Origin: Gammaproteobacteria bacterium
Lineage (GTDB): Bacteria > Pseudomonadota > Gammaproteobacteria > UBA4575
Length of the DNA: 64,000 bases
Assembly (NCBI GenBank): GCA_965243395.1
Contig: CBDEUS010000001.1
Coordinates: 96,001-160,000 of the forward strand
Reading direction: 5' to 3'
Each line of letters opens with the position of its first letter. The stretch's first letter is position 1. The position numbers were made by a program, and so were the translations under genes. The notes beneath the pieces are model-generated. The model did no database searches, had not been told where the DNA came from, and was given only the letters and a program-made list of their open reading frames with translations. Below are positions 1 through 64,000 of the stretch, piece by piece.

Positions 1-2
1 TA

Positions 3-503
3 ATGGCTAAAATTACCTTACAGGGAAATGAAATTCATACAAATGGAAATCTTCCAGAAATAGGTACAAGTGCACCAGATTTTGTACTGGTGAATAAAGA
101 TTTGGAAAATGTTTCCTTGTCGTCTTTTCCAGGTAAGAAAAAACTTTTAAGTATCGTACCGAGTTTAGATACACCGGTATGCGCCACATCTACGAAAAAA
201 TTTAATGATTATGCAAAAGAAAATGAGGATGTTGTGATTATGGTTATCGCGGCAGATTTGCCTTTTGCAATGTCACGTTTTTGTAGTGCTGAAGGTGTGG
301 AAAATGTTGTACCGCTTTCAATTATGCGGTCGGATTCATTCTCACGCGATTATGGTGTATTGATTGAAGATGGTCCTCTGGCTGGTATTTCTGCACGAGC
401 ACTGGTTGTGTTAGATCAAGAAAACACAGTAATACATACTGAACTTGTTGATGAAATCGCACATGAACCAGATTACGATGCAGCCTTACAAACATTAGCT
501 TAA
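3..503 (+). CDS. tpx: thiol peroxidase (atypical 2-Cys peroxiredoxin)
   Basis: Motifs SIVPSLDTPVC, DLPFAMSRFC and EPDYDAAL are typical of Tpx. Confidence 0.95.
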   Translation: MAKITLQGNEIHTNGNLPEIGTSAPDFVLVNKDLENVSLSSFPGKKKLLSIVPSLDTPVCATSTKKFNDYAKENEDVVIMVIAADLPFAMSRFCSAEGVENVVPLSIMRSDSFSRDYGVLIEDGPLAGISARALVVLDQENTVIHTELVDEIAHEPDYDAALQTLA

Positions 504-1240
504 ACTGTTACTACTTTTGCTATTGCATCTCTTGCAGATTGAGAGAGCTTATCTCTCATTTGATTTTCACTCTCGATAGGTTCGCAAAAAGTTACTTCTG
601 CGAGAGTCGATTTTGCGCACATAATGCGAAATGAGTGCTTTATAATATTTGCTTCATCCACAAAGGGCACATGTGGGTGAGATCCATCTTCATGAGGATA
701 GCGAAGCGCTACTGGTTGTACTAATACACTCGTATCAACAGCAGCTGCAAATAGTCTAGGGTGAAATCTATGTACCTCAAATCCATGAGTTGTTTTTGCT
801 TCAGGAAAAGAGGCTACGCTTTGTCCCGCAGTTAATTTTGTTTTCATTAGTTCAATGGCTTCTGCAGCGCCATTTTTTGAACCGCGGTGAATAAACAAAG
901 TACCCGCTTTGGCTGCAAGCGTTCCTATAACGGGCCAATCGCGTATTTCGGCTTTAGATAAAAATGAAATGGGTAAAACAGATGAAATTATTAATATATC
1001 AATCCATGATATATGGTTGGAAACAACAAATGCAGGGGGTTGGGCTGGTGTTCCATGCACTTGTATATCAATGCCAATAATTTCGGCACTTCGGTGTAAC
1101 CAAGTTTGTATGATTTCATGCTGTGCGTCACTTAAATCATGACTTTGAGTGCCATGTAAGCGGATATAGGATAAGAATAATCCTTTTACAATATGCGTAA
1201 CTAAGTGTAGCAGTCTAAATAAGCCTCGGAGAATTCCCAT
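500..1240 (-). CDS. lysophospholipid/lyso-ornithine-lipid acyltransferase (PlsC/OlsA family)
   Basis: NHISWID (HX4D), GTLFIHR and FPEAKT acyltransferase blocks. Confidence 0.85.
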   Translation of the reverse strand: MGILRGLFRLLHLVTHIVKGLFLSYIRLHGTQSHDLSDAQHEIIQTWLHRSAEIIGIDIQVHGTPAQPPAFVVSNHISWIDILIISSVLPISFLSKAEIRDWPVIGTLAAKAGTLFIHRGSKNGAAEAIELMKTKLTAGQSVASFPEAKTTHGFEVHRFHPRLFAAAVDTSVLVQPVALRYPHEDGSHPHVPFVDEANIIKHSFRIMCAKSTLAEVTFCEPIESENQMRDKLSQSARDAIAKVVTV

Positions 1241-1241
1241 G

Positions 1242-3338
1242 TTAATGACTAGCTGGCTGAATGCTTGTTTCCGTGAGTACTTTTTGTAGTTCTGTAAAAG
1301 TTTCTATTGGAGCATCACATTGTGTGCCACTACATATATAAGCCGTAACTCCTTCATTACTGCTGGCTTTAAATTTCTTTTCGGCTATCGCAGCAGGTAA
1401 GTTTTTTTCATTTGCATTAATCGCAAATACCATTCTTTGCGGCGCATAGCCATGATTACAGGCTGTATACCATTTACTTAATGAATCTTCTTCTCCACAT
1501 AAGATTATAATTTGTGGTGGATGCAATTGCTCTTCGAATGCATGTAACAAGCTTGTGTGTCCAATGGGTGATTGGCTTATGGCTTGTGCAGAAAACTCAA
1601 GTGTGCGTGTGGTTGCTTCTAGATATTTTGGTTCTGCTATCAAGTAACCAAGCCGTGCCAATACAAAAGCTGCAATGCCATTGCCAGATGGGGTTGAGTC
1701 ATCACTGACCGTTTTAGGACGTTGAATTAATTGCTCATGATCGTTAGCGGTAAAATAAAAACCTCCTGAAGAGGAGTCTTCAAACTGTTCTAATAGTACA
1801 TCTGCAATTTCACAAGCCCAATTTAAATCATCAGTATTCCAACGTGCTTGTAACATCTCTAATAATGCATCTAATAAATACGCATAATCATCTAAATATG
1901 CATCAAGATGGGCTTTACCATCTTTATAGGTTGCAAATAAACGTTGCTTCTGCCACATGGTATTTCGGATAAAATTCAATGCTTGATCAGCAGAGGCAAT
2001 ATAATCAGGTTGGTTTAATGCACGGCCTGCAATGGCCATTCCACGTATCATTAATGCATTCCAGCTGGTAAGAATTTTTTCATCTCGCCCGGGTCGTATG
2101 CGTTTTTCTCGAATATTGAAAAGCTTTTGTTTTGCGCTATCGAGTAATTCAGTGAATTTTTTTGAATCGATTGAGTTCGCTAAACATATTTCCTCTTCAG
2201 TTTTGAAAGTATGCAGATGATAACTTCCTTCAAAGTTTGCAGCACCATCAAAACCAAAATGCGGAGCAAAGATAGAATATTCTTCTTGAGTTAAAATATC
2301 TTCGACCTCAGATTTTGCCCATACGTAAAACTTACCCTCAACTCCTTCAGAGTCTGCATCGAGTGTAGAGTAATAACCTCCTTCAGGTGATTGCATTTCG
2401 CGTGTGAGCCATTCTGTAGTGCTTTCGCATGTTCTTCTAAATTGGTCAGAATAGTTAAGTGAAAATGCTTGAGCATAGAGTGCCAATAATGGACCATTGT
2501 CATAAAGCATTTTTTCAAAGTGTGGAATCATCCAGTATTGATCAACGGAATAACGACTAAATCCGCCTCCAATATGATCATAAATACCACCTGCGGCCAT
2601 TTTCTCTAAACTGTGAATTGCAACATGTAAGGTGCGCGGCTTATTTTCTTGGTTGATTTTACTTTGTGCATAGTAACGCAACAATCTTTCGATATTGCTT
2701 GGATGTGGAAATTTTGGTGCATTTCCAAAGCCACCATGCTCTGCATCAAATGTTTGCTCAAGTTGTTCTGTACAGATATCTAAAATGTTTTCCGATAAAT
2801 CTATTTTGGTAAATGTTGGTTCATAGATACTCTGTAATGCTTGATGCATAGACTGGTTTTGCGTAACGATTTCGCCATGACGATTTTGATAAAAATCTGA
2901 AATGTGATGCAACAGTTCATTAAATGAAGGTAAACCATGTCGAGGCTTGTCTGGAAAATAAGTACCCCCAAAAAATGGCATTTGATCTTCGGGTGTTAAA
3001 AACATCGTAAGCGGCCAACCACCATTACGTTGAGTGAGTAAAAACTGCGCTGTTTGATAAATCTTATCGATATCGGGCCGTTCTTCGCGATCAATTTTGA
3101 TATTGATGTACAGCTCATTCATTATTTTTGCGGTCACTTCATTCTCAAATGATTCATGCGCCATCACATGACACCAATGACATGCTGAGTAACCAATAGA
3201 GAGTAAGATTGGTTTTTTTTCATCTTTTGCGCGTTGGAGCGCTTCATCGCACCACGGATACCATTCCACAGGATTATCTGCATGTTGTAGAAGATAGGGG
3301 CTTGTTTGATCAGCAAGATGGTTTTTAGTTTTTGACAT
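1242..3338 (-). CDS. thioredoxin-domain protein, YyaL/SPATA20 family
   Basis: [30 protein letters not shown] and [10 protein letters not shown]; ATG at 3338 preferred as start. Confidence 0.9.
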
Positions 3339-3406
3339 GGTTGTGTTCAATTTTTATACATTTATGTAAGTTACTAACGAAGTCTAACTGTTGTTATAGT
3401 GTAAGT

Positions 3407-4204
3407 ATGCTGACTTTCCCTGAAATCGATCCAGTACTTTTTGCAATCGGCCCATTAAAACTTCGATGGTATGGCTTGATGTACGCCGTCGCTTTTTTAG
3501 GGTTTTGGTTGGTCGGACGCATTCATGCAAAAAAGACACACACAGTGGCTCAGCCCAGTGATGTTGGCGATATATTATTTTATGGCATGTTAGGTGTGAT
3601 TCTGGGAGGCAGAATAGGTTCCGTTTTGTTTTATAACTTCTCGTATTTTTTAGAAAACCCTCTTTACTTATTTAGAATATGGGAAGGTGGCATGAGTTTT
3701 CATGGTGGCTTACTGGGAGTTATTATTGCTTTATGGATTTACCAGCGTTCTAAAGGATTTGGTTTTTTGCGTACATGTGACTTTGTTGCTCCCATGGTAC
3801 CCATCGGATTAGGCGCAGGGAGAATAGGTAATTTTATTAATGGTGAATTATGGGGACGTGTAACGGATGTTCCGTGGGGTATGGTGTTTCCTCATGCGGG
3901 TAATTTGCCAAGACACCCTTCACAACTTTATCAAGCCTTTTTAGAGGGCTTATTGTTGTTCGCTATACTTTGGATATTCGCGCAAAAGCCTCGTCCAATT
4001 GGTGCGGTGTGCGGTTTGTTTGTGTTGCTATATGGTGTTTTCAGATTCGCTGCAGAATTTGTACGTCAACCGGATGCACATTTAAACTTTATTGCCTTTG
4101 ATTGGCTGACCATGGGACAGTTATTATCCTTACCAATGATAATTGTGGGAATTGTTACAATTTATCTTGCCTATAACACTTTTGGTTATGCAAAAGAGCA
4201 TTAA
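3407..4204 (+). CDS. lgt: prolipoprotein diacylglyceryl transferase
   Basis: [22 protein letters not shown] and RHPSQLY; ATG at 3407; lies upstream of thyA. Confidence 0.97.
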
Positions 4205-4207
4205 TTC

Positions 4208-5002
4208 ATGCAGCAATATTTAGAACTATTACATCATGTCATGACCCATGGCATAGATAAAGATGATCGCACCGGCACAGGTACTATTTCCGTGTTTGGG
4301 TATCAAATGCGTTTTGATTTACAAAATGGGTTTCCTTTGCTGACGACTAAAAAGTTACATTTAAAGTCCATTATTCACGAATTACTCTGGTTTTTGCGTG
4401 GTGAAACGAATATTTCTTATTTGCATAAAAATGGTGTTTCTATTTGGGACGAATGGGCAGATGAAAATGGAGAGTTAGGACCAGTTTATGGTTCTCAATG
4501 GCGTAGTTGGAAAGGGGCAAGTGGTGAATCGATTGATCAAATTAGTCAATTGATCGATAACTTAAAAGAAAATCCTTTATCGAGAAGGCATATTGTGAGC
4601 GCATGGAATGTAGGTGAACTTGATAACATGGCTTTGCCTCCTTGCCATGCATTTTTTCAGTTTTATGTTGCGCAAAATAAACTCTCTTGCCAACTATATC
4701 AACGTAGTGCTGATGTATTTTTAGGCGTGCCTTTTAATATTGCATCCTATGCCTTGTTGCTACAGATGGTAGCTCAGGTAACAGGCTATCAAGCGGGTGA
4801 GTTTGTACATACTTTTGGTGATGTGCACTTATATAATAATCATATTGAACAAGCGCAAAAACAACTTAGTCGCACTCCATATGCATTACCACAAATGCAC
4901 ATTAATCCTGATGTGAAATCCATTTTCAATTTTAAATATGAAGATTTTGAATTGCAGAATTATCAATGCCATGAGCACATTTCTGCACCTATAGCGGTTT
5001 AA
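4208..5002 (+). CDS. thyA: thymidylate synthase
   Basis: DRTGTGT, MALPPCH and [14 protein letters not shown]. Confidence 0.98.
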
Positions 5003-5013
5003 GATTTTCTGTT

Positions 5014-5499
5014 ATGGAGATTGCAATCATCGTGGCGATGACGCCTTCCGGCCTCATAGGTAAAGATAAACAAATTCCTTGGCACTTACCCGCAGATTTA
5101 CAACGTTTTAAAAAAATTACCATGGGTCATCCCATCATCATGGGTCGTAAGACTTTCGAGTCACTGCCTGGTTTATTACCGGGGCGACAGCATATAGTTT
5201 TAACGCGTAATAAAAACTATCAAGCAACAGGTTGCCACGTGGTTACAAACTGGGGGCATGTTGCTCGTTTAGTAAAAGATAAAGCGTTCGTGATCGGCGG
5301 AGCTAAAATTTATGAGTATGCATTGCCTATCGCACAACAGCTCTATATCACTCTTGTACATGCTGAGCTTGAGGGAGATACGTATTTTCCTGAATGGAAT
5401 AAAGAAGAATGGAAAGAATTAGAGCGTGAGTTTCACGCAAAAGATGAAAAAAATAAATTTGATTTTGAATATATAGCTTATAAGAAATTAATTGAATGA
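5014..5499 (+). CDS. folA: dihydrofolate reductase
   Basis: IPWHLPADL, IMGRKTFES, LPGR, IGG and GDTYFP. Confidence 0.96.
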   Translation: MEIAIIVAMTPSGLIGKDKQIPWHLPADLQRFKKITMGHPIIMGRKTFESLPGLLPGRQHIVLTRNKNYQATGCHVVTNWGHVARLVKDKAFVIGGAKIYEYALPIAQQLYITLVHAELEGDTYFPEWNKEEWKELEREFHAKDEKNKFDFEYIAYKKLIE

Positions 5500-5504
5500 T
5501 TTTT

Positions 5505-6347
5505 TTATCGATTTAATCTTGTAATTTCCCTTTTTGCTTCACAGTTTAATTGATAAATAGTCAAACTTTCGGGTTCAATTTTAATTGCAGTTAGTTGCCC
5601 GCCCCATAAACAACCTGTATCGGTTGAGATGATATTTTGAAGTTGTATATGTCCCAATGTCGACCAATGACCAAATACAACTGTTGTTTCTTGGCTTTTT
5701 CGTGATGAAATTTCATACCATGGTTTCATGCGTGAGGTTTGAGTACCTGGAGGACCTTTATCCGTAAAACTCATTACGCCCTCTCTATTACAATAGCGAA
5801 CTCGGGTCATGAAATTTGTGATTGTACGTAAGCGGTTCCAGCCTTTAAGTCTCCCATCCCACTGGTTAGGTTTATCCCCGTACAAGTTGAAAAGAAAATC
5901 TTTGTATTTTTTAGACCGTAAGATCGTTTCAACTTCTTTCGCATAACCTAAAGCATCTTTAACGGTCCACTGCGGTGCTAGACCCGCATGAACCATGGCA
6001 AATTTAAGCGATTTGTTGTAACGCATTAGAGGCTGCTTGCGAAGCCAGCCAACTAATTCATCAATATCTTTGGCTTGCAGTACGCTATATAGACTGCTTG
6101 TCGTTCTAATATCTTTTGCGCCGACATAGGCAGCTAGTAGGTGTAAATCATGATTGCCTAATACAGTAACTGCAGCATTACCTAATTTTTTTACCCAGCG
6201 TAATGTTTCGAGTGATTTTGGACCGCGGTTTACTAAGTCGCCAACAAACCAAAGTTGATCTTTTTTTGGATTAAAAGATATGTAGTCGACGAGCTCTCGA
6301 AGTTCATCGTAACAGCCTTGTACATCACCGATTACATATACCGACAT
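5505..6347 (-). CDS. apaH: symmetrical bis(5'-nucleosyl)-tetraphosphatase
   Basis: GDVQGC, GDLVNRGP, GNHDLH and DTGCLWGG; operon context. Confidence 0.95.
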   Translation of the reverse strand: MSVYVIGDVQGCYDELRELVDYISFNPKKDQLWFVGDLVNRGPKSLETLRWVKKLGNAAVTVLGNHDLHLLAAYVGAKDIRTTSSLYSVLQAKDIDELVGWLRKQPLMRYNKSLKFAMVHAGLAPQWTVKDALGYAKEVETILRSKKYKDFLFNLYGDKPNQWDGRLKGWNRLRTITNFMTRVRYCNREGVMSFTDKGPPGTQTSRMKPWYEISSRKSQETTVVFGHWSTLGHIQLQNIISTDTGCLWGGQLTAIKIEPESLTIYQLNCEAKREITRLNR

Positions 6348-6458
6348 AACAATTGAGAGTTTTTGAAATATGCTAAATATTTATGAAAACAATACTAAAA
6401 AAGTAAAGCAACCATTTAGTTGCACTATTAAAGATAAAATAAATTTGTAAGAAAAGCT

Positions 6459-6842
6459 CTAGTGTAAAACGCGTGGAGCTGCCAGGGTAAATGGATCAAT
6501 GGGGGCATCAAATTCAGTGCCATCATCCGCAACCATTTGATAACTGCCTTGCATAGTGCCTACAGGTGTTTCAAGCATAGTACCGCTCGTGTATTGGAAC
6601 GCTTCACCTGGACGTAGATAGGGCTGTTCTCCAACAACTCCTTCACCTCTTACTTCTTGTGTCTTGCCATTTGAATCGGTTATTAACCAATGACGTGTGA
6701 CAAGCTTTGCTGGCACATGCCCTGAATTGTGAATGGTAACGGTGTATGCAAATACGAAGCGGCTTTCACCGGCATCAGATTGTGCTTCAATATACGAAGT
6801 GTCTACGCTGACATCGATATCGTGATTATTAGTGTCATCCAT
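6459..6842 (-). CDS. apaG: ApaG protein
   Basis: FAYTVTI, RHWLITD and GEGVVGEQP. Confidence 0.96.
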   Translation of the reverse strand: MDDTNNHDIDVSVDTSYIEAQSDAGESRFVFAYTVTIHNSGHVPAKLVTRHWLITDSNGKTQEVRGEGVVGEQPYLRPGEAFQYTSGTMLETPVGTMQGSYQMVADDGTEFDAPIDPFTLAAPRVLH

Positions 6843-6995
6843 GTTGATAATTATACCTTGTTAAAGATAAAAAACTCAGATCTAGCTAACAGTAAAAGAT
6901 GCTTAATTTTTAACCATTCTAATAACGTGTCTTTGTTGTTGAGGTGCGATTTGTTCTAAAAATATCAGTAAGTTGCAAAACAAATAGTGTTGCAC

Positions 6996-7769
6996 TTATA
7001 TCTCATTTGAAAGATTTATGTATTGTTGAATAGAAATTTCTTGGGGTCGTTGAGAAGGTTGAATATTGGCATTCTTTAGTTGTTCTTCGTTGACTAGTTT
7101 TGCAAGGCTATTTTTTATCGTTTTGCGTCTTTGTTGAAATGCCGTTTCAATTAATTTACTAAACATAGACATGTTTTTAATTTGTTTAGTGTGCTTATCA
7201 ATAGGTATCAAACGCATGAAACTCGAGTTAACTTTTGGCGGAGGATCAAATTGCTCTGGAGCGATGTTAAACAATTTTGTCGCATCGTAATGCGTTTGTA
7301 TCATGATAGTTAGACGACTGTAGTTCGAATCAAATGTTGAAGCAGTGATACGATCGACTACTTCTTTTTGCAGCATAAAATGCATATCGTTTATAAGATC
7401 TTTGTACTTAAGCAAATGAAATAATAAAGGTGTAGATATGTTGTAAGGTAAATTACCTATTAACCTTATAGATCTCGTATTTGAACTGATAGAACTTAAA
7501 TCAAAATTTAATACATCCATTTGATGAATTATTAGTTCACCACGCTCACGGTAATTTTTTTCTAGATGGTTAACTAGATCACGATCAATTTCAATTGCAT
7601 GTAATTTTTTAGATTTTCTTAGAATTGGAAATGTAATAGCACCTTTGCCCGGGCCAATTTCACAAATAAGTTGATTTTCGTTGGGGTGTATTACATGAAC
7701 AATATTCTCGATAACTGATTTATCTATAAGAAGGTGCTGTCCAAAACGTTTGCGAAGTTTAGTGTTCAC
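6996..7769 (-). CDS. rsmA: 16S rRNA m6,2A dimethyltransferase (KsgA)
   Basis: RKRFGQHLL, EIGPGKG, GNLPYNIST and PPPKVNS. Confidence 0.96.
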   Translation of the reverse strand: MNTKLRKRFGQHLLIDKSVIENIVHVIHPNENQLICEIGPGKGAITFPILRKSKKLHAIEIDRDLVNHLEKNYRERGELIIHQMDVLNFDLSSISSNTRSIRLIGNLPYNISTPLLFHLLKYKDLINDMHFMLQKEVVDRITASTFDSNYSRLTIMIQTHYDATKLFNIAPEQFDPPPKVNSSFMRLIPIDKHTKQIKNMSMFSKLIETAFQQRRKTIKNSLAKLVNEEQLKNANIQPSQRPQEISIQQYINLSNEI

Positions 7770-7842
7770 ATCTAACTCTGGTTAGATTTACATATAACAG
7801 CCTATTGTGTAATTGCATAGTAGTATACAAAAGTATGTAAAC

Positions 7843-8412
7843 TTAATTTTCAGTAGACGGAGTATTTTTTTCCACGCGCTCCTCTGGTTCGTCTGCCTGT
7901 TCATTTTGAATTTCAGTGGCTGGATCGCTTGCTTGCTTGGTCGTTAAGTCTTTCAACGCATACGTGCAGATTATTTCATAATCAGTACTTTCTTCCGGTT
8001 TCGCTAAAACAAGAGTGATAGTCACATGTGGGTGGTAAAGCAACAATAATTCGTTTGCTTTTAGGGCCTCTGAGGTGTTGGAGTCAGCAATTACGCCGAA
8101 ATTAATTTCTAAACTCTCGCCGATTTGATCCGCAATTGATCTTAAAGCAGCTAAAGCAGTGATATTTTCTTTTAATCTTATTTTACCAAGATATGCTACA
8201 CCGAGAGATGAAGCATCATTTGTAATTTCTAATTTACGAGCATCATCCGAAAGCGGTTTGAATTTGAATTTGACCTTATCTCCCTGTATTAAGTCAAAAC
8301 GCTCATTGCTACTCAGTATAATAGTTCTTTTTTCTAAGCCAGCAGCAAATATTGAAGATTGGCAAGTTAGGTAAAAGAATAATATTGCAGTTAATTTTAA
8401 TTTCATGATCAT
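7843..8412 (-). CDS. hypothetical exported protein
   Basis: 189-aa ORF with an N-terminal signal-peptide-like stretch; no family recognised. Confidence 0.6.
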   Translation of the reverse strand: MIMKLKLTAILFFYLTCQSSIFAAGLEKRTIILSSNERFDLIQGDKVKFKFKPLSDDARKLEITNDASSLGVAYLGKIRLKENITALAALRSIADQIGESLEINFGVIADSNTSEALKANELLLLYHPHVTITLVLAKPEESTDYEIICTYALKDLTTKQASDPATEIQNEQADEPEERVEKNTPSTEN

Positions 8413-8421
8413 TAAGATTAT

Positions 8422-8799
8422 TTAGACAACTTGTTCAGCGCCGTAATAGACTTTTTCAATATTCAGTACCAATGCACCTTTGCCTGGAAATTTCGGATCT
8501 AACCAGCTTTTCATGTCGTCATAGATTGGGCCATCTTCATAGTACTCAAGAGTGCCTTTTACTTGATACGACTCCCTTTCGGGTGCGATAAACAAAAGTA
8601 CTCCATTGCTACCGTCTTTGATATTTTGCAGGGTTTTATGCATTGCATTGTTTGCGATTACAAACTGGTTTTCATTGATTAGTTTTGCGCAGATCACCCA
8701 TATGGAATTAGGTTCATTATCTTTACTAAGTGTCGTTAGCACCATTCGCTCATCATGGTTTTGCCATGCAGACAGTGCTTCAGATGTGAGTTTGGCCAT
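8422..8799 (-). CDS. pyridoxamine 5'-phosphate oxidase-like FMN-binding protein
   Basis: LTTLSKDNEPN, MHKTLQNI and SYQVKGT pattern of split-barrel FMN-binding proteins. Confidence 0.75.
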   Translation of the reverse strand: MAKLTSEALSAWQNHDERMVLTTLSKDNEPNSIWVICAKLINENQFVIANNAMHKTLQNIKDGSNGVLLFIAPERESYQVKGTLEYYEDGPIYDDMKSWLDPKFPGKGALVLNIEKVYYGAEQVV

Positions 8800-8837
8800 T
8801 TACTTTATCCTGACTACGATTTATATGTTTAAATTTC

Positions 8838-9842
8838 TCAATGAGTACTTAATTTAGCAGCTAAATTAGCAGCGGTAACTAGGCTACTTTCATCTGCAAT
8901 ACCTTGTCCAGCAATATCTAAAGCTGTGCCATGATCTACAGAAGTTCTGATAATAGGTAATCCCAGCGTGACATTAACAACCTCGCCGAATCCTTGATGT
9001 TTAATTACCGGTAAACCTTGATCATGATACATAGCAACAATGACATCTTTACCCATTAATTGTTGTTGAGTAAATGCAGTATCGGCTGCCAAGGGACCTA
9101 TGATGTTTAATCCGCGTGTACGTAATTTATTCAGGACAGGGATGATAATCTGTTTTTCTTCATTCCCTAAATGTCCGTTTTCACCAGCGTGAGGATTGAG
9201 GCCACATACCGCGATACAAGGATTAGCAATATCAAACCTTGAAATTAAATCTTGATGAATAACATTTAATGTTTTTTCAATTCTCGCTTCAGTGATATGA
9301 GCTGCTACTTCACATACCGGAATATGTGTAGTTACTAGTGCGACACGTAATGAAGAGCTATTTTTGCTTTCTTGAGTTTCACTCGCTAACAACATCACGG
9401 GAAAACCACCAGTTTTCTCTGCAATGAATTCAGTATGTCCTGTAAAAGGAATGCCTGCATCATTAATAATACTTTTTTGAACAGGTGCTGTGCACAAAGC
9501 ATGTAATGAATTATTTTGTACTAAGCTTATGGCAGTATCGAGTGTGTCAATGACATAGTTTGAATTTGCGGAGTTGAGTATACCCGGCTCTGAATGATGA
9601 GGCATATCAACATCAATTACTTTTAATTGTCCTGGCTCATGCACTGCATTGTTGTCTAGTTCATCAAAAGGTTTTATTTGCACATTTAAATTAAGCTGTG
9701 TGGCTTGTTGTTGCAACATATGCATATTAGCAATCGCGACAATTTCATAACCAAGAGTATGCTGGGCAAGTTTTAAAGATAATTCTGGGCCAACGCCTGC
9801 TGGTTCGCCAGGTGTAATAGCAATACAAGTAGTTTGAGGCAT
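8838..9842 (-). CDS. pdxA: 4-hydroxythreonine-4-phosphate dehydrogenase
   Basis: GEPAGVGPE, GHTEF, NPHAGE, MYHDQGL and RTSVDHGTA. Confidence 0.97.
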   Translation of the reverse strand: MPQTTCIAITPGEPAGVGPELSLKLAQHTLGYEIVAIANMHMLQQQATQLNLNVQIKPFDELDNNAVHEPGQLKVIDVDMPHHSEPGILNSANSNYVIDTLDTAISLVQNNSLHALCTAPVQKSIINDAGIPFTGHTEFIAEKTGGFPVMLLASETQESKNSSSLRVALVTTHIPVCEVAAHITEARIEKTLNVIHQDLISRFDIANPCIAVCGLNPHAGENGHLGNEEKQIIIPVLNKLRTRGLNIIGPLAADTAFTQQQLMGKDVIVAMYHDQGLPVIKHQGFGEVVNVTLGLPIIRTSVDHGTALDIAGQGIADESSLVTAANLAAKLSTH

Positions 9843-9879
9843 GGTTTGTAATGGTCACAAACTCGCTTTCGCTAGCGAG

Positions 9880-11214
9880 TTAATTTGAGGTGTGCAAACG
9901 ATTTTCTATATAACTTTCATCGCGCAGTTGTCTTAGCCATAGCTCGGTTTCTTCTTCAATCTTTCTTTGTCGAATTTGCTCACGCGCTTCAGCTCGCATG
10001 GCTTCTTGGGAATTGTCATGCTTGCGTTTATCTAGAACTTCTACAATATGCCAGCCATATCTACTTTGAAAAGGTTCGCATATATTTTTCAGTTCAAGCG
10101 AGTCAACGACTTCTTTGAATTTAGGTACAAAATTACTCGATACGGTCCAATCCATTAAGCCACCATTAACGGCACTACCCGGATCGTCTGAATGTGCTTT
10201 GGCTAGTTCTCCAAAATCATCGCCAAGTTCAATACGGGACTTAAGTTCTTTTAGCTTACGTTCTGCTGCTTCATCAGTTAATAACGCATTTGTGCGAACT
10301 AAAATATGGCGTGCCAGAACTTGATCTACCATTGTGTTTTCAATAGCGCGGCGATCCATTACTTTAAAAATATGAAATCCTGCAGGACTTTGGCCAATAC
10401 GGCTTACATCTCCGGCCTGCATGCTATCAATTTGTTGTACAAATACTTCTGGGAGTTGAGCTTTGTTACGCCAGCCAAGGTCGCCGCCTTGGAGAGCGTC
10501 TTGAGCATCAGAAGCCGCGATTGCGAGTTTGGCAAAATTATTACCAGCTCTCGCACGATCATAAACTAACGCTGCGCGATGTTGAGATTTTTCTATTTGC
10601 CCAGGTTTAGGGTTTTCTGGCACCGCGATTAGAATATGAGCAACATGATACTCATATTCTTTTCTTAGTAAGTCTGTACTGGATTTTTTTACAAGTTCTT
10701 CTACTTCACTTTCAGGTACTTGTATACCGTTATCAATTGTACGACGGCGCAACTGATCTAAAATCATTTCATTACGTACTTGTTCACGATATGCAGAATA
10801 GTCTAGCCCTTGCTGTATTAATATTTCGCGAAACTTTTCTAGTGTGACACGATTACGTTTAGCCATATTGCGCATGGCTTGATCCAGGCTAAGTTCATCT
10901 ATTTGTATACCTCGTTGCTCCGCAATTTGCAGTTGTAAACGCTCAACAATGAGGCGTTGTAAAACTTGATCGATGAGTACATCTTGTGGTGGTAATGCTT
11001 CTGGATTATTTTCAAACTGTTTGACTAATACGCGTACGCGTTGACGTAACTCACTTTCCATAATTATGTCGTTTTCCACGACCGCGACTATTCGATCCAA
11101 CAGTTTTGCATGAACTGGTGAATTGAATGCTAGCAGTACAATGACTATTGAAAGAGTAATTAAAAATTTAGTGGTAGATTGAAATTCTATTTTACGCATT
11201 AAAAGTATACTCAT
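9880..11214 (-). CDS. surA: periplasmic chaperone/PPIase SurA
   Basis: LDRIVAVVE N-domain plus two parvulin domains (HILI...GGDLGW; HILV...GWHIVEV); lies between lptD and pdxA. Confidence 0.95.
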   Translation of the reverse strand: MSILLMRKIEFQSTTKFLITLSIVIVLLAFNSPVHAKLLDRIVAVVENDIIMESELRQRVRVLVKQFENNPEALPPQDVLIDQVLQRLIVERLQLQIAEQRGIQIDELSLDQAMRNMAKRNRVTLEKFREILIQQGLDYSAYREQVRNEMILDQLRRRTIDNGIQVPESEVEELVKKSSTDLLRKEYEYHVAHILIAVPENPKPGQIEKSQHRAALVYDRARAGNNFAKLAIAASDAQDALQGGDLGWRNKAQLPEVFVQQIDSMQAGDVSRIGQSPAGFHIFKVMDRRAIENTMVDQVLARHILVRTNALLTDEAAERKLKELKSRIELGDDFGELAKAHSDDPGSAVNGGLMDWTVSSNFVPKFKEVVDSLELKNICEPFQSRYGWHIVEVLDKRKHDNSQEAMRAEAREQIRQRKIEEETELWLRQLRDESYIENRLHTSN

Positions 11215-11220
11215 TGATAT

Positions 11221-13473
11221 TTAAAAATATTCATCGTCACGCGCATCATAGCCACGAATGCCACGCTCTAGTAACTCACCAATTGGAGAGCCTATTTGGC
11301 CTAGGCCCTTAAGGACCAATTGGAGTTCAATACTATTATTATAATCCTCATCGGTATTCTGATTATAGCGCCGCCCAGCTAGGCGTATTTTCCAGCAGCA
11401 AGTTTCGTATTCGACACCTGCTAACAGCTCTAAGTTGCGTTTTTCTTGCAGATCATAGTTCCAGCGCGTGACCGCTCTCCAATGTTCATTGATAGGCATT
11501 ACCATCGAAATATCGGATTGTTCTAAGCTTTCGCGTAGGCCGCTTACAGAATCTATGGGTTCAATATCGCTTCTGCGGTAGCGATAAGCGGCATTGAAAA
11601 CAAACTTGTTTTCACTTTCATAATTAAAGCGAATGGAATTTCTTTCGGTATGCTCATCGTGAGTATCATAAAGCGCAGAAGCAATGGCTTCCCAACGGTC
11701 ACTAAATCCAATTTTTAATTCAGCGGCCACTTCAGACGAATCTTCGTCTTCGCGAACTTCGCCGGGAAGTGTGACTTTCCGATCTCTAAAGTAAAAAATA
11801 CGTCCTAGGCTGGCGCGGAATTTTTCATCACCGTTTTCAAGGTCAAGCAGACGTGTCGTTAAACCCACACTTAGACGATCTGCATCTCCGATACGGTCAC
11901 TGCCACTGAAGCGGTCATCACGAAACAATTGTTCAAAGCCAAACTCATATTCGGCCGTATCAAATATTGGTATGTCCTCTTGGTCACGAAAGGGAGTGTG
12001 CAAATAAAATAAACGCGGTTCTAGTGTTTGAATGTGTCCCGCTTTGTTTAATTTTTTTTCAAAAATCAGTCCTGCATCAAGGTGAGCACTTGGCAAACTA
12101 CGTGTGGGTTTATCGTCTAAATCATCTCTACGATTTAAGTCATACTCAGTATGAGTCAGGCGTGCTCCTGGACGTATAAAATAGGCAGCGGTTTCAAAGG
12201 GTCGTTCAAGTTCTATGCCTAAATGTAAACGATCGCCATCAATTTGATCGTCGTGTTCAAACTGTACCCATTCCGTTTCTGAATTGAAATCAAAACCACC
12301 AGGCAGGTTGTAATAATTACTATCAATTTTAAGTTGTGGAACGCGTTTAAAAGGTTCGTTTTCATTCGGCAAACTGTCATCTACTAATTGGAAACTCTGC
12401 GCACGCGCTAAGAAGCTCCAATGTTTAGTGTAATATTTTAAATCGCCACGGCGCTCGATAAATTGCGTACTGCTAAGACCTAGACCATCACCAAGATCTT
12501 CAAAATACTGTTCATCAGAAACTTTGTTGTATAAAAGATCAAGTTGTAAATTTGGTGAGAATTGGCTGATATGTTCAAAGCTTGCCAAATATCGGTCATC
12601 TTTGAATTCACTGTCATCTAAATATTCAAGCCCGAGTTGTCCAAAACTTTTATTGTTTAAATAACGAAAGTTTGATTTTAATTGCAAACCACGATCGGTT
12701 AACAGGCGCGGCGCTATTATCGCGTCTCGGTTAGGTGCAATATTCCAATACCAGGGTGTTTCAAGTTCAAAACCAGAATCATTTGAGTTACCAATAGTTG
12801 GCGTTAGAAATCCTGATTTGCGACGATCATCAATTGGAAACCTGATCCAAGGTGTGTAGAAAATAGGTACACCTTTAAACTTTACTTTTACATCACGACC
12901 AATTCCATCACCTGTGGTTTTATCTAACTCAACTTCGTCAGCAGTTAACTCCCATGAATCATCACCTTCTTCGCAAGTGGTGTAGCTTGTGTCTTCAAAA
13001 CGAACAAAGTCAGCAGAAGTTCGTTCTATTTTTTTAGCCTTACCACGTGCATGTAATGGTTTGTAAAAGTAGTTGGCGTCTTCGGCTTTTGCGTAGTCCG
13101 TATCTAGATTTAGTTCGGCTTTTTCACTGTTGATAACGAGTTGTTGATCTTCTGATCGAACGTTCCCAGTTGCGGTTACATTTTTATTTTGATCGTTGTA
13201 CTCAAGTTTATCCGCATCAATTTTTTGCGGGCCCCTTGTCATTTGCACAGTACCTTCTAATGTAGCTAGGCCGCTAGCATCGCGTTTAGCTTGATCTGCA
13301 GTAAACTCTGCTGGAGTATTGGGGTCTAATTCAATGACATTCTGGCTTGATTGAGTAATGGCGCCATCTCCACATAGTCCATAAGGGTTATCTTCAGCAT
13401 GGCTCCAATTAAAGGTCAGGCATACCAGCCCAAAAATGGCTACATACAGCTTGCTTAAGGCTTTATTCAACAC
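11221..13473 (-). CDS. lptD: LPS assembly protein LptD
   Basis: YTTC, RKSGFL, PWYWNIAPN, LEPRLFY and YETCCW; probable GTG start near 13473, just before the signal peptide. Confidence 0.95.
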   Translation of the reverse strand: MLNKALSKLYVAIFGLVCLTFNWSHAEDNPYGLCGDGAITQSSQNVIELDPNTPAEFTADQAKRDASGLATLEGTVQMTRGPQKIDADKLEYNDQNKNVTATGNVRSEDQQLVINSEKAELNLDTDYAKAEDANYFYKPLHARGKAKKIERTSADFVRFEDTSYTTCEEGDDSWELTADEVELDKTTGDGIGRDVKVKFKGVPIFYTPWIRFPIDDRRKSGFLTPTIGNSNDSGFELETPWYWNIAPNRDAIIAPRLLTDRGLQLKSNFRYLNNKSFGQLGLEYLDDSEFKDDRYLASFEHISQFSPNLQLDLLYNKVSDEQYFEDLGDGLGLSSTQFIERRGDLKYYTKHWSFLARAQSFQLVDDSLPNENEPFKRVPQLKIDSNYYNLPGGFDFNSETEWVQFEHDDQIDGDRLHLGIELERPFETAAYFIRPGARLTHTEYDLNRRDDLDDKPTRSLPSAHLDAGLIFEKKLNKAGHIQTLEPRLFYLHTPFRDQEDIPIFDTAEYEFGFEQLFRDDRFSGSDRIGDADRLSVGLTTRLLDLENGDEKFRASLGRIFYFRDRKVTLPGEVREDEDSSEVAAELKIGFSDRWEAIASALYDTHDEHTERNSIRFNYESENKFVFNAAYRYRRSDIEPIDSVSGLRESLEQSDISMVMPINEHWRAVTRWNYDLQEKRNLELLAGVEYETCCWKIRLAGRRYNQNTDEDYNNSIELQLVLKGLGQIGSPIGELLERGIRGYDARDDEYF

Positions 13474-13567
13474 GGAATATAGTAGAGTAGGGTTAAATAG
13501 AATCAGAATATTTTTATTATTAATGCCTAAAGGCCCAGATATTGTAACAGTTTTAAGGTGATCAGCA

Positions 13568-14764
13568 TTGGTCGAATCTAAAAAGCATACCAGCAAATCC
13601 AGCAAGTTATCCCAGCAGCTATGGGGCAGTATGGTTGCCATTGTTGTTGCTGCGCTTATCGTGATGGTTTTGGTAGTCACTGATAAAGGCCCAGAAGCCA
13701 AGCTTGAGGAGTTGCCACCGCTTAAGGTTGTACTACTGGAAGTAGAGCGTCATGACGTATCACCCACCGAAGCATTAACAGGTCGTTTACAACCCGTAAA
13801 AACTGCGCAACTAAAATTTGAAGTGCAGGGTAGAGTCGAACAACGTTTGCTTGAACCTGGAGTATTTGTCGAACAAGGGCATGAAATTCTCAAACTTGAT
13901 GCACAAGATCTTGAAGATCAATTTACTCAAACACAATCTCAATATGATATTGAACAGGCAGGCATACAACGTGATCAACGTATGCTTAAACTAGCTCAAC
14001 AGAATTTAGAATTACAAAAAGCTGAAGTAAAACGTTATGAAAAATTAAATAACGATTCTCTAATTTCAGCATCACAACTCGATGCTGCGCGACAACAAAT
14101 GTTAAATTTAGATTCTCAAGTATCCGACTTGCAATATAAAGTAACCACAGCAAAGGCAAGATTATCTTTAAAACAATCTGAAAGGGATGTTGCTAAACGA
14201 AATTTACAACGTGCTACTTTGGTCGCGCCATTTTCTGGTTACATAAATGAAATAAGTACTGAAGTGGGAGATTTTGTTACTGCAACTCAAATTGTGGCGA
14301 CAATTGTTGATACAAGCTTACTTGATTTACATCTTGATGTACGTGGAGAAGTTCTGGCAGCATTAGAGTTACATCAAGAAATTGATGTAAAAGTGGGCGC
14401 AATAAAAATTATTGGAAAGTTAGTTGCCATGCAGCCTGACCCTAATCTTTCAACAAATACACACGCAATTAGAATTCGAGTACCGGGTGAAAAAGTTCAA
14501 TCAGGGATGCTGGCAAATGCAGAATTACCTTTGAGTAAACAAATGAATGTAATTACTGTGCCGGTTTCAGCAGTTTCCACAAATGCAGGTGAGAATTTTG
14601 TGTATAGATATGAAAATGGAACGTTAAAAAAACTTCCAGTCATATTAAATAACAGAGTAGGTAGTGAATATATTCTTACTGCTGGCGTTGAAGCGGGCGC
14701 AGCTATTGTTGCACGTGATGTAGCTGGGTTGAAAGACGGTCAGCGAGTGATCGCAAACTTTTGA
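13568..14764 (+). CDS. RND efflux membrane fusion (adaptor) protein
   Basis: N-terminal TM segment, lipoyl-like halves, coiled-coil hairpin and APFSG motif. Confidence 0.9.
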   Translation: MVESKKHTSKSSKLSQQLWGSMVAIVVAALIVMVLVVTDKGPEAKLEELPPLKVVLLEVERHDVSPTEALTGRLQPVKTAQLKFEVQGRVEQRLLEPGVFVEQGHEILKLDAQDLEDQFTQTQSQYDIEQAGIQRDQRMLKLAQQNLELQKAEVKRYEKLNNDSLISASQLDAARQQMLNLDSQVSDLQYKVTTAKARLSLKQSERDVAKRNLQRATLVAPFSGYINEISTEVGDFVTATQIVATIVDTSLLDLHLDVRGEVLAALELHQEIDVKVGAIKIIGKLVAMQPDPNLSTNTHAIRIRVPGEKVQSGMLANAELPLSKQMNVITVPVSAVSTNAGENFVYRYENGTLKKLPVILNNRVGSEYILTAGVEAGAAIVARDVAGLKDGQRVIANF

Positions 14765-14811
14765 AACCAATTTATTAGACAAGTATCCAAAATAGAATAG
14801 CTTAGCCGTAT

Positions 14812-15153
14812 TCAATCCATGCCCACTCCTTTTTTAAGCACCTTAACGCAGTAGGTGTTGAGGCTTTCGCTGACTTTTAATGATTCAACCGTGAGTTGTT
14901 CGTGTAGATTTTCACCAACGCGGATATTAAAGCGACCAGAGTATTTTTTACCGGTTGTTTTGGGTGGAAGTACAATATTTTCGTTCTCGTGAATTTTAAT
15001 CCACTCATTAACTAGCGCGCCCAACTTTTCATACACTTTAGTTTCATTCTTTCCGTGAACGCCTCCCAGTGCTAGACCGGGTAAACGGCCTATGTAGCAT
15101 TCATCCTGTTCTGACCACTCTACAATTTTCATATACCGTTTTCGTTTATTCAT
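14812..15153 (-). CDS. hicB: HicB-family antitoxin
   Basis: VEWSEQDECYIGRLPGL...GVHG N-domain; C-terminal RHH-like YSGRFNIRV...LH...SLN. Confidence 0.85.
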   Translation of the reverse strand: MNKRKRYMKIVEWSEQDECYIGRLPGLALGGVHGKNETKVYEKLGALVNEWIKIHENENIVLPPKTTGKKYSGRFNIRVGENLHEQLTVESLKVSESLNTYCVKVLKKGVGMD

Positions 15154-15343
15154 GGCTAATGAGCTCTATAGCTCGCATTACATCTTTGATCTGGTACTGC
15201 TTTGCTACTTGGTTATTGTTCCCGCTGATAGTGATATTAATGCCACTCGGGTGTTGGTAATTTCTGTGCCCGGATTTTGCGTATTTATTTACAAAATTTA
15301 CGGATTCCAAGTCTCTAATTAACGTAATAATTTTTGTTGGCAT
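15146..15343 (-). CDS. hicA: HicA-family toxin (mRNA interferase)
   Basis: 65-aa ORF overlapping hicB; KSGHRNYQHP and AKQYQIK resemble HicA motifs. Confidence 0.8.
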   Translation of the reverse strand: MPTKIITLIRDLESVNFVNKYAKSGHRNYQHPSGINITISGNNNQVAKQYQIKDVMRAIELISHE

Positions 15344-15346
15344 TTC

Positions 15347-15373
15347 AATATGGTACCATTATGGTACCATATT
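15347..15373. promoter_or_regulatory. perfect 27-bp palindrome, probable HicB operator
   Basis: AATATGGTACCAT-T-ATGGTACCATATT, beginning 4 nt upstream of the hicA start. Confidence 0.75.
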
Positions 15374-15398
15374 TCAAGCTTATCTTATTACTAATAAG

Positions 15399-15872
15399 AT
15401 GAGGTCAGTTTGGGAATCAATGAATGAGCTGAATATAGTTACAAGTGTAAATATTTCAGATGAAACTGTACCGAAAATAACATTCGATTCTGCACGCAAC
15501 AATTGGCAACATTTCCAGCAGAAAGTTATGGGGAACTCTATGCAGTTGGAGCAATACTTAGTATTTTCAAAAGAATTGCGACAGTATCAACGCGAGATTA
15601 AAGACAGCTTAAAGCTATATCAGCTTTCTCATATCGATTTTGAAGTGTTGCATTATTTATATGTTGGTTTAACACAACCCGGGTTTATTGCGAGTGAAGC
15701 CGATCTTAATAAGCCTCAGGTTACTCGTTCAATGCGGTGTTTAGAGAAATTAAATCTAATGGAATATGATTTAGTTGAACATGATCGTCGAGTAAGAGTT
15801 GTAAAAATCACAAATAAAGGTAAGCGTTTATATACACAACTTGTGCAATCAATAAAAAGAATAAATTTATAA
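15399..15872 (+). CDS. MarR-family transcriptional regulator
   Basis: Winged-helix C-terminus PQVTRSMRCLEK...DRRVRVVKITNKGK; true start may lie further downstream. Confidence 0.8.
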   Translation: MRSVWESMNELNIVTSVNISDETVPKITFDSARNNWQHFQQKVMGNSMQLEQYLVFSKELRQYQREIKDSLKLYQLSHIDFEVLHYLYVGLTQPGFIASEADLNKPQVTRSMRCLEKLNLMEYDLVEHDRRVRVVKITNKGKRLYTQLVQSIKRINL

Positions 15873-15953
15873 AATACTTTTGTGAGCGTTAAAGATGTTA
15901 TTTAGATGCTTTACTTAAAACATTACGGTTAACAGTTATAGGTTTATTAAATT

Positions 15954-16181
15954 ATGAGTACAAAAGGAAGTGAAATTAAAAATCTAAACAGTGAAGATAG
16001 CGCAATACTGAATAGAGAAGGTTGGTTTCTTCTTACATATTACCAAACAAAAGATAATCCATCGGGGTCTCGAGCACATAAATTAGCAATAGATAAAGCC
16101 ATGTCTGTGGATCGAAAAGCTGGGCTTCGCATCCATAAAAAAGGTGAATATACTGTTTTTGAAGTTTGGGAACACTGGTAA
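15954..16181 (+). CDS. hypothetical protein
   Basis: 75-aa ATG-initiated ORF in an otherwise empty interval. Confidence 0.5.
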   Translation: MSTKGSEIKNLNSEDSAILNREGWFLLTYYQTKDNPSGSRAHKLAIDKAMSVDRKAGLRIHKKGEYTVFEVWEHW

Positions 16182-16427
16182 GTAACTTTTGTTCCTAAAA
16201 AAGGGCCTGCCTTCTATCGTATAAAAATAAGCTAGTCAGTATTAACCGAATACTCGCTTATCAAGCCACTCTATTTTATCTGACATTTGCGATTTCGTAT
16301 CTTGATCGCATGTACTTATTAAGCATTTCAAAATTCGGATAACTTTTTGCTTGGGGTTGCGTTAAACTAAAATCATTATTACTTGTCTGTATCTATTTGG
16401 GGGCTTTTTGAAACTGAATATTCGATT

Positions 16428-19400
16428 ATGGGCATTATAAATTTTTCAATTAAGAATCCGTTAGTCGTAAATCTTTTCCTAGTTCTCATTATTGTCTTAG
16501 GGGTAATTTCTTGGCGCAGTATGCCGCAGGAAATGTTCCCGGTAGTAGATATTGATCAGGTTCGTATTAATACTGAATTCGAGGGTGCGCCACCGGAAGA
16601 AGTTGAATCCCAAATTACTATTCCGATTGAAGAAGAGTTAGATGGCCTTGCTGATATTGATGTGATTACCTCCGAAAGCAATGAAGGCATTTCCAAAATT
16701 ATTATCAAGCTAAAGCCAGACGCAGATGTGGATGAATTTGTGCGTGATTTGAGATCTACGGTGGACGCAATTACTGATTTGCCCGATGAATCTGAAAGAT
16801 CTGATATCACGCGTTTGAAAACGCGTTTCCCTGTTATCAGTATGAGTGTTTACGGGGACGCTTCAATGGGCACATTAGTAGAAGCGGCTAAAGATATTAA
16901 AAGCCGTTTACAACAAATTGATGGTGTAGCCAGTGTAAGTATTGCTGGAGAACGTGAATGGGAACTTTGGATCGAAGTAGATCCATTTGCAATGTCCGCA
17001 CGTAAGGTTTCTTTATCTGTCGTGATATCCGCATTACAAAATAATCTTCGTGATCTTCCTGGTGGGTCGTTGAAAGCATCTGAGGGAGATATTTTATTGC
17101 GTGGCAAGGGTGCCGCACCAAATATAGAGGCGACTAAAAGAATTGTATTGCGTAGTGATAATAATGGCGGGCAATTAGTCTTAGATGAAGTAGCCGATGT
17201 ACAGCTCAGATTGGAAGAAACAAAAACATTAGGGCGGTTTAATAATAAACCATCAGTAAATTTAACCGTTACCAAAACAGCAAAAGCATCTACTATTGAA
17301 GTTTCAAACTTAGTAAGAGAACTTGCGTCAGAGTTACAAGAAGAGCTACCTAAAAATATACAGGTTGGATTATTTAGTGATTTATCGATTTATGTCAAAA
17401 CCCGTTTAGAAACTTTGAAGTCTTCTGGAGCAGTAGGTTTGTTCCTAGTTCTCTTGTCACTTTATTTATTCTTAAATTTTAGAGTGGCAGCCATTACAGC
17501 GTTAGGCATCCCAGTCTCTTTCTTAGTTGCTGTAATCATCATTAATTATCTTGGTTACACCATAAATATGGTTTCCATGTTTGCGTTTTTAATCGCGCTG
17601 GGAATGATTGTTGATGATGCCATTATTGTTACGGAAAATACGTATCGCCATATGGAAGAGGGCATGCAACCCATTCCAGCTGCGAAAGCGGGAGCGGGAG
17701 AAGTATTTTGGCCCGTAATGGCCTCAACCTGTACAACCATCGCAGCTTTTCTACCGATGTTTGGTGTATCAGGCACCTTGGGTTTATTCATTCAGGTAAT
17801 CCCCGTTGTAGTGACTGCTGCGTTGTTGGGTTCTCTTCTTGAAGCGTTTATCGTTTTACCATCTCATTCTGCTGAATTGTTGCGTGTTGCGAAACACAAA
17901 AAACGCAACAGAATAAATTGGCAAAAATGGCTTGATAAATATGTAACAGTGGTGAAATACGCGTTACAAAATCGATATTTTGTATCTGCTGTTACGGTAG
18001 GAGTGTTAAGCGTTGTTCTAGTATATTCAAAAATTCATATGCCATATAACCAATTTGGTGATGTAGAAATTGGTCAGTTTCTTGTCAATATTGAAGCACC
18101 TAATACTTACAGTACTGAAGATACTACTCAACTTGCCATTCAAATCGAAGATAAAATGAATGCAGTATTTCAAGAAAATGAATTAGATACTCTATTAACA
18201 AATGTTGGTGTGATCTTAATTGATTTTAATCGCCTGAAGTTGGGAAGTAATTACATTCAGTTTGTAGTCGATCTGAAAAAACCAAAACCGAAAGGATTTA
18301 TAGAGCGTTTTGTAAGTCCAATAGTGAATTTAAAATTTTCATCCACTGGGGTGCGTGAACGAAGTACAGAAGTTATTTTAGATGAAGTACGAGAAAGTGT
18401 TGCGACCATTCCAGGGATACAGCGCTTTTCTATATTGCGTCCTCAAGGTGGACCAGCAGGATCCGATATTGAAGTTGGTATAGTTGGCAAAGAAACTGAA
18501 AAACTTTTAGCTTTATCTGGTGAAGTTGTGACATTTTTGCGACGAGTTCCAGGCGTAAAAGATGTAAGACAAGACTTAGAGCCAGGAAAACTTGAATATC
18601 AGTACACAGTCAATTCACGTGGTCGTGAGTTAGGTTTAACTCAAGCTCAGATTGCTGACGCTGTGCGCACAGGCTATTTAGGCTTAGAAGTAATGCAAGT
18701 GAATTGGGAAGCTGATCGCTATCCTGTAAGAGTGATATATCCAGATACTATTCGTGAAGATGGTGCAGGATTAAAACGTTTGCCCATTACATTGGAGGAT
18801 GGTGGAACCGTTTATCTAGGCGAAGTTGCAGATATTGAGTTGGGCAGAGGCTTGGGTGTTGTACAAAGAAGAAATTCACAACGATTATCATTGATAACGG
18901 CAGAAGTAGATAAAGAAGCCATTACACCTTTAGAAGTAACGGAACTGCTAGCAGAAGAATTTAAGACTTTAAGCGATGATCATTATGGGTACTCATTGTT
19001 ATTTTTAGGCGAAAAGAAAGAAGCACAAGATTCCTTTAATGATATTGGAAATATGCTGATTGTTGCGCTGGCTATAATCTTTTTTATTCTAGCCGCATTG
19101 TTTAAATCATTGTTGGATCCATTTGTAATTATGTTTGCCATTCCGTTTGCTATCGTTGGAGTAATTGTTGGGCATATGTTATTTGGATATAACCTACAGT
19201 TTTTGTCTATGATTGGTTTCCTAGCCCTTACAGGGATAGTGGTGAACGATTCATTAATATTTATCGATTTCGCTAAAAAGCGAATTGCTGCAGGCGCAAG
19301 TTGTTTTGATGCTTTAGTAGATGCAGGACGCGTACGCATTCGGCCTATTCTTTTAACCACTGTAACTACGTTCTTAGGCATATCGCCTTTAATCTTTTTT

Positions 19401-19571
19401 GCCAGTGGTCAAACTGCTTTCTTGTCGCCCATGGCTGTGAGTTTAGGGTTTGGTCTTATATTCGCAACCATATTGATATTAATAGTACTACCGTGCTTTT
19501 ACATGATTGCAGATGACTTAAGAAATTATACTTATGCAAGGTTTAACAAAATGAAAACTATTCATGCATGA
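16428..19571 (+). CDS. RND efflux transporter permease (AcrB/AcrD/AcrF family)
   Basis: GMIVDDAIIVTEN, GIVVNDSLI and RIRPILLTT; about 1050 aa; ATG at 16428. Confidence 0.95.
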   Translation: MGIINFSIKNPLVVNLFLVLIIVLGVISWRSMPQEMFPVVDIDQVRINTEFEGAPPEEVESQITIPIEEELDGLADIDVITSESNEGISKIIIKLKPDADVDEFVRDLRSTVDAITDLPDESERSDITRLKTRFPVISMSVYGDASMGTLVEAAKDIKSRLQQIDGVASVSIAGEREWELWIEVDPFAMSARKVSLSVVISALQNNLRDLPGGSLKASEGDILLRGKGAAPNIEATKRIVLRSDNNGGQLVLDEVADVQLRLEETKTLGRFNNKPSVNLTVTKTAKASTIEVSNLVRELASELQEELPKNIQVGLFSDLSIYVKTRLETLKSSGAVGLFLVLLSLYLFLNFRVAAITALGIPVSFLVAVIIINYLGYTINMVSMFAFLIALGMIVDDAIIVTENTYRHMEEGMQPIPAAKAGAGEVFWPVMASTCTTIAAFLPMFGVSGTLGLFIQVIPVVVTAALLGSLLEAFIVLPSHSAELLRVAKHKKRNRINWQKWLDKYVTVVKYALQNRYFVSAVTVGVLSVVLVYSKIHMPYNQFGDVEIGQFLVNIEAPNTYSTEDTTQLAIQIEDKMNAVFQENELDTLLTNVGVILIDFNRLKLGSNYIQFVVDLKKPKPKGFIERFVSPIVNLKFSSTGVRERSTEVILDEVRESVATIPGIQRFSILRPQGGPAGSDIEVGIVGKETEKLLALSGEVVTFLRRVPGVKDVRQDLEPGKLEYQYTVNSRGRELGLTQAQIADAVRTGYLGLEVMQVNWEADRYPVRVIYPDTIREDGAGLKRLPITLEDGGTVYLGEVADIELGRGLGVVQRRNSQRLSLITAEVDKEAITPLEVTELLAEEFKTLSDDHYGYSLLFLGEKKEAQDSFNDIGNMLIVALAIIFFILAALFKSLLDPFVIMFAIPFAIVGVIVGHMLFGYNLQFLSMIGFLALTGIVVNDSLIFIDFAKKRIAAGASCFDALVDAGRVRIRPILLTTVTTFLGISPLIFFASGQTAFLSPMAVSLGFGLIFATILILIVLPCFYMIADDLRNYTYARFNKMKTIHA

Positions 19572-19685
19572 ATGTTGTGTGATCGAGAGTAATTTGTATC
19601 TATATAAATTTGTTGCAGTACATTCTTATCTATTTATCTTATAAATTAATACCTCTATTTAAGCTTCACTTATTTTTAATAAATT

Positions 19686-19988
19686 TTGCTTCCATCAAAA
19701 AAAGAAATTTTAGAATCTAACCCTCCATTCCTAATGGAACATCCAGCAGGTGACTGGTCTTTAATAAAAAAAATATCAAAAGTTAATGAGGGTCTTAATT
19801 TCACTGTTTTATACATGAATGAAAATACATTCTTGCAACGCGATATCTTAATTGATGTACCACCATTTTATGTCGGTGCTGATGTGTGGGAACTCGATCA
19901 TGGAACGGTATTGATGACATTGGAGCATCCAACCCTTAGTGAACATCCTGCAAAAACTATGTGGGAAAAGTGGAAGCATAGTCGTTAG
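19686..19988 (+). CDS. hypothetical protein
   Basis: 100-aa ORF; no family recognised; start uncertain. Confidence 0.5.
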   Translation: MLPSKKEILESNPPFLMEHPAGDWSLIKKISKVNEGLNFTVLYMNENTFLQRDILIDVPPFYVGADVWELDHGTVLMTLEHPTLSEHPAKTMWEKWKHSR

Positions 19989-20039
19989 CAGTTAATCGCA
20001 TTAATCAAAAAATTTATAAATAAAAATCTGGAACTAAGT

Positions 20040-20645
20040 ATGAAAACCATTGAAGCTATATATAAACGTCGTGCAGTAAAGCATTTTGATAAAGATCATA
20101 AACTGACAAAAGAAGAGGAAACTCAGTTGTTTGAAGCTACTATCCAGGCACCTACTAGTTTTAATATTCAGCACTGGCGTTTTGTAATACTTCGCGATTC
20201 GCAATTACGTGATCGTATTCGCACTGAGTTTGGTAATGATCAATCACAAATGACGGATGCCTCGTTGCTTGTGTTATTTACTGCGGATGTGAACGCATGG
20301 AAAAAGAGTCCTGAACGCTATTGGAAGAATGCGCCCAAGGAAGTTGCAGAATTATTAGTTAACTGGATGGGACCTTTTCACGAAGGCAAGGACTGGTTGC
20401 AGCGAGATGAGGCACAACGCTCGATAGGTATGGCGATGCAAACCCTCATGCTTGCAGCACAAGAACTGGGTTATCAATCTTGTCCGATGATTGGGTTTGA
20501 CCATGAAAAGGTCGCGGAATTAATCAACTTACCTAAAGATTATGTAATAGGTCCGATGGTAGCGATTGGTAAAGGAATTAAAGAACCATGGCCGAAACCA
20601 GGACAGATTCCTTTAGACGAGCTTGTTGTAGAAAATTCATTTTAA
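20040..20645 (+). CDS. nitroreductase family protein
   Basis: RRAVKHF, APTSFNIQHWRFV and GYQSCPMIGFD. Confidence 0.92.
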   Translation: MKTIEAIYKRRAVKHFDKDHKLTKEEETQLFEATIQAPTSFNIQHWRFVILRDSQLRDRIRTEFGNDQSQMTDASLLVLFTADVNAWKKSPERYWKNAPKEVAELLVNWMGPFHEGKDWLQRDEAQRSIGMAMQTLMLAAQELGYQSCPMIGFDHEKVAELINLPKDYVIGPMVAIGKGIKEPWPKPGQIPLDELVVENSF

Positions 20646-20652
20646 AACATTG

Positions 20653-20682
20653 AATATCTACTATCGACCCATTGCGGATATT
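20653..20682 (+). repeat. 30-nt hairpin repeat, copy 1
   Basis: AATATCTAC TATCGACCCATT GCGGATATT. Confidence 0.8.
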
Positions 20683-20704
20683 AAGAAATGTAGGAATTTA
20701 TATA

Positions 20705-21100
20705 ATGGAACAAATTAAAAAAATTAATCATGTGGGTATACGGGTAAGAGATTTGGAAAAATCCCGTGCCTTTTATGAACAGCTTGGGTTTAAGTTCATT
20801 ATCGGTCCAATTGGCCCTGAACCAGTGGCCATTATGGAACATCCGTCTGGAGTTAATATAAATTTTATAATCAATGCTTCTGAAAATGCATCAGAGAAAA
20901 ATATTCTTATGGATGTGTCTGAACGACACACTGGTTACACACACATGGCATTGGAAATCACCGATCGAAATTCTGTATTACAACAGTTGAGTGATTTAAA
21001 TATCCCGATTACAGAGACAGTGGAATTAGAAGATGGAACAGTCTTTTTCTTTATTCGTGACCCGGATGGAAATGTGATTGAGTTTCATGATCCTGCTTAA
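20705..21100 (+). CDS. VOC/glyoxalase family protein
   Basis: INHVGIRVRDLEKSRAFY, THMALEI and FIRDPDGNVIEF; ATG at 20705 follows an AGGA RBS. Confidence 0.92.
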   Translation: MEQIKKINHVGIRVRDLEKSRAFYEQLGFKFIIGPIGPEPVAIMEHPSGVNINFIINASENASEKNILMDVSERHTGYTHMALEITDRNSVLQQLSDLNIPITETVELEDGTVFFFIRDPDGNVIEFHDPA

Positions 21101-21130
21101 TTATGATCCTTTCGACCCAAAGCGGACATT
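21101..21130 (+). repeat. 30-nt hairpin repeat, copy 2 (left arm degenerate)
   Basis: TTATGATCC TTTCGACCCAAA GCGGACATT. Confidence 0.8.
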
Positions 21131-21136
21131 GAAAGC

Positions 21137-21313
21137 ATGAATAACTTTATACATTTTCCGTCTTTCATCATTGCAATTTTAGTTGCTAGCGGAATTGCAT
21201 TTGCTGTTAGTTATTTTACCGGTCTTTCATTTGTAATTTGCCTACTTATCGTAATAGCGGCCATTTTCCTAAATGGAATCATTATTGCTTTTACAGAAGG
21301 CAAGAATAACTAA
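21137..21313 (+). CDS. small two-TM membrane protein (58 aa, not in ORF track)
   Basis: MNNFIHFPSFIIAILVASGIAFAVSYFTGLSFVICLLIVIAAIFLNGIIIAFTEGKNN; fills the space between repeat copies 2 and 3. Confidence 0.75.
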   Translation: MNNFIHFPSFIIAILVASGIAFAVSYFTGLSFVICLLIVIAAIFLNGIIIAFTEGKNN

Positions 21314-21315
21314 CT

Positions 21316-21345
21316 AATGTCCGGTATCGACCCAAAGCGGACATT
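21316..21345 (+). repeat. 30-nt hairpin repeat, copy 3
   Basis: AATGTCCGG TATCGACCCAAA GCGGACATT; 8-bp perfect stem. Confidence 0.9.
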
Positions 21346-21364
21346 TGAATAAGTTACTTTCGTT

Positions 21365-21730
21365 ATGGAAAAATTAGAAATTGGTGATCGCATTAAACTA
21401 TCAGGTGGTTATGATAATAACCCGCTTTGGTTGAAAGGCGGCAGTGGGTATAACGCAAAAGTGACAGGATTTTTTGACAATGAAACAGAGGGACGTAGAG
21501 ATGATTCACGTATTTCCGCATCAATAGAGTTTGATAAAGAAATTGAATATGAAGGAATTAAGGGGAAATATGGATTTATTTTGGGACGATGGGAAGGCCA
21601 AAAATGGGAAAAAAGTGGAACTGTTCATTGTCATATATGTAGTGTTCCTATTTCTAAAGCAAGTGATATAACAAAAGAAAATACTGTATGGGCAGAATCA
21701 CATGCACATTATGAATGCATTTACAGTTGA
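21365..21730 (+). CDS. hypothetical protein
   Basis: 121-aa ORF filling the interval between repeat copies 3 and 4. Confidence 0.7.
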   Translation: MEKLEIGDRIKLSGGYDNNPLWLKGGSGYNAKVTGFFDNETEGRRDDSRISASIEFDKEIEYEGIKGKYGFILGRWEGQKWEKSGTVHCHICSVPISKASDITKENTVWAESHAHYECIYS

Positions 21731-21749
21731 ATTAATTATTAAAAATTAA

Positions 21750-21779
21750 TACGTCTGCTATTGGCCGAATGCGGATATT
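21750..21779 (+). repeat. 30-nt hairpin repeat, copy 4
   Basis: TACGTCTGC TATTGGCCGAAT GCGGATATT. Confidence 0.8.
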
Positions 21780-21800
21780 TTTGAATCAGGATTTATACAT

Positions 21801-22301
21801 ATAAATACAAAAATAAAAACACCGCTAATTTATATCATCCTTATAATATATATAACGGGATGTCCTGCTGCGCATTTACAATCTAGAAATATTCAATCTC
21901 TTAAAGTTGGATTTGATGTTGATCAAAAACGAGAAAAATTACTAGAAAATAATGATGCAGTTGATGAGTTTGCAAAAATCATCAGTGATGTTATGGAATC
22001 TGAGAAATTCAAATTATCTCTGAGTAATACCTCATATGGTTTAATACCGCATACAGGTCATACTCAGAATCTAATTTTTACACTTACGAATAATTCTCAT
22101 GTTAGATGTGTGATCATGATTTCAAAAACATATTTTTCTGCGAATTTTACTGAATTAGAATCCGCTCCTGAAACTAATATGTTTAAAACAAATGAAGATG
22201 ATATTGCAATGATTGAAAATGCTGTTATTAAACTAAAGGAGTCTGTTGAAAAGACGTATCCAGAGCGATCGGTTAAAATATCCAATTTTTATAATAATTA
22301 A
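21801..22301 (+). CDS. putative lipoprotein with ATA in place of the start codon (possibly decaying)
   Basis: The frame of ORF 21993..22301 stays open upstream; AGGA RBS at 21788, then ATA-NTKIKTPLIYIILIIYITGC with a lipobox-like Cys21. Confidence 0.6.
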   Translation: MNTKIKTPLIYIILIIYITGCPAAHLQSRNIQSLKVGFDVDQKREKLLENNDAVDEFAKIISDVMESEKFKLSLSNTSYGLIPHTGHTQNLIFTLTNNSHVRCVIMISKTYFSANFTELESAPETNMFKTNEDDIAMIENAVIKLKESVEKTYPERSVKISNFYNN

Positions 22302-22330
22302 ATGACCGCTATTGGCCAAAAGCGGTCATT
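22301..22330 (+). repeat. 30-nt hairpin repeat, copy 5 (perfect stem)
   Basis: AATGACCGC TATTGGCCAAAA GCGGTCATT; overlaps the preceding TAA by 1 nt. Confidence 0.9.
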
Positions 22331-22384
22331 TCTAAAAACAACGGATATGCTCAGATTATTTTTCAGTATTTAGTAAATTAAGAA

Positions 22385-24397
22385 TTAAAGTAAAGGCGCA
22401 ATTACCAAACTTACAATTGCCATTACGTTAATTAAAATATTCATCGAAGGACCTGAGGTATCTTTGAAAGGATCACCAACAGTGTCGCCCACCACTACAG
22501 CTTTATGTGTATCAGAACCTTTGCCACCGAGGTTTCCTTTTTCAACATATTTTTTGGCATTGTCCCAAGCGCCGCCGGCGTTGGCCATCATAAGTGCAAG
22601 CAGGACACATCCAAGCAGTGCGCCTCCCAACATGCCGCCCAAAGTTTCTGCGCCAAATCCAAAACCGACCACTACTGGGGCGATGACCGCTAGCAAACCT
22701 GGTGGGACCATGCGTTTTAAAGCAGCAGTGGTTGCGATATCCACACAACGCACAGTGTCAGGTTTTGCAGTGCCTTCTAGCAAGCCGGGGATTTCTTTAA
22801 ATTGACGTCGAATTTCTTTAATCATATCGAATGCCGCATCACCCACTGCTGTCATCGTCATCGAAGCAACAAGAAATGGAAAGATGCCACCAATAAATAA
22901 ACCAATCAGTACCATTGGATTACTTAAATCTAAAACAATAGAGCCGCTACCGTGAGTACTTACTTCCGCCAGGAAAGCTGTGATGATGGCAAGTGCTGCA
23001 AGAGCCGCTGCACCAATGGCAAACCCTTTTCCAATTGCAGCTGTAGTATTGCCGACTTCATCTAACTCATCTGTGATTTTGCGGACGTCTTCACCAAGCT
23101 CGGCCATTTCTGCAATACCACCCGCATTGTCTGCAACCGGACCATAGGCATCAATTGCCATAGTGATGCCAACGGTTGCAAGCATTCCGACTGCTGCAAT
23201 ACCTACGCCATAGAGATCTGCAAATTGATTCGCAAAGAAAATAATTGCGGCTATGCTCGCTATAGGAACAACCACTGACTGCATGCCAGTAGCTAAGCCT
23301 GAAATCATTACGGTTGCCGGCCCTGTTTCACCACCTGCAGCAATTTTTCTAATTGGGCTTCCACCTGTGTAGTACTCGGTAACCAAGCCAATAATGATTC
23401 CACCTACTGCGCCAGATAGTACCGCTACCCAAACACCAGTGCTTATGCCGAGTTGTGTGATTACAAAATATGCTGCAATGATAAATATTATCGCAGCAGA
23501 AAAAGTTCCAATGCGTAATGCTGTGGCAGGTGATTTACCTGAAACAATTTTTACCAGAATGATTCCAATGATAGAACAAACGATTCCGGTAGAAGCTAAA
23601 CCTAAAGGTAAAAACATTAACGTTGATTTTTCGCCTAAGCGCTCAAGGATCGCAGGTCCTAGAGTTGCGGCAATGGCTATGGTTGCAATGATGGAACCAC
23701 AGTAAGATTCGAATATATCAGAACCCATGCCAGCAACATCACCCACGTTATCCCCAACGTTATCCGCGATGACTCCAGGATTACGAGGGTCATCTTCGGG
23801 AATTCCGGCTTCAACTTTTCCAACAAGATCGGCACCCACGTCCGCACTTTTAGTGTAAATGCCGCCACCCACACGTGAGAACAGTGCAACGGTAGACGCG
23901 CCCATTCCAAACCCATGAATAACGTTTGCCGTTGCTGGGTCACGTCCGAACATGAGATACAAAGTCCCTAAACCCAGTAAGCCCATGGCAGCTACGGTCA
24001 AACCCATAATGGAGCCACCAAAGAATGCGACATTTAAAGCCGCATCTGCACCATGTTCTTTTGCGGCAGAGGTAGTGCGCACATTTGCGCGTGTAGCGGT
24101 ATACATTCCGATGTAACCCGCGGCAGATGAAGAAATTGCACCAATTATGAATGCGATTGCGGTGTTCGCACCCAGATCTGAAATCCATATTGCCGCCACA
24201 ACAAAGGCAGCAAAGATATACATGATAGTGTATTCACGACGCATAAAAGTCATGGCACCTGTATGAATTTCTTCAGCAATTTCAAGTACTTTGCCGGTTC
24301 CGGCCGAGTACCTTAAAACAACGCGGTAGATAATGAATGCTGAAATCAGGCCTACTATCCCCAGGATGACGGGTAGTTGATGCATGGATAAGGTCAT
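22385..24397 (-). CDS. hppA: membrane-integral pyrophosphatase, K+-dependent, probably Na+-translocating
   Basis: [32 protein letters not shown] and [14 protein letters not shown]. Confidence 0.95.
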
Positions 24398-24624
24398 TGA
24401 ACTTTCTCCCTAAAAGTTGCCTTTTATTATTGTGATGTTGTGATTCTGACGTGAAAATTTTTGTAGTCCTACACGACAGGCGCTCGATTATATAGGTAAT
24501 TCAAGCATCAGCTTATTGAATAAACTAATGTAATCAAAAAATACAATCGGCTAAAATACACTATAAATTGTAAGTGTGAATTTTTGTAGCTCGATCAAGC
24601 TCTTATATAAAGGCGGTATAACAT

Positions 24625-26538
24625 TTGGCTTCTCGGGATTTCCTTAAAAATCCAAAATTAGAAGAACGATATTTTCGTACCCGAATCTATGTTGTGGCAT
24701 TTTTGGTCCTGTGCTGCATATTTATTCTAGGGGCCAGGTTGTTTCATTTACAGATTGTAAGTAATGAGCACTATGCAACCTTGTCGCAAGAGAATCGTGT
24801 TCGCGTAGAGCCAATAGCTCCAACAAGAGGACTCATTTTTGATCGCAATTTAAAATTGCTGGCCGATAATAAACCAAGTTATCAAATCGAAATCACACCG
24901 GTTGAAGTTGACGATGTTAAACAAGTAGTCGATAAACTAAGCGCTTATATAATTTTAGAAGAACATCACTTAAAAAAATTTTTTGAAGATGTTAAACGTA
25001 AACAATCATTCGAATCGATCCCGTTAAAATTAAATCTAAGCGAAGATGAAGTAGCAAAATTTTCGGTTAATCGTCATCGTTTTCCTGGTGTTGAAATCAA
25101 AGCCCGTGCAAATCGTTTTTATCCGTATTCAGGTATGAGCGCACATGCGCTAGGTTATGTTGGACGTATCAATGCCGAAGAAGCGCAAAAACTTGATAGA
25201 CAAGATTACAGCGGTACAACTCACATTGGGAAACTAGGCGTAGAAAAGTTTTATGAAAATATTTTGCATGGTGAGGTTGGTTATCAACATATAGAGATTA
25301 ATGCGCAAGGACGAAAATTACGCATTTTAGAACAAGTACCACCAACACCGGGTGTGGATTTAATTTTGTCCATTGATGCCGATTTGCAAAAAGTTGCACA
25401 AAATAGTTTGGGCCAGCGCAATGGTTCCGTTGTTGCAATGGATCCCGTTACGGGAGAAGTTTTGGCTTTTGTAAGTACCCCAACTTTTGATCCTAATCTT
25501 TTTGTAAATGGAATCAGCAATAAACAATATTCAGAGTTACGTAACGATACGGATCGCCCTTTGTTCAATCGCGCGCTTACTGGGCAGTATCCACCTGGTT
25601 CAACCATTAAGCCAATGGTCGCACTCGCGGGCTTGCATTATGGTGCAACTTGGGCAGGCGAGAAGATGTATGCGGGGCCTTTTTATCAATTACCGGGACA
25701 CGAACGTAAGTATCGCGATTGGAAAAAAGAGGGTCATGGTTGGGTAGACATGTATAAGGCAATTGCACAGTCCTGCGATGTGTATTTTTATACTCTTGCG
25801 ACGGAACTTGGTATCGATAAATTATCTGAATTTTTAAATCAATTTAATTTAGGTGCGCGTACAGAACTAGATACCTGGGGTGAAGCAAAAGGATTAATGC
25901 CGTCCGCACAATGGAAAAAAGCAGTATATGGTCAACCGTGGTATCCAGGTGAAACTGTAATTACCGGAATTGGTCAAGGTTATATGTTAGTAACACCATT
26001 GCAGCTTGCAGTTGCAACTAGCAAGATTGCAATGCGTGGACATGCTGTTCGCCCAAGATTTTTACGTGCAACACGTAAACCAAATGAACCTGAAGAAGCT
26101 TCTAGCATTACCGCTATACCAAGCATATTTGTTGAAAATGATTTGTATTGGGATCAAATCATCACATCTATGATTGATTCAACACATAAACCTAACGGCA
26201 CAGCATATCTAACGGGTAAAGATGCAAAATATAAAATTGCTGGTAAAACGGGTACTGCACAAGTTTTTGGTTTAGCTGAAGATGAAGAATATGAAGAGGA
26301 AAATGTAGCGGAAAAATTGCGTGATCATGGACTTTTCATTGCTTTTGCGCCTGCCGATGATCCAAAAATTGCGATTGCTGTTATTGTAGAAAATGGCGGG
26401 GGAGGCAGTAAATCGGCTGCACCTGTTGCTAAAGTGGTAATGGATCATTATTTGTTAAGTAAAGAGCAACTGTCAGATATCTACCAAGACAAGCAAGAAC
26501 CTGGAATTGCATTAGCAAGCGCAGGAGTAAACGAGTAA
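24625..26538 (+). CDS. mrdA: penicillin-binding protein 2
   Basis: STIK, SCD and KTG motifs; lies upstream of rodA. Confidence 0.96.
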   Translation: MASRDFLKNPKLEERYFRTRIYVVAFLVLCCIFILGARLFHLQIVSNEHYATLSQENRVRVEPIAPTRGLIFDRNLKLLADNKPSYQIEITPVEVDDVKQVVDKLSAYIILEEHHLKKFFEDVKRKQSFESIPLKLNLSEDEVAKFSVNRHRFPGVEIKARANRFYPYSGMSAHALGYVGRINAEEAQKLDRQDYSGTTHIGKLGVEKFYENILHGEVGYQHIEINAQGRKLRILEQVPPTPGVDLILSIDADLQKVAQNSLGQRNGSVVAMDPVTGEVLAFVSTPTFDPNLFVNGISNKQYSELRNDTDRPLFNRALTGQYPPGSTIKPMVALAGLHYGATWAGEKMYAGPFYQLPGHERKYRDWKKEGHGWVDMYKAIAQSCDVYFYTLATELGIDKLSEFLNQFNLGARTELDTWGEAKGLMPSAQWKKAVYGQPWYPGETVITGIGQGYMLVTPLQLAVATSKIAMRGHAVRPRFLRATRKPNEPEEASSITAIPSIFVENDLYWDQIITSMIDSTHKPNGTAYLTGKDAKYKIAGKTGTAQVFGLAEDEEYEEENVAEKLRDHGLFIAFAPADDPKIAIAVIVENGGGGSKSAAPVAKVVMDHYLLSKEQLSDIYQDKQEPGIALASAGVNE

Positions 26539-27669
26539 ATGGCAAGTACATACTCTATTAAAGATTCGCTTGTTAGATCTCCTATTAAAGAAGAACGTAA
26601 TTTATTTAATATTGATCCAACTTTATTTATTTCATTATTGATACTTTGTGCAATAGGGTTGGCTGTTTTATATAGTGCTACCAGTGGTGAGACTGCAGCA
26701 ATCACGCGTCAATCTATTCGTTTTGCTTTAGGCTTCATAGCATTATTTTTTCTCGCACAAATTCCAATTAAAGATATGGCGCGTTGGACACCGTGGTTAT
26801 ATGCAATCGGTATAGGCTTGTTACTAGTAGTAATGTTTGTTGGCTATAGCGGTAAGGGAGCACAACGGTGGTTGGACCTTGGTTTTATGCGTTTCCAACC
26901 TTCCGAGTTGTTAAAAATATTTTTACCGATGATGATGGCTTGGTATTTTAGTGAAAAACCTATGCCACCTAAATTAATACAGATTTTTATAGCTTTGATT
27001 ATTATTGCCGTTCCTTCGGCATTAGTGTTGAGACAGCCCGATTTGGGAACTGCGCTGTTAATTGCGTTTGGTGGAGTGTGTGTAATCTTTTTAGCAGGTA
27101 TAACATTGCGGTGGTTGATGATATTTGGAGGTCTAGCGATGGCTTCTTTACCCTTGCTTTGGTTTAATTTACATGACTATCAACGTCAACGTGTATTAAC
27201 CATGTTGAACCCTGAAAGCGATCCACTGGGAACCGGATACCATATTATCCAGTCTAAAATTGCAATTGGTTCTGGTGGCGTATACGGTAAGGGTTGGCTC
27301 AATGGTACCCAGTCACAGTTGGATTTCGTTCCGGAACGCACAACGGATTTTATATTTGCAGTTTTTAGTGAAGAATTTGGGTTTATGGGTGTAGTGTTAC
27401 TATTATTTGTCTATGGACTTATCGTGATGCGGGGGTTAAGCATCGCAACTCGTGCACAAGATACATATTCAAGATTGTTAGCGGGTGGTTTAAGTCTGTC
27501 ATTTTTTGCATATTTTATGGTGAATATTGGTATGGTAAGTGGCTTGTTACCAGTTGTGGGTGTGCCATTACCTCTAATTAGTTATGGTGGGACTTCTGCG
27601 GTAACAATTTTGGCAGCATTTGGAATTTTAATGTCTATACATTCACATCGTAAATTTATTTCTCATTAA
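26539..27669 (+). CDS. rodA: rod shape-determining protein RodA
   Basis: GAQRWL, FQPSE, QPDLGT and PLISYGG (SEDS family). Confidence 0.96.
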   Translation: MASTYSIKDSLVRSPIKEERNLFNIDPTLFISLLILCAIGLAVLYSATSGETAAITRQSIRFALGFIALFFLAQIPIKDMARWTPWLYAIGIGLLLVVMFVGYSGKGAQRWLDLGFMRFQPSELLKIFLPMMMAWYFSEKPMPPKLIQIFIALIIIAVPSALVLRQPDLGTALLIAFGGVCVIFLAGITLRWLMIFGGLAMASLPLLWFNLHDYQRQRVLTMLNPESDPLGTGYHIIQSKIAIGSGGVYGKGWLNGTQSQLDFVPERTTDFIFAVFSEEFGFMGVVLLLFVYGLIVMRGLSIATRAQDTYSRLLAGGLSLSFFAYFMVNIGMVSGLLPVVGVPLPLISYGGTSAVTILAAFGILMSIHSHRKFISH

Positions 27670-27673
27670 TACA

Positions 27674-28684
27674 ATGCATAGATTAATACTTATTATTATG
27701 TGTTTTAGTTTTGTCTCGCAAAATTATGCACAAGAGAATAATTCAATCGGAAATTATCTTGAAAGAAATGATGTGCAAAAGTTTTTAGATGATTTTTCAA
27801 AAAATAATAAATATTCAAAATCATTATTGGATGAACTGTTTAAAAATGTCACCAAACAAACACAAGTTCTTGAGGCAATACAAAGTCCTGCAGAAAAGAA
27901 AAAGAATTGGCAACAATATCGAAAAATATTTATTACAGATAAGCGTATACAAGAAGGCTTAGCATTTTGGACTGAAAATGCGCAAATTCTTGCCGCAGCT
28001 GAAAGAAAATTTGGCGTACCACCCGAAATCATAGTTGCAATAATTGGAGTGGAAACTTTTTATGGTCGTTACAAAGGCAAATATCCTGTATTAGACTCCT
28101 TAGTCACACTTGGATTTGATTACCCTCCTAGACAAAAGTTTTTCCGTAGTGAACTTGAAGAATTTCTCTTGCTAACGCTGGAAGAGCAATTAGATCCACT
28201 TAAAATTAAAGGATCTTATGCCGGCGCAATGGGTAAAAGTCAGTTTATTTCTAGTAGTTATCGAGAATATGCAGTCGATTTTAATGAAGATGGTGTGCGG
28301 GATTTATGGAGTAGTAATGAGGATGTAATCGGAAGTGTCGCAAATTATTTTAAACGTCATGGTTGGAAACAGAATGATATCATTACGGTTCCTGCTGAAG
28401 TAGAAGGTGACGGTTATAAATCTTTGCTTAGTAAAGGTCTTAAACCTGCAGCATCCGTATCAGAATTACACCAATTTGGTGTGCAAGCTGAACATAATGC
28501 AACGGCTGAACATGCTGTGGCATTGCTAGAGTTCAAAAATGACCATGATGATGAGTATTGGTTAGGATTTAATAATTTTTACGTCATTACTCGTTATAAT
28601 CACAGTCATATGTATGCCATGGCTGTGTATCAGCTTAGTCAGCAAATCAAAAAAGACATAAAAGATTACGTTGCTCAAAATTAA
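27674..28684 (+). CDS. mltB: lytic murein transglycosylase B
   Basis: IIGVETFYG, GSYAGAMG and VITRYNHS. Confidence 0.95.
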   Translation: MHRLILIIMCFSFVSQNYAQENNSIGNYLERNDVQKFLDDFSKNNKYSKSLLDELFKNVTKQTQVLEAIQSPAEKKKNWQQYRKIFITDKRIQEGLAFWTENAQILAAAERKFGVPPEIIVAIIGVETFYGRYKGKYPVLDSLVTLGFDYPPRQKFFRSELEEFLLLTLEEQLDPLKIKGSYAGAMGKSQFISSSYREYAVDFNEDGVRDLWSSNEDVIGSVANYFKRHGWKQNDIITVPAEVEGDGYKSLLSKGLKPAASVSELHQFGVQAEHNATAEHAVALLEFKNDHDDEYWLGFNNFYVITRYNHSHMYAMAVYQLSQQIKKDIKDYVAQN

Positions 28685-29603
28685 ATTTATACGAGCTAGC
28701 CAAAGTTTAGCACTATGGTTGTTAGTGTTGTTTGCTGTTAATGCTTGCTCAACGTTTCGCAGTGAACCACAAGATGGTCCACCTGCGGTAGTACATCAGG
28801 CTGATAAAGATTTACCTAGGGATGTGGTTCCACGACATGAGCCGCGGAGCAAATATGGTAATCCGAAGTCTTATGTTGTATTTGGAAAACGTTATTACAC
28901 TTTGCCTAGTAGTCAAGGTTTTGTACAACGCGGTATAGCTTCCTGGTATGGAAAAAAGTTTCATGGTAGGCGCACTTCGAGTGGTGAAACATACGATATG
29001 TATGCAATGACAGCTGCTCACACGCAATTACCGCTTCCTACGTATGTTCAAGTAACTAATTTAAAAAATGGTAGGCAGGTTGTTTTAAGAGTTAATGATA
29101 GAGGACCGTTTCATGGGAATCGTATTATTGATTTGTCATATAGCGCAGCAAGAAAGTTAGATATTATTCGTGAAGGCACTGGGCTAGTAGAGGTTCGCGC
29201 TTTAGACCCGCATAATTATCGCGCAAATAATTCCTTAAACAGAAAAGACTATAGTGTTAAAGAAAAAAACACTAAACAACAGGAAACTATAGAACAGCAA
29301 GCAGTTTATAGTTCAGAGGACAATGTAGAAGATACAGTTGATGACACTGCAACTGTTTCTAGTTCAGATCCAAAGTTATTTATACAAGTAGGCGCTTTTG
29401 GGGAACGTAAGAATGCTGATCAGCTTATGAATCAGCTTAGTCCTCTCAACTTAGGGAAGGTATTTGTTTCATCTGTAATTCAAAATTCACAACAGCTCCA
29501 TCGTGTACGCATAGGGCCTATTAGCAATGTTGAGTTAGTAGATAAAACTGTTGCACAATTAACTTCAATGGGAATGAAGGATCATCAAGTAGTGATTGAA
29601 TAA
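28671..29603 (+). CDS. rlpA: septal ring lytic transglycosylase RlpA
   Basis: Lipobox, GIASWYG, TAAH, RVNDRGPF and a C-terminal SPOR domain. Confidence 0.95.
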   Translation: MLKIKFIRASQSLALWLLVLFAVNACSTFRSEPQDGPPAVVHQADKDLPRDVVPRHEPRSKYGNPKSYVVFGKRYYTLPSSQGFVQRGIASWYGKKFHGRRTSSGETYDMYAMTAAHTQLPLPTYVQVTNLKNGRQVVLRVNDRGPFHGNRIIDLSYSAARKLDIIREGTGLVEVRALDPHNYRANNSLNRKDYSVKEKNTKQQETIEQQAVYSSEDNVEDTVDDTATVSSSDPKLFIQVGAFGERKNADQLMNQLSPLNLGKVFVSSVIQNSQQLHRVRIGPISNVELVDKTVAQLTSMGMKDHQVVIE

Positions 29604-29664
29604 AAGTAATTTTTTGAGTAGGACTTATCAAGTTTAAAATTTTCAGGATATAAAGTTAATTTTC

Positions 29665-30804
29665 ATGAATAAAAAATATATCGTCATATTTATTTTCATT
29701 TTATTTGCAAATGTGACAATCCATGCGGAGTCATTACCTGTTCCTGCACCTCCACAATTTGATGCAAGCAGTTATGTTTTGATGGATTTTGCCAGCGGAG
29801 CAACTTTAGCAGAACATAATCCAAATGAACGCGTAGATCCTGCCAGTATTACTAAAATCATGACGGCCTATGTAGTGTATAAATCATTAGCTGCCGGGGA
29901 TATTAAAATCCATGACATAGTAGAAATAAGTGAAAAAGCATGGCGCAGTATTGGTTCAAGAATGTTTATTGAGGTTGGTAACAAGATCATTTTAGAAGAT
30001 TTATTGCTAGGTATGATTATTCAATCCGGTAATGATGCCAGTATCGCTCTGGCTGAGCATGTAGGCGGTACTGAAAAAGCGTTTGCAGATATTATGAACG
30101 CTGAAGCAAAACATTTAGGTATGCGTGATACTCATTTTGTGAATGCTACCGGTTTGCCTGATCCAGAACACTTTACTACGGCTGCTGACATTGCTGTGTT
30201 GTCACGCGCCATGATTCACGATTTCCCTGAAGAATATAAGCGCTATGCTCAAAAAGAATATACCTACAATGATATTAAGCAATTCAATCGGAATCGTTTG
30301 TTATGGCGTGACAGTGCAGTAGACGGAATTAAAACAGGTCACACCGAAGCCGCTGGGTATTGCTTAGCGTCTTCTGCTGTTAAGAATGATATGCGATTGA
30401 TATCCGTAATAATGGGTGCCGATAGTGATAAATCGCGTACCGTCAATAGTCAAGCCTTACTGAATTATGGCTTCAGATATTATGAATCACACAAATTATA
30501 CCAGGCAGGAGAGACTTTACTTGAGCGACGTATGTGGAAGGGCGAAAGTAAATTGATTCAATTAGGTTTAGATCAAGATCTTTTTGTCACAATTCCAAGA
30601 GGTAAATATGATGACTTAAAAGCGTCAATGAATATTGACGACGAAATTGTTGCACCAGTTAATCAAGGAGACCAGGTTGGTATTGTAAAAATAACTCTCA
30701 AAGGTGAAGATTATTTAGAGACACCTTTAGTGGCTTTGCAATCAAATCCTGAAGGTGGTTTGTGGCGTAGTGTTGTAGATTTCTTTGTTCAATTTTTCAG
30801 TTAA
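29665..30804 (+). CDS. dacA: D-alanyl-D-alanine carboxypeptidase (PBP5/6)
   Basis: PASITK, SGN and KTG motifs. Confidence 0.92.
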   Translation: MNKKYIVIFIFILFANVTIHAESLPVPAPPQFDASSYVLMDFASGATLAEHNPNERVDPASITKIMTAYVVYKSLAAGDIKIHDIVEISEKAWRSIGSRMFIEVGNKIILEDLLLGMIIQSGNDASIALAEHVGGTEKAFADIMNAEAKHLGMRDTHFVNATGLPDPEHFTTAADIAVLSRAMIHDFPEEYKRYAQKEYTYNDIKQFNRNRLLWRDSAVDGIKTGHTEAAGYCLASSAVKNDMRLISVIMGADSDKSRTVNSQALLNYGFRYYESHKLYQAGETLLERRMWKGESKLIQLGLDQDLFVTIPRGKYDDLKASMNIDDEIVAPVNQGDQVGIVKITLKGEDYLETPLVALQSNPEGGLWRSVVDFFVQFFS

Positions 30805-30810
30805 AGATCT

Positions 30811-31653
30811 GTGATTAGTTCTCCTGCATTTCTAAATGGTGAATACCTGCCATTAGAAGATTGTAAGATTTCCCCTCTGGACCGTGGATTTATTTTTGGG
30901 GACGGGATCTATGAATTATTGCCTGTATATAAGAATAAAGCATTTTATTTAGATCAGCATTTGCAACGCTTGCAGCGTAGTATGGCTGAGATTCGAATTA
31001 AAAATCCATATTCTTTAAATGAATGGCAGTCACTGATTGATAATTTAATTCAAAATTCCGAGCACGAAGATTTAGCAATTTATATTCAAGTTACACGTGG
31101 TATAGCACCACGTGATCATGTATTCCCGCAAGACACACAAGCTACGGTGTTTGCCATGGCTAACCCAATACCAAAGGTTGCTGAAGAACAATTGCAAAAT
31201 GGTGTTGAACTAATCACGAGTGATGATATTCGTTGGCAACGTTGCGATATAAAAGTTATCAGTTTGCTGGCAAATATTCTTGCCAAGCAAGATGCAATAC
31301 AAGCTTCTGCGGCTGAAGCAATAATGGTGCGTGATGGTTATGCCTTAGAAGGTGCTGCAAGCAATCTTTTTGTAATACGTGATGGCGCTGTCTATACACA
31401 TCCAAAAGATAATTTAGTATTGCCAGGTATTACTCGAGATTTTGTTTTGGAATTACTAGATGAACTTGATATTGAATATAATGAGCAGGCGATTCCAAAA
31501 CAGTGGTTATATACATCAGATGAGTTATGGATTACGAGTTCTATTAAAGAAGTATTGCCTGCGACAAAAATTGATCAAAAAGTCGTTGCAGACGGAAAAC
31601 CTGGAAAGCTTTGGAAAAAAACCTATGACTTGTACCAGGAACGTAAAAAATAA
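30811..31653 (+). CDS. D-amino acid aminotransferase (class IV PLP)
   Basis: DRGFIFGDGIYE, IQVTRG, RCDIK and LPGITR. Confidence 0.9.
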   Translation: MISSPAFLNGEYLPLEDCKISPLDRGFIFGDGIYELLPVYKNKAFYLDQHLQRLQRSMAEIRIKNPYSLNEWQSLIDNLIQNSEHEDLAIYIQVTRGIAPRDHVFPQDTQATVFAMANPIPKVAEEQLQNGVELITSDDIRWQRCDIKVISLLANILAKQDAIQASAAEAIMVRDGYALEGAASNLFVIRDGAVYTHPKDNLVLPGITRDFVLELLDELDIEYNEQAIPKQWLYTSDELWITSSIKEVLPATKIDQKVVADGKPGKLWKKTYDLYQERKK

Positions 31654-31675
31654 GTATTTTTATTGTCGATAATCC

Positions 31676-31939
31676 ATGTCTGATGAATCATTATTGGTTT
31701 TTCCGTGTGAGTTTCCAATTAAAATTATGGGAAAAAATCATCACGGATTTCATCAAGCAGTTATTGAGATTTTAAGAAAACATCTTTCAGATCTTGAAGA
31801 TACAAAAATTAAAGAAACCGAAAGCAAGCAGAAAAATTATTGCAGCATTACTGTTTTTGTAAATGCTACCAGCCAAGAACACTTAGACGGAATTTATTAT
31901 GATTTAACAGCTTCTGAGTGGGTCATTATGGCATTATAA
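31676..31939 (+). CDS. ybeD: YbeD/DUF493 family protein
   Basis: FPCEFPIKIMG motif; conserved position before lipB. Confidence 0.88.
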   Translation: MSDESLLVFPCEFPIKIMGKNHHGFHQAVIEILRKHLSDLEDTKIKETESKQKNYCSITVFVNATSQEHLDGIYYDLTASEWVIMAL

Positions 31940-31950
31940 TTAGCTTAACT

Positions 31951-32586
31951 ATGTTAAATGTCCGGTGTTTTGGTTTGCAGGAATACACCTCAGTATTCGA
32001 TAACATGCGTCAATATACGCAACAACGTGATTTAAATTCAGCAGATGAGTTTTGGTGTTTACAACATTTTCCTGTTTTTACTTTAGGAGCAAATGCTGAC
32101 CAAAAACATATTCTCAAACGTACAGATATACCCGTCGTCCAGTCTGATCGGGGAGGGCAAGTTACATACCATGGCCCGGGACAAGTTATTATATATTTGA
32201 TGGTGGATCTAAAGCGAAAAGACATGGGCATAAAGCAGTTGGTGGAGAAAATTGAGCAGTCAGTTGTCAGTGTATTAGGACAATATAATATAGATTCTCA
32301 AGCTCGTGCTGAAGCGCATGGGGTGTACGTAAATAATGCGAAAATTGCATCGCTAGGATTACGTGTACATCGTGGTAGCAGTTATCATGGTTTGGCGTTA
32401 AATGTAGATATGGATCTCAAACCATTTAGCTTGATTAACCCCTGCGGTTTTATAGATTTAGCGGTTACACAAGTGAAAGAACATGTCGAATCTGTCGCAA
32501 TTAATGAACTTACAAAGCAGTTGTCTGAAAATTTGTACAAACAACTAAACTATAAAGATTATCAAGTTAATTTTTATGATGAATAA
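31951..32586 (+). CDS. lipB: octanoyltransferase
   Basis: [25 protein letters not shown] and INPCG. Confidence 0.96.
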
Positions 32587-33553
32587 AGTAAGCAAAAAAA
32601 CTCCTGCATCTCATATAGCCAAGCTGGGTGTTAAGCAACGAGGCCATGAAAAGGTCACTAAAATTCCTGTAAATATTGAAACAACAACCCCTCGCATTCC
32701 AAAGCCAGACTGGCTGCGTGTTAAAGCTCCGACGACTTCAGAGGTACGAGAATTAAAAAGCTTATTGCGTGAGCAAAAATTACATACTGTTTGTGAAGAG
32801 GCAGCTTGTCCAAATTTAACTGAATGTTTTGGGCATGGCACGGCTACGTTTATGATTATGGGTGATGTGTGTACTCGGCGTTGTTCATTTTGCGATGTTG
32901 CGCATGGGCGGCCGTTGGATTTAGATGATCAAGAACCATTGCATTTGGCAGAAACTGTAGCCAAATTAGGTTTGATTTATGTTGTGATTACTTCGGTTGA
33001 TCGAGACGATCTAAAAGATGGAGGAGCAAGTCATTTTGCTCGTTGTATACAAAATCTTCGCGAACGATGCCAAGGCATAAAAATAGAAATTTTGGTGCCT
33101 GATTTCCGTGGCAGATTAAACAGGGCGCTCGAAATTTTAAGTAGTAGTCCGGCGGATGTATTTAACCATAACTTGGAAACTGTGCCGCGCCTGTATGCAG
33201 CTGCACGACCCGGGGCTGATTACCAGCATTCCTTGCAATTATTGCTGCAACATAAGCAAAATTTACCTGGTGTACCCTGTAAATCAGGTCTGATGTTAGG
33301 CTTAGGAGAAGAAATTAACGAAGTTGTGGAGGTCATGAAAGATTTGCGCAAACATCAGGTGGATATGCTAACTTTAGGTCAATATTTACAACCGAGCGCT
33401 CATCATTTACCTGTGCATCGTTACCTGCATCCCGAGGAATTCGCAAAGCTAAAGAATATTGGTGATGAATTGGGATTTGAGCATGTGGCCAGTGGTCCAT
33501 TAGTGCGGTCTTCTTATCATGCAGATCTTCAAGCTCGGCATGCAATCAGTTAA
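32576..33553 (+). CDS. lipA: lipoyl synthase
   Basis: [20 protein letters not shown] and RSSYHA. Confidence 0.97.
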
Positions 33554-33562
33554 TCTTAGAAT

Positions 33563-34327
33563 ATGAATTCGGAAACTTTGCGAACTGTGAGTGAATTCCT
33601 CTTGCCACCTTCTGGCTTTATTCTTTTGTTGGCGATAGGCCTTTTCTTATGGTTGATACGTTTACGTAAATCTGCAGCATTTTTTATTTTGCTAGCTTCT
33701 GTTTTATTGTATTTTGCAAGTACACCCTTTATTTCATTTAAGTTGATGGACTCTCTGCAATATCAATACAAAGTACTCAAAGAAGTACCTGAAGATGTTC
33801 AAGCTATAGTAGTGCTATCGGCTGGGCGCATTCCTATTGCACGTGAATATACCAACCTCGATACTGTAGATGCAGCTTCATTAGAACGTTTGCGTTATGC
33901 GTCTCGTCTTTCTAAAGTACATCAGTTACCCGTCATGGCAGTTGGAGGTAGCGTAAATGGGGAGCGACAATCCGAAGCTTCGTTAATGAAAAATGTGCTC
34001 GCAACTGATTTTGGTGTTGAAACATCTTGGATAGAAGAAGAAAGTAAAAATACTTTTGAAAATGCAAAATTTACAAAAAAAATATTAAATGAAAATTCTA
34101 TTTCAAAATTTTTATTGGTAACCCATGCATACCATATGCCTAAAGCAATGTGGTGTTTTGAGGATGTCGGCTTAGAGCCTATTGCTGCGCCTACAGTCAT
34201 TTATAAACGTGGTGCGACGGTTCCAGAATTTAAAGCTTATGTTCCAAATGCGAGTGCACTTAGAAGGACAAGACAGGCGGTGCGAGAGCATCTAGGTAAG
34301 TTATGGTATAAGTATATTGGGAATTAA
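33563..34327 (+). CDS. YdcF/ElyC (DUF218) family protein
   Basis: AIVVLS, ESKNTFENA and LVTHAYHMPKA. Confidence 0.88.
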   Translation: MNSETLRTVSEFLLPPSGFILLLAIGLFLWLIRLRKSAAFFILLASVLLYFASTPFISFKLMDSLQYQYKVLKEVPEDVQAIVVLSAGRIPIAREYTNLDTVDAASLERLRYASRLSKVHQLPVMAVGGSVNGERQSEASLMKNVLATDFGVETSWIEEESKNTFENAKFTKKILNENSISKFLLVTHAYHMPKAMWCFEDVGLEPIAAPTVIYKRGATVPEFKAYVPNASALRRTRQAVREHLGKLWYKYIGN

Positions 34328-34332
34328 TTGGG

Positions 34333-35001
34333 TTAACTGATTTCTGATACATACTTATCCGCTTCTTCTAGACGTTTTATTGTTCCTATATCAAACCATT
34401 TTCCTGAAAAATATTCTGCGCTTACGAGCCCGTCCTCAATAGCCTTACGTAAGATAGGGGCTAAAGCTAGTTTTTCAACAGCATAGCTATTAAATAGTTT
34501 GGGGTCATATAGCCCCATACCACTATAGGTCAAGCAATTATTACCATGGTTGTAAACTTCCCCAAGTTCAAAAGCAAAATCTCCTTCAGGGTTATGTTTT
34601 GGATTGTCCACTAAGACTAGATGGGCTAACTTATCGTTCGATAACTTTGCGAAAGATAACGAATGGTCGCACCAGATGTCGGCGTTGAGCACTAGAAAGG
34701 GTTTGTCTCCAAGTTTAGGCAGCGCTTTAATAATCCCGCCTGCAGTTTCTAAAGGAGTTTCGCCTTCCTGAGAATATTCGATGTCTAAATTAAAGCGTGA
34801 ACCATTACCAAGATGATTTTCGATCATTTCACCCAAATGAGAGAGATTAATTATGATCTCTTTAAAACCTGCATTACTTAAATTTTCAAGGTGATATTCG
34901 ATGAGTGGTTTTCCGGCAACATTTACAAGTGCTTTGGGTGTTGATTTAGTTATAGGCTTCAAACGTTCGCCTAAACCAGCTGCAAGTAACATACATTTCA
35001 T
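34333..35001 (-). CDS. murU: N-acetylmuramate alpha-1-phosphate uridylyltransferase
   Basis: LAAGLGERLKP, LETAGGI and VDNPKHNPEGDF; follows amgK. Confidence 0.9.
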   Translation of the reverse strand: MKCMLLAAGLGERLKPITKSTPKALVNVAGKPLIEYHLENLSNAGFKEIIINLSHLGEMIENHLGNGSRFNLDIEYSQEGETPLETAGGIIKALPKLGDKPFLVLNADIWCDHSLSFAKLSNDKLAHLVLVDNPKHNPEGDFAFELGEVYNHGNNCLTYSGMGLYDPKLFNSYAVEKLALAPILRKAIEDGLVSAEYFSGKWFDIGTIKRLEEADKYVSEIS

Positions 35002-35008
35002 GTTGTTA

Positions 35009-35992
35009 TTATAGTTCTATTTTGTTTACAAATTCTGCTAGCTGTTTTGTTTCTGTATAGTTTTTTGCAATCTCTTTTATATAATTCAATGTGCGCGGAA
35101 TATCTGATAAATAGTTTGGTTTATTGTCTCGAATATTTAAGCGCGAAAATATTCCTATAGCCTTTAAATGTCTTTGTATTCCCATTAAATCAAACCATTT
35201 TAGAAATGTTTCAGCATTTGTATTTTTTACAATGTCGTTGTTCAAATTATTATAAAATTCTAACGCTAGGCTTTTAATTTTTTCTTCGGGCCATGCGATA
35301 TAGCAGTCACGTAACAGAGATACTAGGTCATACGTAAAAGGACCTTGAACTGCATCTTGATAATCAATAATTCCTGGATATTTACCCTCAATATTCATTA
35401 GATTTCGTGAATGATAGTCACGGTGTACAAAAACTTGGGGTTGCTGTAATGCATTATCCATTAGTGCATTGAAAGTTTTATCAAATATTTCATTGTCTTG
35501 CTTAGATAGTTCATATGATAAATGCTGTTTGAGAAACCATTCTCTAAATAGCTCCATTTCTTGTAACAATAATTTTTCATCGTATAAAGGTAAGCTTGAA
35601 GCAGAGGTTTGTTGTATGACAGCTAAGGCATTTAGAGATTTTTTATATAGTTCATTTGCATTCTCATCGTTGAGTACATTTAAAAGCAGTTCATTTCCTA
35701 AATCACTAATTAGAAAAAAACCAAAATCAAGTGAACTATAATAAATATGAGGTACAGGTAAGCCTTCAGCTCCTAATAAATGGGTGACATGCACAAAAGC
35801 TTCATTGTTTTCTTTTTCAGGAGGGGAATCTACAGCAATATAGTTAAGTTCTTGGCTAATAAATCTAAAATAACGCCTAAAGCTTGCATCTCCCGATACG
35901 GGCGTTAGTAAATATTCAGTATTGCCAAAATATTCTTTAAGCCAATTATCCAACTCGGCTAATCGTGTGTCCGTATTCATCATGTATGTCAA
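35009..35992 (-). CDS. amgK: anomeric MurNAc/GlcNAc kinase (APH-like)
   Basis: GDASFRRYFR, HRDYHSRNLM, IDYQDA and QRHLKAIGIF. Confidence 0.9.
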   Translation of the reverse strand: MTYMMNTDTRLAELDNWLKEYFGNTEYLLTPVSGDASFRRYFRFISQELNYIAVDSPPEKENNEAFVHVTHLLGAEGLPVPHIYYSSLDFGFFLISDLGNELLLNVLNDENANELYKKSLNALAVIQQTSASSLPLYDEKLLLQEMELFREWFLKQHLSYELSKQDNEIFDKTFNALMDNALQQPQVFVHRDYHSRNLMNIEGKYPGIIDYQDAVQGPFTYDLVSLLRDCYIAWPEEKIKSLALEFYNNLNNDIVKNTNAETFLKWFDLMGIQRHLKAIGIFSRLNIRDNKPNYLSDIPRTLNYIKEIAKNYTETKQLAEFVNKIEL

Positions 35993-35998
35993 ATAGGG

Positions 35999-37933
35999 CT
36001 ACCAGCCTCCGCCGCCTCCGCCGCCTCCACCACCACCGGAAGATCCGCCTCCACCCCCGAAGCTGCTGCTTCCTGAAGAAGATCCTGGTGCAGTAGATGA
36101 GGATGAGATTGCCGAACTGAGTGCATCACCAATTGAATTTGTAAAGCCAGGTAAGTTATTTGGGCTCCATTCATATCCGCTATACCAAGTTGGTTGGTAT
36201 TCTTTACCTTCACTCGTTTTAAAAACGTTTGCAAACTGCTCAACCCACTGGTTTTCAACACCAAGAGCTAATGCATAGGGAAGGTATGCTTCAAATAGTT
36301 TTGGTGTTTTTTTAGGCGGATATTTCAAGTTTAACTCTTCTTTTTCAGCCACTTCTAAGTATTGTTTAAATCCTTCAACTTTGTCTAATAGTTTTCTGCC
36401 TTTCAATGTTGGTGTTTTAAGTAAAAAGTAAAAAATAATATTCACTACGAACAATAATACTATGAGTATGCCATTTGCGATTCCAATTAGTGCACCTAAT
36501 CCAGCCAATGCACCAACCTCAAAAAATGACCATACACCAGCAAATAAAGTAAATGTGCCTAGGTCACTTGCTTTTTCGCCTGAGAGCTTTCTTCGTAACG
36601 CTTGATACCACGCATATATAAGAAAACCTGTTACAGGAGTCCAAATGGATAACCAAAATATTAGAAATAATGCTGCACCAGGCTCAGAAGAATTTGGAAT
36701 AGAAATAAAAATATAAATTGCAAGTAAAATAGAAATCAGGATGCCAATAATTAAATATTTATTGTTATGTAGAAAATAACTTTGACTATACTCTTGCTTT
36801 AAAGCCTTTTTATGTTCGCTGAGAGCAGATGATATTAGTCTGTGATTTTTATTTTTTAGAGTCAGCTTTTGGCCATACACTTTGAAAAGATTTGATAATA
36901 CAGCGTGCTCCCCAATGGGCAATTTCATATCAGGTTTTTTTATCTTCTCTAGCTCATATTTGGAACTGGTTTTATGAATTTTAATATAACCCTTCACTGC
37001 CAGGTTAAGGATTGCAGCTGTGAATACTTTTTTATCATGCCCCATTTCTTTTATGTAGCGCATGGCGCCAGGAGGGAAACCTTTCGGGGGTTGATAATGG
37101 GGAATAATTACACCGGCTTTAGGGTCTCTGCCCACTTGCCACCAAGAGAATAAGTAGAAAAGTAACAAGCCGATGAATCCAACAATAACTAGCGGATTGT
37201 CTATGTTAGCGCTTGCCCACCATTGTAACTTTTGCATGAAACCTGGTGGGTTGATATGCCCCTTAGGCCAAGCCACTACGACCGTTAAGCCTTCTTTACT
37301 TGAGAGTGCGCGGGTAGTTTTAAATGAGTAGTTTCCAGAATAGCCAATATCAGTGTCATAGCTTTGCCCTCTAGCCCCCATCAAGCCCGTGTAAGCTTCA
37401 AGCTTTACATCTTTTTCTTGTATGGTATCTGGTAAGCGGATGCTAGCTTTCGCTTGTATTATAGGAAATTCCCACCCATTCCCAGTTACATTCCAATAAA
37501 GTTCATCATGCTGTTCAAAGAACCCAAGCTGTTGATTGGTTTTGTATTTAATGGTGTAAGTATGTTCACCTGAGTTGATATAGCGATTTTTATCTCCAAT
37601 ATATATGCGGATACCATTGCTTATATTTTTTGTATGGAAGGGCTCTTGATGCCCATTTCTTAATACTTCAACTATATCGAAGCCAACTTTTATTTTATTT
37701 CCAAGTCTACCTTTGTATTTAGTAGGAAAATCTCTATAAATACCTCTCTTAATTTTTTTATTTTCGGCTCGAACTGTAATTTTTTCGGTAACAGTCATGC
37801 TGGAATCTTCGTGCACAGAAATATGGCTATCAAATAGTAAAATTTCCTCTGCAGAAAAAGCATATTTTGAAAGAAGCAAACAAAAAATGCTTAGAGTAAG
37901 AATATATGTTTTAAAAAAAAATTTATTTCTCAT
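35999..37933 (-). CDS. DUF2207 family membrane protein
   Basis: GIYRDFP, DELYWNVTG, LPYALALGV and a Gly-rich GGGGW C-terminus; follows lemA. Confidence 0.9.
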   Translation of the reverse strand: MRNKFFFKTYILTLSIFCLLLSKYAFSAEEILLFDSHISVHEDSSMTVTEKITVRAENKKIKRGIYRDFPTKYKGRLGNKIKVGFDIVEVLRNGHQEPFHTKNISNGIRIYIGDKNRYINSGEHTYTIKYKTNQQLGFFEQHDELYWNVTGNGWEFPIIQAKASIRLPDTIQEKDVKLEAYTGLMGARGQSYDTDIGYSGNYSFKTTRALSSKEGLTVVVAWPKGHINPPGFMQKLQWWASANIDNPLVIVGFIGLLLFYLFSWWQVGRDPKAGVIIPHYQPPKGFPPGAMRYIKEMGHDKKVFTAAILNLAVKGYIKIHKTSSKYELEKIKKPDMKLPIGEHAVLSNLFKVYGQKLTLKNKNHRLISSALSEHKKALKQEYSQSYFLHNNKYLIIGILISILLAIYIFISIPNSSEPGAALFLIFWLSIWTPVTGFLIYAWYQALRRKLSGEKASDLGTFTLFAGVWSFFEVGALAGLGALIGIANGILIVLLFVVNIIFYFLLKTPTLKGRKLLDKVEGFKQYLEVAEKEELNLKYPPKKTPKLFEAYLPYALALGVENQWVEQFANVFKTSEGKEYQPTWYSGYEWSPNNLPGFTNSIGDALSSAISSSSTAPGSSSGSSSFGGGGGSSGGGGGGGGGGGW

Positions 37934-38444
37934 CTAGTTGAAAATATTCATGATATTGGTAGTTAAATATGCGTGCAATGATCAGATCCGGGAATGAGTC
38001 AATGCGGGTATTAATAATACGAACTGCTCCGTTGTAGTAACGTCTTGCATATTGAATATCGTTTTCTACATCCGAAATTTCATTTTGCAAGTCCAAAAAG
38101 TTTTGATTAGCTTTTAGCTCTGGATAGTCTTCAGCTACTGCGATTAATTTATGTACTTGGATTTCTAGATCTCGTTCAACATTTTCACGCTCGGCTATTT
38201 TTTCTATAGATTTTGCTTGTGAACGAAGTTCTGTAACGGATTGTAATAAGCTACTTTCATAGCTTGCATACTGTTTTACAGAATCAATTAGTTTAGGAAT
38301 CAGATCGTGTCGGCGTTTAAGCTGCACATCAATATCGCTCCATGCGGCTAATGAAGTATTTTTATCGTGTACGAGTTTGTTATATATGATTATTGCCCAT
38401 ATAAGTGCAACAAGAATAACTAAAGTAACTATAGTTAATGTCAT
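37923..38444 (-). CDS. LemA family protein
   Basis: WSDIDVQLKRRHDLIP, EDYPELKA and ARRYYN. Confidence 0.93.
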   Translation of the reverse strand: MTLTIVTLVILVALIWAIIIYNKLVHDKNTSLAAWSDIDVQLKRRHDLIPKLIDSVKQYASYESSLLQSVTELRSQAKSIEKIAERENVERDLEIQVHKLIAVAEDYPELKANQNFLDLQNEISDVENDIQYARRYYNGAVRIINTRIDSFPDLIIARIFNYQYHEYFQLDEK

Positions 38445-38485
38445 TAAAAATTATTGAGCACTAAAATTTTTAACATTTATTTGAT

Positions 38486-38839
38486 TTAATCTATGGAAGG
38501 TAAACTATAGCCAAGATTAATTAAATACTTGTTAGTTGTATCGATATCATAACCATAAACTACCTCTGGACCGATAACTGTCACAGGCACACCTCTAGCA
38601 CGTAGTGACCAAAAGCCCGCTATACCAGATATTGATTTCTCTACGTCATGCTCAGTGAAAGGAATACTGTTATTTTTTAAATGAATTCGAAGACTATTGC
38701 AGTAAGGGCACCAATCTGTTGTATAAAGTACGATATCTTTTGAATCGTGTTTTGGGATATAGAAATATGCCGCACTACGATCTAGTGCAAATAATATTAT
38801 TGCGGTAAAAAAAATTGTAAACAGGATTCTTTTTTTCAT
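38486..38839 (-). CDS. membrane-anchored glutaredoxin-like protein
   Basis: N-terminal hydrophobic segment, WCPYC and GVP. Confidence 0.8.
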   Translation of the reverse strand: MKKRILFTIFFTAIILFALDRSAAYFYIPKHDSKDIVLYTTDWCPYCNSLRIHLKNNSIPFTEHDVEKSISGIAGFWSLRARGVPVTVIGPEVVYGYDIDTTNKYLINLGYSLPSID

Positions 38840-39148
38840 CTAAGTTTTTAAGGCGTTGAAAGCAATATATGCAATATACAAAAATATAATTAAATTTAGA
38901 TAAAAGAAACCTGAAGTCGCATCACCGGTAGAAACCATCCGCCATGCGCCAATAGGTACGACAATTGCAAGCCCTATAGTTATGACAGCTATCCTTTGTG
39001 TGTGCTTGTCACTGAAGATGCTTAAAATAAAAAGCACATGTGCCACTACTAATGTTTTGACTAATAGTTGATTGTAGAAAAAAAATTGTAATGCGACTGC
39101 AACGATCAAAATAGTCGCCACTACACGTAAAGCCATGGTAAGTGTCAT
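38840..39148 (-). CDS. hypothetical membrane protein
   Basis: 102 aa with about four hydrophobic segments. Confidence 0.6.
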   Translation of the reverse strand: MTLTMALRVVATILIVAVALQFFFYNQLLVKTLVVAHVLFILSIFSDKHTQRIAVITIGLAIVVPIGAWRMVSTGDATSGFFYLNLIIFLYIAYIAFNALKT

Positions 39149-39183
39149 ACTTATTTATATCTCTTGTTTTTAGTAATCAGTCT

Positions 39184-39909
39184 TTATCTGTGTCGCTGGT
39201 AAACTTGTTGTACCCAGGATAATGTATCACCAAATTCACGTATTGTACTGTTTAGTGGCTCGGGATATTGATCGGGCCAATCCAATCCATATTTTTTCGG
39301 CCTGCATAAAGGCGCCAATAATGATGCAACTACGAGATCAGCGCGTGAAAATGAATTTCCTACTAAATAATCTCGGTTTTTGGTTCGTTGATGCAATTTA
39401 TCGATGGCTTTTGTAAGACGCTGTCGAATGAGTGAAACATTTTTTTCATCAAGCTTCATTAGTTCACGCATTTTAATACTTAATTTCGGGAACATATATT
39501 TCAATATAAAATGACCATACCAAGGTCCATCTTTTGTAAAAAACGGAATAGTGATGTCAGGATGATTCAGTAAAGTGTGATAGCATAACCCACGCACGTC
39601 CGGACCCAATTCTTTATCTGCAAATAGTTCCCACATACTAGCTTCATCTTTTAATTTATGGTCTTTGGGCGTTAGCGGGTTATCAGGATAAGTGTTATCA
39701 AGATAAGTAATAATTTTTCTAGATTCATTAATTATATTTCCTTGGTCTTCCAGAATTGGAAGGTAAGGTTTACCAGCAAGCTTGATTGCTTTTTTAACAT
39801 GCAGGCCAGGAAGGAGATTAATTTTTTTATATGCAAGTTTTTTATGTTCTAGCGCCCATCTGGCTTTCTCACAGTAATGAGAAATAGGAAATTGGTAGAG
39901 CTTTATCAT
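39184..39909 (-). CDS. glutathione S-transferase family protein
   Basis: LYQFPISHYCEKARWAL, ESRKIITYL and YLVGNSFSRAD; ATG at 39909. Confidence 0.9.
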   Translation of the reverse strand: MIKLYQFPISHYCEKARWALEHKKLAYKKINLLPGLHVKKAIKLAGKPYLPILEDQGNIINESRKIITYLDNTYPDNPLTPKDHKLKDEASMWELFADKELGPDVRGLCYHTLLNHPDITIPFFTKDGPWYGHFILKYMFPKLSIKMRELMKLDEKNVSLIRQRLTKAIDKLHQRTKNRDYLVGNSFSRADLVVASLLAPLCRPKKYGLDWPDQYPEPLNSTIREFGDTLSWVQQVYQRHR

Positions 39910-40027
39910 AGACTTAAAAACATATCTTATATTGGACAAACATTGAAAACTGCAAAACATTCATTTTATTTTCTATTATTTGATGTATTAGAATGCAACG
40001 TAGTCAATATTAAATATATCAAGATTT

Positions 40028-40480
40028 ATGCATCCCGTCCTAATCTACGCTGTGGTATTTATTGCAACAATAATTGGGCTTTTATTTTTATTTGATAAAT
40101 ACCAACTAGGATCTTTCTATTTTCTGCTTTTTATCACAGGGCTATTTACTGTAATTATAGGAAAAATTTTAGTAAGAATATTTCCTTCGGATGACCCGAT
40201 GCTTGAAGAGATTGAAAAAGAAGGTCAGAAACAACGAGCAAGACAATATACACGTGAGATTCAGTATCTATTTAATATTGTACAACCCGACCCTAAACTT
40301 CAGCCCAACCCAAAACGGGTGAGTGAATGCCTGGAAGACTGTTTCGATTTAGATACAGATATTATGATTACTAGGTTGAAGCAACATTTCGGCGAAGCAT
40401 TTGATATAAATACAAAACTGCCTTTGCCAGATATGGTGGAACAAATTAAGAAGAATTATTACGATTGGCCACAATCATAA
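40028..40480 (+). CDS. hypothetical membrane protein
   Basis: Two N-terminal TM segments followed by a soluble domain. Confidence 0.6.
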   Translation: MHPVLIYAVVFIATIIGLLFLFDKYQLGSFYFLLFITGLFTVIIGKILVRIFPSDDPMLEEIEKEGQKQRARQYTREIQYLFNIVQPDPKLQPNPKRVSECLEDCFDLDTDIMITRLKQHFGEAFDINTKLPLPDMVEQIKKNYYDWPQS

Positions 40481-40486
40481 ATTGTT

Positions 40487-40924
40487 TTAAATGGTTGAAA
40501 CAACTTGACGTTTTATTTTTTTAGTTGTGAAAAAAGGCGGGGATGAATGGAGTAAACCAGATTTAGCCGTCACTAAAATATCTACATCATCATTGCAGTG
40601 AAATAAAACTTGGTCTTCTGCAACTATTTCATGACTTTCAAGTATAACCGTCGAATAAATATGTCCGATATGCTTCTTGCATAATACCGTTAAGTCACTA
40701 GATAGTAATATAAACTCCTGAGATTCTTCATATGGGCAATCCCACGAAGTTACTACTAGGTACAAATCTTTATATGCATATTGTGCACCGATGATAAAAC
40801 CCGGCACATATTTTCCAGTCCGTTTTCCATCTTTAATTATTTCTGAACATAAACTCCATGTTTCATATGGACCTGGTTGAGGTTTAAATGAAAAGCAAGA
40901 TATTTCCTTCATAGTTGACTCCAT
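40487..40924 (-). CDS. hypothetical protein
   Basis: 145-aa ORF; the second ATG at 40912 has a GGAG RBS. Confidence 0.6.
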   Translation of the reverse strand: MESTMKEISCFSFKPQPGPYETWSLCSEIIKDGKRTGKYVPGFIIGAQYAYKDLYLVVTSWDCPYEESQEFILLSSDLTVLCKKHIGHIYSTVILESHEIVAEDQVLFHCNDDVDILVTAKSGLLHSSPPFFTTKKIKRQVVSTI

Positions 40925-41046
40925 TGAATGTCCTGATAAATGGTCATGCAGATTTTGAGGCTTTGTTTTATAAGAGCTTCACATTAAAACTCTCAATGAT
41001 GGCGAAAATATGGTTTTCGCCTAGCGAGGAAGGGGAAAATTATTAA

Positions 41047-41274
41047 TTAAGGTTTACGAAATTTCCGGAATAGGGAGAAAGCTAGCAGTACCCAAGGGGT
41101 TCCGTGCATAAAGAAATCAAGCCAATCAATGAGTCTCATTCCTTCTGCGCCAGAAATAATCCATTTTAATTTTTCCCAAATATGTGGCTCAGGATAGAAA
41201 GGTGCTAAGCCCAATGTTAAGGCTAAAATTAGCCATAACATTGGGTTAGAAAAAATATTAGATTTTTGTTCCAC
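41047..41274 (-). CDS. small membrane protein
   Basis: LGLAPFYPEPHIWEKL...DFFMHGTPW; overlaps the upstream stop by 1 nt. Confidence 0.7.
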   Translation of the reverse strand: MEQKSNIFSNPMLWLILALTLGLAPFYPEPHIWEKLKWIISGAEGMRLIDWLDFFMHGTPWVLLAFSLFRKFRKP

Positions 41275-41687
41275 TAGAGTGGACTAACGTTCTCTGCTTG
41301 CAAGCCTTTATCACTATCGACAATGTCCATTAAAACTTTTTGGCCTTCTCTCAGGGATTTGCGTCCTTTGCCAATGATAGAGCGGTGATGTACAAATACA
41401 TCATCACCATTCTCTTGTTCAATAAAACCAAATCCTTTTTTATAGTTAAACCATTTAACGGTACCTTGTGTCTGACTACCACTCGAACGCATACTTTTTG
41501 AAGAACGCTGTTTATTGGAACTTACATCTGTTTTATTTGCAAAACATTTAACTATATTAATTAATACTGCTAGAGCTAATAATCCACCTGCCACCATAAG
41601 TGCTGTCGTAATGGGGTGAACAAACATGCTAAGGATGACGCCTATTAATATACCGAGGCTGATAAATATTGTGGAATCGATCTTCAT
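41274..41687 (-). CDS. cold-shock domain protein with N-terminal membrane anchor
   Basis: GTVKWFN, KGFGFI and DVFVH preceded by two hydrophobic segments. Confidence 0.9.
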
Positions 41688-41778
41688 GATTCTTTTTTCT
41701 CTCCTTGTGCTTTTTATGTACTATCAGCGTGAATTATAATCGCTAAACGCTTTTAGGTAAGCCCTCTATTTGTAAATA

Positions 41779-43092
41779 CTATAGCTGTTTGCTGTATGCC
41801 TTAGAGTTTCGCTGATAGTTATATAAAGCACGTTTTTTCATTGGTAAAGATTCAATTTTTGTGGGTTTAAATCCTTGTTCTCTAAACCAGTGAGAAGTTT
41901 GCGTAGTAAGTACAAATATTAAACTGATGCCTGCATCAATAGATTTCTTTTCTAGATGAGACAACATTTTGCTTCCTCTGCCATTAGACTGATACTCAGA
42001 ATGTACTGCTAGACATGCAACTTCAGCAGCATTCTCATCCGTAAAGGTGTGTAGTGCACCACAGGCAAGTATCATCCCATCACGCTCAATGACGTCAAAA
42101 TGCTGTATTTCAAGCTCCAACTGTTCGCGTGTTCGAGCTACTAAAGCACCTTTATCAATCAAAGGCTGAATGAGTTCTGTAATTCCACCTACATCATCTA
42201 ATGTAGCAGGTCGAATATCATCATAGGTTTCGGCCGTAACTAAAGTTGCTACACCATCTAAAGTATATAGTTCTTCAAGTAAAGCCCCCGGCTGTGATGC
42301 ATCTAGTATATGAACACGTCTAACATTTTCTAAGCATGCTTGAATTGCAACATCTATATATGGTTTTAGTTGCTGTTTGCTTTTTGGTAATTTTTTTACC
42401 AGCTCTTTGGCTTCATTTACATTGTAATGATTATTACTCTGTTTTTTATTACCCGGTAATTTAAATTTATCTAATAATAAAATTAATTTTTCACTTTTCA
42501 ATGCGCAAGCTGTGTGATTTGCAACGTCAATACTGGATAGATTAAATATATCCCCAGTTTTCGAATAACCTAATGGAGGCATAATAACAATATTGTTAGC
42601 ATCTAATTGTTGCTGAATTTCTTGGGCAGCAATATTGCGAACTTCCCCCGTGTGTTGATAATCCACACCATCTCGAATACCAACTGGTTTAGCGCGCACA
42701 TAGTTTCCACTAACAATATTTAACTCCATTCCAGACATAGGGGTATTGATTAGTCCGATCGAAAATAATGCCTCTATATCCGTTTTTACACGACCAGTAA
42801 TTTCTTTTATGGTTTCTAATGTATTTGAATCGGTAATTCGCCAATTATTTTGAAATGAAGTTGCTGAGTGTTTGCCAATTTTTTTATCGATAAATGCTCG
42901 TAAACCTAAAACTAACACGAGCTTAACTCCTAGCGTGTGCACCAGAGCTAAATCGTGAATCAAGGAAGCAATAGAACTTTTAGCAAGAATGTTGTCACTT
43001 ATATATAAAACAAAAGTTTTACCGCGATGCGCATAAATATATGGCGTCGCTTGTCTAAAGCTTTCAAGCTGAAATGTGGTGTTTTTGGACAC
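41779..43092 (-). CDS. argA: amino-acid N-acetyltransferase (N-acetylglutamate synthase)
   Basis: PYIYAHRGKTFV, AAK plus GNAT domains and YNYQRNSK. Confidence 0.96.
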   Translation of the reverse strand: MSKNTTFQLESFRQATPYIYAHRGKTFVLYISDNILAKSSIASLIHDLALVHTLGVKLVLVLGLRAFIDKKIGKHSATSFQNNWRITDSNTLETIKEITGRVKTDIEALFSIGLINTPMSGMELNIVSGNYVRAKPVGIRDGVDYQHTGEVRNIAAQEIQQQLDANNIVIMPPLGYSKTGDIFNLSSIDVANHTACALKSEKLILLLDKFKLPGNKKQSNNHYNVNEAKELVKKLPKSKQQLKPYIDVAIQACLENVRRVHILDASQPGALLEELYTLDGVATLVTAETYDDIRPATLDDVGGITELIQPLIDKGALVARTREQLELEIQHFDVIERDGMILACGALHTFTDENAAEVACLAVHSEYQSNGRGSKMLSHLEKKSIDAGISLIFVLTTQTSHWFREQGFKPTKIESLPMKKRALYNYQRNSKAYSKQL

Positions 43093-43296
43093 TTGTAAAA
43101 AATTCTTAGTAGAGTTTTAAAATATTTTGTAATTGTTTTTTAAGTCTATGAAATCTTGAAGGTTATTTAATTAAATGTTTTGCTATCTAAGAAATCATTC
43201 GCACCTTATAATAGGTCTGAGTTTTCACCAACTTTAGTACCATTTTGGCAATCGGTCGAATTTTATACACTGAAACTTCTATATAGGGAACAGAGA

Positions 43297-43992
43297 ATGC
43301 GCAAGATAAGGCTATTTTTTACATATTTGAGCTTTATTGCCTTACTTATGGTGAGCTTTGTATCCCTGGCTGGAGGAGAAATTCAAAAATCTCCAATTTT
43401 GGACCGAGTCAAAGTCATCTATAAAGTACCAGAAAACATGGAAAGCTTAAGCGTAGAACAGCTTCAAGATGAGCGTGATTCTCGCGCACGTGATTTGGCT
43501 GTAATTAAAGAAGCCAATGACAAACCTGAAGTAGCTAAGCAGAAATTATTGGATTCAATATTGGCGCATGATGATAAGCGTTTAAATATTATACATGTTA
43601 TCCCACAGATGATCGAAGAGTATGGAATTGAAGGAGAATTCAAAGATAAACTTTTAGGCTACAGTGAAACCTTTGATACCGAGATACGCACTGCAAGAAC
43701 TTATGTTCACTCTATTGATGACTATAAGTCTTATGATTTTCGATTTTCTGCAGTGTATATGTCTATGATGTTTTCTTTTAATGAGAATAAAGAATTTCAT
43801 CAACAGATGGTTGCAGATATGAAAGATATTAATACTGCAATTGGCAAATATAGAAAAGAGCTTGATGAATCTTATGCACAGGTCGAGCATGATAAGTATT
43901 TAATTCAGAATATTTACTCTATAAATGAACTTGAACAGGCCATCGCAGCTATTGATGCGGAAATTACAAAAAGACAAAAGGCAAAGCTCTAA
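43297..43992 (+). CDS. hypothetical secreted helical protein
   Basis: ATG at 43297, signal peptide ending SLA and a helical/coiled-coil composition. Confidence 0.65.
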   Translation: MRKIRLFFTYLSFIALLMVSFVSLAGGEIQKSPILDRVKVIYKVPENMESLSVEQLQDERDSRARDLAVIKEANDKPEVAKQKLLDSILAHDDKRLNIIHVIPQMIEEYGIEGEFKDKLLGYSETFDTEIRTARTYVHSIDDYKSYDFRFSAVYMSMMFSFNENKEFHQQMVADMKDINTAIGKYRKELDESYAQVEHDKYLIQNIYSINELEQAIAAIDAEITKRQKAKL

Positions 43993-44044
43993 AATTTTGA
44001 TAATAGGATTAAGCATTTTTACTTAAAACATTTATGCTGAGGAG

Positions 44045-44452
44045 TTGGATATGATTAGATTGAAGCATATAGTTTTATTTTCGCTTTCCATTGTGTGGGC
44101 GACAAGTGTTATTGCGGCTGATGAAAAAAGAGAAGCTCTACCGCCGCCTGAGATCGTGATTGATGCTCCACCTCCTACCCAATCTCCTGTAAAACAAGAA
44201 GCTGTTGAAACTGAAACTGTAACAATCTATGAGTCTAAAGTGTTACCCGGTTTTCGACCTTGTACGCCTGAAGATTATCAAAATCATGATATTGATCCGG
44301 TTGCATGTCAGGATGAAGAAAATGCACGAATTATTTCAACGCGTGATAGAAATAATCAAACGGAAGACTTAATTGTAGAAGATGATGCAGTTCCTCAGGG
44401 GAATATTTATAAATTTAAATTTGAGCGTTTTAAAAGAAAGAAAACGCAGTAA
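44045..44452 (+). CDS. hypothetical secreted protein
   Basis: GAGGAG RBS, signal peptide, Pro-rich stretch and two Cys. Confidence 0.65.
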   Translation: MDMIRLKHIVLFSLSIVWATSVIAADEKREALPPPEIVIDAPPPTQSPVKQEAVETETVTIYESKVLPGFRPCTPEDYQNHDIDPVACQDEENARIISTRDRNNQTEDLIVEDDAVPQGNIYKFKFERFKRKKTQ

Positions 44453-44626
44453 ATTTTTATTATAAGCATATGGATATGCGAATATGAGTTGCATCATGGA
44501 AAAAGTAACAATTTTTAGTTAGACTAGGTTCATAATTTTTTCATTTTAAAATTAGGTTGGTTTCATACAATTTTCATTATTTGGTCCTAAACCGGACTTT
44601 AATTATCGATCAAATTTGAACGGTAA

Positions 44627-44962
44627 TTGAAATTTAATATAATCACGATTTATCAAGGTTCCCTTTATATAGAAATGGATTTTGACCGCACATTACTTAC
44701 CGACAATTACTTAATTGCAGTAGTAGATTGTATTGAGCAACATGGCTACGAACTTGAAGATTTTGAATTTTCAACACAACGCACTCAAGGATATAAAAAA
44801 GGAATCCTGAATCCAAAAGACATTGTTTACGCATCACGCATTAGTTCTGGTGTAGAAAAAAGCTATATTCTTGATGAAAATAGAAATTTCTCCAATGAAT
44901 TTTGTAGTGATCTTGAATCGGGTTTTTTTGAGCGGCATATCGTTCCAAATTTACTCGACTAA
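44627..44962 (+). CDS. hypothetical protein
   Basis: 111-aa ORF; start uncertain. Confidence 0.5.
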   Translation: MKFNIITIYQGSLYIEMDFDRTLLTDNYLIAVVDCIEQHGYELEDFEFSTQRTQGYKKGILNPKDIVYASRISSGVEKSYILDENRNFSNEFCSDLESGFFERHIVPNLLD

Positions 44963-45312
44963 TTGTTTCCTATCTGTTCGCATCATCCAGGATACTTATC
45001 ATATTCGCGCTTCCATGCGCCCACATCTTTGTACACACTTAATTACATATGCAGCACTATTACCTTTATTTTTATAGGTTTTTATCTCGAAAATTAGCAA
45101 CTTAGTGGACAAAATTGTGATACGCAAAAAGAATAAATAGTATTAATTCATAGTAACTTTTATCTTTTTGTTACTTGAGTCACTTAATTTATATACTTCT
45201 TTTTATAATCTTGCTTTGTTACTCCTGAGTTTACTTGTAAGAACTTCTTACAAAATTAATGAATAAATAAATTTTCTCAAATAGTGGCTTATGAGAACGG
45301 AGGATAGAGAGA

Positions 45313-45477
45313 ATGAATGATACGAAAACTACGAGTTCTAATAATATCACTAAGTCTGATTCAGAAAAGACGAAAACAGACTCTAGTATCGAAAAAAATA
45401 AAAAGACGGCCCATGATCGGCCTGCAATTTTTATAGAAGATACTAAAGATTCAAAATTTTATAATCTATCAAAATAG
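45313..45477 (+). CDS. small hypothetical protein (54 aa, not in ORF track)
   Basis: GGAGGA RBS at 45299-45304, ATG at 45313, TAG at 45477, followed by a hairpin. Confidence 0.5.
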   Translation: MNDTKTTSSNNITKSDSEKTKTDSSIEKNKKTAHDRPAIFIEDTKDSKFYNLSK

Positions 45478-45502
45478 TGTTTAAGACCAATATGTATAAA
45501 TG

Positions 45503-45530
45503 TCAACTCAAAAAATTATTTTTGAGTTGA
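45503..45530. terminator. hairpin between convergent genes
   Basis: TCAACTCAAAAA ATTA TTTTTGAGTTGA. Confidence 0.55.
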
Positions 45531-45547
45531 AGTTGACAATATTGAAA

Positions 45548-46393
45548 CTAAACCCTTACTTTTCTTACTTTATGTTGGCTAGTAGTTTCTAGATCAAATG
45601 CTTCGCGTAGACGCTGTTGCACTTTAATAAGCGCATCTTCTGCATCATTGAGTTCTTTAATTAGCTCATCACGACTGGGCACAGATTTAAGATCATTTAA
45701 TGCTTGAGCTTTTGCATCATCCAGATTATTGATAATGATTGCAATAAATAAGTTGATTACTACAAATGTTCCAATCACTACAAAACTTACAAAGAAAATC
45801 CACGCAATCGGACTTAATTCCATACCGGTATACATTAAGTCAGTCCAATCTTCTAGAGTTGCAATTCTAAAAAGAGATAGCAGTGCGATGCCAACATTAC
45901 CCCAATGTTGCGGATCATGTTCGTGGAATAAGTGAAAGCCCATAATGGCGTAAACATAAAAAATTACAGCCATAAGTAATATTACATTTGCCATACTGGG
46001 AATCGATTTTATGAGTGTACTTACAATTAATCTTAATTCTGGTAACGCGGAAATTAATCTCAATACACGTAGTAACCTCGCAAGTCTTGCAATAATGGCA
46101 AACTGACCAGTTGCGGGCACGAAAGACAGCACAACAATTGTAAAGTCAAAGACGTTCCAACCATCACGAAAATATTTTCCGATCGTTGGATATACTGCGG
46201 TTATTTTCATTGCCGCTTCTAATACGAAAACTGCAAGTACAAATTGATTAATATATGAAAACAGAGAGTGATATTTTTGATTAATGCTTGCAGAAGTTTC
46301 TAGACCAAGTACTGCTGCATTTACTAATATTAATCCAATAATGGTGTACTCAAACCATTTTTTATTGACAGTCCTTGCGCAAAATTCTTTCAT
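45548..46393 (-). CDS. prokaryotic voltage-gated cation channel (BacNav-like)
   Basis: DGWNVFDF, S4 RLARLLRVLRLIS, filter TLEDWTD and INLFIAII. Confidence 0.93.
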   Translation of the reverse strand: MKEFCARTVNKKWFEYTIIGLILVNAAVLGLETSASINQKYHSLFSYINQFVLAVFVLEAAMKITAVYPTIGKYFRDGWNVFDFTIVVLSFVPATGQFAIIARLARLLRVLRLISALPELRLIVSTLIKSIPSMANVILLMAVIFYVYAIMGFHLFHEHDPQHWGNVGIALLSLFRIATLEDWTDLMYTGMELSPIAWIFFVSFVVIGTFVVINLFIAIIINNLDDAKAQALNDLKSVPSRDELIKELNDAEDALIKVQQRLREAFDLETTSQHKVRKVRV

Positions 46394-46568
46394 GAAGCAC
46401 TTCCATTTGGCATTGTTGAGCTTGTTTTCAAAAATTTGAAAAACGGTATATTCATTGCTGAGAGAATTAGATGCTGAAAATAGCAGCTAAATGGTCAATT
46501 TAGATATACCACCGGGCTAAAGTTTCTGGTTTTGCCGATCTGCGTCGTTTTATCCAAGAAGTTAAAAA

Positions 46569-47756
46569 TTACATACAAATTTCTTGTATGGATTTTTGCA
46601 GAATATTGATAGTAGGCTGGATTGAATTTAGTGATAGATACTCATTTTGTTGATGAGCTTGATCAATCGATCCTGGGCCTAAAACAACAGTTTCCATGCC
46701 CATCGAATTAAAATAAGGACCTTCGGTACCAAATGCCACACTTGTAGGATTTTTATTACTGAGTTGTTGAGTAAGTTTTACAATTTTTGAATTTTTATCA
46801 GTTTTAAACGCAGGTATTCCCTCAAATAGCGCATTAAAGTCAACTGTCAAACCTAAGGGATCTGTAACCTTGAGTATTCTCTGGTGTAAATCTTCTCGTA
46901 ATGTAACAACCTGCATTCCAGGTAGAGGGCGGATATCAATTTGCAGTTCACATTCTGCGCATATACGGTTGGGATTATCGCCTCCATGAATATGCCCTAG
47001 ATTTAAGGTTGGAATAGGCACTATAAATTCGTGATTTACATTATTACTGGCAATTTCTTGTTTAAATGTTTCAAGCTCGTTTAAAACTAGGCGCATTCCT
47101 TCAAGCGCATTGTTACCTAAGTTTGGGTCACTCGAATGTCCCGATTGTCCAGTTAGTTTAATGGCCTCCATAAATACGCCTTTATGTTGATGTATAGGTG
47201 TAAGGTCAGTCGGTTCACCAATGATGCAATAGCTAGCTAGTTTCTTATTTTGTTTTTGGAATAACTCTGCGATGGTTTTTGCTCCTTGCATTGTTGATTC
47301 TTCATCTGCCGTAGCAAGAATAGTTAATCGTTGTTTTAAGTTTTTATTGGTGAATTCTTTTGCCGCATGAATTGCAATGGCAAGGAATGATTTCATATCA
47401 GCTGTTCCTAAGCCGTACAACTTGTCATTCTTTTGAGTAGCTACAAATGGGTCAGAATTCCAACCGTATTGATCAAAGTGTACGGTATCCGTATGACCAG
47501 CTAGTACCAAACCATCATCACCTTCGTTTCCCTCAGGGCCAATCCAGGAAATTAAATTAGCTTTATCCTCTTTATTTGGGCCAGCTTTACTTGGAATAAT
47601 TTGGCTATTAAAACCTAAATCGTTTAACCAATTTGCAAGTAGATTAATTACAGCTAGGTTGCTTGTATCAATTTCTGCACGAGTACTGCTAACTGAGGGC
47701 AGTGCTATTAACTGCTCGATCATCTCGAGCAGTTTGGGAGATGTTTTTGCGGTCAT
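46569..47756 (-). CDS. argE: acetylornithine deacetylase (M20 family)
   Basis: GHTDTV, GTADMK, DEE, GEPT, GGDNPNRIC and GPGSIDQAH. Confidence 0.93.
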   Translation of the reverse strand: MTAKTSPKLLEMIEQLIALPSVSSTRAEIDTSNLAVINLLANWLNDLGFNSQIIPSKAGPNKEDKANLISWIGPEGNEGDDGLVLAGHTDTVHFDQYGWNSDPFVATQKNDKLYGLGTADMKSFLAIAIHAAKEFTNKNLKQRLTILATADEESTMQGAKTIAELFQKQNKKLASYCIIGEPTDLTPIHQHKGVFMEAIKLTGQSGHSSDPNLGNNALEGMRLVLNELETFKQEIASNNVNHEFIVPIPTLNLGHIHGGDNPNRICAECELQIDIRPLPGMQVVTLREDLHQRILKVTDPLGLTVDFNALFEGIPAFKTDKNSKIVKLTQQLSNKNPTSVAFGTEGPYFNSMGMETVVLGPGSIDQAHQQNEYLSLNSIQPTINILQKSIQEICM

Positions 47757-48613
47757 TTAGCCATTTGTTGAGCAATTGCATAAATGTCTTCAGCATCCAG
47801 CACGATATCGTTGGATTCAAATAATTTTGCGATACATGCACGATGTAGTTTAAGTTTGAGTGCCCCTATACCTATACCACCAAACACTTTAACCCCAAAT
47901 CTTTCTGTGCCTTTGTCCATCACATCAATCCCTTCAAAACCTAAAATTTTAGATGTACCTACGTCTGCTATTAGCTCTAAGGTTGGATGGTTTTGCCATT
48001 GATTTGCATTGAGCAATTGAATTCCTGCTTTAGCAGCACCAAAAACTATATGCGCATCATTCATGGCATGATGGATGGATTCATCATCATCAGCCTGCAT
48101 GGGAGTCATTTCTACACCAAAACGCGTGTGCATGGCTTCACAGGCCTCAGCAGATCGCGATTGTTTGCGCGAAGTAAGGCGGACATTTGCACCACTTTTT
48201 GCTAATAAAACAGCGGCTCGTTGACCTACAGGTCCGGTACCAGCAAGCACTACAGCAGTTTTACCTGCTAAGTTTGTGGCTTGATTAAGAAGTGCAACAC
48301 CTGCAGCTGAAGTTGTATTACAGCCGTTACTATCAAGCATTACCGAGACGCTGAATTTTCCGAAAAATTCTTTTTGTATGGTTTGGAATAATTTTTGTCC
48401 GGCAATAAGATCACTTCCGCCGACAAAAATAGCTGTGTTCTTTTTGTCTTTAGGTGCGCGTGTATATATTGCACCTTCCACCAAACCAGTACAGTTTTCT
48501 TCGTTTACACCGCTAAGTTGAGTGACATGATCTGCGCCCCCGTCATAGGCAACTACTGAGTCAAATACGCTGGGTAGCGCATCTGTATCAAAATGGTACA
48601 AAAGTTTTTTCAT
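47753..48613 (-). CDS. mtdA: NADP-dependent methylene-H4MPT/methylene-H4F dehydrogenase
   Basis: MKKLLYHFDTD-PSVFD-VVAYDGGADH, TAIFVGG, DSNGCNTT and GTGPVG match MtdA; ATG at 48613. Confidence 0.88.
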   Translation of the reverse strand: MKKLLYHFDTDALPSVFDSVVAYDGGADHVTQLSGVNEENCTGLVEGAIYTRAPKDKKNTAIFVGGSDLIAGQKLFQTIQKEFFGKFSVSVMLDSNGCNTTSAAGVALLNQATNLAGKTAVVLAGTGPVGQRAAVLLAKSGANVRLTSRKQSRSAEACEAMHTRFGVEMTPMQADDDESIHHAMNDAHIVFGAAKAGIQLLNANQWQNHPTLELIADVGTSKILGFEGIDVMDKGTERFGVKVFGGIGIGALKLKLHRACIAKLFESNDIVLDAEDIYAIAQQMAK

Positions 48614-48642
48614 ATTTTTAGAATTAAATTTATGAAATGATA

Positions 48643-51420
48643 TTAACCAGTACTTCCAATACCAGCTGCAACACAATTAATAGAAAGTAATAGTGGCACT
48701 AAAACATCCTGTATAACCGTGTTTTCAATATTTTCATTATTGCGAAACTTTTTAACCAGCTCTACTTGTTCAATTCCAACTTGATTTAGTGATTCTACGC
48801 GACGATAAAAATGGCGTTTAAAGTTTGGAAAGCGATCGCACAATTGGTCTTCTCCGGTAATTTGTAAAACCATTTTTGTTGAAAGTTCGTATTCATCTTT
48901 AATAGCAGAGAAGATTTGTGTTCTATGTTCATCGTTGGTGACTAATTCACAATATTTTTGTGCAACTTCCATGTCTACTAGTAATAATGTTTTTTCCGCA
49001 CCGTCTAATATCAATCTGAACAATGAATGTTTTTCATAAAGTTGATTAAGTAAATCAGTGCCTAAGTCGCCACGAATCTTGATGAGTTGTTCCATAGCAC
49101 TTCCTATTCCATACCAGCCCGGTACGAGAATGCGGTTTTGTGTCCATGCAAAGACCCATGGGATTGCACGTAAATCCTCTAAAGAAGCTGCGCCAAAACG
49201 ACGCGCAGGTCTTGAGCCAATTTTCATGAATGTTAGTTCTTCTACAGGACTTGCTTCCTGATAGAAATCTACTAAACCAGGATGCTCAATTAGTTTGCGA
49301 TAAGTAACGTAAGCCGTTCCTGATAGGGCTTCCAAGACTTCATCTAATTCAGAATTGGTTTGATAAGCAGGGTCTTTACCAGACATTAGTGAATGAGAAA
49401 TTACACTAGCTGCTAAAATTTCCATTTGTTCTTCAGCGAAACCACGGTTGGCATATTTATATGACACGACTTCACCTTGTTCGGTGACTCGCATTCTTCC
49501 ATCGATAGTTCCCACAGGCTGTGCAGCAATCGCGCGTCCGCTGGGTGCACCACCACGGCTTACGGAACCCCCTCGGCCATGGAAAAAAGAAATTGGAACT
49601 TTATGCTTTTGTCCTGCCTCATGAATTTGAGTTTGCGCTTTGCTGATAATCCAATTCGATGTTAAAAATCCACCATCTTTATTGGAATCTGAATAACCCA
49701 CCATAACTTCCTGAGAGCCGCCAAATTTTCGAACAGTGCGTCGTACAAATGCGTGTTCTAATAGTTCTTCCAGCACATCAGATCCGTTTTCGAGATCTTC
49801 AATGGTTTCCAATAATGGCACAACCATAATGCGGCATGCTTCCAATCCATCTGAGTCAGTAAATAATCCAACATATTTTGCTAGAAGATATACTCCTAAA
49901 ACATCGGTTGCAGTTTGTGTCATGCTGAGTACACAAACACCAAATGTTTTGGTGTCTAACTTACGCTGAAAATATTTAACTTGCTCAAGCATGGCTAATG
50001 TAGATTGAGCTCGTTCAGATAAATTATCAAAACGCGGTAATACGCGTAGTGGTTGCATTAGTTGTTCAACAATCCAATTGTTCCATTCTTTAGATTTAAA
50101 ATCGGGTACATCCAAATGGGTTCGTTGATGGAGTGCTTGCCAGATTTCAGCTAATACACTATTCATCACAGTAGTATTTTCACGTATATCTAAGCTTACG
50201 GTTCTAAAACCAAATGTATCTACCATATGTCTCAATGGGCGAATATTACTGTCGCTTAAATTTCCACACTTAGAATCAATTAAACCCTTTTCTAATATTT
50301 TTAGGTCGAAAGATAAATCTGCAGCGCGTTGATAAGCGAGTTTAGACTTTCTCGGATCTTTTAGATTAGAAAGTGTGGCATCAATGCGTGTTAACACATA
50401 ACGCAAGTATTGACGAAATACCTCACCAGGATTACGTTTAGAATAGGTTTTTGTTTCGCCCAGCATTGAAAGTTTATCATTCAGTACTTGCATAAAGTTA
50501 TCTGGTACATCTACTGAATGGCTCGCTACACTAAGTTTTGCACCTAAGTCATATATAATTTGTCGATATCGTTTAACACACGCTTTAGCGTTTGCATAAA
50601 TTGCACCTGCGGTAACTTTATGTGTTACCTTGGGGTTGCCATCACGATCACCACCAATCCATGAACCAAATCGGAAAATTGGTGGTACATTAAATTCAAA
50701 ATGTGGATAAGCTTGTTCCAGCGCACGATCTAACTCAGTGTATAATTCCATTACACCGTCAAAAAGTGATTCATCAAAAAAGTGCAAACCCCATGTGACT
50801 TCTTGTGCGACAGTAGGCTTTTCTAAACGTATTTCACCCGTTAGCCATAATAAGTCGATTTCATTACGCAATTCGTTAATCAAATCTTCACGTTCCCTTG
50901 GTGTCCAGCGATCAAGTTCGAGTTGTTTAAGCGACACATAAATACGTCTATGTACCTCCAAAACTGTAACGCGCTTCGCTTCTGTAGGATGCGCCGTAAT
51001 GACTGGACAAATAAAACTTTTATCTAATAATTTTTGAACATCTTCTGCAGGTATACCTTTTTGAGCCGCACTTGAAAAAGCATAGGCAAAAGTGCCAGGT
51101 ACTCGATCACGATGATATTCTTTTTCAATTTGTCTTCGTTGTTGCACCATGGCATTTTGTTCAGCAATGCTCAGTAATTGGAACCAAATACCATAGGCTT
51201 GTAATACATAAAGGATTTGTGAATCAGCGCAATTGCGTATGTCTTCTTTTCCTTCAAGAACGGGTTCAATGTCAGGTTGACGTGCTCGGATAACGCTCAA
51301 CAACTGCTGGTACAACAGTTCTACTAATTCATCCTCGTAGGAGGCTGCCGGACTAATAATCATGCTGCCTGTGGCAACCTTAGTGAGCTGAGTCCAGGAA
51401 AGTGGTGAGGTGTCGTTCAT
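48643..51420 (-). CDS. ppc: phosphoenolpyruvate carboxylase
   Basis: TAHPT, GGDRDGNP, GYSDSNKDGG, FHGRGG and RAIPW. Confidence 0.96.
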   Translation of the reverse strand: MNDTSPLSWTQLTKVATGSMIISPAASYEDELVELLYQQLLSVIRARQPDIEPVLEGKEDIRNCADSQILYVLQAYGIWFQLLSIAEQNAMVQQRRQIEKEYHRDRVPGTFAYAFSSAAQKGIPAEDVQKLLDKSFICPVITAHPTEAKRVTVLEVHRRIYVSLKQLELDRWTPREREDLINELRNEIDLLWLTGEIRLEKPTVAQEVTWGLHFFDESLFDGVMELYTELDRALEQAYPHFEFNVPPIFRFGSWIGGDRDGNPKVTHKVTAGAIYANAKACVKRYRQIIYDLGAKLSVASHSVDVPDNFMQVLNDKLSMLGETKTYSKRNPGEVFRQYLRYVLTRIDATLSNLKDPRKSKLAYQRAADLSFDLKILEKGLIDSKCGNLSDSNIRPLRHMVDTFGFRTVSLDIRENTTVMNSVLAEIWQALHQRTHLDVPDFKSKEWNNWIVEQLMQPLRVLPRFDNLSERAQSTLAMLEQVKYFQRKLDTKTFGVCVLSMTQTATDVLGVYLLAKYVGLFTDSDGLEACRIMVVPLLETIEDLENGSDVLEELLEHAFVRRTVRKFGGSQEVMVGYSDSNKDGGFLTSNWIISKAQTQIHEAGQKHKVPISFFHGRGGSVSRGGAPSGRAIAAQPVGTIDGRMRVTEQGEVVSYKYANRGFAEEQMEILAASVISHSLMSGKDPAYQTNSELDEVLEALSGTAYVTYRKLIEHPGLVDFYQEASPVEELTFMKIGSRPARRFGAASLEDLRAIPWVFAWTQNRILVPGWYGIGSAMEQLIKIRGDLGTDLLNQLYEKHSLFRLILDGAEKTLLLVDMEVAQKYCELVTNDEHRTQIFSAIKDEYELSTKMVLQITGEDQLCDRFPNFKRHFYRRVESLNQVGIEQVELVKKFRNNENIENTVIQDVLVPLLLSINCVAAGIGSTG

Positions 51421-51456
51421 ACCGGTTTTAGTTTAATGATTTATGCAATACATAGT

Positions 51457-51480
51457 AAAAGAGGCCCCAGAGGACCTCTT
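51457..51480 (-). terminator. probable intrinsic terminator downstream of the hpr-like gene
   Basis: Minus strand AAGAGGTCC TCTG GGGCCTCTTTT. Confidence 0.5.
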
Positions 51481-51544
51481 CATCATAGGGCTGATCAAGC
51501 CAATTTAATAGGCCCGTATGGGCATAGATAAGCGGATTATATAG

Positions 51545-52516
51545 TTATACTAGCTTGTCGCGTGGAGTTTGCCCTGCCTCAAATGCGGCTAAGTTCTCCA
51601 ACACCCGGTTACCCATGGCAATTCGAGTTTCGACCGACGCACTACCTAAATGCGGAAGTAACACGGCATTTTCGAGTTCAATGAAACGCTCATCCAATTT
51701 TGGTTCACCTTCAAAGACATCCAAACCGGCGCCGGCTATTACTCCATTTTTAAGCGCATCGATAAGGGCGTCATTGTCCACAACATCGCCGCGTGCGGTG
51801 TTAATTAAAAATGCACTTGATTTCATCTTAGCCAAATTTTCTTTGCCCAATAAATGATAAGTGTCTTTGCCACCAGGACAGTGTACCGAAACAAAGTCGG
51901 ACTGAGCTAATACTTCATCAATCGAATCCACTTGAGTAGCACCAAATTTTTCTATTACTTCTGCGGGAGGTGGGTAAGGGTCTGTAAAAATAATGTTCAT
52001 TCCAAAGCCATGATGCGCGCGTTGTGCCATAGCTTGTGCAATGCGCCCCATGCCGATTAAGCCTAAGGTTTTACCCGTTACTTTAGTCGCTAATAAATGA
52101 GTAGGGCGCCAACCCGTCCATGATTTAGAGCGTAACTCTCTTTCACCTTCGCTGGTGCGGCGTGCAACGGTTAGCATTAATGTCATAGCGATGTCAGCCG
52201 TGCAATCCGTTAACACTTCAGGAGTATTGGTAACAGTCAATCCACGTGCTTTTGCTGCATCTAAATCGATGTGATTAAAGCCAACACCAAAATTTCCGAT
52301 GAACTTAGCACGTAAAGGCTCAGCGCTGAGTACTTCAGCATCTACAGGGTCGGTTACAGTTGGTAAAAACGCATCACATTCTCCTAAAGCAGCTTTCATT
52401 TCATCTTTAGTCATTGCAACATCGTTTTCATTAAGCTGTACGTCATATTTTTCTTTTAATGTCGCTTCAACTTCTGCTGGCCATGCTCGTGAGACAATTA
52501 CTTTTAATTTACTCAT
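51545..52516 (-). CDS. D-2-hydroxyacid dehydrogenase, probable hydroxypyruvate reductase
   Basis: GLIGMGRIA, INTARG and LPHLGSA; located inside the serine-cycle cluster. Confidence 0.8.
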   Translation of the reverse strand: MSKLKVIVSRAWPAEVEATLKEKYDVQLNENDVAMTKDEMKAALGECDAFLPTVTDPVDAEVLSAEPLRAKFIGNFGVGFNHIDLDAAKARGLTVTNTPEVLTDCTADIAMTLMLTVARRTSEGERELRSKSWTGWRPTHLLATKVTGKTLGLIGMGRIAQAMAQRAHHGFGMNIIFTDPYPPPAEVIEKFGATQVDSIDEVLAQSDFVSVHCPGGKDTYHLLGKENLAKMKSSAFLINTARGDVVDNDALIDALKNGVIAGAGLDVFEGEPKLDERFIELENAVLLPHLGSASVETRIAMGNRVLENLAAFEAGQTPRDKLV

Positions 52517-52563
52517 TTATTTTCTCCTGAATTTTTTCTCAGTCTTTAAAATTTTAAAATTGA

Positions 52564-53454
52564 CTAAGAAATGTCTTTCATGACTTTGGCCACAGTTGAG
52601 CCTAGCTCGGATGGGTTGGGAGCCACGACTACACCTGCTTCTTCTAACATCTCAACCTTTTCAGCTGCACTTTCACCTTTGCCAGAGACAATTGCACCGG
52701 CATGACCCATACGACGTCCTTTGGGTGCAGTGAGGCCCGCGATATAGGCCACTAACGGTTTGCTCATGTGATTTTTAAAGAACTCCGCAGCTTCAGCTTC
52801 TTGAGGTCCGCCGATTTCACCAATCATTAATACGGCTTTGGTCTCGGGGTCATTTTCAAATAATTCGAGAATATCGCGGTGAGATGAACCATTTATAGGG
52901 TCGCCACCAATTCCGATACTCGTACTAATTCCAATGCCTTCGGCTTTCATTTGTGAAGCACCTTCATAACCAAGTGTTCCGGATCGAGCAACAATTCCCA
53001 CGTTTCCTTGCTCATAAATATGGCCAGGCATAATTCCAAGTAAACACTTACCTGGGCTAATACTACCTGCACAGTTTGGTCCCGTAAGACGCATACGATC
53101 TTCTTTTTTATAACGAAACATATAGCGTTTAACGCGCATCATGTCTTGCGCAGGAATACCGTCTGTTATACATACGCAGGTTTTAATCCCGGAGTCAGCG
53201 GCTTCCATTACACCGTCTGCAGCAAATGCACCAGGAACGAAAACAATACTTGCGTCAGCACCTGTTTCTCCTACTGCGTCTTTCATGGTGTTGAACACGG
53301 GTAAGCCCATATGTGTTTGCCCACCTTTGCCGGGGGTTACACCACCCACAACATTGGTGCCGTATTCCATCATTTCTTCCGCGTGGAAAGTTCCAATTTT
53401 TCCTGTAAAGCCTTGCACAAGGACTTTCGTACTTTCATCAATCATTATTGTCAT
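52564..53454 (-). CDS. mtkB: malate-CoA ligase alpha subunit (SucD-like)
   Basis: QGFTG, GVTPGKGG, GPNC and MGHAGA; adjacent to mcl and mtkA. Confidence 0.85.
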   Translation of the reverse strand: MTIMIDESTKVLVQGFTGKIGTFHAEEMMEYGTNVVGGVTPGKGGQTHMGLPVFNTMKDAVGETGADASIVFVPGAFAADGVMEAADSGIKTCVCITDGIPAQDMMRVKRYMFRYKKEDRMRLTGPNCAGSISPGKCLLGIMPGHIYEQGNVGIVARSGTLGYEGASQMKAEGIGISTSIGIGGDPINGSSHRDILELFENDPETKAVLMIGEIGGPQEAEAAEFFKNHMSKPLVAYIAGLTAPKGRRMGHAGAIVSGKGESAAEKVEMLEEAGVVVAPNPSELGSTVAKVMKDIS

Positions 53455-53469
53455 TATTACTCTCCTTGC

Positions 53470-54645
53470 TTAACCGTTAGCAACACGATTGCGTTCAGCT
53501 ACAACTTTTTCTGCAGCCTCCGCAAGAGTGTCAGCAGTTATGATCGGTTGGCCACTGTCACTTAACATTTGCATACCTTTCTCTACGTTAGTTCCTGAAA
53601 GACGACACACAACAGGAACACGCACATCTAATTTTTCAAATGCTTGAATTACGCCTTCAGCAATCCAATCGCAGCGGTTAATGCCAGCAAAAATATTTAC
53701 CAACATTGCTTTAACATTTTCATCATCGAGTACGAGTTTGAATGCTTTTGCAACACGGTCAGGAGAAGCACCACCACCAATATCTAAAAAGTTTGCTGGT
53801 TCCCCACCTTTGTGTTTAATCATGTCCATTGTAGCCATGGCAAGACCGGCACCATTAATCATGCAGCCAATATCACCATCTAAACCTACGTAACTTAAAC
53901 CACGGTCTGATGCCGCTGTCTCACGTGGGTCTTCTTGTGATTTATCACGTAATTCTGCTATCTGGGGACGACGGAAAAGTGCATTGTCATCGAATCCCAT
54001 TTTCGCGTCTAAGGCGAGGATATGATCATCCTTGGTAACCACCATAGGATTGATTTCAACCATGGTTGCATCGTAATCACGAAACGCACGATAAGCACCT
54101 TTGATGCAACGTACTGCCTGACTAATAAGTTCAGGTTTAATACCAAGAGCGAAAGCCAATTCGCGTGCTTGAAAATCTCGCAAGCCAACAGCAGGTTCAA
54201 CTTCTAAACGATGAATCGCATCGGGTTTCGTAGCAGCAACTTCTTCAATATCCATGCCGCCTTCCGTTGAGGTGACAAAGACAACGCGTTGTTTGTTGCG
54301 ATCTAATACGAGTGCTAGATACAGTTCTTTTTCTATGTCGGTGGCTTGTTCTACATAAAGCCGATAAACAACTTTTCCACTGGGACCGGTTTGATGTGTC
54401 ACCAAACGTTTCCCTAATAATTCATCTGCAGCATTCCATATTTCTTCATCGTTGTTGCAAAGTTTGATGCCACCCGCCTTACCGCGAGCACCCGAGTGAA
54501 TCTGTGCTTTAATGGCCCATTTAGTGCCACCTATTTCTTTAGCGCGATATACAGCTTGTTCCGGACTGTATGCCAGTCCTCCAGGTGCGATACCTACACC
54601 GCATTCGGACAAAATTTCTTTTGCTTGGTACTCATGGATATCCAC
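53470..54645 (-). CDS. mtkA: malate-CoA ligase beta subunit (SucC-like)
   Basis: [20 protein letters not shown] and [10 protein letters not shown] (Mtk-type rather than the SucC-type GGIVRCD). Confidence 0.88.
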
Positions 54646-54789
54646 TTAAATGCCTCCCGCGAATAATATTTATTATTTATTTTGTAAGTCTTGGTACTAA
54701 AGTATCAGACCAAGCTGAACTTTATAGCCTATTCTATTGGGCCACCACAAACTCTCATGTTGGGTAATTGCTCATGTTTTGAGCAAAGA

Positions 54790-54835
54790 TTTTTTAGCTG
54801 CCTATTAAATGAACTAAGAATAGACAGCTAAAAAA
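54790..54835 (-). terminator. long hairpin between mcl and mtkA
   Basis: TTTTTTAGCTGCCTATT...AATAGACAGCTAAAAAA. Confidence 0.5.
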
Positions 54836-54877
54836 ACAATATTAAAAGTAAGACTTTCAGATTTCTCTATATATTTT

Positions 54878-55819
54878 CTATGACTTAGCGGCAATTGCTT
54901 CTGCAGCTCGTACTACGTTCTCAGCCATTTTTGCAGATGCCGCGTCGATCATTTTTCCATCTAATGTTGCTGCGCCTTTGCCTTCTTTGGCTGCTTTTTC
55001 GAGTTCTTCTAGTATTCGATGTGCTTTGGCCACTTCTTCTTCGGGCGGGGAAAATACCTCATTCGCCATTTCGATTTGTGATGGGTGGATGGCCCATTTG
55101 CCTTCAATACCTAAAGCTGCCCCACGACGACATGCAAGCATGTAGCCTTCAGGGTCTTTGATATCACCAAATGGTCCGTCAATTGGGCGTAAACCATATG
55201 CGCGACAAGCAACCACCATGCGTGAAATAGCGGAGTGCCATTGATCACCAGGATAATCCGGGTTTAAGCCGCCGATGTTGACGGTGCGTGCACGGTTACT
55301 TGCTGAGTAATCAGCAACACCAAAGTGTAACGCTTCTAGGCGAGGGCTTGATTGTGCGATGGCTTCAACATTAGCCATTCCCAATGCAGTTTCGATAATT
55401 GCTTCAATGGCAATTTTGTTTTCAAATCCTTTAGCTTCTTCGATTTGAGTGAGTAGTGCATCCACCATATAAACATCAGCGGGGTCACCTACTTTAGGAA
55501 TAAAAATCGTGTCTAGCTTATTGCCTGCTTGTTCAACAAGATCAATAACGTCTCGATACATGTAATGAGTATCAAGACCATTGATTCGTACAACAATTGT
55601 TTTTCCTTTCCCAGCCCAATCGATATCGTTAACGGCTTCGATTGCGTTCTTGCGTGCTTGTACTTTGTCTCCAGGTGCAACCGCATCTTCTAAATCTAAA
55701 AATACGAAGTCGGCATCGCAGTCAGCTGATTTCTCAATCATCTTGACGTTGGATGCTGGAACAGCGAGTTCACATCGCTGTACTCTTTGTCTGGCAGGTG
55801 TTGGTTGTGTAAAACTCAT
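54878..55819 (-). CDS. mclA: malyl-CoA lyase
   Basis: RCELAVP, DLEDAVAP, RINGLDTHYMYRDV, IDGPFGD and GKWAIHPSQ. Confidence 0.92.
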   Translation of the reverse strand: MSFTQPTPARQRVQRCELAVPASNVKMIEKSADCDADFVFLDLEDAVAPGDKVQARKNAIEAVNDIDWAGKGKTIVVRINGLDTHYMYRDVIDLVEQAGNKLDTIFIPKVGDPADVYMVDALLTQIEEAKGFENKIAIEAIIETALGMANVEAIAQSSPRLEALHFGVADYSASNRARTVNIGGLNPDYPGDQWHSAISRMVVACRAYGLRPIDGPFGDIKDPEGYMLACRRGAALGIEGKWAIHPSQIEMANEVFSPPEEEVAKAHRILEELEKAAKEGKGAATLDGKMIDAASAKMAENVVRAAEAIAAKS

Positions 55820-55851
55820 AGTATGTACCTTCTATTTGTTATCTATTTTTC

Positions 55852-57132
55852 TCATTTATTTTTTTTAGCTTTTCTTTTTGTTGCTTTTTTCTTTGCAACA
55901 CGTGTTTCGCGAGGTGCTTTTGCGGAACCGTATTTTTTAATTTTCTTCCCAGTCTTACGATAGTACTCGCCTGCAGCCGCAACTCCGCTACCTGGTTTAA
56001 TTTTAATTCCAGCATCTAGTAGCGCCATTTCAACGGTACCCAATGCAGCCATCATGCGAGCTTCGTTATTATCGCCTAAGTGTCCTATGCGGAAAACCTT
56101 ACCGGCAACTTTCGATAATCCCGCACCTAAGGAAATGTTGTATTTATGGTATGCAATATGAATCACTTCATTGGCATCTTTATTTTCAGGAACAACAATG
56201 GCTGTAACCGTATCAGAATGCCATTTAGGTGAAACTGCACATGTTTTCAAACCCCATGCTTTAACTGCGCGACGTACACCCTCGGCTAGACGATTGTGAC
56301 GTTTGAATACATTTTCCAAACCTTCGTCTAGTAGCAAATCTATTGAAGCACGTAATCCACGGAGCATGGGTACAGAAGGCGTATAGGGGAAAAAGCCATC
56401 TTTATTAGTGTTCATGTGATCCTGAATGTCCAAGAAACAGCGAGCACAATTTGCTTTTTTACGTGCGGCTAACGCGCGCGGACTAAATGCGAGAATCGCC
56501 ATACCTGCTGGAAGCATGAAACCTTTTTGAGAACCACTCACAGCCACATCAACACCCCATTGATCCATACGGAAATCAATACTGGCTACAGAGCTTACAC
56601 AGTCCACCATTAACAATGCAGGATGTTTTATTTGTTTGAGCATTTTGCCAACAGCAGCAATATCACTGGTAACACCCGTAGCGGTTTCGTTGTGACAACA
56701 AATTACTGCCTTGATGTTATGATTTTTGTCGGCTTGTAGAATTTTCTTAAATTTTTCTACGGGTACGCCTTGGCCCCAAGGAGTTTCAATTAAGTCAACT
56801 TCTAAACCTATGCGCGTTGCTAGGTCATACCATAAATGACTGAACTGACCGAAACGAGTTGTTAAAATTTTGTCGCCTGGCGACATGGTGTTTGCTAAGG
56901 CAATTTCCCAACCTGCAGTTCCTGTTGCTGGAAACAGAAAACATGTGCCTTTAGTGGTCTTAAAGATTTTCTTAACATCTCTTAAAAGCGGTTTTACGAG
57001 TTCAGGAAAGTCTGGTGCACGGTGATCTTCCTGGGGAACGATCATTGCATTTTGAACTGCTTGAGGAATATGAGTTGGACCTGGGCAGAACAAATAATTT
57101 CTTCCAGGATTAGACAGCTTTTGACCAGGCAT
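55852..57132 (-). CDS. sgaA: serine-glyoxylate aminotransferase (class V)
   Basis: PGPT, TGTAGWE, HNETATGVTSD, SGSQKGFMLP and FRIGHLG. Confidence 0.9.
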   Translation of the reverse strand: MPGQKLSNPGRNYLFCPGPTHIPQAVQNAMIVPQEDHRAPDFPELVKPLLRDVKKIFKTTKGTCFLFPATGTAGWEIALANTMSPGDKILTTRFGQFSHLWYDLATRIGLEVDLIETPWGQGVPVEKFKKILQADKNHNIKAVICCHNETATGVTSDIAAVGKMLKQIKHPALLMVDCVSSVASIDFRMDQWGVDVAVSGSQKGFMLPAGMAILAFSPRALAARKKANCARCFLDIQDHMNTNKDGFFPYTPSVPMLRGLRASIDLLLDEGLENVFKRHNRLAEGVRRAVKAWGLKTCAVSPKWHSDTVTAIVVPENKDANEVIHIAYHKYNISLGAGLSKVAGKVFRIGHLGDNNEARMMAALGTVEMALLDAGIKIKPGSGVAAAGEYYRKTGKKIKKYGSAKAPRETRVAKKKATKRKAKKNK

Positions 57133-57361
57133 AAAATAAACCCTTATAAGTAAAATTTTAAAAATAAACGGATAAGCCCGTTTATATTTTCATTACTTCG
57201 GGCTATCAGATTCGCGGTAAATTATAGTTCGCGAAAAGCCCAGCATCTTGCCATAAGGCCTAAAACGGCTCAAGCAATTCGCATATAACGAGTTGGGTAT
57301 TATGGGTAAATTAATACAAATATAAGAATGTCTTTTAGCAATAAGACAAAGCAAATTTCAT

Positions 57362-58240
57362 TTACAAAGCATGTTGTAATTTTGCTGCATATAACGTGTT
57401 TTCTAATAGACAAGCTACCGTCATAGGGCCTGTTCCACCAGGCATAGGAGTAATTGCACCTGCGACGGTTTGCACTTGATCAAAATCCACATCCCCACGT
57501 ATGCCTTCATTTGTTCTTGTTACACCAACATCAATAACAGTCGCACCTGATTTAATGTGTTCTTTTTTTATGAGATGAGCGATACCAGCAGCGGCAATTA
57601 CAATATCTGCGTTTTGTGTGATTTCACCAATTTCACCACTGCGAGAATGAGCAAGTGTTACGGTTGCATCTACACCTTTACGACTTAGCAATAACACCTG
57701 AGGTAATCCAACAAGTGTAGAACGCCCAATTACAACAGCTTGTTTCCCCGCTGTTGATATTTGATAGTGTTCCAATATACGCATTACGCCTAAAGGTGTG
57801 CAAGGAACTAAACCATCAACACCGCGTATTAATTTTCCTAAATTATTTTTACTTAGACCATCTACATCTTTCTCGGGTGGAAGTAGATCAATGATGGCAT
57901 GTGTATCCAATTGTTTAGGTAGTGGTAATTGAATCAGAATTCCATGAACATTTTGATCTTCCGCAAGTTTGCTAATTTCATCACTCGCTTGTGACATTGA
58001 AATATTACTTGGTAACTCTACATGTTTAGATTGAATGCCAATTGCAGCAGCGCGACGTTCTTTCATACCAACATATAGTTTACTTGCAGGATCATCACCA
58101 ATTAAAACAGTTGCCAGTGTGATTTTTGAATTTGGAAATTGTGCAAGTTCTTTTTCAATTTTTGATTCAACAACGTTTGCAACGGTAGTTCCATCTAAAA
58201 GGATGGCTCCTCCAGGTGTTTTTTTAATTTCCGAACTCAT
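57362..58240 (-). CDS. folD: bifunctional methylene-THF dehydrogenase/cyclohydrolase
   Basis: YVGMK, KDVDG, PCTPLG, GRSTLVGLP and PGGTGPMT. Confidence 0.95.
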   Translation of the reverse strand: MSSEIKKTPGGAILLDGTTVANVVESKIEKELAQFPNSKITLATVLIGDDPASKLYVGMKERRAAAIGIQSKHVELPSNISMSQASDEISKLAEDQNVHGILIQLPLPKQLDTHAIIDLLPPEKDVDGLSKNNLGKLIRGVDGLVPCTPLGVMRILEHYQISTAGKQAVVIGRSTLVGLPQVLLLSRKGVDATVTLAHSRSGEIGEITQNADIVIAAAGIAHLIKKEHIKSGATVIDVGVTRTNEGIRGDVDFDQVQTVAGAITPMPGGTGPMTVACLLENTLYAAKLQHAL

Positions 58241-58281
58241 TTGAATATTATGCTTTAGAAAATCGTAAACTAATACCTCAT

Positions 58282-58319
58282 AAACTAAAAAGCCGCTATC
58301 AACAGCGGCTTTTTAGTTT
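58282..58319. terminator. intrinsic terminator-like hairpin after the fhcD-like gene
   Basis: AAACTAAAAAGCCGCT ATCAAC AGCGGCTTTTTAGTTT; 16-bp perfect stem. Confidence 0.75.
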
Positions 58320-58331
58320 TAGGATTTTTAT

Positions 58332-59255
58332 TTATTCGGCAGGTTGTTTGCTTGGGTCCAAGTAGATAAAACTCTTACCTAATCTTCCACCATAATTACC
58401 TGCAGAAATCATTAGCAATCCTGGAGTATCAACAGATGCTTTAATAGCAGCTTGCGTGGCATCAACAATTGGTTGCATGCCTTGCCCATTCATAATGATC
58501 TCCATTACGCAATTAACGCCTTCGGGTAACCCTGCTTCAACACTTGGGTCATCTTGTAATAAGGGGCAGAATTTTTCGTAAGTGCTGGCAATAGTGAAGT
58601 CATAATTACTTCCAGCTTTTGAACCACTGCCAGCAATACCGCCTGGGAATGTTGTAATTACTCCGGGCATGGGCAGAATGGCTTCAACACCTTTTTCGGC
58701 AGCAAGTAGTGCTGAATCGACACTGTCACCGAAGAACCAAAGGTTGCCGCCCATTAAGCCATCGGCATAACCCAATCGACGATCCAAAATAAACTCACCA
58801 CCTAAGATAGGAATCCACCACATCTTGCGACCAAAACGTTCGATACGTTTTTGATAACCATTACCGAAGTAAGCGACTTTGCGACCCATGTGGTAGTACT
58901 CTTCCGAGTCAACCAAATTGAAACAGGAAGCAGTGGGGCAGGTCATTACATTTTGACTAATACGCACAAGCGCAGAACGCTCCAGTGCTTTTACTCGGTC
59001 TTTGCGGAATCGCGGGACGTGTAACTGAACAATTGCACCAGGGCGACCATCTGGTGTTTCAAAACTTTCGTCACCGCCAGGCCCAACATAACGATCCATG
59101 CCTGCTTCACAATCACATAAAATTGAGCTAGAGGCATTTCCTGTACACGCATTAACGGCATGATCTAGCCATTTGCGATCACGTGCAGTGATTAAAAATT
59201 CTGTATATAGGCTTTTAAATGCTTCTGCATAGGTATCATCAATTTTTGCAGCCAT
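58332..59255 (-). CDS. formylmethanofuran:H4MPT formyltransferase (Ftr/FhcD) family protein
   Basis: IDDTYAEAF, TPDGRPG, TCPT, GGNL, SGSKAGS and ISAGNYGGRLG. Confidence 0.88.
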   Translation of the reverse strand: MAAKIDDTYAEAFKSLYTEFLITARDRKWLDHAVNACTGNASSSILCDCEAGMDRYVGPGGDESFETPDGRPGAIVQLHVPRFRKDRVKALERSALVRISQNVMTCPTASCFNLVDSEEYYHMGRKVAYFGNGYQKRIERFGRKMWWIPILGGEFILDRRLGYADGLMGGNLWFFGDSVDSALLAAEKGVEAILPMPGVITTFPGGIAGSGSKAGSNYDFTIASTYEKFCPLLQDDPSVEAGLPEGVNCVMEIIMNGQGMQPIVDATQAAIKASVDTPGLLMISAGNYGGRLGKSFIYLDPSKQPAE

Positions 59256-59272
59256 AATTTTCCCTTTTAATT

Positions 59273-59911
59273 TTAGTCGCGACCTTTTCCTTCATACACG
59301 CCAGCTTCAGTGACGACTTTGTCCATGAATACATCATGAGGTGCGACTAGAATTTCATCGAATAATTGTGATTCGTAGCATAATGCGACAAGAGGGCAGT
59401 CTGGACGTAATTGTTCCAGTAATCGATCATAGTAACCTTGACCGTTACCCATGCGCCCACCCATTTTGTCAAAACCAGTACCTGGGACCATGATGATATC
59501 GATTTCTTCAGGCTCAACTTCTTTTTCAGAATTGCCCCATAATTCTTTTGGTGGTTCAAGAATATTCCACTTGCCGACGACCATTTCTTCTAAACTTTCC
59601 ATCCACCAAAGGCCTAATTTGTTTTCACCGTTCTCGTCTTCAGTGCAATAAGGAACAATAATTTTCTTTTCACCTTTTTTTACTTCATCTAACAAGTGAG
59701 GTTTGGTGCGTGTTTCTGAGCGGCAATCGATATACCACATTGCAACATTAGCACTTTGATATTCAGGTAATGCCATAAAATTTTCACAAGCCTTGGCACT
59801 GACTTCTTCCTTGTTTTCTTGAGCGGCACGACGGTCGTACGCTTCTCGACGCATTTTATTTTTGCGTTCCATTACCTTTTCAAGTTCTTCAGGGGATAAT
59901 AATGTCGCCAT
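59273..59911 (-). CDS. 5-formyltetrahydrofolate cyclo-ligase
   Basis: ILEP, VPGTGFD, RMGNGQGYYDR and HDVFMDKVVTE. Confidence 0.92.
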   Translation of the reverse strand: MATLLSPEELEKVMERKNKMRREAYDRRAAQENKEEVSAKACENFMALPEYQSANVAMWYIDCRSETRTKPHLLDEVKKGEKKIIVPYCTEDENGENKLGLWWMESLEEMVVGKWNILEPPKELWGNSEKEVEPEEIDIIMVPGTGFDKMGGRMGNGQGYYDRLLEQLRPDCPLVALCYESQLFDEILVAPHDVFMDKVVTEAGVYEGKGRD

Positions 59912-60038
59912 CGACAGCTCCTTACAGAATATAGTTATATTTATTTAGTTATTGTAGCCGAGCGGGCAATCCTAAACTATTTAGGATAGCCGTGACAATT
60001 TGTGCTTTTTAGATAGGTACTCTCTGAGTTTCAGTGGC

Positions 60039-61736
60039 TTAATCGGAATCGGTTACTGCGCCTTTGGATGCAGATGACACTTGTGCAGCATATTTTGCCA
60101 AAACCCCACGTTTATAACGGGGTTTAGGTGCTTTCCAACTTTTTTTACGTTGCGTTAATTCTTTTTTGGTTAGGTTGACATTAATTTCGCGTTTTTGTGC
60201 ATCGATGGTTATTTGATCACCATTTTTAATGAGTGCGATGGGTCCGCCTACGGCAGCTTCTGGTGTTATGTGGCCTACAACAAATCCATGACTGCCTCCA
60301 GAAAAACGTCCATCCGTGATTAAAGCGACATCTTTGCCCAAACCTTTACCCATAATTGCAGATGTAGGTGAAAGCATTTCTCGCATACCAGGACCTCCTT
60401 GTGGCCCTTCGTAACGAATAACAATTACGTCACCTTTTTTTACGCTACCGTTTAATATTTTTTCTAATGCTTTTTCTTCAGAAGCAAATACACGGGCTTT
60501 ACCAGTAAAACTTAATCCTTCTTTACCAGAAATTTTTGCTACTGCTCCTTCGGGTGCGAGGTTGCCATATAAAATCACCAAGTGACTGTCTTTTTTAATC
60601 GGATTGTTAAAATCGTGAACAATATTTTGAGACTTAGGATAGGGTTTAACCTTTTTTAAATTTTCTGCCAATGTTTTTCCGGTGACGGTTAAACAGTCTC
60701 CATGCAATAGGCCTTTATTTAACAACATTTTCATTAATGGTTGTATGCCACCAATTTCAATCAGCTCTGACATCATGTATTTACCGCTTGGGCGTAAATC
60801 TGCAAGTACAGGAACCTTTTTCCCAACACGTGTAAATTCATCAATGTTGAGATTCACACCCATTGCATGCGCCATCGCGAGTAAATGTAAAACGGCATTC
60901 GTTGATCCACCTAAAGCAATTAATACTGTAATGGCATTTTGAAATGCTTTTTTTGTCATGATGTCTTTAGGCAATATATTTTTATTTAGTAAATTCATTA
61001 CAGCTTTGCCTGCTGCAATGCAATCATTTTGTTTTTCGTTTGAAATTGCATTTTGTGCCGAACTGTTAGGTAAGCTCATGCCTAAAGCTTCAATAGCTGA
61101 CGCCATTGTGTTTGCGGTATACATTCCACCACAAGAGCCCGCTCCCGGAATTGCACAAGATTCTACTTGTTTGAGTTGTTGGTCATTAATTTCTTTTTTT
61201 GCGTGCTGGCCAACTGCTTCAAAGACAGAGATTACATCTACTTTTTTATTTTTATAGTTCCCGGGCATGATGGTCCCGCCATATACGAATACGGCAGGGC
61301 GGTTAAGACGTGCTAAGGCCATCAAGCAGCCCGGCATATTTTTATCGCAGCCACCTATCGCCACCACACCATCAAAACCCTCGCAGCCGGCAACGGTTTC
61401 AATGGAATCAGCAATAACTTCCCTAGACACCAAAGAATATTTCATGCCTTCGGTGCCCATAGAGATTCCATCTGAGATAGTGATGGTATTGAAAATTACT
61501 GCTTTTCCTCCGGCTTGATTGGTACCCAGTGCAGCTTGATCCGCAAGCGTGTTGATATGCATATTGCATGGGGTAACCATGCTCCAAGTTGAAGCAATAC
61601 CTATTTGCGGTTTCTTGAAATCATCATCTTCAAAACCTACTGCGCGTAACATTGCACGGCTGGCCGCACGTTCGACCCCATCTACTACGATGGATGAATA
61701 TTTTCTTTTTTGGTTTTTAGTTTTTTGCTGTGCCAC
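60039..61736 (-). CDS. ilvD: dihydroxy-acid dehydratase
   Basis: [20 protein letters not shown] and TDGRFSGG. Confidence 0.97.
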
Positions 61737-61815
61737 TTTTACACCATGTATACATGTTGGTCCGCATAGTGTAGATGTTATGCGACTAAAATGTCAGCCT
61801 AAGTTTTAGTGAACC

Positions 61816-62826
61816 TTATGAGCGCGGGCAAGAAATTTTTGGACAAGACTTCAGCGTCGATTTAGATGTCGATTGTGTAATTTCCCGCTTTGAGTCAAGA
61901 AATTCTGGATTGCTTGAATCCAAAGAAATTGCACATTGAATGGAGTTCAATGACGGTTGATAGCAAGATTGCGCCAATAGGCTGTAAGCAAGATTATTAT
62001 ATACGTCAGCACGTTGCGGTTTGATTTCACTTGCGCGTAAATAATAACGTGTAGCATCTTTCGGATTACCAAGTGTTAGGTATGTGTTCGCTGCCCCCAT
62101 TACGGCAACAAAACTTTCCGGCCAACGATTGGTAATCGCTTGATAGGATTTATTTGCAGCTTGAATTTGACCTACTTCTTCTAAATCTACAGCAGCTTGT
62201 AAAATATTAATTTGATTTCTGTCGTTTGGTAATGTGCCGGCAGGTAATGTAACCATGGCCCAACGATTGGAGCGTTTCCAGGTATGCTCAAAAACGCTCA
62301 TGGAGACGGAATAGTTTTTATTTTTTCCAGTATGTAAATAAATACGTTTTTTATCTAGGTCATAACCTATCACTACAGCATAGTGCCATACTGGATAGTA
62401 CTTAATTGCTTTGTTTTGCAAAATAATTACGGGATGTCCAACAGAAACTTCGGCCAGCAAGTACACAAGTTCAGGGGTAAGTTCATAAGCAAGCATGCCG
62501 CGTTTGCGTACCGCAGCTTTCATTTCTACCTGAAAACTGCCTTTGCGGCCTGGTATGAATACATCTTTAGCAAGTTCTTGTGGGGTCAGATTCATGCCAT
62601 GGAAATTCATCGTCATCGCTAATGTTGATGGACCACAATGAAATTCTTTTTGCGGATAGAAAGGTACGTTTTTTACAAACGCTTTAGTAGGTAAGTCTTT
62701 GGGACGTTCGTTACTTAATTGTCGGGTTTGCGGAGCTACACACGAAGCCAATAATGAAAATGAAATTGCAATGAAGCAAAGTTTTAAAAGACTACATTGA
62801 GAATACTTTAGCTTGTGGTAGAGCAA
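61816..62826 (-). CDS. PA2778-like C39-type cysteine peptidase lipoprotein with TPR
   Basis: Lipobox LLASC, VPFYPQ...CGP, WHYAVVIGYD and a TPR-like C-terminus. Confidence 0.85.
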   Translation of the reverse strand: MLYHKLKYSQCSLLKLCFIAISFSLLASCVAPQTRQLSNERPKDLPTKAFVKNVPFYPQKEFHCGPSTLAMTMNFHGMNLTPQELAKDVFIPGRKGSFQVEMKAAVRKRGMLAYELTPELVYLLAEVSVGHPVIILQNKAIKYYPVWHYAVVIGYDLDKKRIYLHTGKNKNYSVSMSVFEHTWKRSNRWAMVTLPAGTLPNDRNQINILQAAVDLEEVGQIQAANKSYQAITNRWPESFVAVMGAANTYLTLGNPKDATRYYLRASEIKPQRADVYNNLAYSLLAQSCYQPSLNSIQCAISLDSSNPEFLDSKREITQSTSKSTLKSCPKISCPRS

Positions 62827-63008
62827 ATTATCTTAGGTCATAAATTAGAATAGAGTTAATTATAAACTCACTTCGTTCTTCAGCAAGAAATGATCTAGAT
62901 AGAGGGAAGGCTCAACACAAAAGTGTTGATAAGCAAAGATAGTTTTAAATAGTTTATCGCTCGATAGTTGTTATGCCACCGAGCGATATTATTCAGTTCA
63001 AAGGTAGG

Positions 63009-63380
63009 CTAAATGCCGGTAAAGATGTCGGTGATGCCAGCAAGTTCTAGAATTAATACAACTAAAACAATAATTAAGATGACTACTCCCGCATCACCCG
63101 CAGCTGGTAATTCGTCAAACTTCTCTGCTAATTGAGTTACTTCAGAATCGGTTAATAAATCTACGCGCTCTTGAGCTTGTTTAACCGTTAAACCATTCAT
63201 TTCGAGCATAGACCGTACTTCGTCGCGCGTCATTAAGTTGCGTAGGTTTTCACGGTCTTGCTGAAGGGTTTGCTCAGACAAGAAGCTATCTGTTCCAACG
63301 ATACCCGCAAAAGCAGGCGAAATTTGTACAAAAGTAAATGAAATAATTAAAAGGTAAATGAAAGATTTACTAAGTCTCAT
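63009..63380 (-). CDS. PA2779-like protein
   Basis: Signal peptide, RVDLLTDSEV, LPAAG and a hydrophobic tail ending GITDIF; precedes the PA2778-like gene. Confidence 0.8.
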   Translation of the reverse strand: MRLSKSFIYLLIISFTFVQISPAFAGIVGTDSFLSEQTLQQDRENLRNLMTRDEVRSMLEMNGLTVKQAQERVDLLTDSEVTQLAEKFDELPAAGDAGVVILIIVLVVLILELAGITDIFTGI

Positions 63381-63488
63381 GCTTGACTCCTCTAGTTAGC
63401 ATCTTCCTTAATATTGTTGGGGTTTATTGGCCTAAGGTCAAGTCCAAAATAATGATTATGCGCTAAGCCATTGAGTAGTCCTTTAAGA

Positions 63489-64000
63489 CTAATTTTGACG
63501 CGGAAAGACCACTAAATGTTCCAAATCGAGTTTAATCCCAATGGGTTCACCGATCTGGTGGTTATGGTGGCTGGGCGCATAGCAGAGTACGGAATTGCCA
63601 CTTTGTAAGCGTAATTTGTATAAAAACTCTGCACCACGAAAACGTTTTTCCTCTACCAGTGCAGTGATTGGGCTACTGTCGTCATGCGGAATATCATCTG
63701 GGCGCACCAGAAGATCGACCTTTTCTCCCTGTTGATAGTGGTTGTTTAATGCTCCCCTGATAGGGCCAAATTCTGTATCCAAAGTTTCACTATCCAATAC
63801 CGTTGCCGGAACCATACTACCCAGGCCTACGAAATCAGCTACAAATCTGGTCTTGGGTTTATGATAAATATTATATGCTGTATCCCATTGAGCGATCTTT
63901 CCGTCATTCATAACTCCAATTTCATCTGCCATAGCAAATGCTTCATGTTGATCATGTGTGACTAATACTGCTGTGACATGTTCATGTTTTAAAATTTTAC
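63489..64000 (-). CDS. ABC transporter ATP-binding protein (FbpC/PotA-like), 5' end outside the window
   Basis: VTHDQHEAFAMADEIGVM H-loop and a TOBE-like C-terminus; the frame runs to the window edge. Confidence 0.88.
   Translation of the reverse strand, partial: KILKHEHVTAVLVTHDQHEAFAMADEIGVMNDGKIAQWDTAYNIYHKPKTRFVADFVGLGSMVPATVLDSETLDTEFGPIRGALNNHYQQGEKVDLLVRPDDIPHDDSSPITALVEEKRFRGAEFLYKLRLQSGNSVLCYAPSHHNHQIGEPIGIKLDLEHLVVFPRQN

Follow-up and report, generated by a model that had tools for sequence, protein, structure and literature searches.

A 30-nt repeat that parts single genes in distant bacterial groups suggests integron-like gene shuffling of an undescribed kind

The stretch of DNA analysed here, referred to as the window, comprises 64,000 nt from a gammaproteobacterial genome (G000; contig CBDEUS010000001.1, positions 96,001-160,000, i.e. 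C1:96001-160000). Between the genes for an RND transporter and a H+-pyrophosphatase it carries a row of small genes interspersed with copies of a 30-nt repeat:

16383..19571, + strand, RND (AcrB-family) transporter (PF00873, E 5e-184), conserved left flank
19686..19988, + strand, 100-aa ORF without Pfam family, last conserved gene on the left
20040..20645, + strand, nitroreductase ORF (PF00881), first array unit
20653..20682, + strand, site 1, centre type B (CGACCC), 7/9 stem pairs kept
20705..21100, + strand, VOC/glyoxalase-family ORF, 131 aa from ATG (PF00903, E 3e-13)
21101..21130, + strand, site 2, type B, left arm lost (1/9 pairs), centre and right arm intact
21137..21313, + strand, 58-aa hydrophobic ORF without Pfam family
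21316..21345, + strand, site 3, type B, intact, 8/9 pairs (z -4.3)
21365..21730, + strand, 121-aa ORF without Pfam family
21750..21779, + strand, site 4, centre type A (TGGCCG), partly decayed, 5/9 pairs
21801..22301, + strand, lipoprotein-like ORF with signal peptide and ITGC lipobox, without Pfam family
22301..22330, + strand, site 5, type A, 9/9 stem, near-perfect 32-nt palindrome, last site
22385..24397, - strand, hppA (H+-pyrophosphatase; PF03030, E 2e-253), conserved right flank

The five co-oriented 30-mers reside where the initial annotation had placed them, at spacings of 448, 215, 434 and 551 nt. With a degenerate core pattern, six matches are obtained in the 64-kb window (the five sites, site 5 being recognized on both strands) versus 0.01 expected; none of 100 shuffles of the window reached six. 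Each interval between two sites contains one co-oriented ORF, and the ORFs are those described earlier. The packing is as tight as had been noted, with gaps of 7, 0, 2, 19 and -1 nt between stop codons and sites. The distances of 22, 6, 19 and 21 nt between sites and the following starts were recovered as well, except that the last one depends on a non-canonical start: the frame of the lipoprotein-like ORF, which has the lowest GC content in the array (28.7%), features no ATG, GTG or TTG ahead of 21993, the position of its first ATG, and the 21-nt gap thus necessitates an ATA start at 21801. The previous statement that neither an integrase nor a transposase is encoded in the window is borne out for the families covered by the genome-wide search, PF00589, PF00239, PF01797, PF01548 and TIGR02249, none of which has a match there.

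The site is a 12-6-12 imperfect palindrome, a double-stranded core in which two inverted 12-bp arms surround an asymmetric 6-bp centre. The left arm, AATGWCYGCTWW, is variable (6.7-8.0 of 9 positions matching the consensus) while the right arm, AAAGCGGACATT, is near-invariant (8.1-8.6 of 9), and the centre falls into two classes, CGACCC (type B) or TGGCCG (type A). The window sites are direct repeats throughout, and arrays elsewhere are co-oriented, too. Judged by sequence, this layout of inverted arms, asymmetric overlap of 6-8 bp and direct repetition corresponds to the functional class of tyrosine-recombinase core sites. The designation of the repeat as a hairpin holds for part of the set: a usable stem is present in three of the five copies, the others being devoid of one (7, 1, 8, 5 and 9 Watson-Crick pairs in the 9-bp stem of sites 1 to 5), and folding exceeds that of shuffled sequences only in copy 3 and copy 5 (z -4.3 and -6.6, as opposed to 0.56, 0.23 and -0.15 for copies 1, 2 and 4). 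Common to all five copies are the centre and the right arm. The window array consists exclusively of single sites of 30 nt each and contains none of the composites that occur in other arrays, where an A site and a B site lie 35-85 nt apart and together span 70-113 nt. Such a composite can form a single long imperfect hairpin, in a manner similar to attC.

A site model scanned against the complete host genome returns 81 sites at E <= 0.01, arranged in 16 clusters. Seventy-six of these sites lie outside ORF proxies, though 91% of the genome is coding. For ORFs within 150 nt of sites, co-orientation prevails by 103 to 9, the median distances being 6 nt from stop to site and 23.5 nt from site to start. 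Gaps of less than 1.5 kb between neighbouring sites number 56 versus 3.8 expected, with a maximum of 10 in 1000 randomizations. The sites delimit single co-oriented ORFs genome-wide and are clustered rather than scattered. The cargo is diverse: 68 site-flanked ORFs match 58 Pfam families, each of them once at most.

The DNA between the conserved flanks is hypervariable. In the nearest relative, G012, the region is colinear, with 84.8% identity over window positions 12800-19975; homology stops at 19975 inside the gene for the 100-aa protein and restarts at 22359, 28 nt past site 5, in front of hppA, the product of which is 86-99% identical within the genus. Between these flanks, 2.4 kb with five sites in the host genome stand against 8.8 kb with at least ten sites in G012. 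The interiors contain entirely different genes and match from site to site only, such that the comparison of the RND-hppA interval proposed in the initial annotation reveals wholesale replacement. At a second array (C1:231-237.5k), conservation in five relatives is limited to the left flank. The genes for the VOC/glyoxalase-family protein and the 58-aa protein find no matching DNA in 14 genomes from the genus, and the 121-aa ORF occurs in one out of 56 genomes of the family, that of the host alone; its two metagenome homologues (69 and 63% identity) both lack the site. The initial annotation had named three observations that would speak against gene capture, namely fixed gene content and order in relatives, homologues elsewhere without the flanking repeat and a genome-wide scatter lacking one-gene periodicity; none of these was found in full.

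Single units recur as copies bounded by sites. The nitroreductase gene recurs in 12 of 14 further genomes from the genus, where it occupies at least three different contexts, and the copy in G012 matches the window at 20031-20659 only, that is 9 nt before the ATG, the ORF and the start of the site. In most relatives the nitroreductase copies exhibit a site upstream and none detectable downstream. Two arrays of relative G019, located 1.8 Mb apart, share a 494-nt cassette at 99.8% identity, and a 460-nt cassette is duplicated inside one array in Noviluteimonas. Each time, the left arms of the upstream sites are not the same, the identical stretch opens at the centre or slightly ahead of it, and the copies diverge immediately past the downstream site. 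Among internal blastn alignments, 4 of 146 have all four ends at sites. Site-specific recombination may be the type of event behind such blocks, with a crossover probably placed at or close to the centre; homologous recombination between repeats would account equally well for block boundaries that fall inside an invariant stretch of 18 nt. Neither circles nor clean excision joints were seen. The sole joint spanning part of the array, from 21134 to 21316, stems from metagenome run X1, where a single contig supports it, with one side covered by just 26 nt, and the tool flagged it as unreliable.

The repeat has spread across phyla. An exact 29-nt pattern was found in at least 114 stretches, with well under one expected by chance according to calculation, and its carriers belong to several phyla and include cultured Sphingomonas, Caulobacter, Lysobacter and Noviluteimonas (61-68% GC) besides other taxa. 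The largest cross-taxon array comprises 65 sites in 36 kb.

On this basis, we propose with a probability of roughly 0.5 that the repeats are the junctions of an integron-like cassette system that uses a different site and no integron integrase, and that the window array is an orphan of this system. A site-specific recombinase would exchange strands at or beside the centre, so that the gene upstream would keep the left arm, and the one downstream would take along the centre and the right arm. Excision and insertion would involve one promoterless ORF per event, and the units would accumulate in hotspots, one of which may be the stretch from the 100-aa ORF to hppA. Left-arm erosion is already under way in three of the five window sites.

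It is unlikely, in our view, that the repeats represent REP-, REPIN- or BIME-like extragenic palindromes, selfish or structural, that spread by themselves into intergenic DNA and build up in accessory regions, with the shared blocks arising via homologous recombination. The short imperfect palindromes located mostly outside of ORFs would fit, and so would the composites, in which A and B represent diverged copies of one another in inverted orientation (complementary at 7-9 of 12 loop positions) and share one long hairpin, just as a REPIN has been described as two inverted REPs plus a spacer (PMC3337134). Furthermore, the composites of about 110 nt from the second array, spacer included, have 13-36 matching places per genome in the genus, and an adjacent recombinase is absent in most carriers. 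On the other hand, RAYT (Y1 transposase, PF01797) was detected neither in the host genome nor in five other array-bearing genomes, while 6 of 14 control genomes were positive. The strong clustering, the one-gene periodicity and the orientation of the sites along with their flanking ORFs argue in the same direction, as does Noviluteimonas, where 17 of 19 strict matches fall into one 36-kb array. Finally, an identical 29-mer in several phyla is at odds with REPIN-RAYT systems, which have been described as vertically inherited within lineages (bioRxiv 10.1101/2021.07.10.451892).

The search for an enzyme bears on a further reading. The host genome encodes canonical XerC and XerD and three phage-type integrases, none of them a dedicated candidate, and IS110 (PF01548) and resolvase (PF00239) proteins were not found in a genome-wide profile search. 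The large arrays in Noviluteimonas and Caulobacter have no recombinase as a neighbour, and among the matches listed a tyrosine- or serine-recombinase-like sequence is present at 7 of 114 cross-taxon loci. The earlier suggestion of a separate gene-capture system whose recombinase acts in trans is backed by architecture, clustering and array replacement but lacks a dedicated recombinase in the host genome. A candidate does exist in relatives in the form of a divergent family of tyrosine recombinases of about 378 aa with intact catalytic set. Each of its three intact close copies has a site nearby, within 175, 8 and 6 nt, respectively. The family occurs in 6 of 41 genomes, all six of which contain sites, including the four richest, and in none of 19 site-free genomes. 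It was not found in the host genome or in four GC-rich carriers and therefore cannot explain the spread across phyla. Five out of 11 loci with the recombinase or its fragments lack a site within 6-9 kb. Since the host genome is devoid of the sole recombinase family that abuts sites in relatives, the window array is most likely an orphan and currently immobile, comparable to attC clusters without integrase.

The same recombinase may be part of an integrative element for which the sites are no more than targets. It is conceivable, albeit improbable, that the repeats are attachment or target sites of such a small element, or of other site-seeking elements, and constitute duplicated targets instead of cassette borders. 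This would agree with the 3' ends of the recombinase genes in G019 and G003, which abut opposite-oriented sites at distances of 8 and 6 nt, respectively, with a fragment of a second copy across the same site in G003, with the nearest ESM Atlas (language-model) clusters, which are phage integrases, and with G019 having 14 PF00589 matches, several of which are located only a few kb from arrays. Targeting leaves unexplained why integrase-free arrays of up to 65 sites contain one ORF per interval, why sites occur in taxa in which the family was not found and why single-gene blocks are common to separate arrays.

Slightly more doubtful still is a function at the RNA level, as intercistronic hairpins that stabilize 3' ends or serve in processing or protein binding, or as operators of a conserved DNA-binding protein, the elements travelling with their genes. 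The placement of co-oriented sites a few nt past stop codons points in this direction. The array shows no excess of promoter-like sites (7 versus 14.4 expected), which is compatible with co-transcription. Wobble-compatible changes in 219 B sites favour the sense strand, with 110 G-T cells as opposed to 37 A-C cells. Three composites (81-123 nt folded) each form one long imperfect hairpin, at -27 (z -5.6), -24.4 (z -5.8) and -12.9 kcal/mol (z -2.6); the last of these is the host composite on its coding strand, whereas the other strand reaches only -7.3 kcal/mol (z -0.3). Against this stand an uncompensated A-A mismatch at stem position 5 in 68 of the 219 B sites, two-sided covariation that is almost absent, and the stemless site 2; across phyla it is sequence and not structure that is conserved. 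None of the five window sites is called as an intrinsic terminator on the + strand and a T tract is lacking, while terminator-like sites in a scan of the array amount to 1 versus 1.6 expected. The Rfam search yielded no match for the repeat at E <= 1. An RNA role would also leave the array replacement between conserved flanks and the block boundaries within sites unexplained.

Classical attC sites of integrons measure about 55-140 nt, fold into an imperfect hairpin in which some bases are unpaired or extrahelical, and are bounded by RYYYAAC and GTTRRRY. A classical cassette array without integrase (CALIN) carrying unusual attC sites could account for one promoterless co-oriented ORF per unit, diverse cargo, composites of attC-like length and shape elsewhere and a classical attC-like site after one metagenome homologue of the 121-aa ORF, but is very improbable: the assertion that the repeat is not attC was borne out in that the boxes are missing from all five window sites, just 30 nt long, and from the consensus, that IntI (TIGR02249 over cut-off) was found neither in the host genome nor in five other array-bearing genomes, with intI remnants likewise missing around two large arrays, and that among the 6 of 41 relatives with IntI over cut-off five are free of any repeat copy, with relative G015 possessing a genuine integron with classical boxes in its cassettes and no sites in 20 kb around IntI. 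The repeat also occurs in Alphaproteobacteria, for which a 2016 survey with IntegronFinder gives no integron, In0 or CALIN in 243 genomes (PMC4889954).

A more far-reaching proposal can be put forward, which is tentative and to which we assign somewhat less than even odds: a second cassette-capture system independent of integrons would operate with a sequence-conserved 30-bp 12-6-12 site, two centre classes and non-IntI recombinases of its own in several phyla including Alphaproteobacteria. The divergent tyrosine-recombinase family may then be the first candidate enzyme and the window one orphan array. Integrons are the textbook case of bacteria stockpiling and shuffling single genes. As presented in the survey mentioned above, they are seemingly missing from whole groups such as Alphaproteobacteria (PMC4889954). 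If true, the proposal would help to explain how integron-less lineages assemble hypervariable gene arrays and would add a large pool of mobile genes, so far uncounted because attC-based tools are blind to such sites. It would also provide a sequence tag of 18-30 nt for cassette mining in genomes and metagenomes and point to a new recombinase-site pair. Should the repeats be REPIN-like instead, they would still stand out from that class through their identity across phyla and their strict periodicity, gene by gene.

Among the established systems, the dRS3 and intergenic mosaic elements of Neisseria are confined to one genus, bound non-coding repeat units and are linked to an IS110-type enzyme. 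They share with the repeats described here the principle of short palindromic repeats that border exchangeable segments and are targets of the recombinase of an integrating element. Here, however, single ORFs are bounded and an IS110-type enzyme was not found. In the Xer-dependent pdif modules of Acinetobacter plasmids, short dif-like sites flank small gene modules in alternating orientation, dif having an 11-6-11 structure bound by XerC/XerD. Common features are a short core site of two arms and a 6-bp centre around small gene modules, one arm being much better conserved than the other, and a recombinase that probably acts in trans in our case. In contrast, the site is unrelated to the canonical dif of the host genome at C1:959290, XerC and XerD of the host are ordinary, and all sites of the array are in direct orientation.

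REP, BIME and REPIN-RAYT elements likewise are short extragenic imperfect palindromes, form inverted doublets whose spacer is enclosed in a long hairpin and number from some tens to roughly a hundred per genome. They differ in that RAYT was found in none of the six genomes tested here, in the clustering of our copies with one-gene periodicity along the orientation of genes, in the occurrence of the same sequence in several phyla instead of one lineage and in single-gene homology blocks that end in sites. The parallels to integrons comprise arrays of single, mostly promoterless, co-oriented ORFs of very diverse function, a palindromic site a few nt after each ORF, hotspots with contents that differ between species, arrays that often lack a nearby integrase and composites of 70-113 nt that fold as one imperfect hairpin. 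Unlike in integrons, the site bears no sequence relation to attC and lacks R''/R' boxes, its minimal form is a 30-bp 12-6-12 core, conservation across phyla extends beyond the fold to the sequence, IntI is not involved and true integrons of relatives do not use the site, Alphaproteobacteria are among its carriers, and the arrays of this lineage occupy about 16 loci per genome.

The array is flanked by an AcrB-type RND gene and hppA and is composed as follows.

Features of the array in order along the window (window coordinates; sites are 30-nt repeats)
Ahead of site 1, plus strand: nitroreductase ORF (PF00881)
20653, plus strand: site 1, type B
Site 1 to site 2, plus strand: VOC/glyoxalase ORF (PF00903)
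21101, plus strand: site 2, type B
Site 2 to site 3, plus strand: 58-aa hydrophobic ORF, no Pfam family
21316, plus strand: site 3, type B
Site 3 to site 4, plus strand: 121-aa ORF, no Pfam family
21750, plus strand: site 4, type A
Site 4 to site 5, plus strand: lipoprotein-like ORF, no Pfam family
22301, plus strand: site 5, type A

All five repeats were recovered where the initial annotation had placed them, in one orientation and with spacings of 448, 215, 434 and 551 nt, and the ORF and Pfam reading of the window bore out its claim of a single co-oriented ORF per interval. A degenerate pattern of the part shared by the copies has six matches in the window versus 0.01 expected by chance; these are the five sites, with site 5, a near-perfect palindrome of 32 nt, counted once per strand. 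The units are as tightly packed as had been proposed, stop codons lying -1 to 19 nt ahead of a site and the next start codon following it after 6 to 22 nt. For the lipoprotein-like ORF this spacing holds only with an ATA start at 21801, as there is no canonical start in frame before 21993. In the stretch 21780-21993 this ORF encodes a classic signal peptide with a lipobox (…LIIYITGC) with ATG, GTG and TTG absent upstream, and either ATA is the start or the start codon has been lost. The description of the repeats as hairpins was right for copies 3 and 5, which fold better than shuffled sequences (z -4.3 and -6.6), and did not hold for copies 1, 2 and 4; Watson-Crick pairs kept in the 9-bp stem number 7, 1, 8, 5 and 9 in copies 1-5. 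What is common to all five copies is the centre plus the right arm, not the hairpin. GC content is uneven among the units (28.7% to 41.3%) and averages 35.2% over the array versus 38.6% for the window. The five sites do not resemble intrinsic terminators, and no enrichment of promoter-like sites was found.

The design of the site is clearest in GC-rich copies, in which it reads AATGTCCGCTTT CGACCC AAAGCGGACATT, a 12-6-12 palindrome with an asymmetric centre. There are two centre classes, B (CGACCC) and A (TGGCCG). Among 219 B sites gathered with the centre as sole criterion (4 in a control with reversed sequence), the right arm hardly varies and changes in the left arm are one-sided: stem position 5 is changed from T to A in 68 of the 219, leaving an uncompensated A-A mismatch, and position 7 from C to T, also in 68, giving T-G. 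There is therefore little true covariation, and the constraint is on sequence, chiefly on the 18 nt of centre and right arm. Of 9 consensus positions, the right arm keeps 8.1-8.6 and the left arm 6.7-8.0, as counted in five genomes. Many arrays carry A and B sites 35-85 nt apart, A being a diverged inverted copy of B. The spacer of such composites, about 50 nt long (…GGTTGGAATCA…ACATACAAG.GCAA…), is itself conserved across the genus; an example lies in the host genome (L159 2150-4450, equivalent to C1:233.1-235.5k, minus strand). In a relative's genome, G019, the left-arm decamer TATGACCGCT is repeated in about 15 tandem copies that end in an otherwise normal A site (L195 13510-13690, C1:1016.5k); this run is a microsatellite grown from one site arm.

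The host genome (G000; 2.58 Mb, two contigs, 38% GC, with the window at C1:96001-160000) was searched with a site profile derived from 87 seed matches, which gave 99 matches at E <= 1 and 81 at E <= 0.01. The 81 sites fall into 16 clusters, two of them single sites, and 76 lie outside ORF proxies despite ORF coverage of 91% of the genome. Gene calls were simple ORF proxies throughout, and these are weakest in GC-rich genomes. Without 12 sites of ambiguous orientation and five sites inside ORF proxies, ORFs no more than 150 nt from a site share its orientation in 103 cases and oppose it in 9; median gaps are 6 nt from stop to site and 23.5 nt from site to start. Neighbouring sites are separated by less than 1.5 kb in 56 cases, versus a mean of 3.8 and a maximum of 10 in 1000 trials with random placement. 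By its clustering, extragenic placement and co-orientation, the motif is therefore unlike a scattered ordinary REP, and the genome site map reveals the one-gene periodicity, first noted in the window, at about a dozen loci. The cargo is diverse: 68 site-flanked ORFs fall into 58 different Pfam families, with no family occurring twice (examples are GNAT, methyltransferases, nucleases, patatin, LysR, HxlR and many DUFs). The xerD and xerC genes of G000 are each found 2.5-3 kb from a B/A site pair bracketing one ORF (C1:422916-423420 and C1:426417-427334; C2:247854-248501 and C2:250961-251932), and sites again lie 3.6-4.6 kb (297167, 298139) from xerC of G019 (about 301.7k). These xer-adjacent sites could mark a conserved hotspot or something more.

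With up to one mismatch, the B-type 18-mer was recovered from 13 of the 14 other genus genomes, 19 of 24 family genomes and two of 16 genomes outside the family. The stretch adjacent to hppA is different in all 10 relatives examined, none of which has the window cassette proteins beside hppA. In the nearest relative, G012, HppA is 99% identical at the protein level and the DNA is just about 85-87% identical; G012 is therefore another species. The initial annotation had suggested looking for gain, loss or reordering in the RND-hppA interval of close relatives, and G012 is indeed colinear with window positions 12800-19975 and from 22359 onwards, with the interior replaced: the interval between these fixed flanks measures 2.4 kb and contains five sites in G000, and it measures 8.8 kb in G012, where at least 10 sites and about 15 other ORFs occupy it. 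The two interiors match each other site to site only, and the right-hand break in homology is situated 28 nt beyond site 5. At a second G000 array (C1:231-237.5k) only the left flank is conserved in five relatives, and its composites of about 110 nt find 13-36 matching places in each of these genomes. At the DNA level, none of the VOC, 58-aa, 121-aa and lipoprotein ORFs is matched in any of the 14 other genus members, and among 56 family genomes the 121-aa protein occurs in one, namely G000. A metagenome contig (L191 383-760) encodes a 63%-identical relative of the 121-aa ORF followed by a classical attC-like inverted repeat (AGCTAAC…GTTAGCT); members of this gene family hence also occur among integron cassettes.

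Some units can be followed from place to place. The nitroreductase gene is found in 12 of the 14 other genus genomes, at 74-86% DNA identity and in at least three contexts. The flanks of its locus in G012 map to C1:519.4-520.4k and 521.1-522.5k of G000, which has other DNA there; homology is confined to window positions 20031-20659, that is, from 9 nt ahead of the ATG to 7 nt inside site 1, and a decayed site copy follows the G012 gene. An all-against-all blastn of 165 fetched loci with 615 sites yielded 146 internal alignments of 150-3000 nt, four of which end at sites at all four ends: a 494-nt unit in two G019 arrays 1.8 Mb apart (99.8% identical), a 460-nt unit duplicated within a Noviluteimonas array (97.6%), and two units shared between species (83% and 76%). 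In the two near-identical pairs the upstream left arms differ, identity sets in at the centre or just before it, and the downstream site is common in full, with divergence right past its right arm. One between-species unit is preceded by an A site in the first genome and by a B site in the second, with identity from the right arm. Such block boundaries are compatible with a crossover in or next to the centre, and just as compatible with homologous exchange inside the invariant 18 nt. Read mapping gave no usable sign of excision. For runs X12-X14, which carry the same species label, it gave only matches of about 29-107 nt at less than 90% identity and was uninformative either way. Run X1 yielded a 928-nt contig of a relative over 19774-20701 with 53 differences, and one weak joint over the array that we do not count as evidence.

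The repeat extends over several phyla. The exact 29-nt B pattern, for which we calculated a chance expectation of well under one match, occurs in at least 114 stretches of a species-level genome collection. Cultured carriers among the matches listed include Sphingomonas segetis, S. daechungensis and S. cremea, Caulobacter sp. 17J80-11, Lysobacter niastensis, L. arvi and L. dokdonensis, and Noviluteimonas lactosilytica, N. gilva and N. caseinilytica; metagenome-assembled carriers are labelled Nitrospinaceae, Nitrospirota, Burkholderiales, Micavibrio, Zetaproteobacteria and others, bin labels being prone to error. A GC content of at least 50% in 50 of the 114 stretches listed indicates that the AT-rich site is maintained against host composition. 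In N. caseinilytica, 65 sites are crowded into 36 kb and 17 of 19 strict matches fall in that one array; Caulobacter has three arrays with B sites only. No neighbouring gene family recurs in more than three loci (665 ORFs near sites in the 114 loci listed), and uncharacterised ORFs bordering the Noviluteimonas and Caulobacter arrays have neither a Pfam family nor homologues near other arrays. Plasmids feature only variant hairpins (nine Pantoea and two Pseudomonas records). Those of the Pantoea megaplasmids share the same stem and lie between small accessory genes, and a Pseudomonas cerasi plasmid has a B/A pair around two small ORFs. In Pantoea eucalypti plasmid pEuc1 (L175, 250-255 kb), paired hairpins with a GTCCGC/GCGGAC stem and other loops lie between GNAT, VOC, ABM, GST and hydrolase genes and may represent a sister site family on enterobacterial megaplasmids.

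The anatomy of the site, the one-gene units, the exchanged content between constant flanks, the site-bounded cassette copies and the reach over several phyla are direct observations. We read the repeats as junction sites of an integron-like cassette system with a site of its own and the window as containing an orphan array at a hotspot, with a probability of roughly one half. Exchanges in such a system would be site-specific, the crossover would probably fall at the centre, and the candidate for the acting enzyme would be a family of tyrosine recombinases of about 378 aa. Two paralogs (47% identical) bracket one array in G019, the genome richest in sites, where one gene starts 175 nt from the first B site and the other ends 8 nt from the last A site. 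G003, another relative, has an intact copy whose stop codon precedes a B site by 6 nt, a piece of a second copy across that site and a further recombinase fragment 47 nt from a site. In an alignment of 11 members the catalytic Arg, Lys, His-x-x-Arg, His and Tyr are all kept; the family scores weakly against PF00589, its sole solved relative by sequence is archaeal XerA (E 2e-6), and its 15 relatives in a large protein collection are named at most 'tyrosine-type recombinase'. It occurs in six of 41 genomes, all with sites and including the four with the highest copy numbers (99, 71, 70 and 44), and in none of 19 site-free genomes. This co-occurrence is suggestive, the relatives not being independent samples. 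The family was not found in G000 or in four GC-rich carriers, five of 11 loci with family matches have no site within 6-9 kb, and the nearest language-model clusters are phage integrases; the recombinase may therefore be part of an integrative element that targets the site. Site decay as a mark of a lost enzyme was dropped, since the gap in stem intactness between G000 (6.29 Watson-Crick pairs of 9) and the recombinase-bearing G019 (6.89) is too small. Some larger cassettes in the G019 arrays (L192 5791-7149, L194 9215-10522) encode proteins of the beta-lactamase family (PF00144) and of the metallo-beta-lactamase fold.

The chief alternative is a family of repeats of REPIN/BIME-like type, with homologous exchange mediated by its copies. 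It would account for the doublet architecture and for arrays with no recombinase nearby, but we consider it improbable, as it leaves unexplained the missing RAYT, the clustering with strict co-orientation and the identical sequence in several phyla. The initial annotation had named RAYT/IS200-type HUH enzymes and serine recombinases as possible partners of the repeat; PF01797 has no match in six genomes, and PF00239 none in G000, where no resolvase was found. A resemblance of the half-site to what we take to be the resolvase half-site consensus, which we did not find in print, was given no weight.

A classical integron is rejected. As the initial annotation had stated, the sites lack the RYYYAAC/GTTRRRY boxes of attC. 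No integron integrase exceeded the cut-off in G000 or five other array-bearing genomes, and no intI remnant is located near the two large arrays. IntI is present in six of 41 relatives, and the repeat is absent from five of these. The sixth, G015, belongs to the same family as G000 and possesses a genuine integron (L155, C29:1-8018; IntI 483 bits) with cassettes that run divergently from IntI and end in classical attC-like sites; there is no repeat site in 20 kb around this IntI and there are 38 copies elsewhere in the genome, so the two systems coexist unmixed. We also reject an IS110-type enzyme (no PF01548 match in five genomes), Xer/dif (the canonical dif of G000 is unlike the site, and XerC and XerD are ordinary) and a phage origin (no pattern match in viral contigs).

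An Rfam search with the site returned nothing, and a full-text literature search that included the site's own letters, with subscription journals and supplements outside its scope, yielded no account of either the site or arrays like these; an earlier description may exist. A survey of 243 alphaproteobacterial genomes reports no integron, In0 or CALIN (PMC4889954). At minimum energy the composite folds into one long imperfect hairpin, interrupted by mismatches and bulges, instead of two small ones, with predicted values of -27 kcal/mol (z -5.6) in Noviluteimonas, -24.4 kcal/mol (z -5.8) on the Pantoea plasmid and, in G000, -12.9 kcal/mol (z -2.6) for the coding strand versus -7.3 kcal/mol (z -0.3) for the other. 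The composite is akin to attC in the shape of its hairpin and akin to a REPIN in its layout.
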